A stretch of DNA of 64,000 bases from Mobula hypostoma (Eukaryota), in the NCBI RefSeq assembly GCF_963921235.1, contig NC_086097.1, forward strand, positions 70,434,001 through 70,498,000, given 5' to 3'. Position 1 is the first letter of the stretch, and each line of letters opens with the position of its first letter. The notes under the pieces are model-generated. The model worked only from the letters and a program-made list of their open reading frames with translations. It did no database searches and was not told where the DNA came from. A program made the position numbers and the translations under genes. Positions 1 to 64,000 of this stretch are shown in pieces.

Positions 1-172
1 CCACCTTTTTATTCTGGCATCTTCCCCCTTCCTTTCCAGTTCTGAAGAAGGGGCTCAGCCAAAAACGTCAACTGTTGTTCATCTCCATAGATGCTGCCTG
101 ACCTGCTGAGTTGCTCCAGCATGTTGTGCGTGTCACTTTTGAATTTCTGCATCTGCAGAATTGTTCTTGTTT
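1..172 (+). mobile_element. Penelope-like element 3' end with degenerate hammerhead motif
   Basis: CTGAAGA-AGGGGCTCAGCC-AAAAACGTCAACTG followed by the AGATGCTGCCTGACCTGCTGAG...TTTCTGCATCTGCAGAA tail shared with 2692-2826. Confidence 0.8.
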
Positions 173-714
173 ATGTAATAGGTCATGACTGTTTATGTAG
201 CTTGGGTTCGTTTTTTTTTTAGTTTCCCTTTATTTTTTTCTCTCCGTATGGTCCATGATTGCTACAATAGTTTACTGCCAGAGAGGTCTAGTCTTCTTGT
301 ACATTTGTGGAAAATAGCAATTGTGTTTGAAATGAAATAAAAACCCATGAGAAATGGCAGAGGTAACTGAGGGTTATCTAGGTCCATTTTCGCTGGGGCT
401 TGAATATTGCAAAAAAAAACACTTTGGATTAAATAACACTTTCCCAAACTCATGATGTTCTAGAGGACTTTACAAACTAAATATTTCCCTTTAAGTGTAA
501 TCTCTTGTAATTTGGAATCAAATACAAATGTAAGGCTGAGGAGAGTTTAGGTTAGATTAGGATATTAGAAAACTGCCAAAGGCTGAACACTAGGTGAATA
601 TGAAAGAAGAAACTCAACAACATAAAGCTAGAAATAATCAATTTTGGTACAGTCAACATGCATCAAAGTTGCTGGTGAACGCAGCAGGCCAGGCAGCATC
701 TCTAGGAAGAGGTA

Positions 715-751
715 CAGTCGACGTTTCAGGCCGAGACCCTTCGTCAGGACT
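715..751 (-). ncRNA. Minimal type-I hammerhead ribozyme motif, intact core
   Basis: Minus strand reads AGUC-CUGACGA-AGG GUCUCGG CCU-GAAA-CGUC/GACUG: core boxes, stem II, helix I AGUC/GACU, palindromic ACGU stem III. Confidence 0.85.
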
Positions 752-1610
752 AACTGAAAGAAGAAATAATAAGATTTGAAAGTGGGAGGGGGAGGAGGAG
801 ATCCAAAATGATAGGAGAAGACAGGAGGGGGAGGGATGGAGCCAAGAGCTGGACAGGTGATTGGCAAAAGGGATATGAGAGGATCATGGGACAGGAGGAC
901 CGGGGAGAAAGACAAGGGCGGGGGGGAACCCAGAGGATGGGCAAGGGGTATAGTCAGAGGGACAGAGGGAAAGAAAGGAGAGTGAGAGGAAGAATGTGTG
1001 CATAAAAATGAGTAACAGATGGAGTACGAGGGGGAGGTGGGCCATAAGCGGAAGTTAGAGAAGTCAATGTTCATGCCATCAGTTTGGAGGCTACCCAGAT
1101 GGAATATAAGGTGTTGTTCCTCCAACCTGAGTGTGGCTTCATCTTTACAGTAGAGGAGGCCGTGGATAGACACGTCAGAATGGGAATGGGATGTGGAATT
1201 AAAATGTGTGGCCACTGGGAGATCCTGCTTTCTCTGGCAGGTGTTCAGCAAAGCGGTCTCCCAGTCTGCGTCGGGTCTCGCCAATATATAAAAGGCCACA
1301 TCGGGAGCACCGGACGCAGTATATCACCCCAGCCGACTCACAGGTGAAGTGTCGCCTCACCTGGAAGGACTGTCTGGGGCCCTGAATGGTGGTGAGGGAG
1401 GAAGTGTAAGGGCATGTGTAGCACTTGTTCCGCTTACAAGGATAAGTGCCAGGAGGGAGATCCGTGGGGAGGGATGGGAGGGACGAATGGACAAGGGAGT
1501 CACGTAGGGAGCGATCCCTGCGGAAAGCAGAGGGCGGGAGGGAAAGATGTGCTTAGTGGTGGGATCCCGTTGGAGGTGGCGGAATTTATGGAGAATAATA
1601 TGTTGGACCC

Positions 1611-2396
1611 TCCGCATCTGCTCTCAGGATGAGGCCTTTCATTCCAGGACGAGGGAGATGTCCTCCTTTTTTAAAGAAAGGGGCTTCCCTTCCTCCACCA
1701 TCAGCTCTGCTCTCAAATGCATCTCCCCCATTTCACGCACATCTGCTCTCACTCCATCCTCCCGCCACCCCACTAGGAATAGGGTTCCCCTTGTCCTCAC
1801 CTACCACCCTACCAGCCTCCGGGTCCAACATATAATGCTCCGTAACTTCCGCCACCTCCAATGGGATCCCACCACTAAGCACATCTTTCCCTCCCCCCCC
1901 TGCTTTCCGCAGGGATCGCTCCCTACGTGACTCCCTTGTCCATTCGTCCCCACCATCCCTCCCCACGGATCTCCCTCCTGGCACTTATCCTTGTAAGCGG
2001 AACAAGTGCTACACATGCCCTTACACTTCCTCCCTCACCACCATTCAGGGCCCCAGACAGTCCTTCCAGGTGAGGTGACACTTCACCTGTGAGTCGGCAG
2101 GGGTGATATACTGCGTCCGGTGCTCCCAATGTGGCCTTCTATATATTGGCGAGACCCGACGCAGACTGGGAGACCGCTTTGCTGAACACCTATGCTCTGT
2201 CTGCCAGAGAAAGCAGGATCTCCCAGTAGCCACATATTTTAATTCCACATCCCATTCCCATTCTGACATGTCTATCCACGGCCTCCTCTACTGTAAAGGT
2301 GAAGCCACACTCAGGTTGGAGGAACAACACCTTATATTCCATCTGGGTAGCCTCCACCCTGATGGCATGAACATTGACTTCTCTAACTTCCGCTAA
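1611..2396 (+). pseudogene. Penelope ORF C-terminus: RT end, Cys-rich linker, GIY-YIG endonuclease (frameshifted, with stop)
   Basis: RICSQDEAF...RVPLVLTYHP; linker PCKRNKCYTC; IYCVRCSQCGLLYIGETRRRLGDRFAEHL...GMNIDFSNFR* (2103-2396). Confidence 0.9.
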
Positions 2397-2691
2397 TGCC
2401 CCACCTCCCCCTCGTACCCCATCTGTTATTTATTTTTATACACACATTCTTTCTTTCTCTCTCTCTCTTTTCTCTCCCTCTGTCCCTCTAACTATACACC
2501 TTGCCCATCCTCTGTGTCCCCTCCCTTGTCTTTCTCCCTGGGCCTCCTGTCCCATGTTCCTCTCATACCCCCTTTGCCAATCACCTGTCCAGCTCTTGGC
2601 TCCATCCCTCCCCCTCCTGTCTTCTCCTATCATTTTGGATCTCCCCCTCCCCCTCCCACTTTCAAATCTCTTACTAACTCTTCCTTTGGTT

Positions 2692-2728
2692 AGTCCTGAT
2701 GAAGGATCTCGGCCTGAAACGTCGACTG
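2692..2728 (+). ncRNA. Minimal type-I hammerhead ribozyme motif, intact core
   Basis: AGUC-CUGAUGA-AGG AUCUCGG CCU-GAAA-CGUC/GACUG; predicted cleavage after C2723. Confidence 0.85.
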
Positions 2729-3065
2729 TACCTCTTCCTAGAGATGCTGCCTGGCCTGCTGCATTCACCAGCAACTTTGATGTGTGTTGCTTGAATTTCC
2801 AGCGTCTGCAGAATTCCTGTTGTTTGAATTTTGGTACAGTACTAGCTTGCCACTAATTCAATCCCCTGTGCAGCATTTTCTCAGGAAACTGGACCGTACA
2901 GAATCTTGCATTTAAATTCTCCACCTGACATCACGACAACATTCCACCTCCTCAATAGTTTGGTTCTTTCAGTGTTGAAACTCTTCCATTATTTTATTTT
3001 TGTCCTTAAACCTGAAAGATATTGTCTCATCCTACTCTAAGTGCTGTTTACCCTTAAATTATGTT

Positions 3066-3385
3066 CAGAATCAGAATCAGGTTTAATATCACCAACATAT
3101 GTTGTGAAATTTGTTAACTTAGTGACAGCAGTACCTGATAAATGGAGAAAAAAATAATTAAATTATTTACAGTAAGTATTTATATGTAAATTAAACAGTT
3201 AAATTAAAAATAGTAATGCAAAAACAGAAATAATAAAAATTGAGGTAGTGATCATGGTTTCAATGTCCATTTAGAAATCGGATGGCTGAGGTTATGAAGT
3301 TGTTCCTGAATCGCTGAGTGTGAACCTTCAGGCTTCAGTACCTCCTTCCTGACGGTAACAATGAGAAGTGGGCACGTCCTGGGAG
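3066..3385 (-). mobile_element. Rex-Babar-like LINE 3' end
   Basis: CAGAATCAGAATCAGG tail and remnant of the PGRAHFSLLPSGRRY-type C-terminus on the minus strand. Confidence 0.7.
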
Positions 3386-3524
3386 ACATCTGTATTATTA
3401 CCTGGTTTGCCTAATATATATAAAGCTCAAAATCTTTGTCCTCATTTCAAAATATCTAATAGGAATATAGAAAAATAGGAGCAAGAGTAAGCCAAGGAAA
3501 ATTTACCAATTCCTTTGTGAGTGT

Positions 3525-3610
3525 GTTCAAGTTCAAGTTTAATTGTCATTCAACCATTGACAGGAATACAGCAAAATGAAACATTGTTCATTTGGGGCCA
3601 AGGTGCAATA
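3525..3610 (-). repeat. 3' end of the non-coding repeat family seen at 6623-7390
   Basis: GTTCAAGTTCAAGTTTAATTGTCATTCAACC...GGGGCCAAGG resembles the reverse complement of 7308-7390. Confidence 0.6.
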
Positions 3611-3799
3611 TGCAGTAGCAACAGTCACATGCATCACCCAGCATGTAGAGCACGTATAATTATGAGATCAGAAAAACATACAGTTACTATAATAATAGTA
3701 GAGTCCAAGTTCAACTACAGCTCTCTGTGTAGTGAATCCTTAGGTTCACTAGACTCTGAATGATACTGCTCTTCATCTCAGTTCTAAGTGCCTTCTCTA

Positions 3800-4370
3800 T
3801 ACCATAAGGCTGTGATGCCCAACCATGGAAATCATCCTCCAGTCTATCTAGGCTTGAATAAAATTTTGGAAGTTTCAATGAGATCCCCTCTCATTCTTTT
3901 AAACTATAGTCAATTCCAAACCTTAATAGCTTAATTTTTCCTCGTACAGCAGGAATAAGTCTGGTGAACTTTCACTGAAATACTTCTCTGGCAAGTATAT
4001 TCTTTTTTTTTAAAAGATCAAAACTGCGCACAAGAGGTGGCCCCACCAAAGCCCTGTATAATTATATCAAGACACCTTTGTTCCTGTAGTCAAATCTTTT
4101 CTCAGCATACTGAGATACCACTTACTTTCTTAAATAATATGCTGCACATGGATGTTTGCTTTTAATGACTGAAGTACAGAAACACCGGAATTTAGGTACA
4201 TCAGTATTTCCCAATCCAACATCAATTAAAAGAAGATCTGCCTTTCTGGTTTTTTCCCCATAATGGATAAATTTATAATTATACATGTTATATTGGTTTT
4301 GGCAAGGTTTTTCCCACTCAATCTGTTTAAATCTATTTGGATACTTCGCAATTCTACCTTTTTGTTTCAA
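3800..4370 (-). mobile_element. Old CR1 LINE fragment
   Basis: Degenerate similarity to the CR1 RT C-terminal region at 14300-14900. Confidence 0.6.
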
Positions 4371-4644
4371 GTTTGCCTAAAATATCCACACACTCTTTCA
4401 ATCTTATACTTTGCCTGAACTCTCCTATTCTACCACTTTGCGTTTACTTCACTATTAATGACCCAGGTTTCAGCCCCTTTGATTCTATTCATTGAATCAC
4501 TGCCCTTGACTTCTGGACCTCACATTCCTCTAAGCCAATAACTCAGTCTGGGTAACTGCTCATAGTCTTTTCCCTCCTAAACCAGATCTCATGTATTCTA
4601 GGAAAGTAAAGACTCTTCCATTGATGGTCCATTTAGAATACAGA

Positions 4645-4897
4645 TAATGACAAATTTATTTAGCTAGAGGGTGGTGAATCTGTGGAATTAGTTGCCACAG
4701 TTGTCTGATGGGGACAAATCATCGGGTATATTTAAAGCAGAAGTTGATAGGTCCTTGATTAGTAAGGGTGTCAAAGTTTATGGGGAGAAGGCAGGAGAAT
4801 GGAGTTGAGAGGGATAATAAATCAACTATGATTGAATGTCAGAGCAGACTTGATGGGCTGAACAGCCTAATTCTGCTCCTATGTGTTATGGTCTATG
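4645..4897 (+). mobile_element. CR1 LINE 3' end
   Basis: AGAGGGTGGTGAATCTGTGGAAT...CCTAATTCTGCTCCTATGTGTTATGGTCT terminus. Confidence 0.75.
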
Positions 4898-4960
4898 AAG
4901 GTGTCAGAATTGATGGGTGGGTTAGTTAGTTTTTTGTGTACACCTGGGCTTGAGGTTCCC

Positions 4961-5800
4961 AAGAACATAGAACATAGAAATTTACAGCACACTACAGGCC
5001 CTTCAGCCTACAATGTTGCGCTGAATTTGCAAATCATACCAGAAACTGCCCAGAAACCTATCTAAGAGGCTCTTAAAAGACCCTATTGTATCCACCCATC
5101 TGACTTACAGTGGACTGAAATGCTTCAGTCCACTGTAAGTCACTAAGAAAGAGGATGCGCTGGAGCTTTTGACAGATAGCTAAATCGCTGGGATATACCC
5201 CAGGCTACTGTGTGAAGCGAGGAAGGTGATTGATGAGCCTCTGGTGATGCTCTTTGCATCACAATAGGGATGGGAGAACTACCAGAGGATTGGAAGGTTG
5301 CAAATGTTGTTCCCTTGTTCAAGAAAGGGAGTAGAGATAACCCAGGAAATTATAGAGTAGTGAGTCTGACTTCAGTGGTGGGCAAGTTGTTGGAGAAGAT
5401 CCTGAGAGGCAGGATTTATGAGCATTTGGAGAGACATAATCTGATTAGGGAGAGTCAGCATGGCTTTGTCAAAGGCAGGTCATGCCTTAGAAGCCTAATT
5501 GAATTCTTTGAGGAGGCAACAAGCCACATTGATGAAGGTAGAACAGTGGATGTTGTGTTTAAGGATTTCAGTAAGGCACTTGATAAGGTTCCCCATGCGA
5601 GGGTCATTCAGAAAGTAAGGAGGCATGAAATCAAAGGATTCAGAATTGGCTTGCCCACAGGAGGCAAAGGGTGGTTGTAGATGGTTCATATTCTGCATGG
5701 AGGACGGTGACCAGTGGTGCTCTGCTGGATTTGTTGTGGGACACCTCCTCTTTGTGATTTTTATAAGTGACTTGGATGAGGAAGTAGAAGGGGGGGGTTA
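4961..5800. mobile_element. CR1 pieces: 3' tail on - (4961-5095) and RT fragment on + (~5170-5800)
   Basis: AACATAGAACATAG tail; ORF 5270-5680 PEDWKVANVVPLFKKG...QHGFVKGRSC...DFSKALDKVPH. Confidence 0.85.
5101..5142. repeat. Perfect 19-bp inverted repeat with 4-nt loop
   Basis: TGACTTACAGTGGACTGAA-ATGC-TTCAGTCCACTGTAAGTCA. Confidence 0.95.
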
Positions 5801-5879
5801 GAACATCCTCCACTTTGAGGGTCAAAACTGAGAGATTTCCACGAGTCAGTTGGGATGTTGAATTATCTTCAAGCAGGCT

Positions 5880-6520
5880 TTGAGTACATTTTCACATTAC
5901 ATTCCATGCGTTATGCGTTCATCCATACCCTCAACCTGTCTATATCCTCCTGAAGCCTCTATGCATCCTGTTCACAAATTTGCCACCGAACTTTGTAACA
6001 CCAGGAAACTTGGACATATTCCCTTACCCGAATCATTGACATGAGTTGTGACAGCTGACGGTCAGCACTTAACCTCTGCAAAATCCCACTGCTTTTATCC
6101 TGACTTGAAAGTTACCCATTTATTCCTCCTTTTTGTTTATGTCCATTAACACACTTTCAATGGATGCCAGTATTCACCCTAAATCAGGACTTCCCAAGCA
6201 GGGGTCCACCGATCCTATGTTTATTGGTAATGGTCCATCGCATAAAAAAGGTTGGGAAACCCTGCCCTAAATAAATGCCATACATTCCAATCTTGTTAAT
6301 TAATCCCCAATATGGAAACTTATCAATAGCCTCCTGAAAGTCTAAATGGACCACAGGTAGTTCCTTTGTAATATCCTCAAAAACACTAATATAGTTGACA
6401 AATGCAACTTAATATATCCCTGTAGATTTAGAGCAATCATACTAGTTTTTTTCTAAATGCCTTGTTTCCAAATGATAAATTAGTGATAATAATATCACTA
6501 AGCTTCTGATATCATGCTAA
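5880..6520 (-). mobile_element. Old CR1 RT fragment interrupted by a MITE
   Basis: Degenerate match to CR1 RT (e.g. AATAGCCTCCTGAAAGTCTAAAT, reverse complement of the LDFQEA region). Confidence 0.55.
6185..6264. mobile_element. 80-bp hAT/Charlie-type MITE
   Basis: Imperfect TIRs CAGGACTTCCCAAGC / GGTTGGGAAACCCTG; exact 8-bp TSD CCCTAAAT at 6177-6184 and 6265-6272. Confidence 0.85.
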
Positions 6521-6622
6521 GTGATTTCCTCTCTCTCTCTCCTTGGATATTTCCACACAATTTCTTGGGAATGTTGATAGAATTCTTCACTATGGCTTTA
6601 TGATAAGGTTCCTTGATTGCTG

Positions 6623-7390
6623 GTAAGATGGCAGTGCGCTCGGATGCAGCGGCCTCTCCAGGTGCGACCAAAGGTGTTATTGTATTTTTTAGATGTCTTT
6701 CTTATGATTGCAAGACATTGCTGGACATTAAGAACTTCACGTACTGCAAGTCTACCCCATCAGCAAATTATTTGATAGCAGGGTAGCTGGAGGAACTGGA
6801 TTTGATCAGGACCGTGCTGCAGCCTGCTACAGAAAGGCGTTGGAGTTGGTGCACAAAGGTGACACGCAGTCTAACAGCGGTTGATTGTCTCGGATGTCTT
6901 TCTTGTGATCACAAGACCCTGTCGGACATTGATAATGTCGAATACTGGAAGTCCGGTCCACCGGTTCGGTGGCCTCAGCTGTAGTGTGGATGAGGCCCCA
7001 AGCCACGGTGTCGCCTGTTGCGGTCGTCCAGGAGAGGGAATGCTGGAGGTGGCATGGCACGGTGTCCGTGCTGGGCTGGGAGCTTGTCCCTCTCGTCAGT
7101 ACTGCTCTCCAGTGTTCGCAAGGTGGAAGACAATCTGAATAGCGTTCGTTTGTAAACTGCTGCAGGCTTGTTCTCACCGACAACGTCCATGCACCATCAA
7201 CCCACAGGACATAACTCGCAGGGATTGGGCTATATTATATTTTTTTTGTGTGACTGTATGTAACTGCTATCTTATACTATGTACAACTGTTAGTATTGTG
7301 ATTCACGCCTTGGCCCCAGAGGACCACTGTTTCGTTTGGCTGTAATGCAAGGGTTTTCAGGTTGAATAACAATTAAGCTTGAACTTGAAT
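6623..7390 (+). mobile_element. Unclassified non-autonomous retroposon-like repeat
   Basis: GC-rich block starting near AAGATGGC; internal ~45-bp direct repeat (~6692, ~6893); CTTGAA-repeat tail; related 3' end at 3525-3610. Confidence 0.5.
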
Positions 7391-7449
7391 TACACAGAAA
7401 GAGATCGTGGAAGCTTAAACAAAGATAATTAATACACTTGTTGCATTAG

Positions 7450-7545
7450 CTCCATTTTCTCTCTTCTCAGATGCTACCTGAACTGCTGAATATTTCCACT
7501 ATTCTCTTTTTTTATTTCAGATTTCCAGCATCTGTAGCTTTGTTC
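7450..7545 (+). mobile_element. Old Penelope-type 3' tail
   Basis: AGATGCTACCTGAACTGCTGAATATTTCC...GATTTCCAGCATCTGTAG. Confidence 0.6.
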
Positions 7546-10500
7546 ATTTTTCAAATATGAGCTCCTTGTCTGCCACTCTCTTTGAAGAATGAACGGGTTC
7601 TGTGGTGTTTCTTTGTTTCATGGCTGCCTTTGGGAGGACAAATCTCACAGTTGTAGTCTTTACACATACTTTGATAATAAATGGACTTTGAATCTTTGAG
7701 AGAAGATGTGCAATAAAAAAGCACAGAGAACAATAAAGAATTCATGTAAGCCATCAGAAAAATTAATAAAGGATAAGGGAGCTTTAGAATTATGTTCTTA
7801 TCTTTGGGAAGATTTTAACACCTTGCAATAATATAGAATTGGAACCTTAATTAGCTTTGAGACAAGGAACATATTGCAACTGAGGCAAAAGCACGATCAG
7901 ATCTCCAAAATAACCTGGAGTGACATTAGTCCTACAGAGATACTGTAATGATGTTTCTAGTAAAAATATATATTAATCAGCTTAAATAGCAGAGTGAAAT
8001 TAACACAATTCTTACTACTTAGAAATTCAAACCATTACATTTGGTTCATGTTAATATCTGTAATTTTAATGGAGCAGGCATTGTGTGAGTTGGCTCGGAA
8101 GTAGAACACTGAAAATTAAGCCCCAGGATCTGTTTGTCTCATTCTATTAAAGTGAAGGGAATTGAAGAAGAAACAGGACAAAATGTCATCTCACTTATAT
8201 TTATAGTTTGAAAATGTTGATTCTGTAACAGAATTAATCTGTATATTGATGAAGTGAAGACATATCTTTCACTCCTGGGATAACTGTGGATATGTTTTAA
8301 CATGTGCAAATTTGCTGGACTGAGTCCAATAAATATAATTATGATCCTTCCCTTCTTTATGCAGTTTCCGTGTGCTCACTAACAAATGGTTTATTCACAG
8401 TAAAATCTGAAACAAATTGTAGCTTTATAGTTCAGTGCATATAATATAAAGATGTAAAATACTTTCAAGCCTTAGAATAGCAGACAAGTGCCCACATAGG
8501 GTAACACTTGGGAACACTGGTGAGGCTAGCACTGCATAGATTAACATGAAATTGTTTTCAAAAATAAACATGAATTTTCCTCGCTGTAAATCAGAAAAAA
8601 ACAACTGTTAATAATATATGCTTCTGGCAGTCAGTGCTGAAATTAATAGTCACCTCTGACTCAAGTTTCCTAAGGGAAATTTACCACCATGAATTCATCT
8701 TTGAAACAGATTTAAAAGTATTGGCCAGGATTTTGTAGCTGTATGATGGCAAAGCTGCTCATGCTGGTCACTGTTATACTACGAAAGTGACAGCAACTTC
8801 TGGGATACACACATGTACCATATACCTAAACGTGAGAACCCAGAAGTTGTATTCAGTGATATTCTACTCACTCTTAACCGTGCATTAAGTAATAGTTACT
8901 GATCACCTCTCCAGCCCAGAAAAATGAATTTCACGTGTGGAGTCTGATTTGCTTTTAAGAATCAGAGAATGGCATGACATGGTTCTCCATGCCCATGCTG
9001 AACATTAATCACCCATTTATGCTATTTCTACATGATCACTCTTTAAAACTTCCCCTCATTCCATTAAATCTTATGAATTACCATGGCACCAGAAATGAAT
9101 TTTTGACATGATGCTCATCACATGTTATTGAAATCGGTTGGAATAGTACTGGTATATTTAAGTATTCACCTTTGTTCTCATTCATGCAACCCAGGGTAGG
9201 TGAATGATAATAAACTGCTACTCTTGTCTCGTCTTACTTTTCCCTAGTTGCCCCTTGATCCTTGTGAATCTGTTGGCATTTGTTTGGTCTGTAGGTTTAA
9301 CCTTCAATATTTTTGTACTGGCAAATCTTTCTCACCTGATGGACAGAGCTATGCTTGATATCTGTTGTAGTCATTGATGTGCAGTGCATTCTGACTTTTG
9401 GGAGATCAATCTTAATTTAATTTGTAATTATGAAATGGAAGCAGATTAAAAAGGAAATGTGGAACAAATAAATTACTGAGCTAGGTATGAATGCTGTTGA
9501 ACAATGGACAAAAATATACACAATATTGTCAACCAGTTAGTGAAGCTTCTGAAGAAGCTATTCTCAACTATCTCAGAACATAGCCTCAGATCGTTCGTGA
9601 ACTTTGTGCAATATTATTGCCATTGTTCTTTTATGTCGTTCAAGTGTTGACTCTGTCACTATCACTGTTCCATTGTGGTCAATTGTCCTGAGCATTTTGC
9701 GCACAGGAGTGAGATCGATCAGTTGGCTGAATGGTGTCACAACAACAACCTTGCACTCAGTGTCAGTAAGATCAAGGAATTGATTGATAGGAAGGGGAGG
9801 TCAAGGGAGCACACACAAGTGTTCTCATCGAGGAATCAGTGGTGAAAAGGTGAGCAGTTTCAAGTTCCTGGGTGTCAACATCTCAGAGGATCTACCCTGG
9901 GCCCAACGTATTGATGCAATTACGAAGAATGCTTGACAGCGGCTGTATTTCCTTATGAGTTTAAGGGGATTTATTATGTCACCAAAGACTCTAGCAAATT
10001 TCTACAGATATATCGTGGAGAGCATTCTAACTGGTTGCATCACCATCTGGTATGAAGGGGCAACTGCACGGGATCAGAAAAAGCTGCAGAAAGCTGCAAA
10101 CTCAGCCAGCTCTATCATGGGCACTGGCCTCCCTAGTATCAAGGACATTTTCAAAAGGTGGTGCCTCAAAAAGGACCCCCAGCATCCAGCAAAAAGGACC
10201 CCCAGCATCCAGGACATGTCCTCTTCCCATTGCTACCATCAAGGAGCAGGTGAAGGAGTTTGAAGCCACACAATCAGTATTTTAGAAACAACTTCTTCCC
10301 CTCTGCCATCAGATTTCTGAATCGACCGTGAACACATTTTAATTTTGTTTTGCACTATACTGTTGCACAAAATAATACATTTCACGACATAAGGTGATAA
10401 GACATAGGGGCAGAATTACACCATTTGGCCCATCGAGTCTGCTCTGCCATTCAATCAAGGCTGATCCTCTTTTCCCCTCCTCAGTCCCACTCCCAGCCTT

Positions 10501-11216
10501 CTCCCCACAACCTTCAATCCCATGTCCAATCAAGAACCTATCAAATTCTGCCTTAAATACACCCAACAACCTGGCCTCCACAGTTGTCTGTGGTAATAAA
10601 TTCCACATATTCACCACCCTCTGGCTAAAGAAATTTTTCTGCATCTCTGTTTTAAATGGATGTCCCTCAATTCTGAGGCTGTGCGCTCTTGTCCTAGACT
10701 CTACCACCATGGGAAACATCCTTTCCACATCTACTCTTTCCAGGCCTTTCAACATTCAAAAGGTTTCAATGAGATTCCCCTCATCCTTCTGAATTCTAGT
10801 GAGTACAGAGCGAGAGCTATCGAATGTTCCTCCTATGAAAACCATTTCATTTCTGGAATCAACTCTGTGAAACTCTTCTGGACCCTCCCCAATGCCAGCA
10901 CATCTTTTCTAAGATGAAGGGCTGAAAACCATTCACAATACTCAAGGTGAGGCCTCACCAGTGCCTTATAAAGCCTCAGCATCACACCCTTGCTCTTGTA
11001 TTCTGGACCTCTTGAAATGAATGCTAACATGGCATTTGCCTTCCTCACCACAGACTCAACCTGCAAGCTAACTTTTAGGTGTTCTGCACAAGGACTCCCA
11101 AGTCTCTTTGCATCTCAGATTTTTCAATTTTCTCCCTGCTTAGAAAATAGTCTGTACATTTATTTCTTCTACTAAAGTACATGGCCATGCAGTTTTCAAC
11201 ATTGTATTTCATTTGC

Positions 11217-11538
11217 AAGTGTGGGCACGTGGCCAAGTGGTTAAGGCATTGGAGTAGTGATCTGAAGGTTGTGAGTTCGAGCCCCAGCTGAGGCAGCGTG
11301 TTGTGTCCTTGAGCAAGGCACTTATCTACACAGTGCTCTGCGATGACACTGGTGCCAAGCTGCACTGGCCCTTGCCCTTCCCTTGGACAACATTGGTGTC
11401 ATGGAGAGGGGAGACTTGCAGCATGGGCAACTGCTGGTCTTCCATACAACCCTGCCCAGGCCTGTGCCCTGGAGAGTGAAGACTTTCCAGGTGCAGGTCC
11501 ATGGTCTCGCAAGACTAATGGATGCCTTTAAACTTTAA
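11217..11538 (+). mobile_element. tRNA-derived SINE with CORE-like segment
   Basis: A box TGGCCAAGTGG (11230-11240), B box GAGTTCGAGCC (11273-11283), TGTGTCCTTGAGCAAGGCACTTA (11302-11324); TSD TTT(C/A)ATTTGC. Confidence 0.85.
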
Positions 11539-11911
11539 TTTAATTTGCCATTTTCTTACCCATTCTCCTAATCTGTCTAAGTCCTTCTGCATCCTACCTA
11601 TTTCCTCAACACTACCACCCCCTCCACCAATCTTCGTATCATCTGCAATACATGGCAACAAAGCTAACTATTCCATCATCTAAGTACAGCATAAAAAGAA
11701 GTAGTTCAAACACAGGCCCCTGCGGAACACCACTACTCACTGACAGCCAACCAGAAAAGGATCCTTTAATTCCCAATCGCTGCCTCCTACCAATCAGCCA
11801 ATGCTCTAACCATGTTAGTAATTTTCCTGTAATGCCATGGGCTCTTAACTTGGTAAGCAGCCTCATGTGTAGCACCTTCTCAAGAGCCTTCTGAAAGTCC
11901 AAGTATACAAT

Positions 11912-13220
11912 ATTTGAATATTACAATGATTGAATACTTTGAGGATGTGACTAACCACATTGATGAAGGAAGAACAGTAGATGTAGTGTATATGGATTTC
12001 AGCAAGGCATTTGATAAGGTACCCCATGCAAGGCTTATTGAGAAAGTAAGGAGGCATGGGATCCAAGGGGCCATTGCTTTGTGGAACCAGAAATGGCTTG
12101 CTCACAGAAGGCAAAGAGTTGTTGTAGACAGGTCATATTCTGCATGGAGGTCAGTGACCAGTGGTGTGCCTCAGGGATCTGTTCTGGGACCCTTATTCTT
12201 CATGATTTTTATAAATGACCTAGATGAGGAAGTGGAGGGATGGGTTAGTAAGTTTGCTGATGACACAAAGGTTAGAGGTGGTGTGGATAGTGTGGAGGGC
12301 TGTCAGAGGTTACAACGGGACATTGATAGAATGCAAATCTGGGCTGAGAAGTGGCAGATGGAGTTCAACTCAGATAATTGTGAAGTGACATACATCAAAG
12401 TTGCTGGTGAACGCAGCAGGCCAAGCAGCATCTATAGGAAGAGGTGCAGTCGACATTTCAGGCCGAGACCCTTCGTCAGGACTGTGAAGTGAAGTGGTTC
12501 ATTTTGGTAGGTCAAATATGATGGCAGAATATAATATTAATGGTGAGACTCTTGGCAATGTGGAGGATCAGAGGGATCTTGGGGTCCAAGTCCATAGGAC
12601 ACTCAAAGCAGCTGCGCAGGTTGACGCTGTGCTTAATAAGGCATATGGTGTATTGGCCTTCATTAGTCGTGGAATTGAATTTAGGAGCCGAGAGGAAATG
12701 TTGCAGCTATATAGTACCCTGGTCAGACCCCACTTGGTGTACTGTGCTCAGTTCTGGTCGCCTCACTACAGGAAGGATGTGGAAGCCATAGAAAGGGTGC
12801 AGAGGAAATTTACAAGGATGTTGCCCAGATTGGGGAGCATGCCTTATGAAAACAGGTTGAGTGAACTCGGCCTTTTCTCCCTGGAGCGACGAAGGATGAC
12901 AGTCAGAGGCTTTTTCCCAGGGCTGAAATGGTTGCCACGAGAGGACACAGGTTTAAGTTGCTGGGGAGTAGGTACAGAGGAGGTGTCAGGGGTAAGTTTT
13001 TTACTCAGAGAGTAGTAAGTGTGTGGAATGGGCTGCTGGCAATGGTGGTGGAGGCGGATACGATGGGGTCTTTTAAGAGACTTTTGGATAGGTGCATCGA
13101 GCTTAGCAAAATAGAGGACTATGGGGAAGTCTATTAATTTCTAAGATGGAAACATGGTCGGCACAACTTTGTGGGCCGAAGGGCCTGTATTGTGCTGTAG
13201 GTTTTCTATCTTTCTATGTT
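11912..13220 (+). mobile_element. 5'-truncated CR1 LINE nested in an opposite-strand CR1
   Basis: DFSKAFDKVPH, GVPQGSVLGP, FADD, VRPHLVYC; TTCTATGTTT tail. Confidence 0.92.
12388..12483 (-). mobile_element. 96-bp Penelope-derived hammerhead+tail unit inserted in CR1 RT
   Basis: Minus strand begins AGTCCTGACGAAGGGTCTCGGCCTGAAATGTCGACTG; flanked by GTGAAGTG at 12380-12387 and 12484-12491; interrupts CEV|VHFG. Confidence 0.9.
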
Positions 13221-14029
13221 TCCTTTGTCTATCCTATGTGAAATCTCCAGAAAGAGTTCCAACAGGTTTTTCAGGCAAGACTTTCCCTTAAGGAAACCAT
13301 GCTGACTTTGCCCTATCTTGTCCTGTGTCTCCAAGTACTCCATAACCTCGTCCTTCACAATTGACTCCAACATCTTCCCAACCACTGAGGTCAGGCTAGC
13401 TGGTCTATAATTTCCTTTCTGCTGCCTTCCTCCTTTCTTAAAGAGTGGAGTGACGTTTGCAATCTTCCAGTCCTCTGACACCATACCAGAGTCCAATCAT
13501 CTTTGAAAGATCATTATTAATGCCTCCATAATCTCTAACGCTACCTCTTTCAGAACCCTAGGGTGCAGTTAATCTGGTGCGGGTGACTTATGCACCTTTA
13601 GGTGTTTCAGCTTTTTGAGCACCTTCTCCCTTGTAATAGTAACTGCACTCATTTCTCTTTCCTCAACAGCTGGCACACTGCCAGTGTCTACCACAATGAA
13701 GACTGATGCAAAATACTTGTTTTGTTTATCTACCATCTCCATGCAAGTGATATTAACCTGATTCTGCCCTCCTTCTGTGCTGTCCCTATAGTTCAACATG
13801 ACATGAACTAGCTATGGCTGGTGTAAAGCTGAGGGGTCTGATGTGAAGTGCATCCTGTTACTCAGCTCAGTATATCTGTGCTTGAACTCTGAGTGATAGA
13901 ATTTCTTCTCATCCAGAATGAAAACTGGGATTCAGTGTACTCAAATTTACATGAGGCAGAATATCATTCTGTTCAGAACTGCATTGTAATAGTCTAGCCT
14001 CGAGTCAGTCTGCTCTTGAAGAAAGATCG

Positions 14030-16778
14030 GAACATAGAAACATAGAAACATAGAAAATAGGTGCAGGAGTAGGCCATTCGGCCCTTCGAGCCTGCACCGC
14101 CATTTATTATGATCATGGCTGATCATCCAACTCAGAACCCAGCCTTCCCTCCATACCCCCTGACCCCTGTAGCCACAAGGGCCATATCTAACTTCCTTTT
14201 AAACATAGCTAATGAACTGGCCTCAACAGTTTGCTGTGGCAGAGAATTCCACAGATTCACCACTCTCTGTGTGAAGAAGTTTTTCCTAACCTCGGTCCTA
14301 AAAGGCTTCCCCTCTATCCTCAAACTGTGACCCCTCGTTCTAGACCTCCCCAACATCGGGAACAATCTTCCCGCATCTAGCCTGTCCAATCCCTTTAGGA
14401 TCTTATACGTTTCAATCAGATCCCCCCTCAATCTTCTAAATTCCAACGAGTACAAGCCCAGTTCATCCAGTCTTTCTTCATATGAAAGACCTGCCATCCC
14501 AGGAATCAATCTGGTGAACCTTCTTTGTACTCCCTCTATGGCAAAGATGTCTTTCCTCAGATTAGGGGACCAAAACTGCACACAATACTCCAGGTGTGGT
14601 CTCACCAAGGCCTTGTACAACTGCAGTAGTACCTCCCTGCTCCTGTACTCGAATCCTCTCGCTATAAATGCCAGCATACCGTTCGCCTTTTTCACCGCCT
14701 GCTGTACCTGCATGCCCACTTTCAATGACTGGTGTATAATGACACCCAGGTCTCGTTGCACCTCCCCTTTTCCTAATCAGCCACCATTCAGATAATAATC
14801 TGTTTTCCTATTTTTGCCACCAAAGTGGATAACTTCACATTTATCCACATTAAATTGCATCTGCCATGAGTTTGCCCACTCACCCAACCTATCCAAGTCA
14901 CCCTGCATCCTCTTAGCATCCTCCTCACTGCTAACACTGCCACCCAGCTTTGTGTCATCCGCAAACTTGGAGATGCTGCATTTAATTCCCTCATCCAAGT
15001 CATTAATATATATTGTAAACAACTGGGGTCCCAGCACTGAGCCTTGCGGTACCCCACTAGTGACCGCCTGCCATTCTGAAAAGGTCCCGTTTATTCCCAC
15101 TCTTTGCTTCCTGTCTGCTAACCAATTCTCCACCCACACCAATACCTTACCCCCAATACCGTGTGCTTTAAGTTTGCACACTAATCTCCTATGTGGGACC
15201 TTGTCAAAAGCCTTTTGAAAATCCAAATATACCACATCCACTGGTTCTCCCCTATCCACTCTACTAGTTACATCCTCAAAAAATTCTATGAGATTCGTCA
15301 GACATGATTTTCCTTTCACAAATCCATGCTGACTTTGTCCGATCATTTCACCGCTTTCCAAATGTGCTGTTATCACATCCTTGATAACTGACTCCAGCAG
15401 TTTCCCCACCACCGACGTTAGGCTAACCGGCCTATAATTCCCCGGTTTCTCTCTCCCTCCTTTTTTAAAAAGTGGGGTTACATTAGCCACCCTCCAATCC
15501 TCAGGAACTAGTCCAGAATCTAACGAGTTTTGAAAAATTATCACTAATGCATCCACTATTTCTTGGGCCACTTCCTTAAGCACTCTGGGATGCAGACCAT
15601 CTGGCCCTGGGGATTTATCTGCCTTCAATCCCTTCAATTTACCTAACACCACTTCCCTACTAACATGTATTTCGCTCAGTTCCTCCATCTCACTGGACCC
15701 TCTGTCCCTTACTATTTCTGGAAGATTATTTATGTCCTCCTTAGTGAAGACAGAACCAAAGTAATTATTCAATTGGTCTGCCATGTCCTTGCTCCCCATA
15801 ATCAATTCACCTGTTTCTGTTTGCAGGGGACCTACATTTGTCTTTATCAGTCTTTTCCTTTTTACATATCTATAAAAGCTTTTACAGTCCGTTTTTATGT
15901 TCTCTGCCAGTTTTCTCTCATAATCTTTTTTCCCCTTCCTAATTAAGCCCTTTGTCCTCCTCTGCTGAACTCTGAATTTCTCCCAGTCCTCAGGTGAGCC
16001 ACTTTCTCTGGCTAATTTGTATGCTACTTCTTTGGAATTGATACTATCCCTAATTTCTCTTGTCAGCCACGGGTGCACTACCTTCCTTGATTTATTCTTT
16101 TGCCAAACTGGGATGAACAATTGTTGTAGTTCATCCATGCAACCTTTAAATGCCTGCCATTGCATATCCACCGTCAATCCTTGAAGTGTCATTTGCCAGT
16201 CTATCTTAGCTAATTCATGTCTCATACCTTCAAAGTTACCCCTCTTTAAGTTCAGAACCTTTGTTTCTGAATTAACTACGTCACTCTCCATGTTAATGAA
16301 GAATTCCACCATATTATGGTCACTCTTCCCCAAGGGGCCTCTCACGACAAGATCGCTAATTAACCCTTCCTCATTGCTCAAAACCCAGTCCAGAATAGCC
16401 TGCTCTCTAGTCGGTTCCTCGACATGTTGGTTCAAAAAACCATCCCGCATACATTCCAAGAAATCCTCTTCCTCAGCACCTTTACCAATTTGGTTCACCC
16501 AGTCTACATGTAGATTGAAGTCACCCATTATAACTGCTGTTCCTTTATTGCACACATTTCTAATTTCCTGTTTAATACCATCTCCGACCTCACTACTACT
16601 GTTAGGTGGCCTGTACACAACTCCCACCAGCGTCTTCTGCCCCTTAGTGTTACGCAGCTCTACCCATATCGATTCCACATCTTCCCGGCTTATGTCCTTC
16701 CTTTCTATTGCGTTAATCTCTTTTTTAACCAGCAACGCCACCCCACCTCCCCTTCCTTCGTGTCTATCCCTCCTGAAA
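14030..16778 (-). mobile_element. Young 5'-truncated CR1 LINE; ORF2 (partial APE endonuclease + RT) with one in-frame stop
   Basis: ORFs 14777-16741 (654 aa; GDFN, SDH, FADD) and 14132-14761 are in the same frame; (TTTCTATG)n tail. Confidence 0.96.
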
Positions 16779-18778
16779 TAAGTCTGAGATCAAGTTGGTA
16801 TAGAAGTAATATTTCTGCCTGTGCTACTAAATTAAACATAGGCTATATTTCTTGGGCTTTGAATAATTAGAGTAGGTGGGAAAACTGTCAACAGGAAATA
16901 TTTGCCTGGTGACTGCTGGAAAAGTGTCCGGTAATGGCCTGCGTGCATGCTTCAATGCAAAGTGTGGCAGCAGTAGCTTCTTCCCAGTGTCTGTTTTTGA
17001 CCATCACATGTGCTGATTTTGTCCTCATGGTGTCAGGTGCAGTGGGAAAGTGGCAGAGCCTCTCACTTGCTGGAAGTGTGCTGAGTCAGGTATCTGAAAT
17101 CTTCGTATTGTGTACTTTGAAGGCACTGGCACCTCATGGAGAGATCCTGTCTCCCTTTCTGTTATCTCTGAAATAAAGGCCCTGGCACAGTGTCGGAAAA
17201 ACGTGGAGCATGCACTCTCCTCTGTTGTCCAACGAATCATTTCCACCATAAGGAACTTCCCCAGGAAGAGCTAGAGGCTGGAATACAAAGTAGATGTAAA
17301 GTAAGGCAATGGTGTAAAGGACTCTTGCTGAAGTGCAAATTAGCCGAAGACTACAATCATTTCCTTATCTAATAAATGTGTTATCACACATCATCAAAAG
17401 ATATTAGTGTTGCCTTAACTGGGTCACATGGACATGGGTTAACAGTAAAATTATTTTCCAGCCTTACCAATTGAAACTCCAATGTACTTCATTTGATTAT
17501 TGTATATCACTTCTTTAAAATATATTGATATCTAAGGTGCCATTCAATTATCAATCCATGTTGAGACCAAAAAATGTTCTCATTTTCTAGTCATTACAAT
17601 CTGTTACTTTCCTGCCCATTCTGAGACTCTATTAATATCCCTTTGTAACAATGTTTCCATTATCACTGCCTACAATGCCACTTATGTTTGTGTCATTAGT
17701 AAATTTGACATGTGTCTTTCTTTCTTATCAACCAATTATAAATACAGCTGAATGGCTGCAGCAATAATAGAAATCTTGGTCACATCCAGTCTACCTGAGT
17801 ACCTGAACCTTTTTACTACTCTGTCCCGGTCAGTCAGCCATTTCCTAAGCAGATCAATACTTTGACTTCAGTTCCATGGAGTTCAATTTTACCGACCAGT
17901 CATTTATCAGATCCACTTTGGAAGGCCAGATCAATAACATTTTCCTGACTTTGTCCATCTATCTATTTTGTCGATTTGTAAAAACAAAAATCAATCTGTC
18001 TTTAATTGTACACCGAGGTACTTCCCCAGTGGTGTTTGGCCTACTGAACAATAGTTCCCTGGTTTCCATCCACCATTTTCCACTCGAAAGCTATCGACTG
18101 CAGTTTGGATGATGATTCAAAACTAACTGCAGTGCTCATTGAGAGATCCCAAGCGTGATATTTTATAAACACTTGTTTTGGCTTTTCTAGTTATGACATC
18201 TTTGATAGCACAGTATGCTTATCCAGAGAATCTCAGCCTCAGTTGCAGCCGATTTACTGAAATTAAGACCACCATTATTGAGCTCACTGTCTTTCAGCCA
18301 GGAAAGGAACTTGTCCAGAATTTGCACTTCTTGTTACCGTTGAGTTTTATGTGCTCTAACTCTACTCAGGATATGGGCATTGTTGCAAAAAATGTCTGAC
18401 TGACAGTGGACAGAATAGTTAAAACAGATTCTCAGATAGACAGCATGTAAACAGGACCTTGTATGCTTAAGTGCAGACATTAATTGCATTTATAAATGAC
18501 TCCAGTAATGAAATAGGAAATCACAAGTTTACCAATGACACAAAGATAGGTGTTGCTTCAAGCAGTTGTGAAGGAAATACTAATTTATGGAAATTATATC
18601 AAGGGAGCTTGAAAATGATGAGGAACATTGCTTGAGTGAAGATAGGAACTACATTGATTATGACATACAAATTAATAAATAGTCTGCTTTCTTCAAGGGT
18701 CAAGCAAAAATGATAGCTTGGAGCAGTGTTGCTGCAATGCGAAATGAAATGGGGGAATATATTTTATAAAGACAGCGC

Positions 18779-19085
18779 TTAGTGAGAAGCCTCTGGGCCA
18801 GGGACTGGATGTTGCAGACCAGGAGGAGGCTGGTCCTGAGGTTGGCGGCCTATCTGTGTGTGTGATTGGGTGGGAAGGAGGGAGTGAAGGGGCCCATTAT
18901 GCTGTTGTTGTGATGTTCTGCTGAACACTGTAGACATCCTACGTTGGTGCTGGACTGTGAGGCTACAGTTGTGGCTTGCCCCCAGCACACCCTTAGGTTA
19001 TGTTTGTTATTAAATCAAACAATGCCTTTCACTGTATGTTTTAATATACATATGCAAAATGAGTCTAAATATGAATATGAATTAA
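18779..19085 (+). repeat. Non-coding retroposon-like fragment with LINE-type tail
   Basis: 3' part resembles the tail of the SINE at 58048-58200 (reverse complement); ends AATATGAATATGAAT. Confidence 0.4.
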
Positions 19086-19129
19086 AAAAATCAGCTGGGA
19101 AGCTAATAAGTAACAGATTCTGTACATTT

Positions 19130-19310
19130 AACACACACAAAATGCTGCTGGAAATCAGCAGGACAGGCAGCACCTAAGGGGTGGAATACACTGATGAAGG
19201 GTTTCAACTGTTTATTCCTCTCCACTAATGCTGCCTGACCTGCTGAGTTCCTCCAGCACAGAGTATAGTTTATTCTGGATTTCTACCATCAGCAGAATCT
19301 CCTCAGTTTA
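19130..19310. mobile_element. Penelope-end mini-palindrome with collapsed hammerhead core
   Basis: Two inverted tails around CTGATGAAGGG; imperfect TSD AGATTCTGTACATTT (19115-19129) / AGATTCAGTACAGTT (19311-19325). Confidence 0.75.
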
Positions 19311-19895
19311 AGATTCAGTACAGTTGAGAATGCATGATGTTAATATTGGAATAAATTGTGAGCACTTCAAAGAACTGATATTTCTAAACTGTAAATCTAA
19401 CACCGGAATATCAGATAGATTGCTTTTTGCATGATAATTTAGAATCTTCTCAAATTGATACGTAACAATTGAGATTATGGAAGTATTGCATGAAATAATA
19501 ACTGAGGTTCAAGCATGCAACTAAAGCTTGAAATGTGCAAAGCAGATTTTATTAGTATTCAGTCCTTGATAGAAAAAGAATCAGATGGGTAACAAGGAGA
19601 ATAAAACATGAAATAGATTAAAATATGTAGGAACATTGGTCGTTCAGTGTTCTGAGCTTCTAAGTAAGTGTTAGCTGAACAAGAGCCCCTTTGGCCATTG
19701 TTAGTATTTCATTGATGAACTATTGTCAACAACACCAATCTGTTAACGATGTGAAGTAGTAGCGTGCCAAGAATGTCAACAGCAAATAACCATCAATATT
19801 TAACACATTTTAGCACAAATAACCCCAGTTTACAGCAAACAGGATCATTATTTCTGGTGATGCAGCAGTAGATGGGGGAACATAGTTATATATTT

Positions 19896-20195
19896 GGGCA
19901 CCACAGTAGTGTAGCGGTTAGCACAACGCTATTATCTTGGGATGCCTAGGAGTTCAGAGGTCAATTCCAGCGCCATTCTGTAAGGAGTCTCTACACGTCC
20001 TCCCAGTGGAAAGCGTGTGTTTTCTCCGGGTCCTCCAGTTCCCTCCCACAGTCCAAAGACATACCAGGTAGGTTAATTGGTCATTATAAATTATCCTGTG
20101 ATTAGGTTAGGGTTAATCAAGTTTGTCAGGGGTTGCTGGGGTAGCATGGCTTGAAGGGCCAGAAGGGCCAGATTCCATTAAGTAAAATAAATTAA
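19896..20195 (+). mobile_element. V-SINE (HE1-like)
   Basis: tRNA-like head GGGCACCACAGTAGTGTAGCGGTTAGC and V-domain CTCCAGTTCCCTCCCACAGTCCAAAGACAT. Confidence 0.8.
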
Positions 20196-21618
20196 ATTTA
20201 GAACACTGGTGACATGTGCCTCTGGGGAAAACATTTCAAGCTGGTTCTTACTGAAAAGTGTTTGACAACATACTTCAAAAAAAAGAGTACAAACACATCT
20301 TCTGATTCCTGAGCAAACTCTGCTTCAAATTCCTTGATGCTATCATGGCTTGTGGAATGCAATGAACTGAAGGTGCAAATGAAGAAGGAACAAAGTTGTC
20401 ACAGTCTTAATTATTGTCTTGGATACTTCAGGCATTGCACAAACTTTACTGTCACAGCAGTGTACCAACACTACTAGCTCAGTTGTTAGAAGGAAAACAG
20501 CAATTATGAACAAAAAAAGAACAAAATTAACATTCTGCTTACGGTGTAGTAAATCGCTTAAACAATTAAGTCTGATGACTTGTCAGCACAAAATGTAGTT
20601 TTAAACATACACTCATCTACTAATCAGAGACTGAAGGCAGATGGAATTACAAACTCCCGGTTTTGTTCACGCAACATTATGTGGATGCACTTTAAATAAA
20701 AAGACAGTGTGACGTTCATTCAGATATAATGGAAATTACACATTCAGGCCAAGGTGCACAAAACAATCTCCTGTTGAATGTTTGTGAAGTGCAAGGACAT
20801 TCCTTATTAGGTGTGATGACATTTATAGCAAGATCCATTAGCAGCACTAAATAAACTTCAGAATAATTAATAATGTTGCAAAATGTGGTGCCACTCACAG
20901 GACAAAGCAGAATGTAGAACTTGCAGCTCAGAAAAGGACACAAATAAATTTAATTAGCATACTATAGATATGTGATTGGTTAGTTTACAAATTGAGTATA
21001 CTTTCAGTTGTTTCTTGAGCTGTGGTTCCCGTAATTGGATCTATGTTCCTCATATGTCAGTATAGACTCACACTGCCTGTTAAGTATTTGCATGACAATA
21101 TAAACCAGATTAATAGCATCAGTAATTATGAACCAAATAGCCATCTTTTTTGCATGTTACCACATTTGCTCCTGTAATCTTTTCACTGGTACACACAAGA
21201 GTGAAGTCAAACACAAAATATTTCACTGGAGCTGCATTATATATAGAGCAGCCGTTCTAATCAACCTCACTTAAGTCTTTAACCACCACCAGTATTTATA
21301 AAATAGTGCAAAATAATACCTCATATTCTACGTCACTGTTGTTTGATTATGATGTCCTGCGTTCTCTATCTGAAGCAGAATAAAACCAGTTCAGCAGGTT
21401 TTTAAAAATATTGATTGGTTGTCTATGGCTTTAATTCGTATTTTATTCCTCAGTGTTAACAACCAAAAAACATGATTGGCTGGACAATCCTTACTGGGCA
21501 TATTGGATCAAAGTCTTCCCAGGACAATGAGCCCCTATCAATTGCCCTGATAAGCTAATTCCATTACTTTTAATAATTCAAGATTTTGAGAAAAGAATCA
21601 GACATTGAAATTCAGTCA

Positions 21619-21813
21619 CCAACAAGAGAAAATCTGCAGATGCTGGAAATCTGAGTAACACACACAAAATGCTGGAGGAACTCAGCAGGCCAGGCAGCAT
21701 CTGGGAAAAGAGTACAGTCGATGTTTTGGGCCGAAACCCGTCAGCAGTCAGACTGTACTCTTTTCCTAGATGCTGCCTGGCCTGCTGAGTTCCTCCAGCA
21801 TTTTGTGTGTGCT
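21619..21813. mobile_element. Penelope-end mini-palindrome centred on one degenerate hammerhead
   Basis: 61-bp arms 21659-21719 / 21751-21811 with 1 mismatch; TSD core TTGAAATTCAG at 21605-21615 and 21817-21827. Confidence 0.88.
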
Positions 21814-21882
21814 ATGTTGAAATTCAGCCGTGCTTATCCCCTTCTGCAGGCTAAGGGGCCATCTGAACCCGAGGAAACCTTT

Positions 21883-23750
21883 CAGAATCAGAATCAGGTT
21901 CATTAGCACTGAGTTATACAAGTTGAAATTTGTTGTTTTGTGGCAATAGTAGAGTGCAAAGACATACAAGTTATCAAGAATTACAAAATAAATGAAAGTG
22001 TAAAAAAATGGAATAATGAAGCAATATTCACAGGCTCATGGACTGTTCGGAAATTTGATGGTGGAGCGGAAGAACATGGACTTCATGGTCTACATGGACT
22101 TCAGTAAGGTCTTTGACAAGGTCCCGCATGAGAGGTTGGTTAGGAAGATTCCGTCGCAAGGTATACATGGAGAGGTTGTAAATTGGATTAGACATTGGCT
22201 CAATGGAGGAAGCCAGAGAGTGGTAGTGGAGGATTGCTTCTCTGAGTGGAGGCCCGTGACTAGTGGTGTGCCACAGGGATCAGTGCTGAGTCCACTGTTA
22301 TTTGTCACCTATATCAATGATCTGGATGATAATGTGGTAAATTGGATCAGCAGATTTGCTGAGATACAAAGATTGGAGGTGTAGTGGACAGTGAGGAAGG
22401 TTTTCAAAGCTTGCAGAGGGATTTGGACCAGCTGGAAAAATGGGCTGAAAAATGGCAGATGGAGCGTAATCCAGACAAGTGTGAGGTATTGCACTTTGGA
22501 AGGACAAACCAAGGTAGAACATACAAGGTAAATGGTAAAGCACTGAGGAGTGCAGTGGAACAGAGGGATCTGGGAATACAGATACAAAATTCCCTAAAAG
22601 TGACAAACCAGGTAGATAAGGTCATAAAGAGAGCTTTTGGTACATTGGCCTTTATAAACCTAAGTATTGAGTATAAGAGTTGGAATGTTATGATGAGGTT
22701 GTATAAGGCATTGGTGAGGCCGAATTTGGAGTATTGTGTGCAGTTTTGGTCACCAAATTACAGGAAGGATATAAATAAGGTTGAAAGAGTGCAGAGAAGG
22801 TTTACAAGGATGTTGCCGGGACTTGAGAAACTGAGTTACAGAGAAAGGTTGAATAGGTTAGGACTTTATTCCCTGGAGCGAAGAAGAATGAGGGGAGATT
22901 TGATAGAGGTATATAAAATTATGATGGGTATAGATAGAGTGAATGCAAGCAAGCTTTTTCCACTGAGGCAAGGGGAGGAAAAATACCAGAGGACATGGGT
23001 TAAGGGTGAAGGGGGAAAAGTTTAAAGGGAACATTGGGCAGGGGGCTTCTTCACACAGAGAGTGGTGGGAGTGTGGAATGAGCTGCCAGATGAAGTGGTA
23101 AATGAGGGCTCACTTTTAACATTTAAGAAAAACTTGGACAGGTACGTGGATGAGAGGTGTATGGAGGGATATGGTTCAGGTGCTGGTCAGTGGGACTAGG
23201 CAGAAAAATGGTTCAGCACAACCAAGAAGGGCCAAAAGGCCTTTTTCTGTGCTGTAATGTTCTATGGTTCTATGGTTCTAACCTTTCCCTGAGTCGTTGA
23301 GTGTGCGTCTTCAAGCTCCTACACTTCCCCCCCGATGGTAATAACAGGAAGAGGACATGTCCTGGATGGCGAGAGTCCCTAGTGATGAACGCAGCCTTCC
23401 TGACGCAACTTGAAATCATCCTCGGTGGTGGGCAGGGTTGTGCCTGGGACAGAGCTGACGGAGCGTACACCATACTGCAGCAGCTCCAATCCTCGGCCTT
23501 GGAACCTGCATCCAGTCAGAATGCTCTCCACCATATACCTACAGAAATTTTCAAGAGTTTTCGGTGACATACCAACTCCTCAAACACTTAATGAAGTAGA
23601 GGCACTGGCACGCCTTTTTCATGGCTAAATCAATGTGTTGCTCACTCTTTTCACCACTGGCTCCACAGTGAGGATGGGTGCGTGTTCTCCCAATTTTCCC
23701 TTCCCCAACTCCACAATTAGTTCCTTGGTCTTGCGGATGATGAGTGAGGG
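21883..23750 (-). mobile_element. Rex-Babar-like LINE 3' part (21883-22072 and 23281-23750) split by a CR1
   Basis: CAGAATCAGAATCAGG tail; NFCRYMVESILTGC; HPGHVLFLLLPSG. Confidence 0.8.
22073..23280 (+). mobile_element. 5'-truncated CR1 LINE
   Basis: DFSKVFDKVPH, GVPQGSVL, YKALVRPNLEYC; TTCTATGG-repeat tail. Confidence 0.93.
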
Positions 23751-24308
23751 AATGAGAGAGAAGACCCTATGGCCAACAGGATATAGCAAGATGAAGAACC
23801 CCACACTACATTCAAAGATGGTGAGAGGGTGAGCATCCAGGGTTCAGAGGGGCAAAGTCTGGTAATCATGGAGCCACGAGAAACAAGTTTGCCTTGGAAA
23901 AATGTTGCTGTGTCTTAAGCAACCACAAATTCGTGCTGAATTTATTCCCATGAACGTTGATATATATTTAGATAATAAAGGAATCAGGGGGCATGATGTT
24001 GTTTTTGAAGGCAATGCTGAGGTAAAAGTTCACTTGTGATCTTATTGGGTGGCGGAGTGTGCATGAGGACTGAATGGATAACTCCTGCCTCTATTTCTTA
24101 GGTTCTTATGTTCGATGCAAAGAGTACTGGGGTTTTAATGCAGCTATGGAGAAGGTGTTAAAGGTCCAATATGCGCTGGTGGGTAATATGGTGGGGATGG
24201 TATTCCTGTGTATCTGCTGTCCCTACTCTCTTAGATACTGGCTGTTGTGGAATTGCAGGAGACATTGGTAAAATGTTGCCCTATATTGTGGGGATGGTGC
24301 CCCAGATT

Positions 24309-24595
24309 TATGGTGTTAGATGGAGAATCAAAACGTACCAACGACTCCACACCTCTGAACTCCCAGATTGAAGCACCTTCAATAATTCCAAAAGACTGAA
24401 GTAGAGTAAATACTGAAAGGCTTTTATTCACTGTACAATACGACTTCCATGCTGAGTGTCTGCCCCTGGACTGAGGGGGAGGGGCAAGGCAAAATCACCT
24501 TTATACAGGAACTGTGGGAGGAGCCACAGGGGCAGTCAGCAGAGGGGAGTGTCCAGACAGGTAACCCAGTTACAACATATATATGGTTTACCACA
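24309..24595 (-). mobile_element. Probable solo LTR (~290 bp)
   Basis: Minus strand starts TGTGGTAAACC and has TATAAAG then AATAAAA in LTR order; CAGAT on both flanks (24303-24307, 24596-24600). Confidence 0.6.
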
Positions 24596-24649
24596 CAGAT
24601 GCTTACTCTCTTACCCCCTATGAATGTAGATTGGTCATCAGCTTTGCTT

Positions 24650-25512
24650 GCAACACAGCACAAATGCCCACTTCTCTACTCTCTCTATATTCATGACGGC
24701 GTGGCTAAGCACAGCTCAAGCACTATTTATGAACTCACCGATGGCACCACTGCAGTTGGTAGAATCTCAAATGGCAATGAAGCGCAGAAGGGTGAGATAG
24801 AGTGGCTGGTTGAGTGGTGTTGTGACCATCAACTTGCGCTCAATATCAGTGAGACCAAGGAATTGACTGTTGACTTCAGGACGGGGAGTCAGGAGAACAC
24901 ATGCCAATGCTCTCTGAGGAGTCTCTGGTGGAGATTATGGGCAGCTTCATGTACTTGGGCATCAATGTGTCAGAAGACCTATCCTGGGCCCAAATCAGTG
25001 ATGCAATCACAAAGATGGCACTATTTCACTCAGAGTTTTCGGAGACTTGGCATATCGTTAAAGGCTCTTGCATTCTGACTGGTTGCATTACAGCCTGGTA
25101 TGGAGCCTCCAATGCACAGGATCTGAAGAGGCTGCACAGGTTGTAGGCTCTGCCAGTTTCATCATGTACGGAACCTTCTCCATCATCGAGGATATCTTCA
25201 AGAGGTAGTGCCTCAAGCAGGAAGCATCCATCTCTGAGGTCCCTCACCAACTGGAACATCCTTCTTCTCATTACTATCAGGGGGCGATACAATAGCCTGA
25301 AGACACACTCAATGGTTTAGGAACAGCTTCCTTCCCTCTGTAATCGGATTTCTGATGGTGCATGAACCCATGAATAATAAATACCTCATTATTCCTTATT
25401 TTGCACTATTTATTTACTTTGCAATTTATAATTTCATGTCTTTACACTGTACTGCTGCCACGAAACAGCAAATTTCACATCTCAACCAATGATAATAAAT
25501 CTGAGTCTAATT
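24650..25512 (+). mobile_element. Rex-Babar-like LINE RT/3' fragment
   Basis: PLLYSLYIHDGVA, LNISETKELTVDFR, ILTGCITAWYG; tail ATAATAAATCTGAGTCT. Confidence 0.8.
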
Positions 25513-25687
25513 CTACTCTCTTGTAGAACGAGCTACTCCTTTAAAAGACTGACACTAATTTTGTCAAGTTATCATTTGCTCTAGTAATGTGATCCTTTCA
25601 AAGCCATTCTTTGTTCTTTCCATCCTCTTACCAGTATTCTGTCTTTAATTTACTTATTTAAAGTACTATCATTTGTTAACATATTCC

Positions 25688-25782
25688 CGATGAAGGGTCT
25701 CGGGCCAAAACATCGACAGTTTACTCTTTTCCATAGATGCTGCCAGGCCTGCTGACTTCCTCCAACATTTTGTGTGTGTTGC
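25688..25782 (+). mobile_element. 95-bp Penelope-derived hammerhead+tail unit
   Basis: (C)CGATGAAGGGTCTCGGGCCAAAACATCGACAG...TTTTGTGTGTGTTGC; exact 12-bp TSD TTAACATATTCC at 25676-25687 and 25783-25794. Confidence 0.88.
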
Positions 25783-26854
25783 TTAACATATTCCTGTTAG
25801 ATTTCATGTCCTTGCCCTGCCCAGGTAGCTTCCAGTTAATGTAGGCATTGATATTGGGGAAATTCTGCTGTGATGAATAGACCCTTTACACATTTGTGGA
25901 TCGTGTTGGTCGTGTGCGTAATGGGACCATGGGATGGTTCAGTCAATAATGGGAGGAGCATATTGCTGCCCAATTCCCAGAAACTAGCTGTCTGCATATC
26001 AGAGCATCTTGAAATGTTCAAATGATTATGTTTGTCCTAATGGCAGGATCCATATAATTAAAACTTCATTTTTCAATGCAGATACTTGAAGGGGAAAAAA
26101 AAGCCTCAAATTGCAAATTAATGAAATCACACAAATGAACATACACATCTCGATGCATGACCTAGAAAATTAAAAATTTACTTTTCAACGTGTTGGCACT
26201 AAAACAGATATCAGCAGCTTGTAAATGTAAATGACTAAATTCGCACAGTGATGTATGCATGTTCATAGTATGACCCAGTAAACGTGGCTTCAGATATTGG
26301 GTGGTCCCAAAGGAATCTAAAATGAATGTCCTTGGCCTGAATTATACTCATGTTTTGATGGCAGTTTCTGTACGCTGCAGTGCAGAAGCCAGAGTCGAGC
26401 TGGAGGTCAGCTGCCTGCATACAGCATCTGTTCTCCTGTGCCACTGCACGACTCAGACCTGAATTCCTGGTCAGGGCACAAATATGGTGAACGGAGGAGC
26501 AAGATGCACTTTCCATTTCTCTGGGGAATCATCTCTCAGTTCTGTCATGAGGCTGGGCTTGGTTCTGGATCTAGGACAATGGAAATTATTGGAGAAATGA
26601 TTAGTGGGCAAGGCAAAGATAGATTACATTTTAAAATTCTTAAATTTTGCTTTTTTTAATAAATGTTCTAAGTATTTCAACTAATTTTTTTTATTTAAAT
26701 CTGTAATAAATTTTAATGTCATGAAATGATAAAATAATATATTTCTGTTTAAACTGGAAACCTGCAGGTGGGTCCTATTTGCAGAGAAATAAAGCATACA
26801 TACTTGTACTACATACATACTTTGATAATAAACTACTTCGAATTCTTTGAGTTC

Positions 26855-27823
26855 TTTGAAGTTTGCTGATGATACCACTGTCGAGTGGCCAAATCAAAGG
26901 TGGTGACAAATCAGCATTTAAGAGAGAGATTGGTTGAATGGCGTCACAATAACAGCCTCTTACTCAATGTCAGTGAGACTAAGAAGCTGGTTATTGACTT
27001 CAGGAAGAGGAATCCAGAGGTCCATGAGCCAGTCCTCATCGGAGGATCAGAGGTGGAGAGGGTCAGCAACTTTACAAAAACTCTGTGTTATCATTTTGGA
27101 GGATTTGTCTGGGCCCAGCATGCAAGGGAAATTTTGAAGAAAGCACAGCAGTGCCTCTACATCCTTTGGAGTTGTGAAAATTCAGTATATCATCTAAATA
27201 TTGACAAACTTCTATAGATGTGTGGGGGAGAGTATTTGGTACTTACCATCATACCTTGGTAAGGGAAACACCAATGTCCTTGAACAGAAAATCCTCCAAA
27301 AAGTAATGGGCATCACTGGTAAAGCCCTCCCCACCATTGAGCACATCTACATAAAGCGTTGTTGCAGGAAAGAAACATCCATATTCAGGGATCCCCATCA
27401 GCTCTCTTCTCACTGCTGCCATCAGGAAGATGGTACAGGAGCCCCAGGACTCACACCACCAGGCTTCAGAACATTTATAACCCCTCAACCATCAGGCTCT
27501 TGAACAAAAAGGGATAATTTCACTCAAGTTCACGCCCTGTTACTGAACTGTTCCCACAACCTATAGACTCAGTTTCAAGAAACTTTCATCTCTGTTCTCA
27601 CTATTTATTATTTATTTATTATTATAATTATTTCTTTTTGTATTTGCACAGTTGTTGTCTTTTGCACACTGGATGAACACCCATGTTGGTGTGGTCTTCC
27701 ATTAATTCTATTATGGTTATTATTCTTCTCTGGATTTATTGAGCATGCCTACAAGAAAATGAATCTCATAGTTGTATGTGGTGATATATATGTATTGTGA
27801 GAATAAATTTACTTTGAAATTTG
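26855..27823 (+). mobile_element. Rex-Babar-like LINE 3' part
   Basis: KFADDT, LNVSETKKLVIDFRK, NFYRCVGESI; tail AATAAATTTACTTTGA. Confidence 0.8.
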
Positions 27824-28576
27824 AGTCACCAGGATGAAACCTCTTTTCCGTGAATATCACTCACAGTCAGCACATCTCGGCACAAAGCTGCATGGGCTTT
27901 CAAAGCCTTCATCACGCAGCCTGTGGCCTGTTACTATTGAGTGTTGCCCTTTGTGCTAGGTTTGCACCAGCATTGGTGACCACAGCCACAATGGCAGAAG
28001 TCCAGCTGTCTGAGTCATAACCATACTTGTTCCTTCACAGAAGTGAAACCATTCATGTTTTCTCCTTCCCTATCTCATTTCCAGTTGCCCAGAATCTCCA
28101 TACACACAGTGCTCATTCATCTCCATGGCAACCTCTTTAAAACACGAATCTACTTCCCATTAGTGGTCAATTAGACAGATCAGGTTTTATCACTCTTATT
28201 GGTGAGGAATTCAGAATTTTCAATCCGTCTCTGATGTCCAACTTGCTGCCACATTTTCTAAGCATGAATTTGGCATCACGCCTTCCACTTCAACGATAGC
28301 ATTTTTTTGAAGTCGAGAGCTCTGTCTAACTCCAGCCACTTGGATCTAGGAGATAATTTAGGGAAAGGATAGTCTTGCAGATTTTGGCCACTCTCAGCTC
28401 CTTTACCAGACTACTTTCATTGCTCTATGTTTGGGCTTTCATGACTAAAGTCACGAGTGAAATTAAAAAAACACTGCAAAAATTTGGTGTGTGGTAATGT
28501 CTATGAAGTATGACAATGTTCGAAATGATTTCAAAAGGCCAGCTGAAATCTTCCCTGTTGATCATAATTGTTGTAG

Positions 28577-29174
28577 TATAACACTTGCTTCGCCTAGTGG
28601 CTTACTCTAGGGGGTGATAACCACACACCCCCTCTCCCCTCCCGCCCGGCCAAACTTAAGAAATCTCGTTTGGGTGGATGCGGCGCAATATGTCCCCTGT
28701 TACAAATCAGTACCCTGAAATAACAAACAGTACACAATATGCGATTAAACGAATAAGCTTTATAACTCTTACTTTGACTATATGGTTAGTAGAAAAACAA
28801 AATATAAAAGAAAAAGGGTGCCAATCTTAATAAACAGTCTCTGCACGATAGTTGGAGCTCACGCAGTTCAGTAGTCCGTCTTGCACCATCGATCTTCTCC
28901 TTCGGACCCCCGCTCAGAGTCCACCCCATCCGGCGATCTACCACATTTCTCCATTCACGTCTTCTCTCTTCATCTCTCCCTCTCCTTCTGGCAAAAGCCC
29001 ACGAAAACAACTGCTTCCAGAATCACAAGACAGGCAACAAAATCCCGATTGGCTAACATGCATCAACAGTCCAGTTATCTCCAATGATAACCCAAACATT
29101 GCTACTACAGAGAAACTGTTACCTCAGCAGTGAACATTACAAAGAAGCCATTACATTATAGAGAAACCATTACC
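28577..29174 (-). repeat. 3' LTR of the Gypsy element
   Basis: Direct repeat of 34823-35388 with scattered substitutions, small indels and one extra 19-bp terminal sub-repeat. Confidence 0.9.
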
Positions 29175-29199
29175 TTCTCCCCCCATCAAATTTAGTCAT

Positions 29200-32100
29200 G
29201 TCCTCATAACGTTGAGATAATTCGCCAACCCTTCCTGCAAAACACAAAGCCCAATCCAGGTGCAAAGGGCAGTGACATAGCTCCCCAAAACAGTAGAGAT
29301 CACGCCCTGTTCCCCAGGCGCTACATAGGCCAACCTATCTGGTGGTCTCCTAATTCTCTGAGACCTCCGTACCTCCTCACCTAACTCTTCAGGGTCAGGC
29401 GCTACTGGGGATACTTCGGGTCTGCTTGCGAATCCTCGATCTATCACTCAGGCCCCCCTGCAACTCGGAGCCCTCTGTCCCGTGTCCAGGCCCCGCTTCC
29501 TCTCCTTCAGGGTCCTGCTGTAACCCAGGCTGCCCACAGATAGCCCCCCCCCACCTCACCTGACTTAGTGGGAGAAGGGCCAGGAATCTCTTCCTCAATC
29601 AAGGGGGAGTTAGCGAAAAGCAGCATGTACCACACTTACAGATCATCATCCTCCGAATCTGTATCCCTCTCATGGGCGGGGCCCGACCCAGCCTCTCCTG
29701 CTGTGGGCCCTGCAGTCGCCCTGCGTTTTCACGGAGTCCCCTTACTAGGGGTAGGCTCCAAGTCGGGTTCTGGGTCTACCTGCACCTCTTGTCCCAGGGT
29801 CCGATGGAGAATATTGACAGGCCCATTCCCATCCTCTGGTTTCACCCGGAAAGCTGGTAGGTTTGGCATCTGACTCTCCACCACATAGGGTGTAGCTGCC
29901 CAGCGGTCAGCCAACTTGTGCTTTCCAGGTCGTCCCAAGTTTCTTATGAGGACTCAGTCTCCCAGCAGGGGTTGGGAGAACCTCACCTTCTGATCGTACC
30001 TCCTCTTATTTCCTCGATTCTGCTTGGCGGCCGTGACCCCAGCCAATTCATTAGCCCTTTTCAGCTCTCTCCTCAAATCTGACACGTACTTCAGATAAGG
30101 CTTCGGTGGTAAGTCACCCCCGTCATTCCCAAAACAAAGTTCAGTGGGCACCCTCACCTCGCGCCCAAACATCAGATAATATGGCGAGTACCCAGTAGCT
30201 TCATTTTGTGTACAGTTGTAACAGTGAACCATATGCCCAATATGTTGACTCCACCTGCTCTGCTTGCTGACCTCCAGGTTCCTGAGCATGTCTAGCAAGG
30301 TCCGATTAAACCTCCCTAGCTGGGGAATCACCCTGCGGGTGATAGGGCGTGGTCCTCGACTTCTCAACCCCAAGAATGCCCAGTAACTCATAGATGAGTC
30401 TGCTCTCGAGGTCCCATCCCCGATCACTACGTATCCACCTGGGAAGACCATAATAAATGAAATACTTCTCCCAAAACACTTTTGCCACCATAGTCGCCCT
30501 CTGGTCCTTGGTAGTAAAAGCCTGAGCATATCTGGTGTAGTGGTCTGTGATGACTAAGACATTCACCGTGTTGCTGGCATCGGGTTCTATGGACAGGAAA
30601 TCCATACTCACTAGGTCCAGGGGCCCTGCACTCTGCAAGTGGGACAAAGAAGCTGCCTGTGTAGGCAGTGTCTTCCGCTGTATGCAGCGAATGCATAACT
30701 TGCAGTATTCTTTGACCTTGGGCTTCATTCGGGGCCAGCAAAACCAGTCTCTGAGCAATCCATAGGTCTTTTCCACCCCCAAAAGTCCAGAATCATCATG
30801 AAGTGACTTCAACGCAATCCTCTGATACTTCTCGGGCAAAACCAGCTGGCAACGCCGAGGTCGGTCCGAGGGTGACGTGACCCCGTTTAAGATTGGGTTC
30901 TTTAACTCCATCCGAGGCTATTCTTTCAGTAATGGAGGCACCGAAGCGTGTTTCATCTTCTCTGTCTGAGCCATGTCTCCCTTTTCAACCACGTACCAAA
31001 TAGTACCAATGCCTGGGTCATCTCGCTGAGTAGCTGCCACTTCCACAGATCTCAAGTCTGGCAGCTGATTTGTCTTCAGAGCAGTCAGGTTACAGTGAAC
31101 TTGGGGAATAGTGTCATCAGAAGCCCCCAGTTGATCCACTGCTCGATCCTGCCTCTCCTTTTCCTCTGCCTTCACGGTGATGGCAAACTGACACACGGCC
31201 TTCACCCCAGGGGCAGGAATGCTCTCCCACTCCTCGTCCCTGACCAGTCCCTCATGCACACGTCAGGACAAAGCATCTGCATTAATGTTCCAGTACTTCA
31301 GGCTGAAATCATAGGCAGACGACACTGCCAACCACCGATGGCCTGTGGTATCCAGTATCGCCGAGGTCAGGATATAAGTTCGGGGATTGTTGACCATCCT
31401 TACCTCAAACTTGGCCCCGTAGAGATAGTCACTCAGCTTATCCACCACCGCCCATTTCAACGTCAGGAATTCCAACTTGTGCATGGGATAGTTTCTCTCG
31501 GAGGGCGACAGACTCCGGCTGACAACGCCACAGGCCTCAACCAGGTGCCCTGCTCTTGATACAGGATGCCCCCTAAACCTTCTTGGCTGGCATCTGTGTG
31601 CAGTACATAAGGCAATCGGGGGTCCGCAAAAGCCAGCATCGGCGCCTAGGTCAGCAACTCCTTCAGCAACTGAAAAGCCTCCTCACATTTTACATCCCAC
31701 CTCTGTCCAAAGAGCTCAGACGGGTTTAGATATTCTCCACCCTACTGTCCTTTTCTCCCCAGGGGAGGGTAACCACACAGAAGCTGATTCAAGCGGTGAC
31801 TCGCTTTGGCATAGCCCTTCACAAATCTCCAATAGTGACCACAGAACCCAAAGAACGAGTGCAGAGCGCTCGCAGTGGTCCAGCCAAGTGGTCACCACTT
31901 CTATCTTAGCTGGGTCTGTAGCTACTCCAATCCATGAGGTTATGTGTCCAACATAATTAACAGACGTTTTGCAGAACTGGCACTTGTCCAGGGAAAGCTT
32001 TAACCCTTCAGCTTTCAGGCAGCTGAGCACCTTCAGCAGCCTCACTTCATGTTCTTCCAAGGTGGATCCAAATACTATGAGGTCATCCAAATACACCAAC

Positions 32101-33600
32101 GCCTGAAGCAAGTTCATAACCACCACTGTCTTCTCCATGACCCGCTGGAATGTTGCAGGGGCTACCAATATGCCCTGGGGCATCCTTTTGAACTGGAAGA
32201 ATCCCAGGGGACATATAAATGCTGTCTTCCCTTTGTTGGCCTTACTCATGGGGATCTGGTAATATCCACTCCTCAAATCCAGCACACTGAACCACTTCGC
32301 ACCACTCAGACGGGCCAGCGCACCGTCGACCCTCAGGACCGTATACCGGTCAGGGACAGTGTGCCTGTTCAGAGTCCTATAGTCCACACACATGTGTACC
32401 TTCCCATTCTTCCGGGCCACTACTATTGGGGATGCATAGGGGCTTCGGGACTCAGTGAAGATCCCAGCTTCCTTCAACTTACACAGATGCTGCCAAACGT
32501 CTTCCACCTCTGCAGGGGCCAGTGGCCGCGACTTCTCTGTAAACAGGGTGTCCTCGGTCACCCAGATAGTGTGACAAGTGATCTTGGAACAACACACATC
32601 AAACGCGCCCATAGAAAAGACACCTTCCAGCTTCAATATCTTCGCTACCAACCTCCTCTTCCAATCTGCAGGAACCGGGGAGTCCCCGAAGTTGAAGGTC
32701 AACTTTCCCCCCCTTTTCCGATAGTTTCTTCCTGGCAGGTCTCACAGGAGCACTAGCCATTACTGTCACCGGGAAAAAATGTGCCAGGGGCATCCCCCGC
32801 TTGAAGGTGACCTCCCTCTTCAAAATATTCCTGACGATCACTGCCATCCTGCTCGCCTGTACAACTGAGGTCTTCTGCAATTCCGGCCTCAGCAATAGCC
32901 CAGCAGGAAATCCTGATTCCCTCTTGTGGTCTTCCAGAGCGTCCACTAAGAGGGCTTCGTCCTCAGGCACTCCGGGAAATTTGAGGGTCTCCATCACTCT
33001 CGCTACTTCCCCGGGCCGTACAACCATTTGCTTCGACTGGGTGAACCACATAGTCCCTTGTCTAAATTCGGTATCCGGCCCAATGCTGCCACGCGCTTCC
33101 TCAAAAGCAGCTCAAATCCCCGGGTGCACGGACAATGTTCCCAGAAAGCTCTCACCAGCCTTCTCCTTGCAGGCCCCCATGAGCCTCCTCACAAGACGGG
33201 TGTTGGTCCCCACTAGAATTGAAACACTACCCTTCTCAACAGGGTCTGGATAAACCAGCACCACCGTATCAAGGACCTAAGACACTCCCACAATGGCCTC
33301 CAAGAACTCCAGTTTCACTGACAGATAACCGTCATATGGATAATCACCAGCACTGAGACCCCAAATCTCCAGTGCATTGAATGGTGTCAAGGGTAAATGC
33401 TTCAGATACTGGTTGTAAAACAAATGGTACAGTAACATGACCTGCGACCTGGTGTCGAGTATGGCTTTAGCATAACTACCCTCTGTCTGTAGCGACACAC
33501 TGGAGCGTGGTGCCACTAAGCCTTCGGGAATAGTGTCTTTTGCTTTCGGGGGTTCCTTGTATATTGCTAGGAACATGTTCCCCCAGAGACACCAGGCCGT
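29200..33600 (-). pseudogene. Gypsy pol (protease, RT, RNase H, integrase) with stops and frameshifts
   Basis: ILDTRSQV (PR); MCVDYRTLN, LDLRSGYYQI, YLDD (RT); KLEFLTLKWAV (RH); CIRC, DFLSI, TDHYTRY, SPYYLMFGRE (IN). Confidence 0.93.
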
Positions 33601-33649
33601 TCACTGGGTCTCCTCTAAGTTTTCCCAACAACTTTGCCTGCTGAGGTAC

Positions 33650-34700
33650 CCGGGGGCTCACTCTCCTTCTGGTGTGACACCTGTTGCCAGCAACCCTCTG
33701 CATTGTTCGTCCCCTTGGGGAATCCGCACCCACCCCCCCATCAGCTCCATCATATGGAGGGGGGTCACACCCGCTGATAACAGCTGACGTATCTCCGTTC
33801 TCAACTCTGCTGCAATCTCCTCTACTGCTCCCCAGGGTAGGCTATCTGTGGTCACTTCACCACAGGGTACCACTACCGAGGACTGTACCCTGCTGACTGA
33901 GTCCTTCCACGCCTCCTCCGCATTCTCCTCTTCCCGTACCTCTCTGATCAGCTCAACAAAAGATGGAGGGGGCACATCTTCCAAGACTGTCAGAGACCCC
34001 ATGCAATCCGATCATGGGACTGGGCGCCCTGGCTATCTGGTCCATTCTTACCTGATCCACTTCATCAACCTGAATGACCCCTCCGTGCCGTAAGCACTTT
34101 AGCTGCCTCTCTAGCCAAAAAATAAAAGCAGAAAACTTCTCCCCCTTCTCCTGACGCACATTTTGAACCCCCACCAGGAGCTCCATTGGGCTTCCAGTCG
34201 GACCAAACGCATTTTCCAGGGCTTGCAGATAATTGACGGCTGTTGCTACGGAATGAGTTAACCTGACAGTTCTCACAAAGTCAGCAGCCCGCCCATTCAA
34301 GCTTTCAACCGATCTCTGACACTTTTCATCATCTGAGCACTGCCACTCATCCAACAACTGAGAGGTCTGCTCCACCCAAGCCTCATACACCTCCTCCCCT
34401 TTAGGGGTGGGCGTTATTCCAGAGAACTGGCGGAGCCTGCCATAACTGGGACTTTGACTCTGATCTTTCCATTTATTCGCCAGAGAAGTAAGGGCAGATA
34501 CTACCTCAGAATTCTCACTCTTCACCGGGGGACATGGACTAATTAGACATTCCAAATCTGACCACTCCTTCCCCTCACTCCTCAGAAATGAAAGAACCCT
34601 GTCTTTGAAATCCCTACCCCCAGCTACCTCAGTGCTGGTCTGCATTAAAACGAGAGCTGCACCCGCCATTTTATCAAACCTCCGCTCACAATTGCAACTT
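33650..34700 (-). pseudogene. Gypsy gag, PNMA/MOAP1-like capsid
   Basis: YGRLRQFSG..PTPKGEEVYEAWVEQT..LLDEWQCSDDEK..R..ESLNGRA; QEKGEKFSAFIFWLE; PPPSFVELIREVREEE. Confidence 0.85.
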
Positions 34701-34800
34701 CAACAGTACTTAACAGTGGAATTAACAATTCATCCAGAGTACAAGTATCTGCCCCACTGGTTCATTGTTCAGGGTAATCACACAGCATCCAATGGAATCA

Positions 34801-34818
34801 ATCCCGGACAAGCCCCCA
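34801..34818 (-). promoter_or_regulatory. Primer-binding site, tRNA-Pro
   Basis: TGGGGGCTTGTCCGGGAT, 17/18 match to the canonical tRNA-Pro PBS TGGGGGCTCGTCCGGGAT, 4 nt inside the 5' LTR. Confidence 0.88.
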
Positions 34819-34822
34819 CAAT

Positions 34823-35388
34823 TGTAACACTCGCTTCGCTTAGCGGCTTATCGAGGGGGTGATACACCTTCCGCCCCCCCCCGGCCAAACTTAAGAAATC
34901 TCGTTTGGGTGGATGCTGCACGATGTGTTCCCTGTTACAAATCAGTGTCCTGAAATAACAAACAATACACAATATGCGATTAAACGATTAAGCTTTATAA
35001 CTCTTACTTTGACTATATGGTTAGTAGAGAAACAAAATATAAAAGAAAAAGGGTGCCAATCTTATTAAACAGTCTCTGCACAATAGTTGGAGCTCACGCA
35101 GTTCAGTAATCCGTCTTCCATCATCGATGTCCTCCTTCGGACCCTTGCTGGGAGTCCACCCCGTCCGGCGATCTACCACATTTCTCCATTCATGTTTTCT
35201 CTCTTCATCTCTCCCTCTCTTCTGGCAAAATCCTGCGAAAACAACTGCTTCCAGAATCACAAGAATGCAGCAAAATCCCGATTGGCTAACATGCATCAAC
35301 AGTTTGGTTATCTCCAGCAATAACCCAAATATTGCTGCTACAGAGAAACCGTTACCTCAGCAGTGAACATTACAGAGAAGCCATTACA
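34823..35388 (-). repeat. 5' LTR of the Gypsy element
   Basis: TGTAA...TTACA termini; repeat of 28577-29155. Confidence 0.92.
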
Positions 35389-36518
35389 GTAGCGTTTATT
35401 TCAGAAAGTATTAATGGAATAACATCAGTTCTGCTGCCAGAACCCTCTAGCTAGTTTCAGTTACAGGCAATGTGCTTGATTTCCAGAGGTGGAATCACTG
35501 TTGAGATGTAATGGTCATGAAGGATATTATACTGCAGTGTTGGAACTAGCTTTGAACTGAGCCCAGCTGTGTCTGCCTGCAGCAATGTTTGTAATTACTT
35601 CTGCTTTGTGCTTTCATGTTGAAGAAAAAAAAATTGTTATTTAAAATCAATGAATGATGGAGGTCTGCTCCTTCACAAAAGCATTTCAAAATGGTAGCAC
35701 AATCTGTTAACAATTTTCTTCAGCACTGATGATAGGATGAATACAGATTCAGGTTCCTTCTCCTCATATTTAAATTCTGATTTTATCTTCATTTATTCCC
35801 CCAAAAATGGTGAAAAATAAATTAGAATGTATGTAGCAATTTTGAGAAAATAAATCCCAAGGTGAAACTGTTATTTATGAACTGCACAAACCCGACTATA
35901 ACCTCAGAGTACAGGATGTTCAAATATAGTTGAAATATTCTTGAGCATTTATGTAATTAGTCTTCATATTACTTGCAAGTTTTAGCTGATATCATTGCAC
36001 TATTTCAGTCATTGTTTAAGATCCAATGGAACCAAGCCCACTAGTTGCCCTTTTAAAATCATTATTTGGCTAAGCTTCCTGCTTCACTGAAAGACTCACA
36101 TTCTTACGTCATTTGCTGAGAGTGTCATGCATGTGATCTGAGCACCTTCAAATCTTGAGCTCTGACTGGATATCACAAATGCAGGCTAAACTGCAGATTT
36201 ACCCTGATTCTGAATCTGAGGAAGCCTCAGGGCAATGACAAGAAGTCAGGACAGAAGAGTTACTTTTAGGGATGTCACTGCATCTGCTTTCTTCTGCACC
36301 CCTTGTATTGAGAATGACTTGCATCCTCACCAGCATAGGTGGTCTGTGAGGCCAATGTGGAACCCACAGATTTTGTCACAGATGCTTGACAGGATAGGTG
36401 GGTGGCTTGTGAGGCAGGAGTCTCTTTCTGCTCTTTAAACTTGGCTTTTATTTGCTGTCCAATGCACATTTATCAGTACCTCCAGGTGAACTCTGTCTTT
36501 TGGTGTGCTTCCCCCAGC

Positions 36519-37021
36519 CGTCATTCTGTGTTTTTGTATTGCCCCGTGCTCTTGTTTCTTTTCATGCCCTGTGTACTCCTTTCCCTGCTCCTGCTCTACT
36601 CTAGCCCCTGCATCCCTGATTACTCACCCCTTACCTGTTTCTCATTATTACCTGTATTGCTGCCACCTGTGTCTCATTGTGCTCCACCTGTCATCTGCCT
36701 CTCTGTTTATTGCTCAGTGTATTTTAGTCCTGTGTTTTGCTAGATTGTGCTAGTGAGCTTTCCAGTATTTGCATCTAAACTCTGTCCTTCTGAGTATTGA
36801 CCCTGCCTATCTGTTAACCTTGATTTGGCTGTTTATCTTGATTGTTCTGGTTTTTGACTCCACCTGTTTCTTGATTCTGATATTTGGATTTCTCTGGATT
36901 TTTTGATCTCGCCTGAACTTTGATGATGACCTTGTTGCCCCTCTGGATTTGTTACTCAATAATTATCACAGTATGCACAGCACTTGGTCTGTGATTGGGT
37001 CCCTGCTCCAGTGCCCAGACA
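36519..37021 (+). mobile_element. Possible solo LTR (Gypsy-like)
   Basis: CGTCA...AGACA ends, CACCTG-rich first half, TATTTTAG, AATAAT, TTGGGTCC near the 3' end; no TSD seen. Confidence 0.45.
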
Positions 37022-37152
37022 CACAATCACCTCAGCAGTGCAAATTGTTCATGTTTGTCACACACCAATGGCTGCTTTAGAATTTTTAAGGGCCTGGCTG
37101 TATCTGTTCTGACATAGGGGAGTACTAATTGGGTTTCTCCTTTAAATGTACT

Positions 37153-37408
37153 TAGACCATAAGACATAGGAGCAGAATTAGTCTATTCAGCCCATCAAGT
37201 CTGCTCTGCCTTTTGATCATGGCTGAGTTAGCAACCGTCTCAATCCCATTCTTCTGCCTTCTCCATAAAACCTTTGATGCCCATACTAATCAAGAGAGCA
37301 TCAACCTCTGCTTTAAATATACCTGTTGGTGACTTGGCCTTCACAGCCTTCTATGGTAATGAATTCTACTGATTCACACCATCTGACTAAAGAAATTCCT
37401 CCTCACTT
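37153..37408 (-). mobile_element. CR1 3' end
   Basis: AGACCATAAGACATAGGAGCAGAATTAG terminus. Confidence 0.75.
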
Positions 37409-37894
37409 CCTGATCATCATTTCTTAACCCCTTAAGTCACCTCTGGACACTCACCATCCCTTCCTCCCTCCTCAATACCAAAATTCACCTCCTTTCTGGT
37501 GGCCTCATACCTCATGTTTGCCTTGCTGACTGATGAGCACTATCCTTGACCAATCCCCTCTACTCCAACCCTCTGCCTTTGATCCTCTACCTACACCTTA
37601 CCACAATTTACTCCATTCCAAACTCTGTCCTCTGTGACACAATGGTGGGATACGGCAGATGAAAGACCACTGTTCAAATGTCATGCAAGACCGGCTGTAA
37701 TCAATTTTCTAGTTCAGTGACTTTGATAGTGTGAGACTATCAAATCAAATTTCTAGTAACAATACCCTGGGCTAACCTACATCAGCTACTGTGCTGGAAA
37801 GATGCATTTTGTTTAATGTTTGAAAGCAGTTGTTTTACTTAACCCAGTGCATGTACAGTATACCACAGAGATAAATAATCCAACTGCTTCCAAT

Positions 37895-38240
37895 ACTATA
37901 CAAGGATTTGATAGGGTAATTGTAGAGCTCATAAATCCCCTGTCTGTGGTAGCCTGAGATCATAACCTTAAAATATCAGGTTGGTCAGACAGGACAGAAC
38001 CCAAAGAAAAACCAAAAAAAGATTCTACTGGACAGTTGCAAACTGTTGCGATTCTCACCAAGAGGGCTGCGGAGGCTCAGTCACTGGGTATATTTAAGTC
38101 AGCAATTGATATTGAAGGGAATAAGGAGATAAGAGATTATTTCATGTCAGTGGCACTCAAGTAGAGTGGCAAGTGTGATTTTACTAAATGGCAGAGCAGG
38201 CCTGAGAAGTAGATTAGCCTACTCCTGCTCCTGCTTCTGT
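37895..38240 (+). mobile_element. Old CR1 3' end
   Basis: Degenerate CR1 terminus GCCTACTCCTGCTCCTGCTTCT. Confidence 0.55.
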
Positions 38241-38274
38241 TTCGGTTTTTTTTATGTGTTCAGCTCATTTTCTT

Positions 38275-40499
38275 TAGGAAGCTTGTCCACAATTAGTCCA
38301 ACTCCGTGTGAGGTATCCAGATACGACAGGCCAGTTAAATAGCCGTCTTCTTTAGCACCTTGAATCTCCATGAGTAAATCTCCGAGTTCTCGTAATTTAG
38401 TGTGGTCCTTAGCTGACACCCTAGGAAAATTGTCCAGCCGTTGAAATAGTGCCCTCTCAATAATTTCAGGGGCCGCGTAGCAGTCCCGCAGTCTCTCCCG
38501 TGCTTTGCGTAAGGCTAGCTTGGGGTTGTTGACGTACACTGAGCGTATGCATTTCACCTGTTCACTTGATTCCTTTCCCAGCCATTTAGTCATAAGGTCC
38601 AACTCTTGGGTTGCTGTGAGCTGGACTCTGCCGGTGACACTGGTGAATGAGGAGTACCACGCACAGTAATTTTCAGGCTTATCGTCAAACTGATACAGTC
38701 CTGTGTGTAACCTCTGGTTCGGAGAAGGTGTGAAGGTGGGTGCCACGCGTGCAGCATGATCGTGAAGAGCTCCATTTCTAACTTTACTACGACTCTGTCT
38801 TCATTAGCTCCAAGTTTAACTTGGTGCTTAGTCAGAGTTTCAACACACTGCATGAGAACACTACAGTGAAAAGGCGAAATCATTAGATGTTTCGACAAGT
38901 GGTACGATGGCTTCGCGATCAAGCATCAAGTCGCTTGCACTCAGCGCCAAGAGCAGTAGGACGTCGACAAATGTGGCTGCCCTCGCTAGAGCTAAAGCAG
39001 AAGCCGCCAAGGTGCGAGTGTCATACGCTAACCAAGAAGCAAAACTGAAAATGGAAAAAGCTGCCAGAGAAGCGGAAAACCGCTGGATGGCAAAGTGGTC
39101 ATCAGTCTCCCTCCACTCTTAGAGTGCAGTGAGATCTTAAATAACCGATCCGAGATTCTGACGCCAAGCACAGTGCTACACCAGCCCCATCTCCACCACA
39201 TTGCCAAGCACATCCCAGAACTGGATCTGGAAGCAGAAATACTCCTGCTACTCGGAAGAGACGTTCTTAGGGCGCACAAAGTCAGGCAGCAGGTCAATGG
39301 ATCACACAACGCCCCCTTCGCCCAACGTCTAGATCTGGGCTGGGTGGTGATAGGAGAGGTGTGCCCTGGCAACGTACACAAACTGACAGTTAACACGCTC
39401 AAGTTTAACGTGCTAGAGAGAGGCCGCCATTCAATTTCTCAGCCCTCCACAAGTGTATCAAGGAAGCACAACAAAGGCGCGAGCATAGTAAAGTAACTGA
39501 GAAGGCACTGGGACAGTCAGTCTTTGCTCAAACTAAGCACGATAATAAACTTGCTCCATCGGTGGAAGACGCCATCTTCTTAAAAATAATGGACACAAAG
39601 GTCTTTGGTCTTTAGAGATGAAGCGAACAACTGGGCCACCCCACTACCATTCAGAGTACCGTGCCAGCGCTTGCCAAACAACAAAGAGCAGGCAGTCAAC
39701 CGGTTCACATCTTTACAACGAACCCTGAAAAGGAAACCTGAGACCAGTTACAGAGGTCGTTCTATTTCTACCTAAAGACTGATCTAGAGACTAAAGTTCT
39801 ATACCATGTTACAAAGGTCAGGCGGGGAGTGTGTTGCCCTTAAGGCATTTATTTGACTTTGTTGGGTCTACGCTTTAAATGATTTGTTTGTAACTATTTT
39901 CTAGTTAAAGTTAAAGGTTGATAATTAAGTTACAGTATAACAAAGGTAAATTCATTGTCTATGGTATATCACGGCGTGTGATGACGTCACCTCTGGTTTC
40001 ACCGCATCTTGTGTGTAACCTCCGGTTCGGAGAAGGTGTGAAGGTGGGTGACATGTGTGCAGTGTGATTGTGAAGAGCTCCGTTTCTACCCACAAAAAAA
40101 CATTATAGAAGCAACGCCGTAAGTTCATAAGAATGTATTTGAAGTAAAAATATTAACGGGGTTTCTGTTAAGGAAGCAGTGGTTGGGGCGGTGTGTATGC
40201 CGGCTTTTCAATTTCAAACACGGGGTCAGCTCGAGCCCGATGGCGGTTTGACGGGACTCCCCTCGCTCCCTACTCGGGGCGGCTGGAGACATTCGCTAAA
40301 AGAAGAGAGCACGCGAGGTCTTCAGAATGAAACAGGCGCTGTATATGTTTGTATTTTTTTATCAACAGTTTTCACCATACAATGTTAATGTGGAAGAGTG
40401 AACAGTAAATGGTTAACCTTACTACGACTCTGTCTTCATTGGCTCCGGCTTAACTTGGTGTTTAGTCAGAGTTTCAACACACTGCACGAGAACACCACA
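38275..40499 (+). mobile_element. Rearranged, internally deleted BEL/Pao LTR retrotransposon
   Basis: 3' LTR 39832-40499 (TGTT...CACA) after PPT AGGCGGGGAG; 5' LTR remnant 38702-38865; gag start ARAKAEAAK; ILLLLGRD...PFAQRLDLGWVVIG; inverted gag piece 38275-38701 (FDDKPENYCAW). Confidence 0.85.
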
Positions 40500-40699
40500 A
40501 TTTCTGAAGCAACAACCTAACTAACCTATCAGATACTGTACATCCTGTTAGGGTTTTAATAGAGGAGATAATTGAGGTAATCAATCTGAGCAAGCTGTTC
40601 ATCATTGAAATATGTTAATAAGCCTGCATAATAAACCAGGATATTACTTTTAACTACAGCTGACTGGGCCTCCCTGCCTTATTGAGTGGAATTTTGTCA

Positions 40700-41520
40700 T
40701 AGGTTACAGTGGAACATTGACAGGATGCAGAGATGGGCTGAGAAGTGGCAGATGGAGTTCAATCCAGAGAAGTGTGCAGTAAGGTTGAATTTGAAGGCAG
40801 ATTACAATGTCAATGTGGGGTTTCTTAGCAGTGTGGAGAAACAAGAGTTGATAGGATGGCTGTGAAGGCATATGCTGCATTGGCTTTCCTTTGTTGGGGG
40901 ACTCAGTTCAAGGCCATGAGGTAATGTTGCAGCTCTTTAAAACTCAGGATGGACCATGGTTGGAATATTGTATTTATGTCTGGCTGCCACACTAAGGACG
41001 TGGAAGCTCTAGAGAGGGTGAAGAGGAAATTTACCAGGATGCTGCCTAGTTTAGAGGACATGCCTTATGTGGAAAGAATGAGTGAGCTTGCGCTTTTCTG
41101 TTTGGAGCAAAGGAGGATGAGAGATAACTTGATAGAGGAGTACAAAATGATAAAAGGCACAAAAAAAGTGGACAGCCTGTGTCCTTTTCCCAGGACCGGA
41201 TTGGCTAATACCAGAGGACATCTTTTGAAGGTGAGTGGAGGAAAGTTTAGGGAGATGTCAGAGGCAGTTTTTTTAAAGACACTGCCTGGAATGTACTGGA
41301 ATGTACTGCCTGGAATGTACTGCTGGGGATAGTGGTTGAGGCAGATACATAACATACAGTTGAGAGACTCTTAGGTAGGCACGTAGATGAAAGAAAAATG
41401 GAGGGTTATGAGTGTCAAAGGTAAGGAGTTAGATTGATCATGGAGTAGGTTTATATATGTCAACACAACATCATGGGCCAAAGGGCTAATACTGTTCTGT
41501 GCTGCTCTATGGTCTATTAT
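40700..41520 (+). mobile_element. CR1 3' fragment
   Basis: KDVEALERVKRKFTRMLP; CR1 tail. Confidence 0.8.
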
Positions 41521-41794
41521 TCGAGGCTCTGGAAGAGCTTGGTCCCAGACCCAAACTTCCTTTCCATGTCCCTTTCTCCTAAATGATGACGTTCCTCCCC
41601 AACCATTGCTGATACTGTCTTCAATTGCCACCCCATCGCCATCGACAGAAGCCTCCTGAGCTTCCATGAAGCCTTCCTTTGCAGGGTTTCCCATTTTGCT
41701 GGTTGCCACCCTGTCAATCAGGGCAGAAGATTAGCAGTAAATCGAGATGGATAAAGATTCAAAGACATTTAGGAAGCAAACTTATGCCATAGCA

Positions 41795-42085
41795 CTATAA
41801 GACATAGGAGCAGAATTAGGCCATATGGCCCTTCCAGTCTGCGCTGCCATTCGATCATGTTTGATTTATTATTCCTCTTAGTCCTATTCTTCTGCCCTTT
41901 CACACCCATACTAACCAAGAACCTATGTATCCCAACTTTAAATATACCCAATAACTTTGCCTCCATTGTTGTCTATGGTGATCAATTCCACAGATTCATT
42001 ACTCACTGGCTAAACAAATTCCTCCTGATCTCTGTTCCAAAGTGATGTCTTTCAACTTCATCCTCCTCCTGCAATAAGCATCCTG
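41795..42085 (-). mobile_element. CR1 3' end
   Basis: ATAAGACATAGGAGCAGAATTAGGCC terminus. Confidence 0.75.
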
Positions 42086-42249
42086 GAGAGAAGAATGGGG
42101 TTGTTATCTACCAATGATGTAATTGTCCTCAAGCACAGGTGGTATTGATGCATATTTAAACATTGCTCTTTTTCTGTTTCTGAAAGTTTTCTTTAGGGCT
42201 ACTCCAAGGCTCAAGTCAATCAACATTAACTTGTTTTGGAAGCCTCTTA

Positions 42250-43348
42250 TCCAAAAGTAGTAAAATGGATTCAGCAGTGGCTGGATGGGAGATGCCAGAG
42301 AGTAGTGGTGGATAACTGTGTGTCAGATTGGAGGACGGTGTGTAGCAGTGTGCCTCAGGGATCTGTACTGGGTCCAATGTTATTTGTCATATATATTAAT
42401 GATCTGGATGATGGGGTGGTAAATTGGATTAGTAATTATGCAGATGATACTAAGATAGGTGATGTTGTGGATAATGAAGTAGATTTTCAAAGCTTGCAGA
42501 GAGACTTAGGCCAGTTAGAAGAGTGGGCTGAAAGATGGCAGATGGAGTTTAATGCTGAAAAATGTGAGGTGCTACATTTTGGTAGGACTAATCAAAATAG
42601 GACATGCATGGTAAATGGTAGGGCATTGAAGAATGCGGTGGAACAGAGGGATCTAGGAGTAATGGTGCATGGTTCCCTGAAAGTGGAATCTCATGTGGAT
42701 AGGGTGGTGAAGAAAGCTTTTGGTATGCTGGCCTTTATTAATCAGAGCATTGAGTATGGGAGTTGGGATGTAATGTTGAAATTGTACAAGGCATTGGTGA
42801 GGCCAAATTTGGAGTATTGTGTACAGTTCTGGTCACCGAATTATAGGAAAGATGTCAATAAAATTGGGAGAGTACAGAGGAGATTTACTAAAATGTTGCC
42901 TGGGTTTCATCTCCCAAGTTACAGAGAAAAGTTGAACAAGTTAGGTCATTATTCTTTGGAGCGTAGAAGGTTGAGGGGGGACTTGATAGAGCTATTTAAA
43001 ATTATGAGGGGGATAGATAGAGTTGACGTGGATAGGCTTTTTCCATTGAGAGTGGGGGAGATTCAAATAAGAGGACATGAGTTGAGAGTTAAAGGGAAAA
43101 AGTTTAGGGGTAACATGGGGGGGGGGGAGCTTCTTTACTCAGAGAGTGGTGGCTGTGTGGAACGAGCTTCCAGCCGAAGTGGTTGAGGCAGGTTTGATGT
43201 TGTCGTTTAAAGTTAAATTGGATAGATATATGGACAGGAAAGGAATGGGCTGAGTGCAGGTTGGTGGGACTAGGTGAGAGTAAGAGTTAGGCATGGACTA
43301 GAAGAGCCGAGATGGCCTGTTTCCGTGCTGTAATTGTTATATATGGTT
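42250..43348 (+). mobile_element. 5'-truncated CR1 LINE
   Basis: 316-aa ORF with VPQGSVLGP, YADD, YKALVRPNLEYC; GTTATAT-type tail. Confidence 0.93.
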
Positions 43349-43677
43349 AAAAGGGCTTCAATTTCATTTCAGACTATTTGATGATGTATTGGTTAACTCA
43401 GATCCAACTTTAAACCATTGCATGTAATCCATGACTAGAATGTCATTTTCAACATGATTATTTCTGAGACCTTAATTTCTCCATCTGTGATATAAAATTG
43501 GATTTTGCAAGTAACAGTGCAAATATAATGAAAAACTACACAATCTAAAAAATTTAGAATACAGTATTGGAAAAGATTCCCTAACAAAGTAGTCAATGCT
43601 GCCTTAATTAAATAAGCCAAAATTGTCATTAAGGAGCGCACAGGTGAAACATATGCTGTCATTGAATGTATATATCA

Positions 43678-45114
43678 GGCAGCAGGTCCTGATATCACCC
43701 TTGAAGATTATGGAATTGAAAAACTTACTGATTTAATCAATGACATTTATAAGACTGGAATAATACCAGAAGAGATGAAAAAAACCAGTATTTATCACTC
43801 TTCCTAAGAAAGCTGGAGCAATAGAATGTGAATTACATGGGACCATAAGTTTAATGAGTCATATCACCAAGATACTTCTAAGAATTTTGATGACAAGAGC
43901 TAAAAGTAAGATGCAAGCTGAAATAGGCAAAGTACAATGTGGTTTTGTGAAAGACAAAGGTACAAGAAATGCAATATTGATGTTAAGGATACTATCAGAA
44001 CGAGCTATTCAAGTGCAAAAAGATTTGTTTGTTTTATCGACTACACAAAAGCATTTGATGAAGTGAAGCACAATAATTTATTTGAAATATTACAGGAAAC
44101 TCTAGATCTCGATTTGAAAGGCCTCCGCGTAATCAGAAATCTGTACTGGGAACAAATTGCCGCTGTAAGAATAGATGAAGAAGTGATTCAGTTTACGAAA
44201 ATCAAGAGAGGCATTAGACAAGAGTGTGTTTTCTCCCCTGATTTATTTAATGTGTACAGTGAAACAATGTTACAAAAAATAAGAGTTATCTTGAGAATCA
44301 AAGTTGGTGGTGAAAACATCAATAATTTCAGATATGCAGATGACACTGTGTTAATTGCAAGTACGGAGGAAGAACTACAAAACTTAATTGATATAATTGT
44401 TGAAGAAAGTGCAAAAATTGGTCTATCTATCAATTGCAAAAAGACAGAATGTATGGTGATATCCAAAAAGAAGGAGAATCCTATCTGCAGGCTGAGAATA
44501 AATGAGGAAGACATAAAACAAGTACAGAACTTTTGCTACTTAGGAAGCTGGGTGACATCAGATGGCAGGTGCGACTTGGACATCAAAAGAAGAATGGGGA
44601 TGACAAAAGACACCTTTACGAGAATGAAGAGTATACTGACCATTACTAAACTAGGCATGACAACCCACCTCAGAGTACTGAAATGTTACGTTTATCCAGT
44701 TATGTTATATGGCTCAGAATGTTGGACAATATCTAGTAACATGAGGAAACGAATTGTAGCAGCAAAGATGTGGTTTTTGAGGAAGACGCAAAGAATATCA
44801 TGGACGAAACGAATATCTAACGAGGATGTCATGAACAGAGCAAACACAAAAAGAGAAATAATGTATGAGATCATGAAAAGGCAACGTAACTTCATTGGAC
44901 ATGTGATTAGGAAAGAGGAGTTAGAATGCATGGTAATTATGCGAAAGATTGAAGGGAAGAAAGCAAGAGGAAGGCAAAGATGAATGATGATGGAGACAGC
45001 AGCCAGAGAACTGGAAATGAATACCAATGATCTGATCCACTTGACCCGAAACAGGAGTGTGTGGGCCATGGCAGTCAAAGCTCAAACTGGGCACGGCACC
45101 CTGATGATGATGAT
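43678..45114 (+). mobile_element. 5'-truncated RTE-clade LINE
   Basis: AAGPD, QCGFVKDKGTRNAI, CFIDYTKAFD, RYADD, MLYGSECWT, KIEGKKARGRQR; (TGA)n tail. Confidence 0.88.
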
Positions 45115-46334
45115 ATGTATGTGTAAATGGAACTGATGGTGAAATATTCTGAGAACTGCAATGCACAGTTCCTGAAACTGGGCTTGGGTCTGTGAAACTG
45201 ATTAACCCATGGATATTCCATTGTATTCGTGCTGCCTACTCATTATGATAATTTCAGTGTTCATACCGCAATACTGTTTCCTTAATGCGTCAGTGGGGCT
45301 CACATTTTATGAGCGGCTAACACCAGTTCACCTGCCTGCACCATTTAAAGCCAACCTGAAGCCCTTAAAGGGGAGGCAATAGCAATGCTGTGTGTAGTTT
45401 AGATGGTGGCGTGAAGCCTGAGAGCTGACCAGCCTGTCTCCTCCATGGGTGTCATCATTGGCACCCTTGCTTGCCTCCTTATAGATGTCCAGTACAAATA
45501 TTTTTGCAGAGAAAGTATTGAAGTAGAAAGACTATGGTGAGAATGTGAATGTACCACATATAGAATGAGACTTAAATGATGATTTGTAAATGTAAACAAT
45601 GAACAATGCAATGATATTTCTGTACTTCAGTTTAATCAGTCCATTCTCCATATAAATACGACAGTTTTTTTTGCCAGTTGTTTTTTTTTAAAGTTACGTC
45701 TACTGGGTTAAGGAAGCCCAAAAAGTCCTCAATACAATGAAATCATTAAATAAATGATGGTTGTTAGACCAAGGCTTCAGTCAAAACCACCTCACAACAG
45801 TGTGAAGCATTCAAATGTCTTCTCTAATTGAAGATAACTCAACCAAGTGGAAGAATTTCCTTGCTTCACCCTGTCATGCTATGGAGGTTTAAATAATACG
45901 ATTACTACATCAGTGCTTCACACTTCAAAGCTGAATGCCTCATTTCTCTGCCACTTAAATTGCACCCTATCAATTGTTAAATTGTTATCATGAGCGTAAG
46001 TATTGGCATTAAAAAGCGTACAAACATTGATTTATCAATCCTTTAAACACTCATCAAGATGTTTGTTGTCTAAATGTGTGAGCATCTTATTTACTTCAGC
46101 ACAATCATAGTTAATATTTTTACAATTCCTTGAGGTGCTGACAGCTTCGCAGATTTAAATTCAACCATTAGAAATATGTTCTTTATCTAATGATAACTGT
46201 GTATGTCTTTTCTTCAGGTGCAGTAAAATAATCAATTTCATTTCATTCAAGCTTCCTTTGTTTCAAGTTGGGAATATTATCTGTTTATTGGCTACAATTA
46301 GTTGCATCAAACTAATTCATGTTACTCCACTCTC

Positions 46335-47457
46335 CTCTGCGCTAAGGCTGAGGCTGTGAGGCTGTGAGGCTGCTATGTGCTTCATGCCTGTAAGCTTCAC
46401 GGCAATTTGCCCCGCTATATGATGAACTAAGATCGAGACTATGGGCTGACTCCAGCTCTTCTGAGATTCAGTTCTATGGACTCAATTTGCTTTTATTATT
46501 TGCATGATAATGCAGTTTGGTAAAGGGAACAATAGTGCGGACTATTATCTAAATGGGGAAAAGGTTCAAACATCAGAGGTGCAGAGAGACGTAGGAGTCC
46601 TCATGCAAGTCCCAGAAGGTTAATTTACAGGTTGAGTCCATGGTAAAGAAGGCAAATAAAATTTTGGCTTTTATTTCAAAAGGATAGAATATAAAAGCAA
46701 GGAGATAATGCTGAGGGTTTATAAGACACTAGTCAAGCTGCACTTGGAGTATTATCACCAGTTTTGGGCCCCATATCTCAGAAAGGATGTATTGTCATTG
46801 TAGAGAGTCCAGAGGAGCTTCACAAGGATGATTCCGGGAATAAAGGGGTTAACATATGAGGAGCGTTTGGCAGTTTTGGATCTACACTCACTGGAATTTA
46901 GAAGAATGTGGGGGATCTCATTGAAATCTACCGAATGTTGAAAGGACTAGCTAAGGTAAATGTGGAGAGGATGTTTCCTCTGGTGGGGGTATCCAGCACA
47001 AGAGGACACAGCCTCAAAATTGAGGGGCAATCTTTTAGAACAGAGGTAAGGAGGAGTTAGTTTAGCCAGAGAATAGTAAATATATGGAATGCTCTGCAAC
47101 AGACTGTGGTGGAGGCCAAGTCTATGAGCATATTTAAGACAGAAGTTGATAGTTTCTTGATTGGTTAGGGCATCAAAGAATATGGCAAGAAGGCAGGTGT
47201 ATGGGGTTGACTGGGATCTGGAATCAGCTATGATGGAATGGTGGAGCTGACTCGATGGGTTGAATGGCCTACTTCTGCTCCTATGTCTTATGGTCTTATG
47301 ATTTGTGTCTTTTTTTTCCTTTTCTCTGCACAATGGGTGTTGGTCTTATTTTTTAGTGGGTTCTTTTGGGCTTCTTGCTTTGTGGCTGCCTGTAAGCAGA
47401 CAAATGTTAAAGTTGTATAATTTATACATACTTTGATATTAAATGTACTTTGAATCC
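46335..47457 (+). mobile_element. Non-coding LINE-tailed repeat (46335-46509 and 47298-47457) split by a CR1 3' fragment (46510-47297)
   Basis: ATGAT at both junctions; CR1 RT C-terminus and TCTTATGG tail inside; outer piece ends AAATGTACTTTGAATC. Confidence 0.7.
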
Positions 47458-48232
47458 TGTGAATATTTGATTCTTTTTTGTTGATCTTTGTCAAACAGAA
47501 AGGTATAATGTAGTTTGTGGGTGTTTTTCTTTAAATTCAATTTCAAATTTAAATTTAAATTCATTTCAATAAAACAAACCAAATTATTGCTTAACTTAAT
47601 GTGATGCTTTTAGCTCAAGGCTTTTCCACAAGACCTGAATCAAACTCTAATGCAAGGTTTAAGAGTGAGTTTATTTTCCTTTGTGTAACTGTAATAGTTA
47701 ATTTATGTGGTTGCCTCTAATGTATCCTAATATATAGCTCCAAGAACAGCTGGGATCATTAATAATATAAAAGTTATGTTATGTCCTCTTGGTCCCTGTA
47801 TGGCAAAGTACAGTCATCATAAAAATGTAAACTGGAGTTTAATAACAATTGAATTCCCAGTGTTTGATTATAGGGGTTTTCAAATATTTTTTCATCCATT
47901 ATTCTGCTCAGAAACCTATAATATATAGACAATGTTTACTAGAACTAGGGGATTTTGATTTACTCAATGAATGAAGGCAAGTACATTCAAGATGCTTCTC
48001 TATGCAGAACAGAATTATCTAGTGTAAAGTGCTAAAGATGGGTAATATTTCACTATTCCATATTCCATAGAGAATTAGATTGCATGTGAATTTAGATAAT
48101 GCAGTTATGTTTTGGATGGTTGGATATAAAATAAACATCATTCTAAAATGAATACAGTTTTATTAAAACTGATAAGATATGATTTTATTTATGTTTGGGA
48201 GTCTTTTTACAACGCAGACAAGCCATCTGTAC

Positions 48233-48355
48233 AACATACACAAACAAAATACTGGCAGAATCAGCAAAGCAGGCTGATGGAAGGGAATAGACAATCGGCG
48301 TTTTGGGCTGAGACCCTTCATCAGGACTGAAAAGGCAATGGGAAGAAGCTAGAAT
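48233..48355 (-). mobile_element. Penelope 3' end with degenerate hammerhead
   Basis: Minus strand AGTCCTGATGAAGGGTCTCAGCCCAAAACGCCGATTG plus tail. Confidence 0.75.
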
Positions 48356-49199
48356 AGCACTTTGTTATTATCTGGATGATCCAAAGGAAAGAGTGGAGTT
48401 TAGCAGAACTGTCTGCTTTACCAGTCAAGTTGTTGCCTTGTCGATCTCTCTTTGAATTAGGCCTGATTATACCAGATCCACTGTAGGTCTGATTCAGCAC
48501 TCTCTGAACGGTTATACCAGATGCACTATTGGCTTCAGCAACATTCAGTTCTCCAGAGTACATGCCTGACACAGATGTTAGGGCTGTTAAGTACCCTAAG
48601 CCAGCTGTCAAATCCCAAAGAGAACCTAGAGAGCCCAAGCTTGTGGCATACAAGCTCAGATAATTTGGACCTGACACAATGGCAAACCTCTCTGCCTTTA
48701 ATGGAACTGGCATAATCATTTAAAAGTTGGTCCAGGAAATCTCTAAATATCTTTGTCACATCCACCGATTCGGCAGCGCAGTAGAGACGGCAATTGTGCT
48801 TGTGAATATGCACGTGTCAGCTAATTATTATTTAATCATGACAGTATTTAACTTCATACTTGTCGTCGTAGTGCTTGTCGAGACTTGGACACAACACAGC
48901 AATGCTTCGCTGCCTGTTTGCATTCGGCCTCGCCTGAGAAATTGGACTGTTGAGTCAACTGACCCTGAAGACTAGCGATATTCATTTTATATTATAGTTG
49001 TTCTTTCAGCCGCAGTGTAGGTTTCGTTTTTCCATTTGAGAGTTTTACATAGTGGCCCTGTTTGGCCGAGCGTTTATTGTTTTCTTTCCCCTTTAGCACT
49101 GTTTGCGTTAAAGTCTGTGAACTATCGACCTGCTCAGTGTCTCTCACTCCGCACTTGGGCCATATCCGAACCTGGTAACAGCAAGTCTCGAACAACAAA

Positions 49200-50400
49200 G
49201 ATGGGCCCAGCAGAGAGAGAGAGCAGCTGACCTTGGCCGTGAGATTCATTGGTCAGGTAGGAGACAAGCTACAGGCAAAGGAGTATGTCCTCAGTGAAGT
49301 TATAGGGGCAATGAGGCAGATAATCTCGTTGCAACAAGCCCAGTCTCACTTGGAGGAATAGGTGTCGTCCCTAGCTGCAACTGTTCAACAGCTCACCGCA
49401 GACAATCGGACTCAGGTGTTTGCGATTTCTGCACTCACGGCCGTCGTCTACGAACTTACTCCGAACAGCCAGCATCAGCTGATGTCCATTAACGTTCTCG
49501 CCAACGCAATTTAGCAGCCTCAGTCCCACTCCTAGCATCTGGCTGGTCCTCTTTTTCTGCTGCCCTGACAATGTCTGCTACTAATGCTCCTGCTCCCGTG
49601 CCCGGATCAGAGCTGACTCCCATATTTGGACCCTCACAGACACCCGCGTCCGTACAAGAACCGAGTATTCCACCTCCAGGTGGATATTCTGGTCATCCCG
49701 ATGGCTGCAGGAATTTTATTACCCAATGCGAGCTGACATTTCAAGCCCAGCCTGGTTGTTTTGGTGATGATGCACGAGAACTGGCATATATTGTCAATTT
49801 TCTTGATGGACCTCCACTCAGCCTGTTCAACACTTTACGGGAGCAAGGATACACCACAGCCCAGTCATTCCGACATTTCATAGCGGAATGAAGGAAGGTT
49901 TTTAATCCTCCAGTATGGGGTCAGGAGGCTGCCCACTGACTCTTGGACCTGTGCCAAGGCAGAGAAACGGTGAGAGCCTATGCAGTTAAATTCCGTACCC
50001 TTGCAGTAGAGATGGGTTGGAATGAGAGATCTCTCATCACTGCCTTCCAGAGTGGGCTGAATTCAGGGGTCCGGCAGAAGATCACCGTCCGGGATGAGCA
50101 GGATAGTCTGGAAGACCTGATTAATCTGGCTTTTTGAGTTGACAATCAGGTGATTGAGTGGCACAGAGAAAGAATGTCTCAAACTTCCTACGTGCCGCCT
50201 AATCACCGTCTTTCCTCACCCTCTCTCCCTCCCTCACCACCCAGCACCCAGCCCACGGAGGAGCCTATGCAAGTAGGCTCTTACTCCTGTCTCAGGAGGA
50301 ACGACAGTGGCGCCGGAGAACAGATTCCTGCCTCTATTGTGGTGATCCAAGACACTTCCGGGCGGCATGTTCCAAGCATCCAGTGAAAGAGAATTCCTGT
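49200..50400 (+). pseudogene. Sushi-type gag (RTL/PEG10-like capsid and CCHC knuckle)
   Basis: PPGGYSGHPDGCRNFITQCELTF; LCQGRETVRAYAVKFRTLA..GWNE; CLYCGDPRHFRAAC near 50330. Confidence 0.85.
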
Positions 50401-50449
50401 CAGCCGGGAGGGGAATCCTGACGGGTCGGTTCTCTCTTCAGTTGGCTTT

Positions 50450-53400
50450 TCCTAATTCTGTAATGCTCGCAGCTTCCTTGTCGTGAAGGTCTCAGACCCA
50501 TGAACTTAAGGCGTTTATTGACTCTGGTGCAGCCGGGAATCTTATGGACATCTCTCTTGCTCAAAGGTGGGAAGTTCCAACTCAGGAATTAAGAGAAAAG
50601 ATCAATGTCAAGGCGATGGATGGTCGACCTCTAGGAACCGGCCAGATCCAGCCCCTCCAACTGGTGCTCGAAGGCAATCATCATGAAAAAATATCCTTCT
50701 ATCTGGTTAATTGTGGATGCATTAGTGATAATTTTTCAAAACTCTTTAGATTCTGGACTAGTTCCTGAGGATTGGAGGGTGGCTAATGTAACCTCGCTTT
50801 TTAAAAAAGGAGGGAGAGAGAAACCGGGGAATTATAGACCGGTTAGCCTAACATCGGTGGTGGGGAAAATGCTAGAGTCAGTTATCAAAGATGTGATAAT
50901 AACACATTTGGAAAGCGGTGAAATGATCGGACAAAGTCAACATGGATTTTTGAAAGGAAAATCATGTCTGACGAATCTCATAGAATTTTTTGAGGATGTA
51001 ACTAGTAGAGTGGATAGGGGAGAACCAGTGGATGTGGTATATTTGGATTTTAAAAAGGCTTTTGACAAGGTCCCACACAGGAGATTAGTGTGCAATCTTA
51101 AAGCACACGGTATTGGGGGTAAGGTATTGGTGTGGGTGGAGAATTGGTTGGCAGACAGGAAGCAAAGAGTGGGAAAAAACAGGGTCTTTTCAGAATGGCA
51201 GGCAGTGACTAGTGGGGTACCGCAAGGCTCAGTGCTGGGACCCCAGTTTTTTACAATATATATTAATGACTTAGATGAGGGAATTAAATGCAGCATCTCC
51301 AAGTTTGCAGATGACACAAAGCTGGGCGGCAGTGTTAGCTGTGAGGAGGATGCTAAGAGGATGCAGGGTGACTTGGATAAGTTAGGTGAGTGGGCAAATT
51401 CACGGCAGATGCAATTTAATGTGGATAAATGTGAGGTTATCCACTTTGGTAGCAAATACAGGAAAACAGATTATTATCTGAATGGTGGCCGATTAGGAAA
51501 AGGGGAGGTGCAACAAGACCTGGGTGTCACTATACACCAGTCATTGAAAGTGGGCATGCAGGTACAGCAGGTGGTGAAAAAGGCGAATGGTATGCTGGCA
51601 TTCATAGCAAGAGGATTCGAGTACAGGAGCAGGGAGGTACTCTGCAGTTGTACAAGGCCTTGGTGTGACCACACCTGGAGTATTGTGTGCAGTTTTGGTC
51701 CCCTAGTATGAGGAAAGACATTCTTGCCATAGAGGAAGTACAAAGAAGGTTCACCAGATTGATTCCTGGGATGGCAGAACTTTCATATGATGAAAGACTG
51801 GATCGACTAGGCTTATACTCGTTGGAATTTAGAAGATTGAGGGGGAATCTTATTGAAACGTATAAAATCCTAAAGGAATTGGACAGGCTAGATGCAGGAA
51901 GATTGTTTCCGATGTTGGAGAAGTCCAGAACGAGGGGTCACAGTTTGAGGATAAAGGGGAAGCCTTTTAGGACCGAGATGAGGAAAAACTTCTTCACACA
52001 GAGAGTGGTGAATCTGTGGAATTCTCTGCCACAGGAAACAGTTGAGGCCAGTTCATTGGCTATATTTAAGAGTGAGTTAGAAAGGCCCTTGTGGCTATGG
52101 GAATCAGGGGGTATGGAGAGAAGGCAAGTACAGGGTTCTGAGTTGGGTGATCAGCCATGATCATACTGAATGGCAGTGCAGGCTCGAAGGGCTGAATGGC
52201 CTACTCCTACACCTATTTTCTATGTTTCTGTGTAATTCTGTCAATGGTACTTGGTCTCCCCGGTTATCCTGACATAACCCACAGATCAATTAGTCTCTGA
52301 AGGTACTATACCTTCTGTGGGGACTGGCATGCCTGTCTACCTGTCTGGGTCCAGCTCAAGTTCTGTTCCATGAATTCCCTCCTGTGTCAGCTAAGGATGT
52401 GGACCTGTCTGGGATTCCGGGTAAATATGTGGATCTCCTTGAGGCTTTCAGGAAAAGAAAGACTACCACCCTGCCCCACACTGGCCATACGACTGTGTCA
52501 TAGACCTCCTACTTGGCACCAGTCCTCCCCTGGGCCAGCTCTTTTCCCTCTCTCGTCCTGAAATGGTGGCTATGGAGGAATACATCAAGGAGGTATTGGC
52601 CATGGGGTTTATCTGTTCATCAACCTCACTGGCAGGAGCGAGCTTCTTTGTTGAGAGCAAGAAAGATGGCAAGCTCCATCCCTGCATCGAATATCGCCCC
52701 CTGAACAGCATCACTGTGAAGAACGTTACCCTCTTCCCTTGCTGGCATCCGCGTTTGAACATCTCCAGGGAGCAACCATATTTTCCAAAATTGATCTGTG
52801 CAATGCTTACAATCTGATTCGCATAAGAGAAGGGGATGAGTGGAAAACGACTTTCCACACCTGTAATGGCCACTATGAATACCTGGTGAGGCCTTTTAGT
52901 CTGGACAACGCCCCCGCTGTATTCCAGGCTTTGGTTACTGATGTGCTCTGGGACATGTTCAACCAGTTTGTGTTTGTGTATTTAGATGACATCCTTATCT
53001 ATTCCCGCTCTCATCAGGAGCATGTTCAGCATGTCTGGAGAGTACTCAGACAGCTTCTTAAAAATAACCTGTATGCCAAGCCTGAAAAATGTGAATTCCA
53101 TAAATACCAGGTGCTGTTTTTGGGCTATATACTTACCCCATCCAGTGTTCAAATGGACCCTAGTAAAGTTCAGGCAGTTGCAGAGTGGCCCAAACCATCT
53201 ACAGTCAAACAGGTACAGCGCTTCATGGGGTTTGTGAACTTCTATTGCCACTTCATCTGGAATTTCGGCTCCATTGCAGCTCCAACTAATGCACTCACCA
53301 TGAAGACCTCGGCAGGATTCGGTTGAACAGACGATGCCAACCAAGCATTTTCCGGGATAAAGCGATGTTTCACCACTGCCCCACTGCTGCAACACCAGAC

Positions 53401-54483
53401 CCATCTCAGCCATTCAATGTCAAGGTCAATGCATCCAATGTAGGCGTTGGAGCTGTCCTCTCTCAGCACTCATTCACGGATAGCCGGCTGCACACTTGTG
53501 CCTTTTTTTCCCGTTGCTTGACTCCACCATTTTGATCGTTGTGGATCGATTTTCCAAGGCTGCCCACTTCATTGCCCTCCCCAGGTTCCCATCGGCTTGT
53601 GAGACTGCCACACTCATGGTTCAACATGTGTTCAGGTTCTATGGTTTTCCTCAAGACATAGCGTCTGATCCTGGACCACAGTTCACTCCCACTTTTGGAA
53701 GGTTTTCTGCTCTCTTGTAGGAGCCACGACCAGCCTCTCGTCTGGCTTCCACCCCCAACCTGATGGCCAGACTGAGAGAGTGAACCAGGAGTTGGAGACT
53801 ACCCTGTGCTGTCTTGCCTCTTCCAACCCCATGTCCTGAAGCTCCCAACTGGCTTGGCAGAGATTGCCCACAATAACCTCCAGTCGTCCTCCACCGGTAT
53901 GTCTCCCTTTGAGTGCCAGAAGGATACCAGCCCCCGCTCCTCCCCGATCAGGAGATTGACATGGAGATCCTGCTGCTGAACACCTGGAGATGAGCCAGGG
54001 CTTCTGTGCTGTGCGTCCAGAAACAGCATTCCCGGCAGGCCGATCGGCTCCATCGACAGGTAAGGCCATTCGAGCCAGGAGAGGAGGTCTGGTTGACATC
54101 AAGGGATCTTTCCCTGAAAGTTGAGAGCTGGAAATTGGCACCACGCTATGTGGGACAGTTTGCAGTGGAAAAAGCTGTCAACAAGGTGTCCTATAGATTG
54201 TGTCTACCAGCATCACTGAATATCCACCCAGTATTCCATGTTTCCCAGCTCAAGCCGGTTACTACCTCTCCCCTGACCCCAGTCACCCCACCTCCCCCCT
54301 CCTTTCTGCCTGGTAGATGGTTCCCTTGTCTACACGGTGCGGCGCCTCCTGGCATCTCACCGGGTACTTGGTAAGGTCGAGTACCTTGTGGACTGGGAAA
54401 GGGATGGTCCAGAAGAACATACTTGGAGCTCGGTGAGGGACATCTTGGACAAGTCGCTGATCCGGGACTTCCAGCGGACATAG
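50450..54483 (+). pseudogene. Sushi-type pol: protease, RT, partial RNase H, partial integrase, chromodomain
   Basis: [76 protein letters not shown] (from 54330). Confidence 0.9.
50710..52232 (+). mobile_element. Young CR1 nested in the chromovirus protease region
   Basis: Nearly identical to the reverse complement of 14040-15560; TAATT at both junctions. Confidence 0.95.
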
Positions 54484-54964
54484 GTCGTTGGCGCCTCGGG
54501 AGCTGCACCTAGAGAGGGGGGCCTTGTCACACCCACGGATTTGGCAGCGGAGTAGATACGGCAATTGCGCTTGCGAGTATGCACATGTTGGCTAATTATA
54601 ACTTAATTGTGATGGTATTTAACTCCGTACTTGTCGTTCTAGTGCTTGTTGAGACTTGGACAGAGCACAGCAACACTTCACTCCCGTTTGCATTCGGCCT
54701 TGCCTGAGAAATTGGACTGTCGAGTCAACTGACTCTGAAGACTAGAGGTATTTGTTTTATATTATAGTTGTTCTTTCAGCCTCAGTGTAGGCTTCATTTT
54801 TCCATTCTAGAGTTTTAGTTAGCGGCCCTGCTTGGCCTAGAGATTATTGTATTCTTTCCCCTTTAACACTGTTCTCATTAAAGTCTGTGAACTATCGACC
54901 TGCTTCAGTGACTCTCACTCCGCACTTGGGCCAGATCCAAACCGTAGTGACAATCTTTTCATAA

Positions 54965-55217
54965 AACATGGAGATGTCAGGGGTAAGTTTTTCATGCAGA
55001 GTGGTGAGTGCGTGGAATGGGCTGCTGGCAACGGTGGTGGAGGCAGATACGATAGGGTCTTTTTAAGATACTTTTGGATAGGTACATGGATCTTAGGAAA
55101 ATAGAGCGCTATGGGTAACCCTAGTAATTTCTAAGGTAGGGACATGTTTGGTACAACTTTGTGCGCCGAAGGGCCTGTATTGTGCTGTAGGTTTTCTATG
55201 TTTCTATGTTCTATGTT
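54965..55217 (+). mobile_element. CR1 3' end, same subfamily as 12980-13220
   Basis: Close match to 12980-13220; TTCTATG-repeat tail. Confidence 0.85.
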
Positions 55218-57444
55218 TTTAAAACAAAACCTTAGAGCTGCCATTGGAACTTCTGAAGAACCACAGGGCCACATCCTCCTCATCTTCCTATGCTCAGTAT
55301 AGAACCTAGCTAGGTCTGTACTCCCCCCAGCCCTCTCTCCCCACTCCCGAGTAGTTGTGGGGAACCCACAAGCTTTCCTTAGCTCTGCAACTGCATTCAA
55401 GCAGAGCCAAACCCTAAAATCTGTCTTGGGTCCCAATATGTTCCAATTAATGTACCACTGCTCTGCCAGCATTTAGACCACCAAGTTCCTCATCCCCAAC
55501 TCCAGAGATGGTGAATGATACAAGTAAAAGAAACATCAATTTTGTTTTAGAATTATGAAACGGGGGAATTTCACAGGACAAAATGTGGCTATCTTGCCCA
55601 TTGTGTGTGTGCCCGCTCTTTGAAAGGGTGAGGGAACATTCTTTGCTTTTCTTCTCCTTTCCTCTCTATCTCCATAACCTCTTTTAGCATCAGCATCTCC
55701 ATTCCCAGCCTCTCATCTCAATGCTTCTAGCTTCTTTTTCTTTATTCCCCTCCCCGCTGTTGTTGGCTCTGCCTGAAGCTGTCTGTGCCATATTTCCTTT
55801 CCTAAACTCCCATCTCTTCACGCCTTTGTTCTTCTCGAAGATTTGACATAACCACCCACCCACCAACAAAGACAAAACTTCTGTGGTCTATTCTTTGGCT
55901 TGATGTCTATTTGTTTTGATCCAACCCTTGGAATGCTTTTTCAACATTAAAGGACATAAGGTAGATGGAAGATTTTGCAGTTGATGAAGCTCACTGCAGT
56001 CAGAGGAGCATTAAAACCTTATCCATGAAGTGATATATTACAATCTACCGTGGCAAATTTAGCATCAATTATTGATCTTTATACTTGGCAGTAATGCTTT
56101 ATCATCAGGAAATTTACGGTTGTATTTGCTTTATATATTTGGTTCACTTAATTTCTGGATGGGATGTGATATCACTTTTGCAGATAGTTTTACCAATACT
56201 TTACGAGTATTATTGGAGATTGCATTTCTACTATATTCATTAACTCAAAGGCAATTTTCTCAGCTTAACACTATAATGAATGGTGCAATAGGTGATAAAT
56301 TGTAATCATCATAAATAAATATGGATTTGATATCCAATTTTCCCATTAATAGAAGTTGTAGTGCATGAAAATTGGAAGAGATCTGCTTTCTCTAAAAGTG
56401 GCTAACATCTGTCTACTTTGTTTGCTTGCTGACAGCCAGAATGAATCATTCACATCTGGAAAAAGAACAGACAAAATTAAACATTTCCCCAAATGTCGTT
56501 CCAGTGCCACCTTCCTTCACCATATAGGCGAATCATCTGTTTGAACACAATCATCCATTTTATCACTATTGAAGCTGTTTATATTCTGGTCCAAATGGGA
56601 GGATTCCTTCTGATTGCTACTGCACCAATCATGCTAAACTTGTGAAAAAGTGCAGCAGGACACATTCAGTGCATTAGTCATCAGGAATGGGTCAAAGCTT
56701 AAAGTCGAATCAAGATAGCAAAAGGAGTTGGATGAATGCATTGCAAAAGAGGGAGCAAGAACTCATGGTAAAGAGAGGAGGCAGGGTGTATAGTGTGAGG
56801 AAAATAGAAGGAAGTGAAGAGGTTGAGGAGGTGAAAGAGACGGAGCAGAGGACAAAATTGATGGAAGTAGAGAGAAATGACCTGAGAAGCAGGGACAGGG
56901 AATGGCATTTTGAATCAAGATGGAATGGAGGGGCTGCCAACAGGATCCCCGAAAAGAGACTTGAAGTCCACATGCTGAAAATGATGAGAATTGCAAACAT
57001 AATGAGAGTAGCCATGGAAAAATACAAAATTATCACCATGGATGGTCCCAGGCCTGTCTGCAAAAGAAGGAGGGTTGGACCTGGGGCTAGCAACCACATC
57101 CTGGGAAAACCCAGAGCTACAGAAACACCAATAGAGAAGCTCCAAAGATCTCATCCCTGGGAGAAGAAGGATCTTCACCCAGAAGGGTTATGAAGCCTTG
57201 GGGTGAAAGCGGAAGCCACAGGTTGATCACTGTTTGGCCTGGGACAGAGGACTCTGGCAAGCTGCTGTCAGTGGCCTACAGCCCAGTAGGGTTGATGGGC
57301 TTAAAAAGAAAAAGGTCAGTTAAGCAAATAGGCTTGAAATTAAGAGCAAAGATGTGGAAAGAATAGTTAAAATTCAGAATGATATTCTCCTGAATATCTT
57401 ATTAGATTGTCTTAGCTGTAAACAAGACCCACAATTGCCTATTC

Positions 57445-57742
57445 TCCACCAGGCCCATACACTGTTACCAGGACAAGGCACATGCCCTCTTCTCATGATT
57501 ACCATCAGGACAGAGGTACAGGAACCTGATACTCAGTGATTTAGGAACTGCTCCTTCCCTTTGATTGTTGGATTTCTCAATGGTCCATGACCCATGAGTA
57601 GTACCTCATTATTCCATATTTTGTGTTAATTTATTTATTTTTTGCAATTTATAGATCTTAATGAATTTGCACTGTACCGCTACTACAGAACAACAAATTC
57701 CATAGGTCATATGTCAGCGATAATACATCTGATCCTGATTCC
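57445..57742 (+). mobile_element. Rex-Babar-like 3' end
   Basis: Similar to 25250-25510; tail ATAATACATCTGATCCTGATTC. Confidence 0.65.
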
Positions 57743-58047
57743 AATGAGGAGGAGGTGTGACTCAAAAAACATGGATTTCCAGCTGTGGTGTGCAGCCAAT
57801 AGACGGTACGGTTAGTGCCTGCTGCACACAGCAGTCATAAAAATACATGGACAGTGCAAGGTTTGTATGCTGTCCACATTGGAAGCAAAGGACATTGGTT
57901 AAACACACATTGCAAGTCCCTAAAACAATTTTCAGGAAGTATTCCCAAATTCCCAAAGATTTTCAAATTCCCAAATACAAAGACTAACCAAATATAGAAG
58001 GGAAACTTTTGGGGAGAAGGTGTGGATCCTGGGCATATTTATTGAAA

Positions 58048-58364
58048 GATTTAAAGATCTTAAAGATTAGCTTTATGTGTCACATCTACATTGAAACATG
58101 CAGCAAAATGCATTGTTTGCCTCAAATCAAATCAGTGAGAATTGCGCTGGGCAGCCTGCAAGGGCCACCTCACTTCTAGCGCCAACCTAACATGCTCATG
58201 ACTTAGCAACCAAAACCTTATGTTTTGTGTTGTGGGAGAAACCAGAACACCTTGAGGAAACCACATGATCATGGGGCAACGTGCAAACTCTTTACAGACA
58301 GTAAGAGCCCCAATCTTACAGCTGGCGCTGTAATACCATTATGCTAACCGTATAACCATTGTGC
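58048..58364 (-). mobile_element. V-SINE with LINE-like tail
   Basis: Minus strand starts GGCACAATGGTTATACGGTTAGC; V-domain GTTCTGGTTTCTCCCACA. Confidence 0.7.
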
Positions 58365-59496
58365 CTTTGGTTTACAGTTGGTTCCAGCGACAGGGGAGTG
58401 TTACAACAGCTGAACAGAAGAATCAAGTGGATAGAACCACAATCATCTTGTGATCTTAATAGAGGGCTGCAAGGCATTCTTCAAATACTTCTTCCATTAT
58501 TATTTTCCCTGTATGAGGTATCTTGTGTTGCTTTCACAACAGCAGAGGCACAGGGTAGCTGAAAACCAGCTGGGTGGCAGGCATGCTCACTGAGACACGA
58601 CTTCATATGGGGTTGACTTTGCCCAAACGTAGTGACTCGGTCTCATGCTGTTTTCCCACAAGTTCTTCTTTCGCTCCTCAGCTTCAGCAATAGTGTTCTG
58701 GAAGTAGAAACTGACCAGGGACGGCAAAGGCAGTGGCCTTCTGATGAAGTAGCAAATAATACACCACATTCTGTCTTCTTAACAATGGTTACTTGAAGAT
58801 TGTAGAAGAGATAAAATGCAAATACAGTGCTGCATGAATTGGATTCATATCGGGGATGGAAAGGCAAATGAAAGGAGGGAAAGAAAAATTAGAGTAGAAG
58901 AGAAACAAAGAATAAAGAAAATTAGGATTCTTTAAAACAGGTATGCTTCAACAATTTACTGTCCAAAAGGAATGAGACTCCAGAATTCGAATTTTTCATC
59001 TTGTTGAGCCGACGTTAAGTAAAATTAAAGGAACAAAACTCAACTTATTTAAAATATATTTTCAGTGTTAAATACCAGCCTTAACTTCCAAGTGGAGTTT
59101 AACTGGCATCTATTGTAGAAATGGCACAAATCATTGATTTTCATAGGAAAGATGGAAGCAAATTCTCACGGTCATTTGGTTATAGGCAGTAGTTAGCAAA
59201 ATTTGATGACTTGCAATTTATAGGGTGATTCCTATTTGCCACAATTTCAGCAAATTGCAGCAAATCTGGGCCAGTGAATGGTGCACTGGGACTCTTCCTT
59301 TAAATTATCAGTTGTATTCCCTGTAAACTACAGTACATACCTCTTTCACCACATGTTTAGCATTGCATTTAAAGGATTAATTACGACTGAAAAACAATCA
59401 GACGTTGAAGAGCAATTCCACATACTTTCAAGGAGAATGTAAGTGGAGCAAATGTTTGAAATATGTGCTCATTATACCAAGCAGGATATTCTTTAT

Positions 59497-61535
59497 CAAA
59501 GTTCAAAGTAAACTTATTATCAAAATATGAATATGTCACTATATAGGATTCATTTTTTGGGGCCATACTCAATAAATCATTAATGGAATAATAACTTTAA
59601 CAGAATCAATGAAAGACCATACCAACTTGGGTGTTCGACCAGTGTGCAAACTGTGCAAATACAAAAAGAAAGAAATAATAATAGTAATAATAGCAACAAT
59701 AAATAAATAATAATAACAATAAATAAAAAATATCAAGAACATGAGATGAAGAATTCTTGAAAGTGAGTGCATAGGTTGTGGGAATGTTTCAGTGATGGGG
59801 AAAATGAAGCTGAGTGAAGTTATTCACTTTGGTTCAAGATCCTGATGGTTGAGGGCTAGTAATTGTTCTTCAGTCTGGTGGAGTGAGTACTGAGGGTCCT
59901 GTAATTTCTTCCTGCTGGCAGCAGCAGGAAGAGAGCATGTCCTGGGTGGTGGGGGTCCTTGGTGATGGATGCTGCTTTCCTGCGACAACATTTTGTGTAG
60001 ATGTGCTCAATGGTGGGGAGGGCATTAACTGTGATGGACCTGGCCTTATGCATTACTTTTTGTAGACATTCCAGTCAACGGCACTGGTGTTTCTATACCA
60101 GGCTGTGAAGCAACCAGTCAATATACTCTCCATCACATATCTATAGAATTTTGTCAATGTTTAGCTGTCAGGCAAACCTCTAAGGAACTAGAGGGGTTGT
60201 CATGCTTTCTTCATAATTGCACTTGCATGCTGGGCCCAGGACAGATATAATAACACTGAGGAGTTTAAAGTTGCTGACCCTCCCCACCTCTGATCCTGCA
60301 ATGAGGACTGGCTTATGGACCTCTGGTTTCCTTCTTCTGGAGTCAATAATCAGCTCCTTGATCTTCCTGACATTAAGAAGATTTTGTTATGGCACCACTC
60401 AGCCAGATTTTCAATCGCCCTTCAATGTACTGAATCATCACCTCTTTTGCTTCAGCCTACAACAGAGGTATCACCAGCAAATTTGAATATGGCATTGGAG
60501 CTGTACTGAGCCACACAATCATAAGTGCAAAGTGAGTAGAACGGGGGGCTGAGTACCCAGCCTTGTGGTGTAACTGTGTTGATGGAGATTGTGGAGGAAA
60601 TGTTGTTGCCAATCCGAACTGACTGGGGTCTGAAAGCGAGGAAATCGAGGATCCAATTGTACAAGGAGATATTGAGGCAAATCTCTTGGAGCTTATTGAT
60701 TGGTTTTGAGGAGATGATGGAATTGAATTCTGAGCTGTAGTCCATAAAGAGCATCCTGATATATGCAGCTTTGCAGCTCAGATGTTCCAGGGTGGAGTGA
60801 AGAGCCAATAAGATGTCATCTGCTGTGGAGCTGTGGAGCTGTTGCTCCGGTAGGCAGACTGGAGCAGATCCATGTCGCTTCTCAGACAGGAGTTGGTATG
60901 CTTCATCACTAATCTTTCAAAGTACTTCATCACTGTGAATGTAAGTGCTATTGGATGATAGTCATCGAGGCAGGTTACCATGTTCTTCTTAGGCACCGGT
61001 ATAATTGAAGTCTGCTTGAAACAGATGGGTACTTCAGACTGCCAAAGAGAGAGATTAAAGATCTCAGTGAACACTCCAGCACAGGTCTTTAGTACTTGGC
61101 CAGGTACCTCATTTGGGCCGGATGCTTTTAGTGTGTTCACCCTCCTGAAGGCTGTACCCACTTTGGCCTCTGAGACTGAAATCACAGGATCATCGGGGGT
61201 GGTGGGAGTTCATGATAGTTCCTCCAGGTTTTGATGGCAATAGCAAGCATATTGAGTTCATCTGGAAGCGAACTCCTGCTGTCATGGACGTTATTAAAAC
61301 AGTTGTAGATGAGTGCATCCCCACAAAATCATTCAGAGTCTTCCCCAACCAGAAGCTCTTTATGAAGCAGGCTATCCACAATCTGCTGTGGGCCAGGTCA
61401 GAGGCATTCAAGTCTGGTGACTAAAAAAGTTAAACTGGTCCAGGAATGACCTCCAGCAAGCCATCTCACAGGCAAAGTGACAATTCTGGACTAAACCTGA
61501 AACAACAAAGGATGCTTGACAGTTGTGGCAGTGTA
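59497..61535 (-). mobile_element. Rex-Babar-like LINE, ~2-kb RT-containing fragment
   Basis: KASGPNEVPG, IIPVPKK, MLFMDYSSEFN, PQGWVLSP, KFAGDT, KDPHHPGHALFLLLPAGR. Confidence 0.88.
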
Positions 61536-61724
61536 TGGATTGTATTCTTAACTGGCTGTATTCTACTCATACACTGAATGTGAGGTAATATTTTAATTTT
61601 AAGTCAATAGACCCCATGAGTTTTTATATTACTTTGAATGAAATTTTGATAAGAGTGTTGTTTATCTCCTTTTTAATCTCCTGTTTATCTCCCAGAGTAA
61701 CTTATATATTTTTTGCAAATCACA

Positions 61725-63135
61725 TCACTCAGCAGATCAGGCAGCATTGGTTGGAGAAAAGGATTTGCTGATGTTATGAGTCAATATCCTGAATCTGGTG
61801 TGAGTGTGGAGAGCAAAGATTGTGGGTAAAATAAAGGGGAGGGGTAGAGGAAAAGACAGGTGGGGTAGGTGGACTGAGGAGAGCTGTGGGATGCTGGAAA
61901 GATGGAGGCAGGTGGAGAGAGGGAGGGGTGGAACTGGGTGACAAAGAAAGGTGGGTGATAGGTGGAAGCAGACAAGGACAAACAAGAGGCAGATGGAGCT
62001 TGAGGATGAACTATGGAGACAGAGGCCAGAAGATGGTAAATTGAGTCATAGAAGCTACAAGACCTAGAATTTGATGATGCAGGAAGGTGATAATAGGAAC
62101 CATTTAAGGGAAAAGGTGAAGGTCAATTGAAACCAGATGGAAGAGGAGATATGGCGCTGAAGTCTGCAGGTAGTAGATGGATCCAAGAGTGGGAGCTGGA
62201 TAAAATGGGTTAAGAGGGACTTGGGGAGGACGGTTTATGAGAAAGAGAAAACATAAAAGGACTATAGGTAGATTGGAAGGCAAGAGAGATGGAAACACAG
62301 GAGAAAATAGAAATGGAAAATGGAAAATTCAACGTTTATATTTTTGGTTACAGGCTACCTAGCTGAAATATGAGGCAACACACATCAAAGTTGCTGGTGA
62401 ATGCAGCAGGCCAGGCAGCATCTCTAGGAGGAGGTACAGTCGACGTTTCAGGTCGAGACCCTTCATTGGGACTAACTGAAGGAAGAGCTAGTAAGAGAAC
62501 TGAAAGTGGGAGGGGGAGGGGGAGATCCAAAATGATAGGAGAAGACAGGAGGGAGAGGGATGGAGCCAAGAGCTGGACAGGTGACTGGCAAAAGGGATAT
62601 GAGAGGATCATGGGACAGGAGGCCCAGGGAGAAGGAAAGGGGGGGGGAACCCAGAGGATGGGCAAGGGGTATAGTCAGAGGGACAGAGGGAGAAAAAGGA
62701 GAGTGAGAGAAAGAATGTGTGTATATAAATAATGGATGGGGTACGAGGGAGAGGTGGGGCATTAGCGGAAGTTAGGGAAGTCAGTGTTCATACCATCAGG
62801 TTGGAGCCTACCCAGACGGAATATAAGGTGCTGTTCCTCCAACCTGAGTGTGGCTTCATCTTTACAGTAGAGGAGGCCGTGGATAGACATGTCAGAATGG
62901 GATGTGGAATTAAAATGTGTGGCGTTGTGTTTTCAGTTTGTGTGAGGCCTCACCCTGGCTTTGGAGAAGACTGAGGATGGGCGGGTGTGGAGAGCCAATG
63001 TAACAGGCATAAAGAAGAGAAGGGGAGGGGTGAGACAGTGGAATAAATTGGAAAGGTGGAGTGTGGCGTGTGCGAGATGCTGGTCAGGAGGATCCAGGTG
63101 GAGAGAAGGAGGGGTGGAGTTGGGAGACAAAGGGA
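61725..63135 (-). mobile_element. Old Penelope-like element (61725-62374 and 62925-63135) interrupted by a younger one
   Basis: CAGCAGATCAGGCAGCAT end, purine-rich UTR, degenerate GIY-YIG C-terminal sequence on both sides of the insert. Confidence 0.6.
62375..62924 (-). mobile_element. Penelope 3' fragment, same family as 654-1215, with mutated hammerhead (CCAAUGA)
   Basis: Close match to 654-1215. Confidence 0.9.
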
Positions 63136-64000
63136 AACTCTACTGCACGTTCTGTTCATGAAAGAACAGCTGTTTTATGTAAATCAATGGTAAATTTATT
63201 GATATTCAAGATTCATTTCTAGGTAACTCCAGTGAGATATTTATGCCAAACTTGAACATAAATTTCATTTGTGACCACTAATGTAATCGTACTGTATATT
63301 CTACTCCACGGGGCTTGTAAGCACAATACAGTCATTGAATTCTTCAGTTTGAGTTAATGGATAGTTTATAAATCCAAATATTACCTCCAGAACACAGCAG
63401 TCCTCTCATCAGGTTTTAAATTACTCTTTCTGAAGCTGATACAGGCATATTTAGTTACAAATCCAAACAAAGTACCGAAAATGTTTTTAATGGGTAAAGT
63501 GAGTTAAATATATAAGCTCATATGATGAAAAAAAGAGATTATGCAAATCAAACAGAGGTGATTAGGTGTATGAGACAGAGGGACAATGAATACAAGTGAA
63601 TCAGCTACTCTGAGTAACATTACAGATGCTACTATATCTATGAATAGCAATAAGGGTCATCACACCAGGAATAGCCAGATAAGATGATGCAGGTCAATTT
63701 ATCCAAAAGCTACTGTCCTTTCCTTTTGAGAAGGGAGGGCATTTCTCTAAATTACCGTTTTTAAGCTATATCTCTTACAACAGTCTCCATCAGTTGGCAT
63801 TGTTCCCTCACAATGCAGACGTTTTCTAACGCAATGTGAACCTGAGGATTGAACAATTGCTTCAGCTGCATTAACACACAGTTGATTATCCTCAGCACAG
63901 ACCACAATTTACACATTGAAACAACTAAATATTAATGTTCAGAATTAAAAATTAATGTGAGATCCCAAGGAAGAAGGTACTGAAAATGCATATATCATAT

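Follow-up and report, generated by a model that had tools for sequence, protein, structure and literature searches.

Within the window, the whole 64,000-nucleotide stretch of Mobula hypostoma DNA analysed here, a 96-bp piece resembling the end of a Penelope-like retrotransposon lies inside the RT region of a LINE, which we take to be of CR1 type from its RT motif rather than from a family search. The insert and its surroundings comprise the following features:

11929 to 13220, plus strand: 3' fragment of the host CR1-type LINE with the recurrent Penelope target (window self-matches and reading frame).
12380 to 12387, plus strand: target-site duplication (TSD) copy at the 3' end of the element, GTGAAGTG, single in the restored CR1 frame.
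12388 to 12483, minus strand: Penelope end-piece of 96 bp, element positions 0 to +95.
12388 to 12446, minus strand: sequence from the hammerhead to the putative first priming site (~+97), placed by the bimodal 3' ends of 249 copies.
12447 to 12483, minus strand: minimal type I hammerhead, predicted from the sequence and the motif given in the accessible text of PMC4209133.
12484 to 12491, plus strand: TSD copy at the 5' end of the element, GTGAAGTG.
12492 to 12496, plus strand: five extra bases, AAGTG, a partial re-copy of the target, from the sequence.

The initial annotation described this locus as a 96-bp insert with its own TSD and an extra AAGTG inside the CR1 RT, and both the sequence and the restored frame agree with it, the CR1 RT frame WQMEFNSDNCEVVHFGR being regained once the insert, one TSD copy and the five extra bases are removed. 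Junction additions like AAGTG are frequent among short copies, as seen in a junction listing, and 18 of 25 short solo copies have duplications of 11–18 bp, longer than the 8-bp TSD here. All relative coordinates below take the first A of helix I (window 12483) as position 0. The insert was said to start exactly at helix I, which is nearly right: helix I of the family opens one base earlier, with a U at -1 that is replaced in the insert by a target-derived C. The insert is 92–95% identical to the window copies at 656–751 and 2692–2787 and 89% identical to that at 62378–62473, and differs from the family majority at four positions over +8 to +94. These comparisons indicate that it is a short end-piece of an abundant Penelope-like retrotransposon and no separate mini-element. 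A 26-base tail word of this element has 85,845 exact copies in the 3.48-Gb genome, and the insert itself is a single dead copy out of about 100,000; it is likely a dead end because what lies downstream of the priming site is missing from it.

On the minus strand the insert presents, in order, AGUC (5' strand of helix I), the core CUGACGA, a 4-bp stem II, GAAA, UGUC and GACUG (3' strand of helix I), with cleavage predicted after window position 12452 (+31). The two-base centre of helix III is UG in the insert and CG in most family copies. The previously noted AUGU in place of ACGU at stem III was confirmed; it is a CpG-type change present in both short and long copies (2/72 and 5/91, respectively), and a 39-base word carrying it occurs 883 times in the genome, with 10 of the 29 other such copies examined being long. 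Local folding of the insert strand recovers helix I and stem II. A search of the insert against Rfam at the gathering threshold gave no match and the whole 97-nt strand folded no better than shuffled sequences (z +1.0), and the hammerhead call therefore rests on the conserved letters, which match the minimal motif in the accessible part of PMC4209133. The same text reports that Penelope pseudo-LTRs carry minimal hammerheads, mostly solo, which it ascribes to truncated elements.

Further copies are present elsewhere in the window:

654 to 2826, both strands: head-to-head pair of long young-family copies, with the ~+97 half on the minus and the ~+134 half on the plus strand, and a 14-bp duplication.
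25688 to 25783, plus strand: second short unit, from a more diverged Penelope family, starting within the catalytic core, with a 12-bp duplication.
62365 to 62923, minus strand: third long young-family copy by sequence match, 5' end near -463.

The unit at 25688 had been put forward as a same-sized counterpart of the insert. It is a real insertion with its own duplication, but at 77% identity it belongs to another, more diverged family, and its start lies in the core instead of at helix I. At 19129–19296 and 21621–21828 the window also has short pairs, joined head to head, from more diverged Penelope families.

A complete unit of the parent element between two hammerheads measures 3,511 bp (locus L036). 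Its single ORF combines RT with a C-terminal GIY-YIG domain, as in EN+ Penelope-like elements; this is supported by a 679-aa stop-free stretch (L123) that scores E=2.5e-5 for RVT_1 and E=6e-4 for GIY-YIG, both below the Pfam cut-offs, with the motifs visible. Other EN+ Penelope-like features are likewise found, namely a pseudo-LTR partial tandem, an inverted 5' copy and an optional 30–40-bp tail (L036, the pairs and the two 3' end classes), together with a minimal type I hammerhead in the pseudo-LTR, predicted from core letters and helices. The linker just before GIY-YIG, CKRNKCYTC, reads CX4CxxC and falls within the CX2-5CxxC RT-EN linker that the accessible text of PMC8557442 gives for Neptune and Nematis; on these sequence features the parent element looks Neptune-like. 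The ORF has its first in-frame AUG near +170, beyond the tail, and a word at +210 occurs at only 851 places in the genome, ~1% of the tail-word count. Four long copies (L184, L198, L311 and L337) share an internal duplication (+807 to +1018) that marks a sub-lineage.

The distribution of 5' ends was determined in 249 copy halves found by tail-word matches (≤2 mismatches) at loci picked through 3' words or through their position. Most of this sample stems from the first 17 Mb of one contig; L001–L030, L051–L080 and L162–L200 were left out, having been chosen on 5' sequence (350-base query, variant pattern or ORF-start query). Stops upstream of -30 occur at an even rate of 0.0009–0.0015 per base. 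Between -3 and +10, 67 of the 201 halves at risk stop, a rate of 0.024 per base or ~20 times that upstream, in per-half counts corrected for ten endpoints that are small internal deletions. Counted per insertion, without this correction and with three such endpoints lying near the peak, 46/140 stop at helix I against 3.2 expected (p about 1e-36). The pile-up is also seen in solo copies (18/88, or 0.015 per base), in a genome-wide set from the CR1 hot spot described below (13/40 copies) and among other copies with the variants of the insert, 19/29 of which have their 5' end within -13 to +9. A plot of 5' endpoints had been proposed in the initial annotation, with a sharp peak at helix I to count in favour of its proposal; the peak is there, yet it is ~14 bases wide rather than one, with its sharper edge near -3 and shoulders to -30 and +30. 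At the cleavage site no peak of 5' ends appears (4/228 in +31 to +33). Apparent position-0 starts in more diverged families were left uncounted, since in part they reflect the point at which resemblance to the young family is lost. At the helix I of their 5' repeat, near-full-length copies stop within -4 to +10 in 6 of 38 cases at risk (2/17 in the unbiased subset); most pass it, and many templates therefore start further upstream.

The 3' ends of the same 249 copies fall into two classes, at ~+97 and ~+134, and these classes are strictly combined in head-to-head insertions. Both halves end at the tail in 73 of 92 inverted insertions, and in 72 of these 73 a +97 half is joined to a +134 half. 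The 5' ends of paired halves correlate (rho 0.57), six of 23 long pairs having 5' ends within 30 bases of each other versus 0.5 by permutation, and the halves agree at 316/344 variant sites versus 57% when shuffled. With both halves long in 16 of the 72 pairs, the stops of the two halves are not independent (Fisher p=9e-10). The available text of PMC3846280 accounts for inversions by self-priming on an antisense template. Here, neither half contains the other in 34/72 pairs, and one is therefore not a fold-back copy of the other. We infer that priming was of the twin type, either on a single RNA or on two RNAs that came from one source and shared the same end.

Self-tandem insertions provide a second view of template ends. 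A sense jump, from a 5' end to a downstream position and then on to a 5' end again, is present in 22 of the 48 unbiased loci with the +210 word, these being part of a jump set of 78 loci. Among the 30 loci listed, 15 have one 10–17-base duplication around the whole jump insertion and four lie at a locus edge. Pooling both samples and leaving out two loci (a duplicate and one of another kind) gave 28 self-tandems, in which the second round passes the first 5' end in only 2/28 versus 6.1 expected (p=0.002, permutation) and stops within five bases of it in 8/28 versus 1.5 expected by permutation; on inspection, one of the two passing cases (L327) is an alignment overshoot and a ninth equal case. 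The shared ends lie at varied positions (-122, -92, -24, -15, -12 and 0), and a pause at one fold therefore cannot explain them, nor does a closed circle predict them. A stop exactly at the junction also argues against circles; in L301 and L347 a third round repeats the same junction twice, which a circle would give as well. Six jumps leave from -4 to +1 on RNAs reaching 647–1661 bases into the ORF, which would place the start of those RNAs at helix I and their priming close to the front. Most other jumps create 280–490-base units landing at +256 to +381, the lower edge being partly set by selection on +210 to +233. None of the jumps in the set lands where cleavage would end an RNA (+31); two land at +37/+38. 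Jumps recur from about -123 to -137 (L304, L317, L307 and L308) and from -71 (L320 and L321), which may mark additional 5' ends of the RNA. One-insertion 280–490-bp hammerhead self-tandems, as in L301, L304, L314/L315, L323, L345, L347, L349 and others, resemble newborn retrozyme dimers.

We consider it probable that the insert is a run-off product, made by internal priming near +97 on a linear, uncleaved RNA beginning at helix I. Nicked target DNA would prime RT inside the RNA at ~+97, as in the insert, or at ~+134, and RT would copy on to the 5' end of the linear uncleaved RNA, an RNA beginning at helix I thus giving a unit of 96 or 135 bases. At the RNA 5' end RT would join the target, in many cases adding a few bases, to leave a short unit, or would alternatively jump to an RNA 3' end and copy again to leave a self-tandem; head-to-head pairs would form where a single RNA is primed at both sites, each by one strand of the target. 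The earlier proposals that the insert was moved by Penelope protein and that its template was uncleaved at this ribozyme are both supported. The RNA end most likely stems from transcription starting at the first A of helix I, which is our first choice. The initiator consensus is YYANWYY, and position 0 fits it perfectly, by eye also in more diverged families; because the motif occurs eight times in the 460 bases from -320 to +140, this match is weak evidence. The accessible text of PMC2377424 describes an internal promoter in the pseudo-LTR of D. virilis Penelope. A close second would be 5'-to-3' trimming halted at a folded or protein-bound hammerhead. A wider scheme, which we put forward tentatively and hold to be less likely than its opposite, would bring together a linear RNA starting at the hammerhead, near-front priming on both target strands and a jump from its 5' end to an RNA 3' end: the 96- and 135-base units would be integrated "strong-stop" products as known from LTR elements, and the same jump would create the 280–490-bp tandems in one step, giving birth to animal retrozymes without circular RNA.

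Several other explanations of the 5' boundary were weighed against run-off at an RNA end. Pausing or release of RT at the hammerhead fold, or at a protein-held site, on long templates agrees with the stop rate of long-bodied copies, which is raised at their 5' repeat too (0.0105 per base), and with three of the 23 long pairs, in which the +97 half stops at +1, +2 or +11 and its partner continues, as a pause would give. We nevertheless regard a pause as unlikely, as RT stops on the far (5') side of the fold and not at its first contact with helix I (+36), the fold has no unusual stability (z +1.0), the stops of paired halves are not independent, and repeated stops occur at arbitrary shared positions, which shows that template ends set the stops in general; furthermore, an anole protein reads through its own hammerhead in vitro (PMC11167929, available part). 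The strong RT stop at the ribozyme fold that had been offered as an alternative thus fits less well than run-off. A splice-related end, with a 3' splice site just before helix I, is more improbable still. A pyrimidine tract and YAG do precede helix I, by eye also in more diverged families, a few 5' ends lie at -15 to -11, near a possible branch point, and in D. virilis the intron ends at helix I according to the accessible text of PMC4209133, but 0/99 copies stopping near helix I have a shared upstream exon, the sole upstream join is not at a GT donor and the jump junctions are not at splice donors. Element positions -22 to -3 (window 2670–2691 and 752–775) hold a branch-like word, a pyrimidine tract and CAG at -5 to -3, and are possibly a conserved 3' splice site. 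Ordinary random 5' truncation would account for the flat stop rate of about 0.001 per base upstream of -30 and for short and long copies being interspersed; as a full account it is refuted by the pile-up at helix I (46 stops versus 3.2 expected, p about 1e-36), and we give it practically no weight.

The remaining rival, close to what the initial annotation had favoured, is an independent non-autonomous family, retrozyme- or SINE-like, of ~96–135 bases, itself transcribed and copied by Penelope protein. Copies are many and of near-fixed size, and 18 of 25 short solos have duplications of their own, as is equally expected of any single insertion. Comparison of 67 short with 80 long copies over +8 to +94, an alignment of 87 bases with limited power, revealed no column with p<0.05 among 15 variable columns and hence none of the diagnostic variants expected of short copies. 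Short and long copies share the same haplotypes, diverge equally outside CpG (2.3% vs 2.4%) and do not cluster by nearest neighbour (p=0.19), one of the results named beforehand as speaking against a separate family; six of the ten closest relatives of the insert are long and four short. In addition, a 96-base RNA would lack the +134 site used by partner halves. Nor is the insert ribozyme-bounded in the retrozyme sense, because it starts 32 bases before the cut: non-LTR retrozymes are tandem hammerhead units of ~150–450 bp whose limits are set by cleavage, while the insert is a solo 96-bp unit and 5' ends peak at -3 to +10, not at +32 (4/228). A SINE-like family would show a lineage of its own as well as its own TSDs, and only the latter are found (18/25 short solos), the comparison of 67 short and 80 long copies over 87 bases having shown no lineage of their own. 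An independent family is thereby largely refuted already, and we hold it to be highly improbable. Annotators should be wary of assigning every fixed-size hammerhead unit to a SINE or retrozyme family.

The parent resembles EN+ Penelope-like elements of the Neptune type, as far as these are covered in the accessible text of PMC8557442 and PMC3846280, in its ORF with RT and C-terminal GIY-YIG, its CX2-5CxxC linker, pseudo-LTR partial tandems, adjacent inverted copy, optional 30–40-bp tail and target duplications. Those descriptions include truncation and inversion, but no helix I pile-up, strict pairing of 3' classes or self-tandems with repeated 5' ends. A biochemical parallel in the available part of PMC11167929 is the anole Poseidon element PAc, whose protein in vitro uses two internal RT start sites, reads to the template 5' end and accepts uncleaved RNA; start sites about a tail length apart, extension of both target strands and a hammerhead just upstream are further likenesses. 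PAc differs in belonging to the Poseidon clade, in having been studied in vitro and in an ORF that starts at stem II, versus near +170 in the present element, and genomic 5' ends, twin pairs and template jumps fall outside its treatment in that text. The minimal hammerheads of PMC4209133 share the motif, with a palindromic 15.2–16.2 and an extra base before stem II; the accessible text proposes cleavage and circular templates, whereas in our data the ends keep away from the cut site and for the most part look like those of linear templates. Metazoan non-LTR retrozymes (PMC7229834; bioRxiv 10.64898/2026.07.22.740005; both as far as available) are alike in their type I hammerhead, origin from Penelope pseudo-LTRs, lack of an ORF and likely movement by Penelope protein. 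They are tandem 150–450-bp units processed from cut to cut, unlike the solo 96-bp insert with no lineage of its own, and the 280–490-bp self-tandems elsewhere in the genome come closer to them.

Solo minimal hammerheads from truncated Penelope elements, inverted ends, tails, internal priming and the Penelope origin of retrozymes are already published, as the accessible texts of these papers attest (PMC4209133; PMC8557442; PMC3846280; PMC11167929; PMC7229834; bioRxiv 10.64898/2026.07.22.740005). A literature search, conducted mostly without subscription papers, figures and preprint supplements, found no helix I pile-up of 5' ends, strict +97/+134 pairing or self-tandems with repeated 5' ends. 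Such probable run-off copies ending at helix I give a rare view of how Penelope elements copy themselves, and the pattern bears on the open question of how their pseudo-LTRs, tails and inverted ends form, and on the origin of animal retrozymes. These genomic data predict that the RNA has a 5' end at helix I, that a single RNA can be primed at both start sites and that RT jumps between templates from end to end.

The target of the insert is itself recurrent. Its 3' junction (window 12379–12407) occurs 49 times genome-wide, compared with 0 for a control, and all 40 copies fetched (L351–L390; L198 is another) have the CR1 3' flank with differing 5' ends, and are therefore separate events at one CR1 base. 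This hot spot is a single base in the CR1 RT region, at the C-E-V codons and on the opposite strand; a rough chance estimate for such junctions is <0.1, from a 9-mer frequency of 2e-5 and tails ending there in 4/135. A tail-like target flank was considered as its cause and is unsupported (126 flanks, p=0.75).

Two further arrangements were observed in individual copies. In L367, and in L134 near 8166, the hammerhead alone is duplicated by a jump from ~0 to +37/+38, which is the base of helix I and not the cut site. In L165, near 5639, element position -503 is joined directly to -1 via a 3-base overlap.
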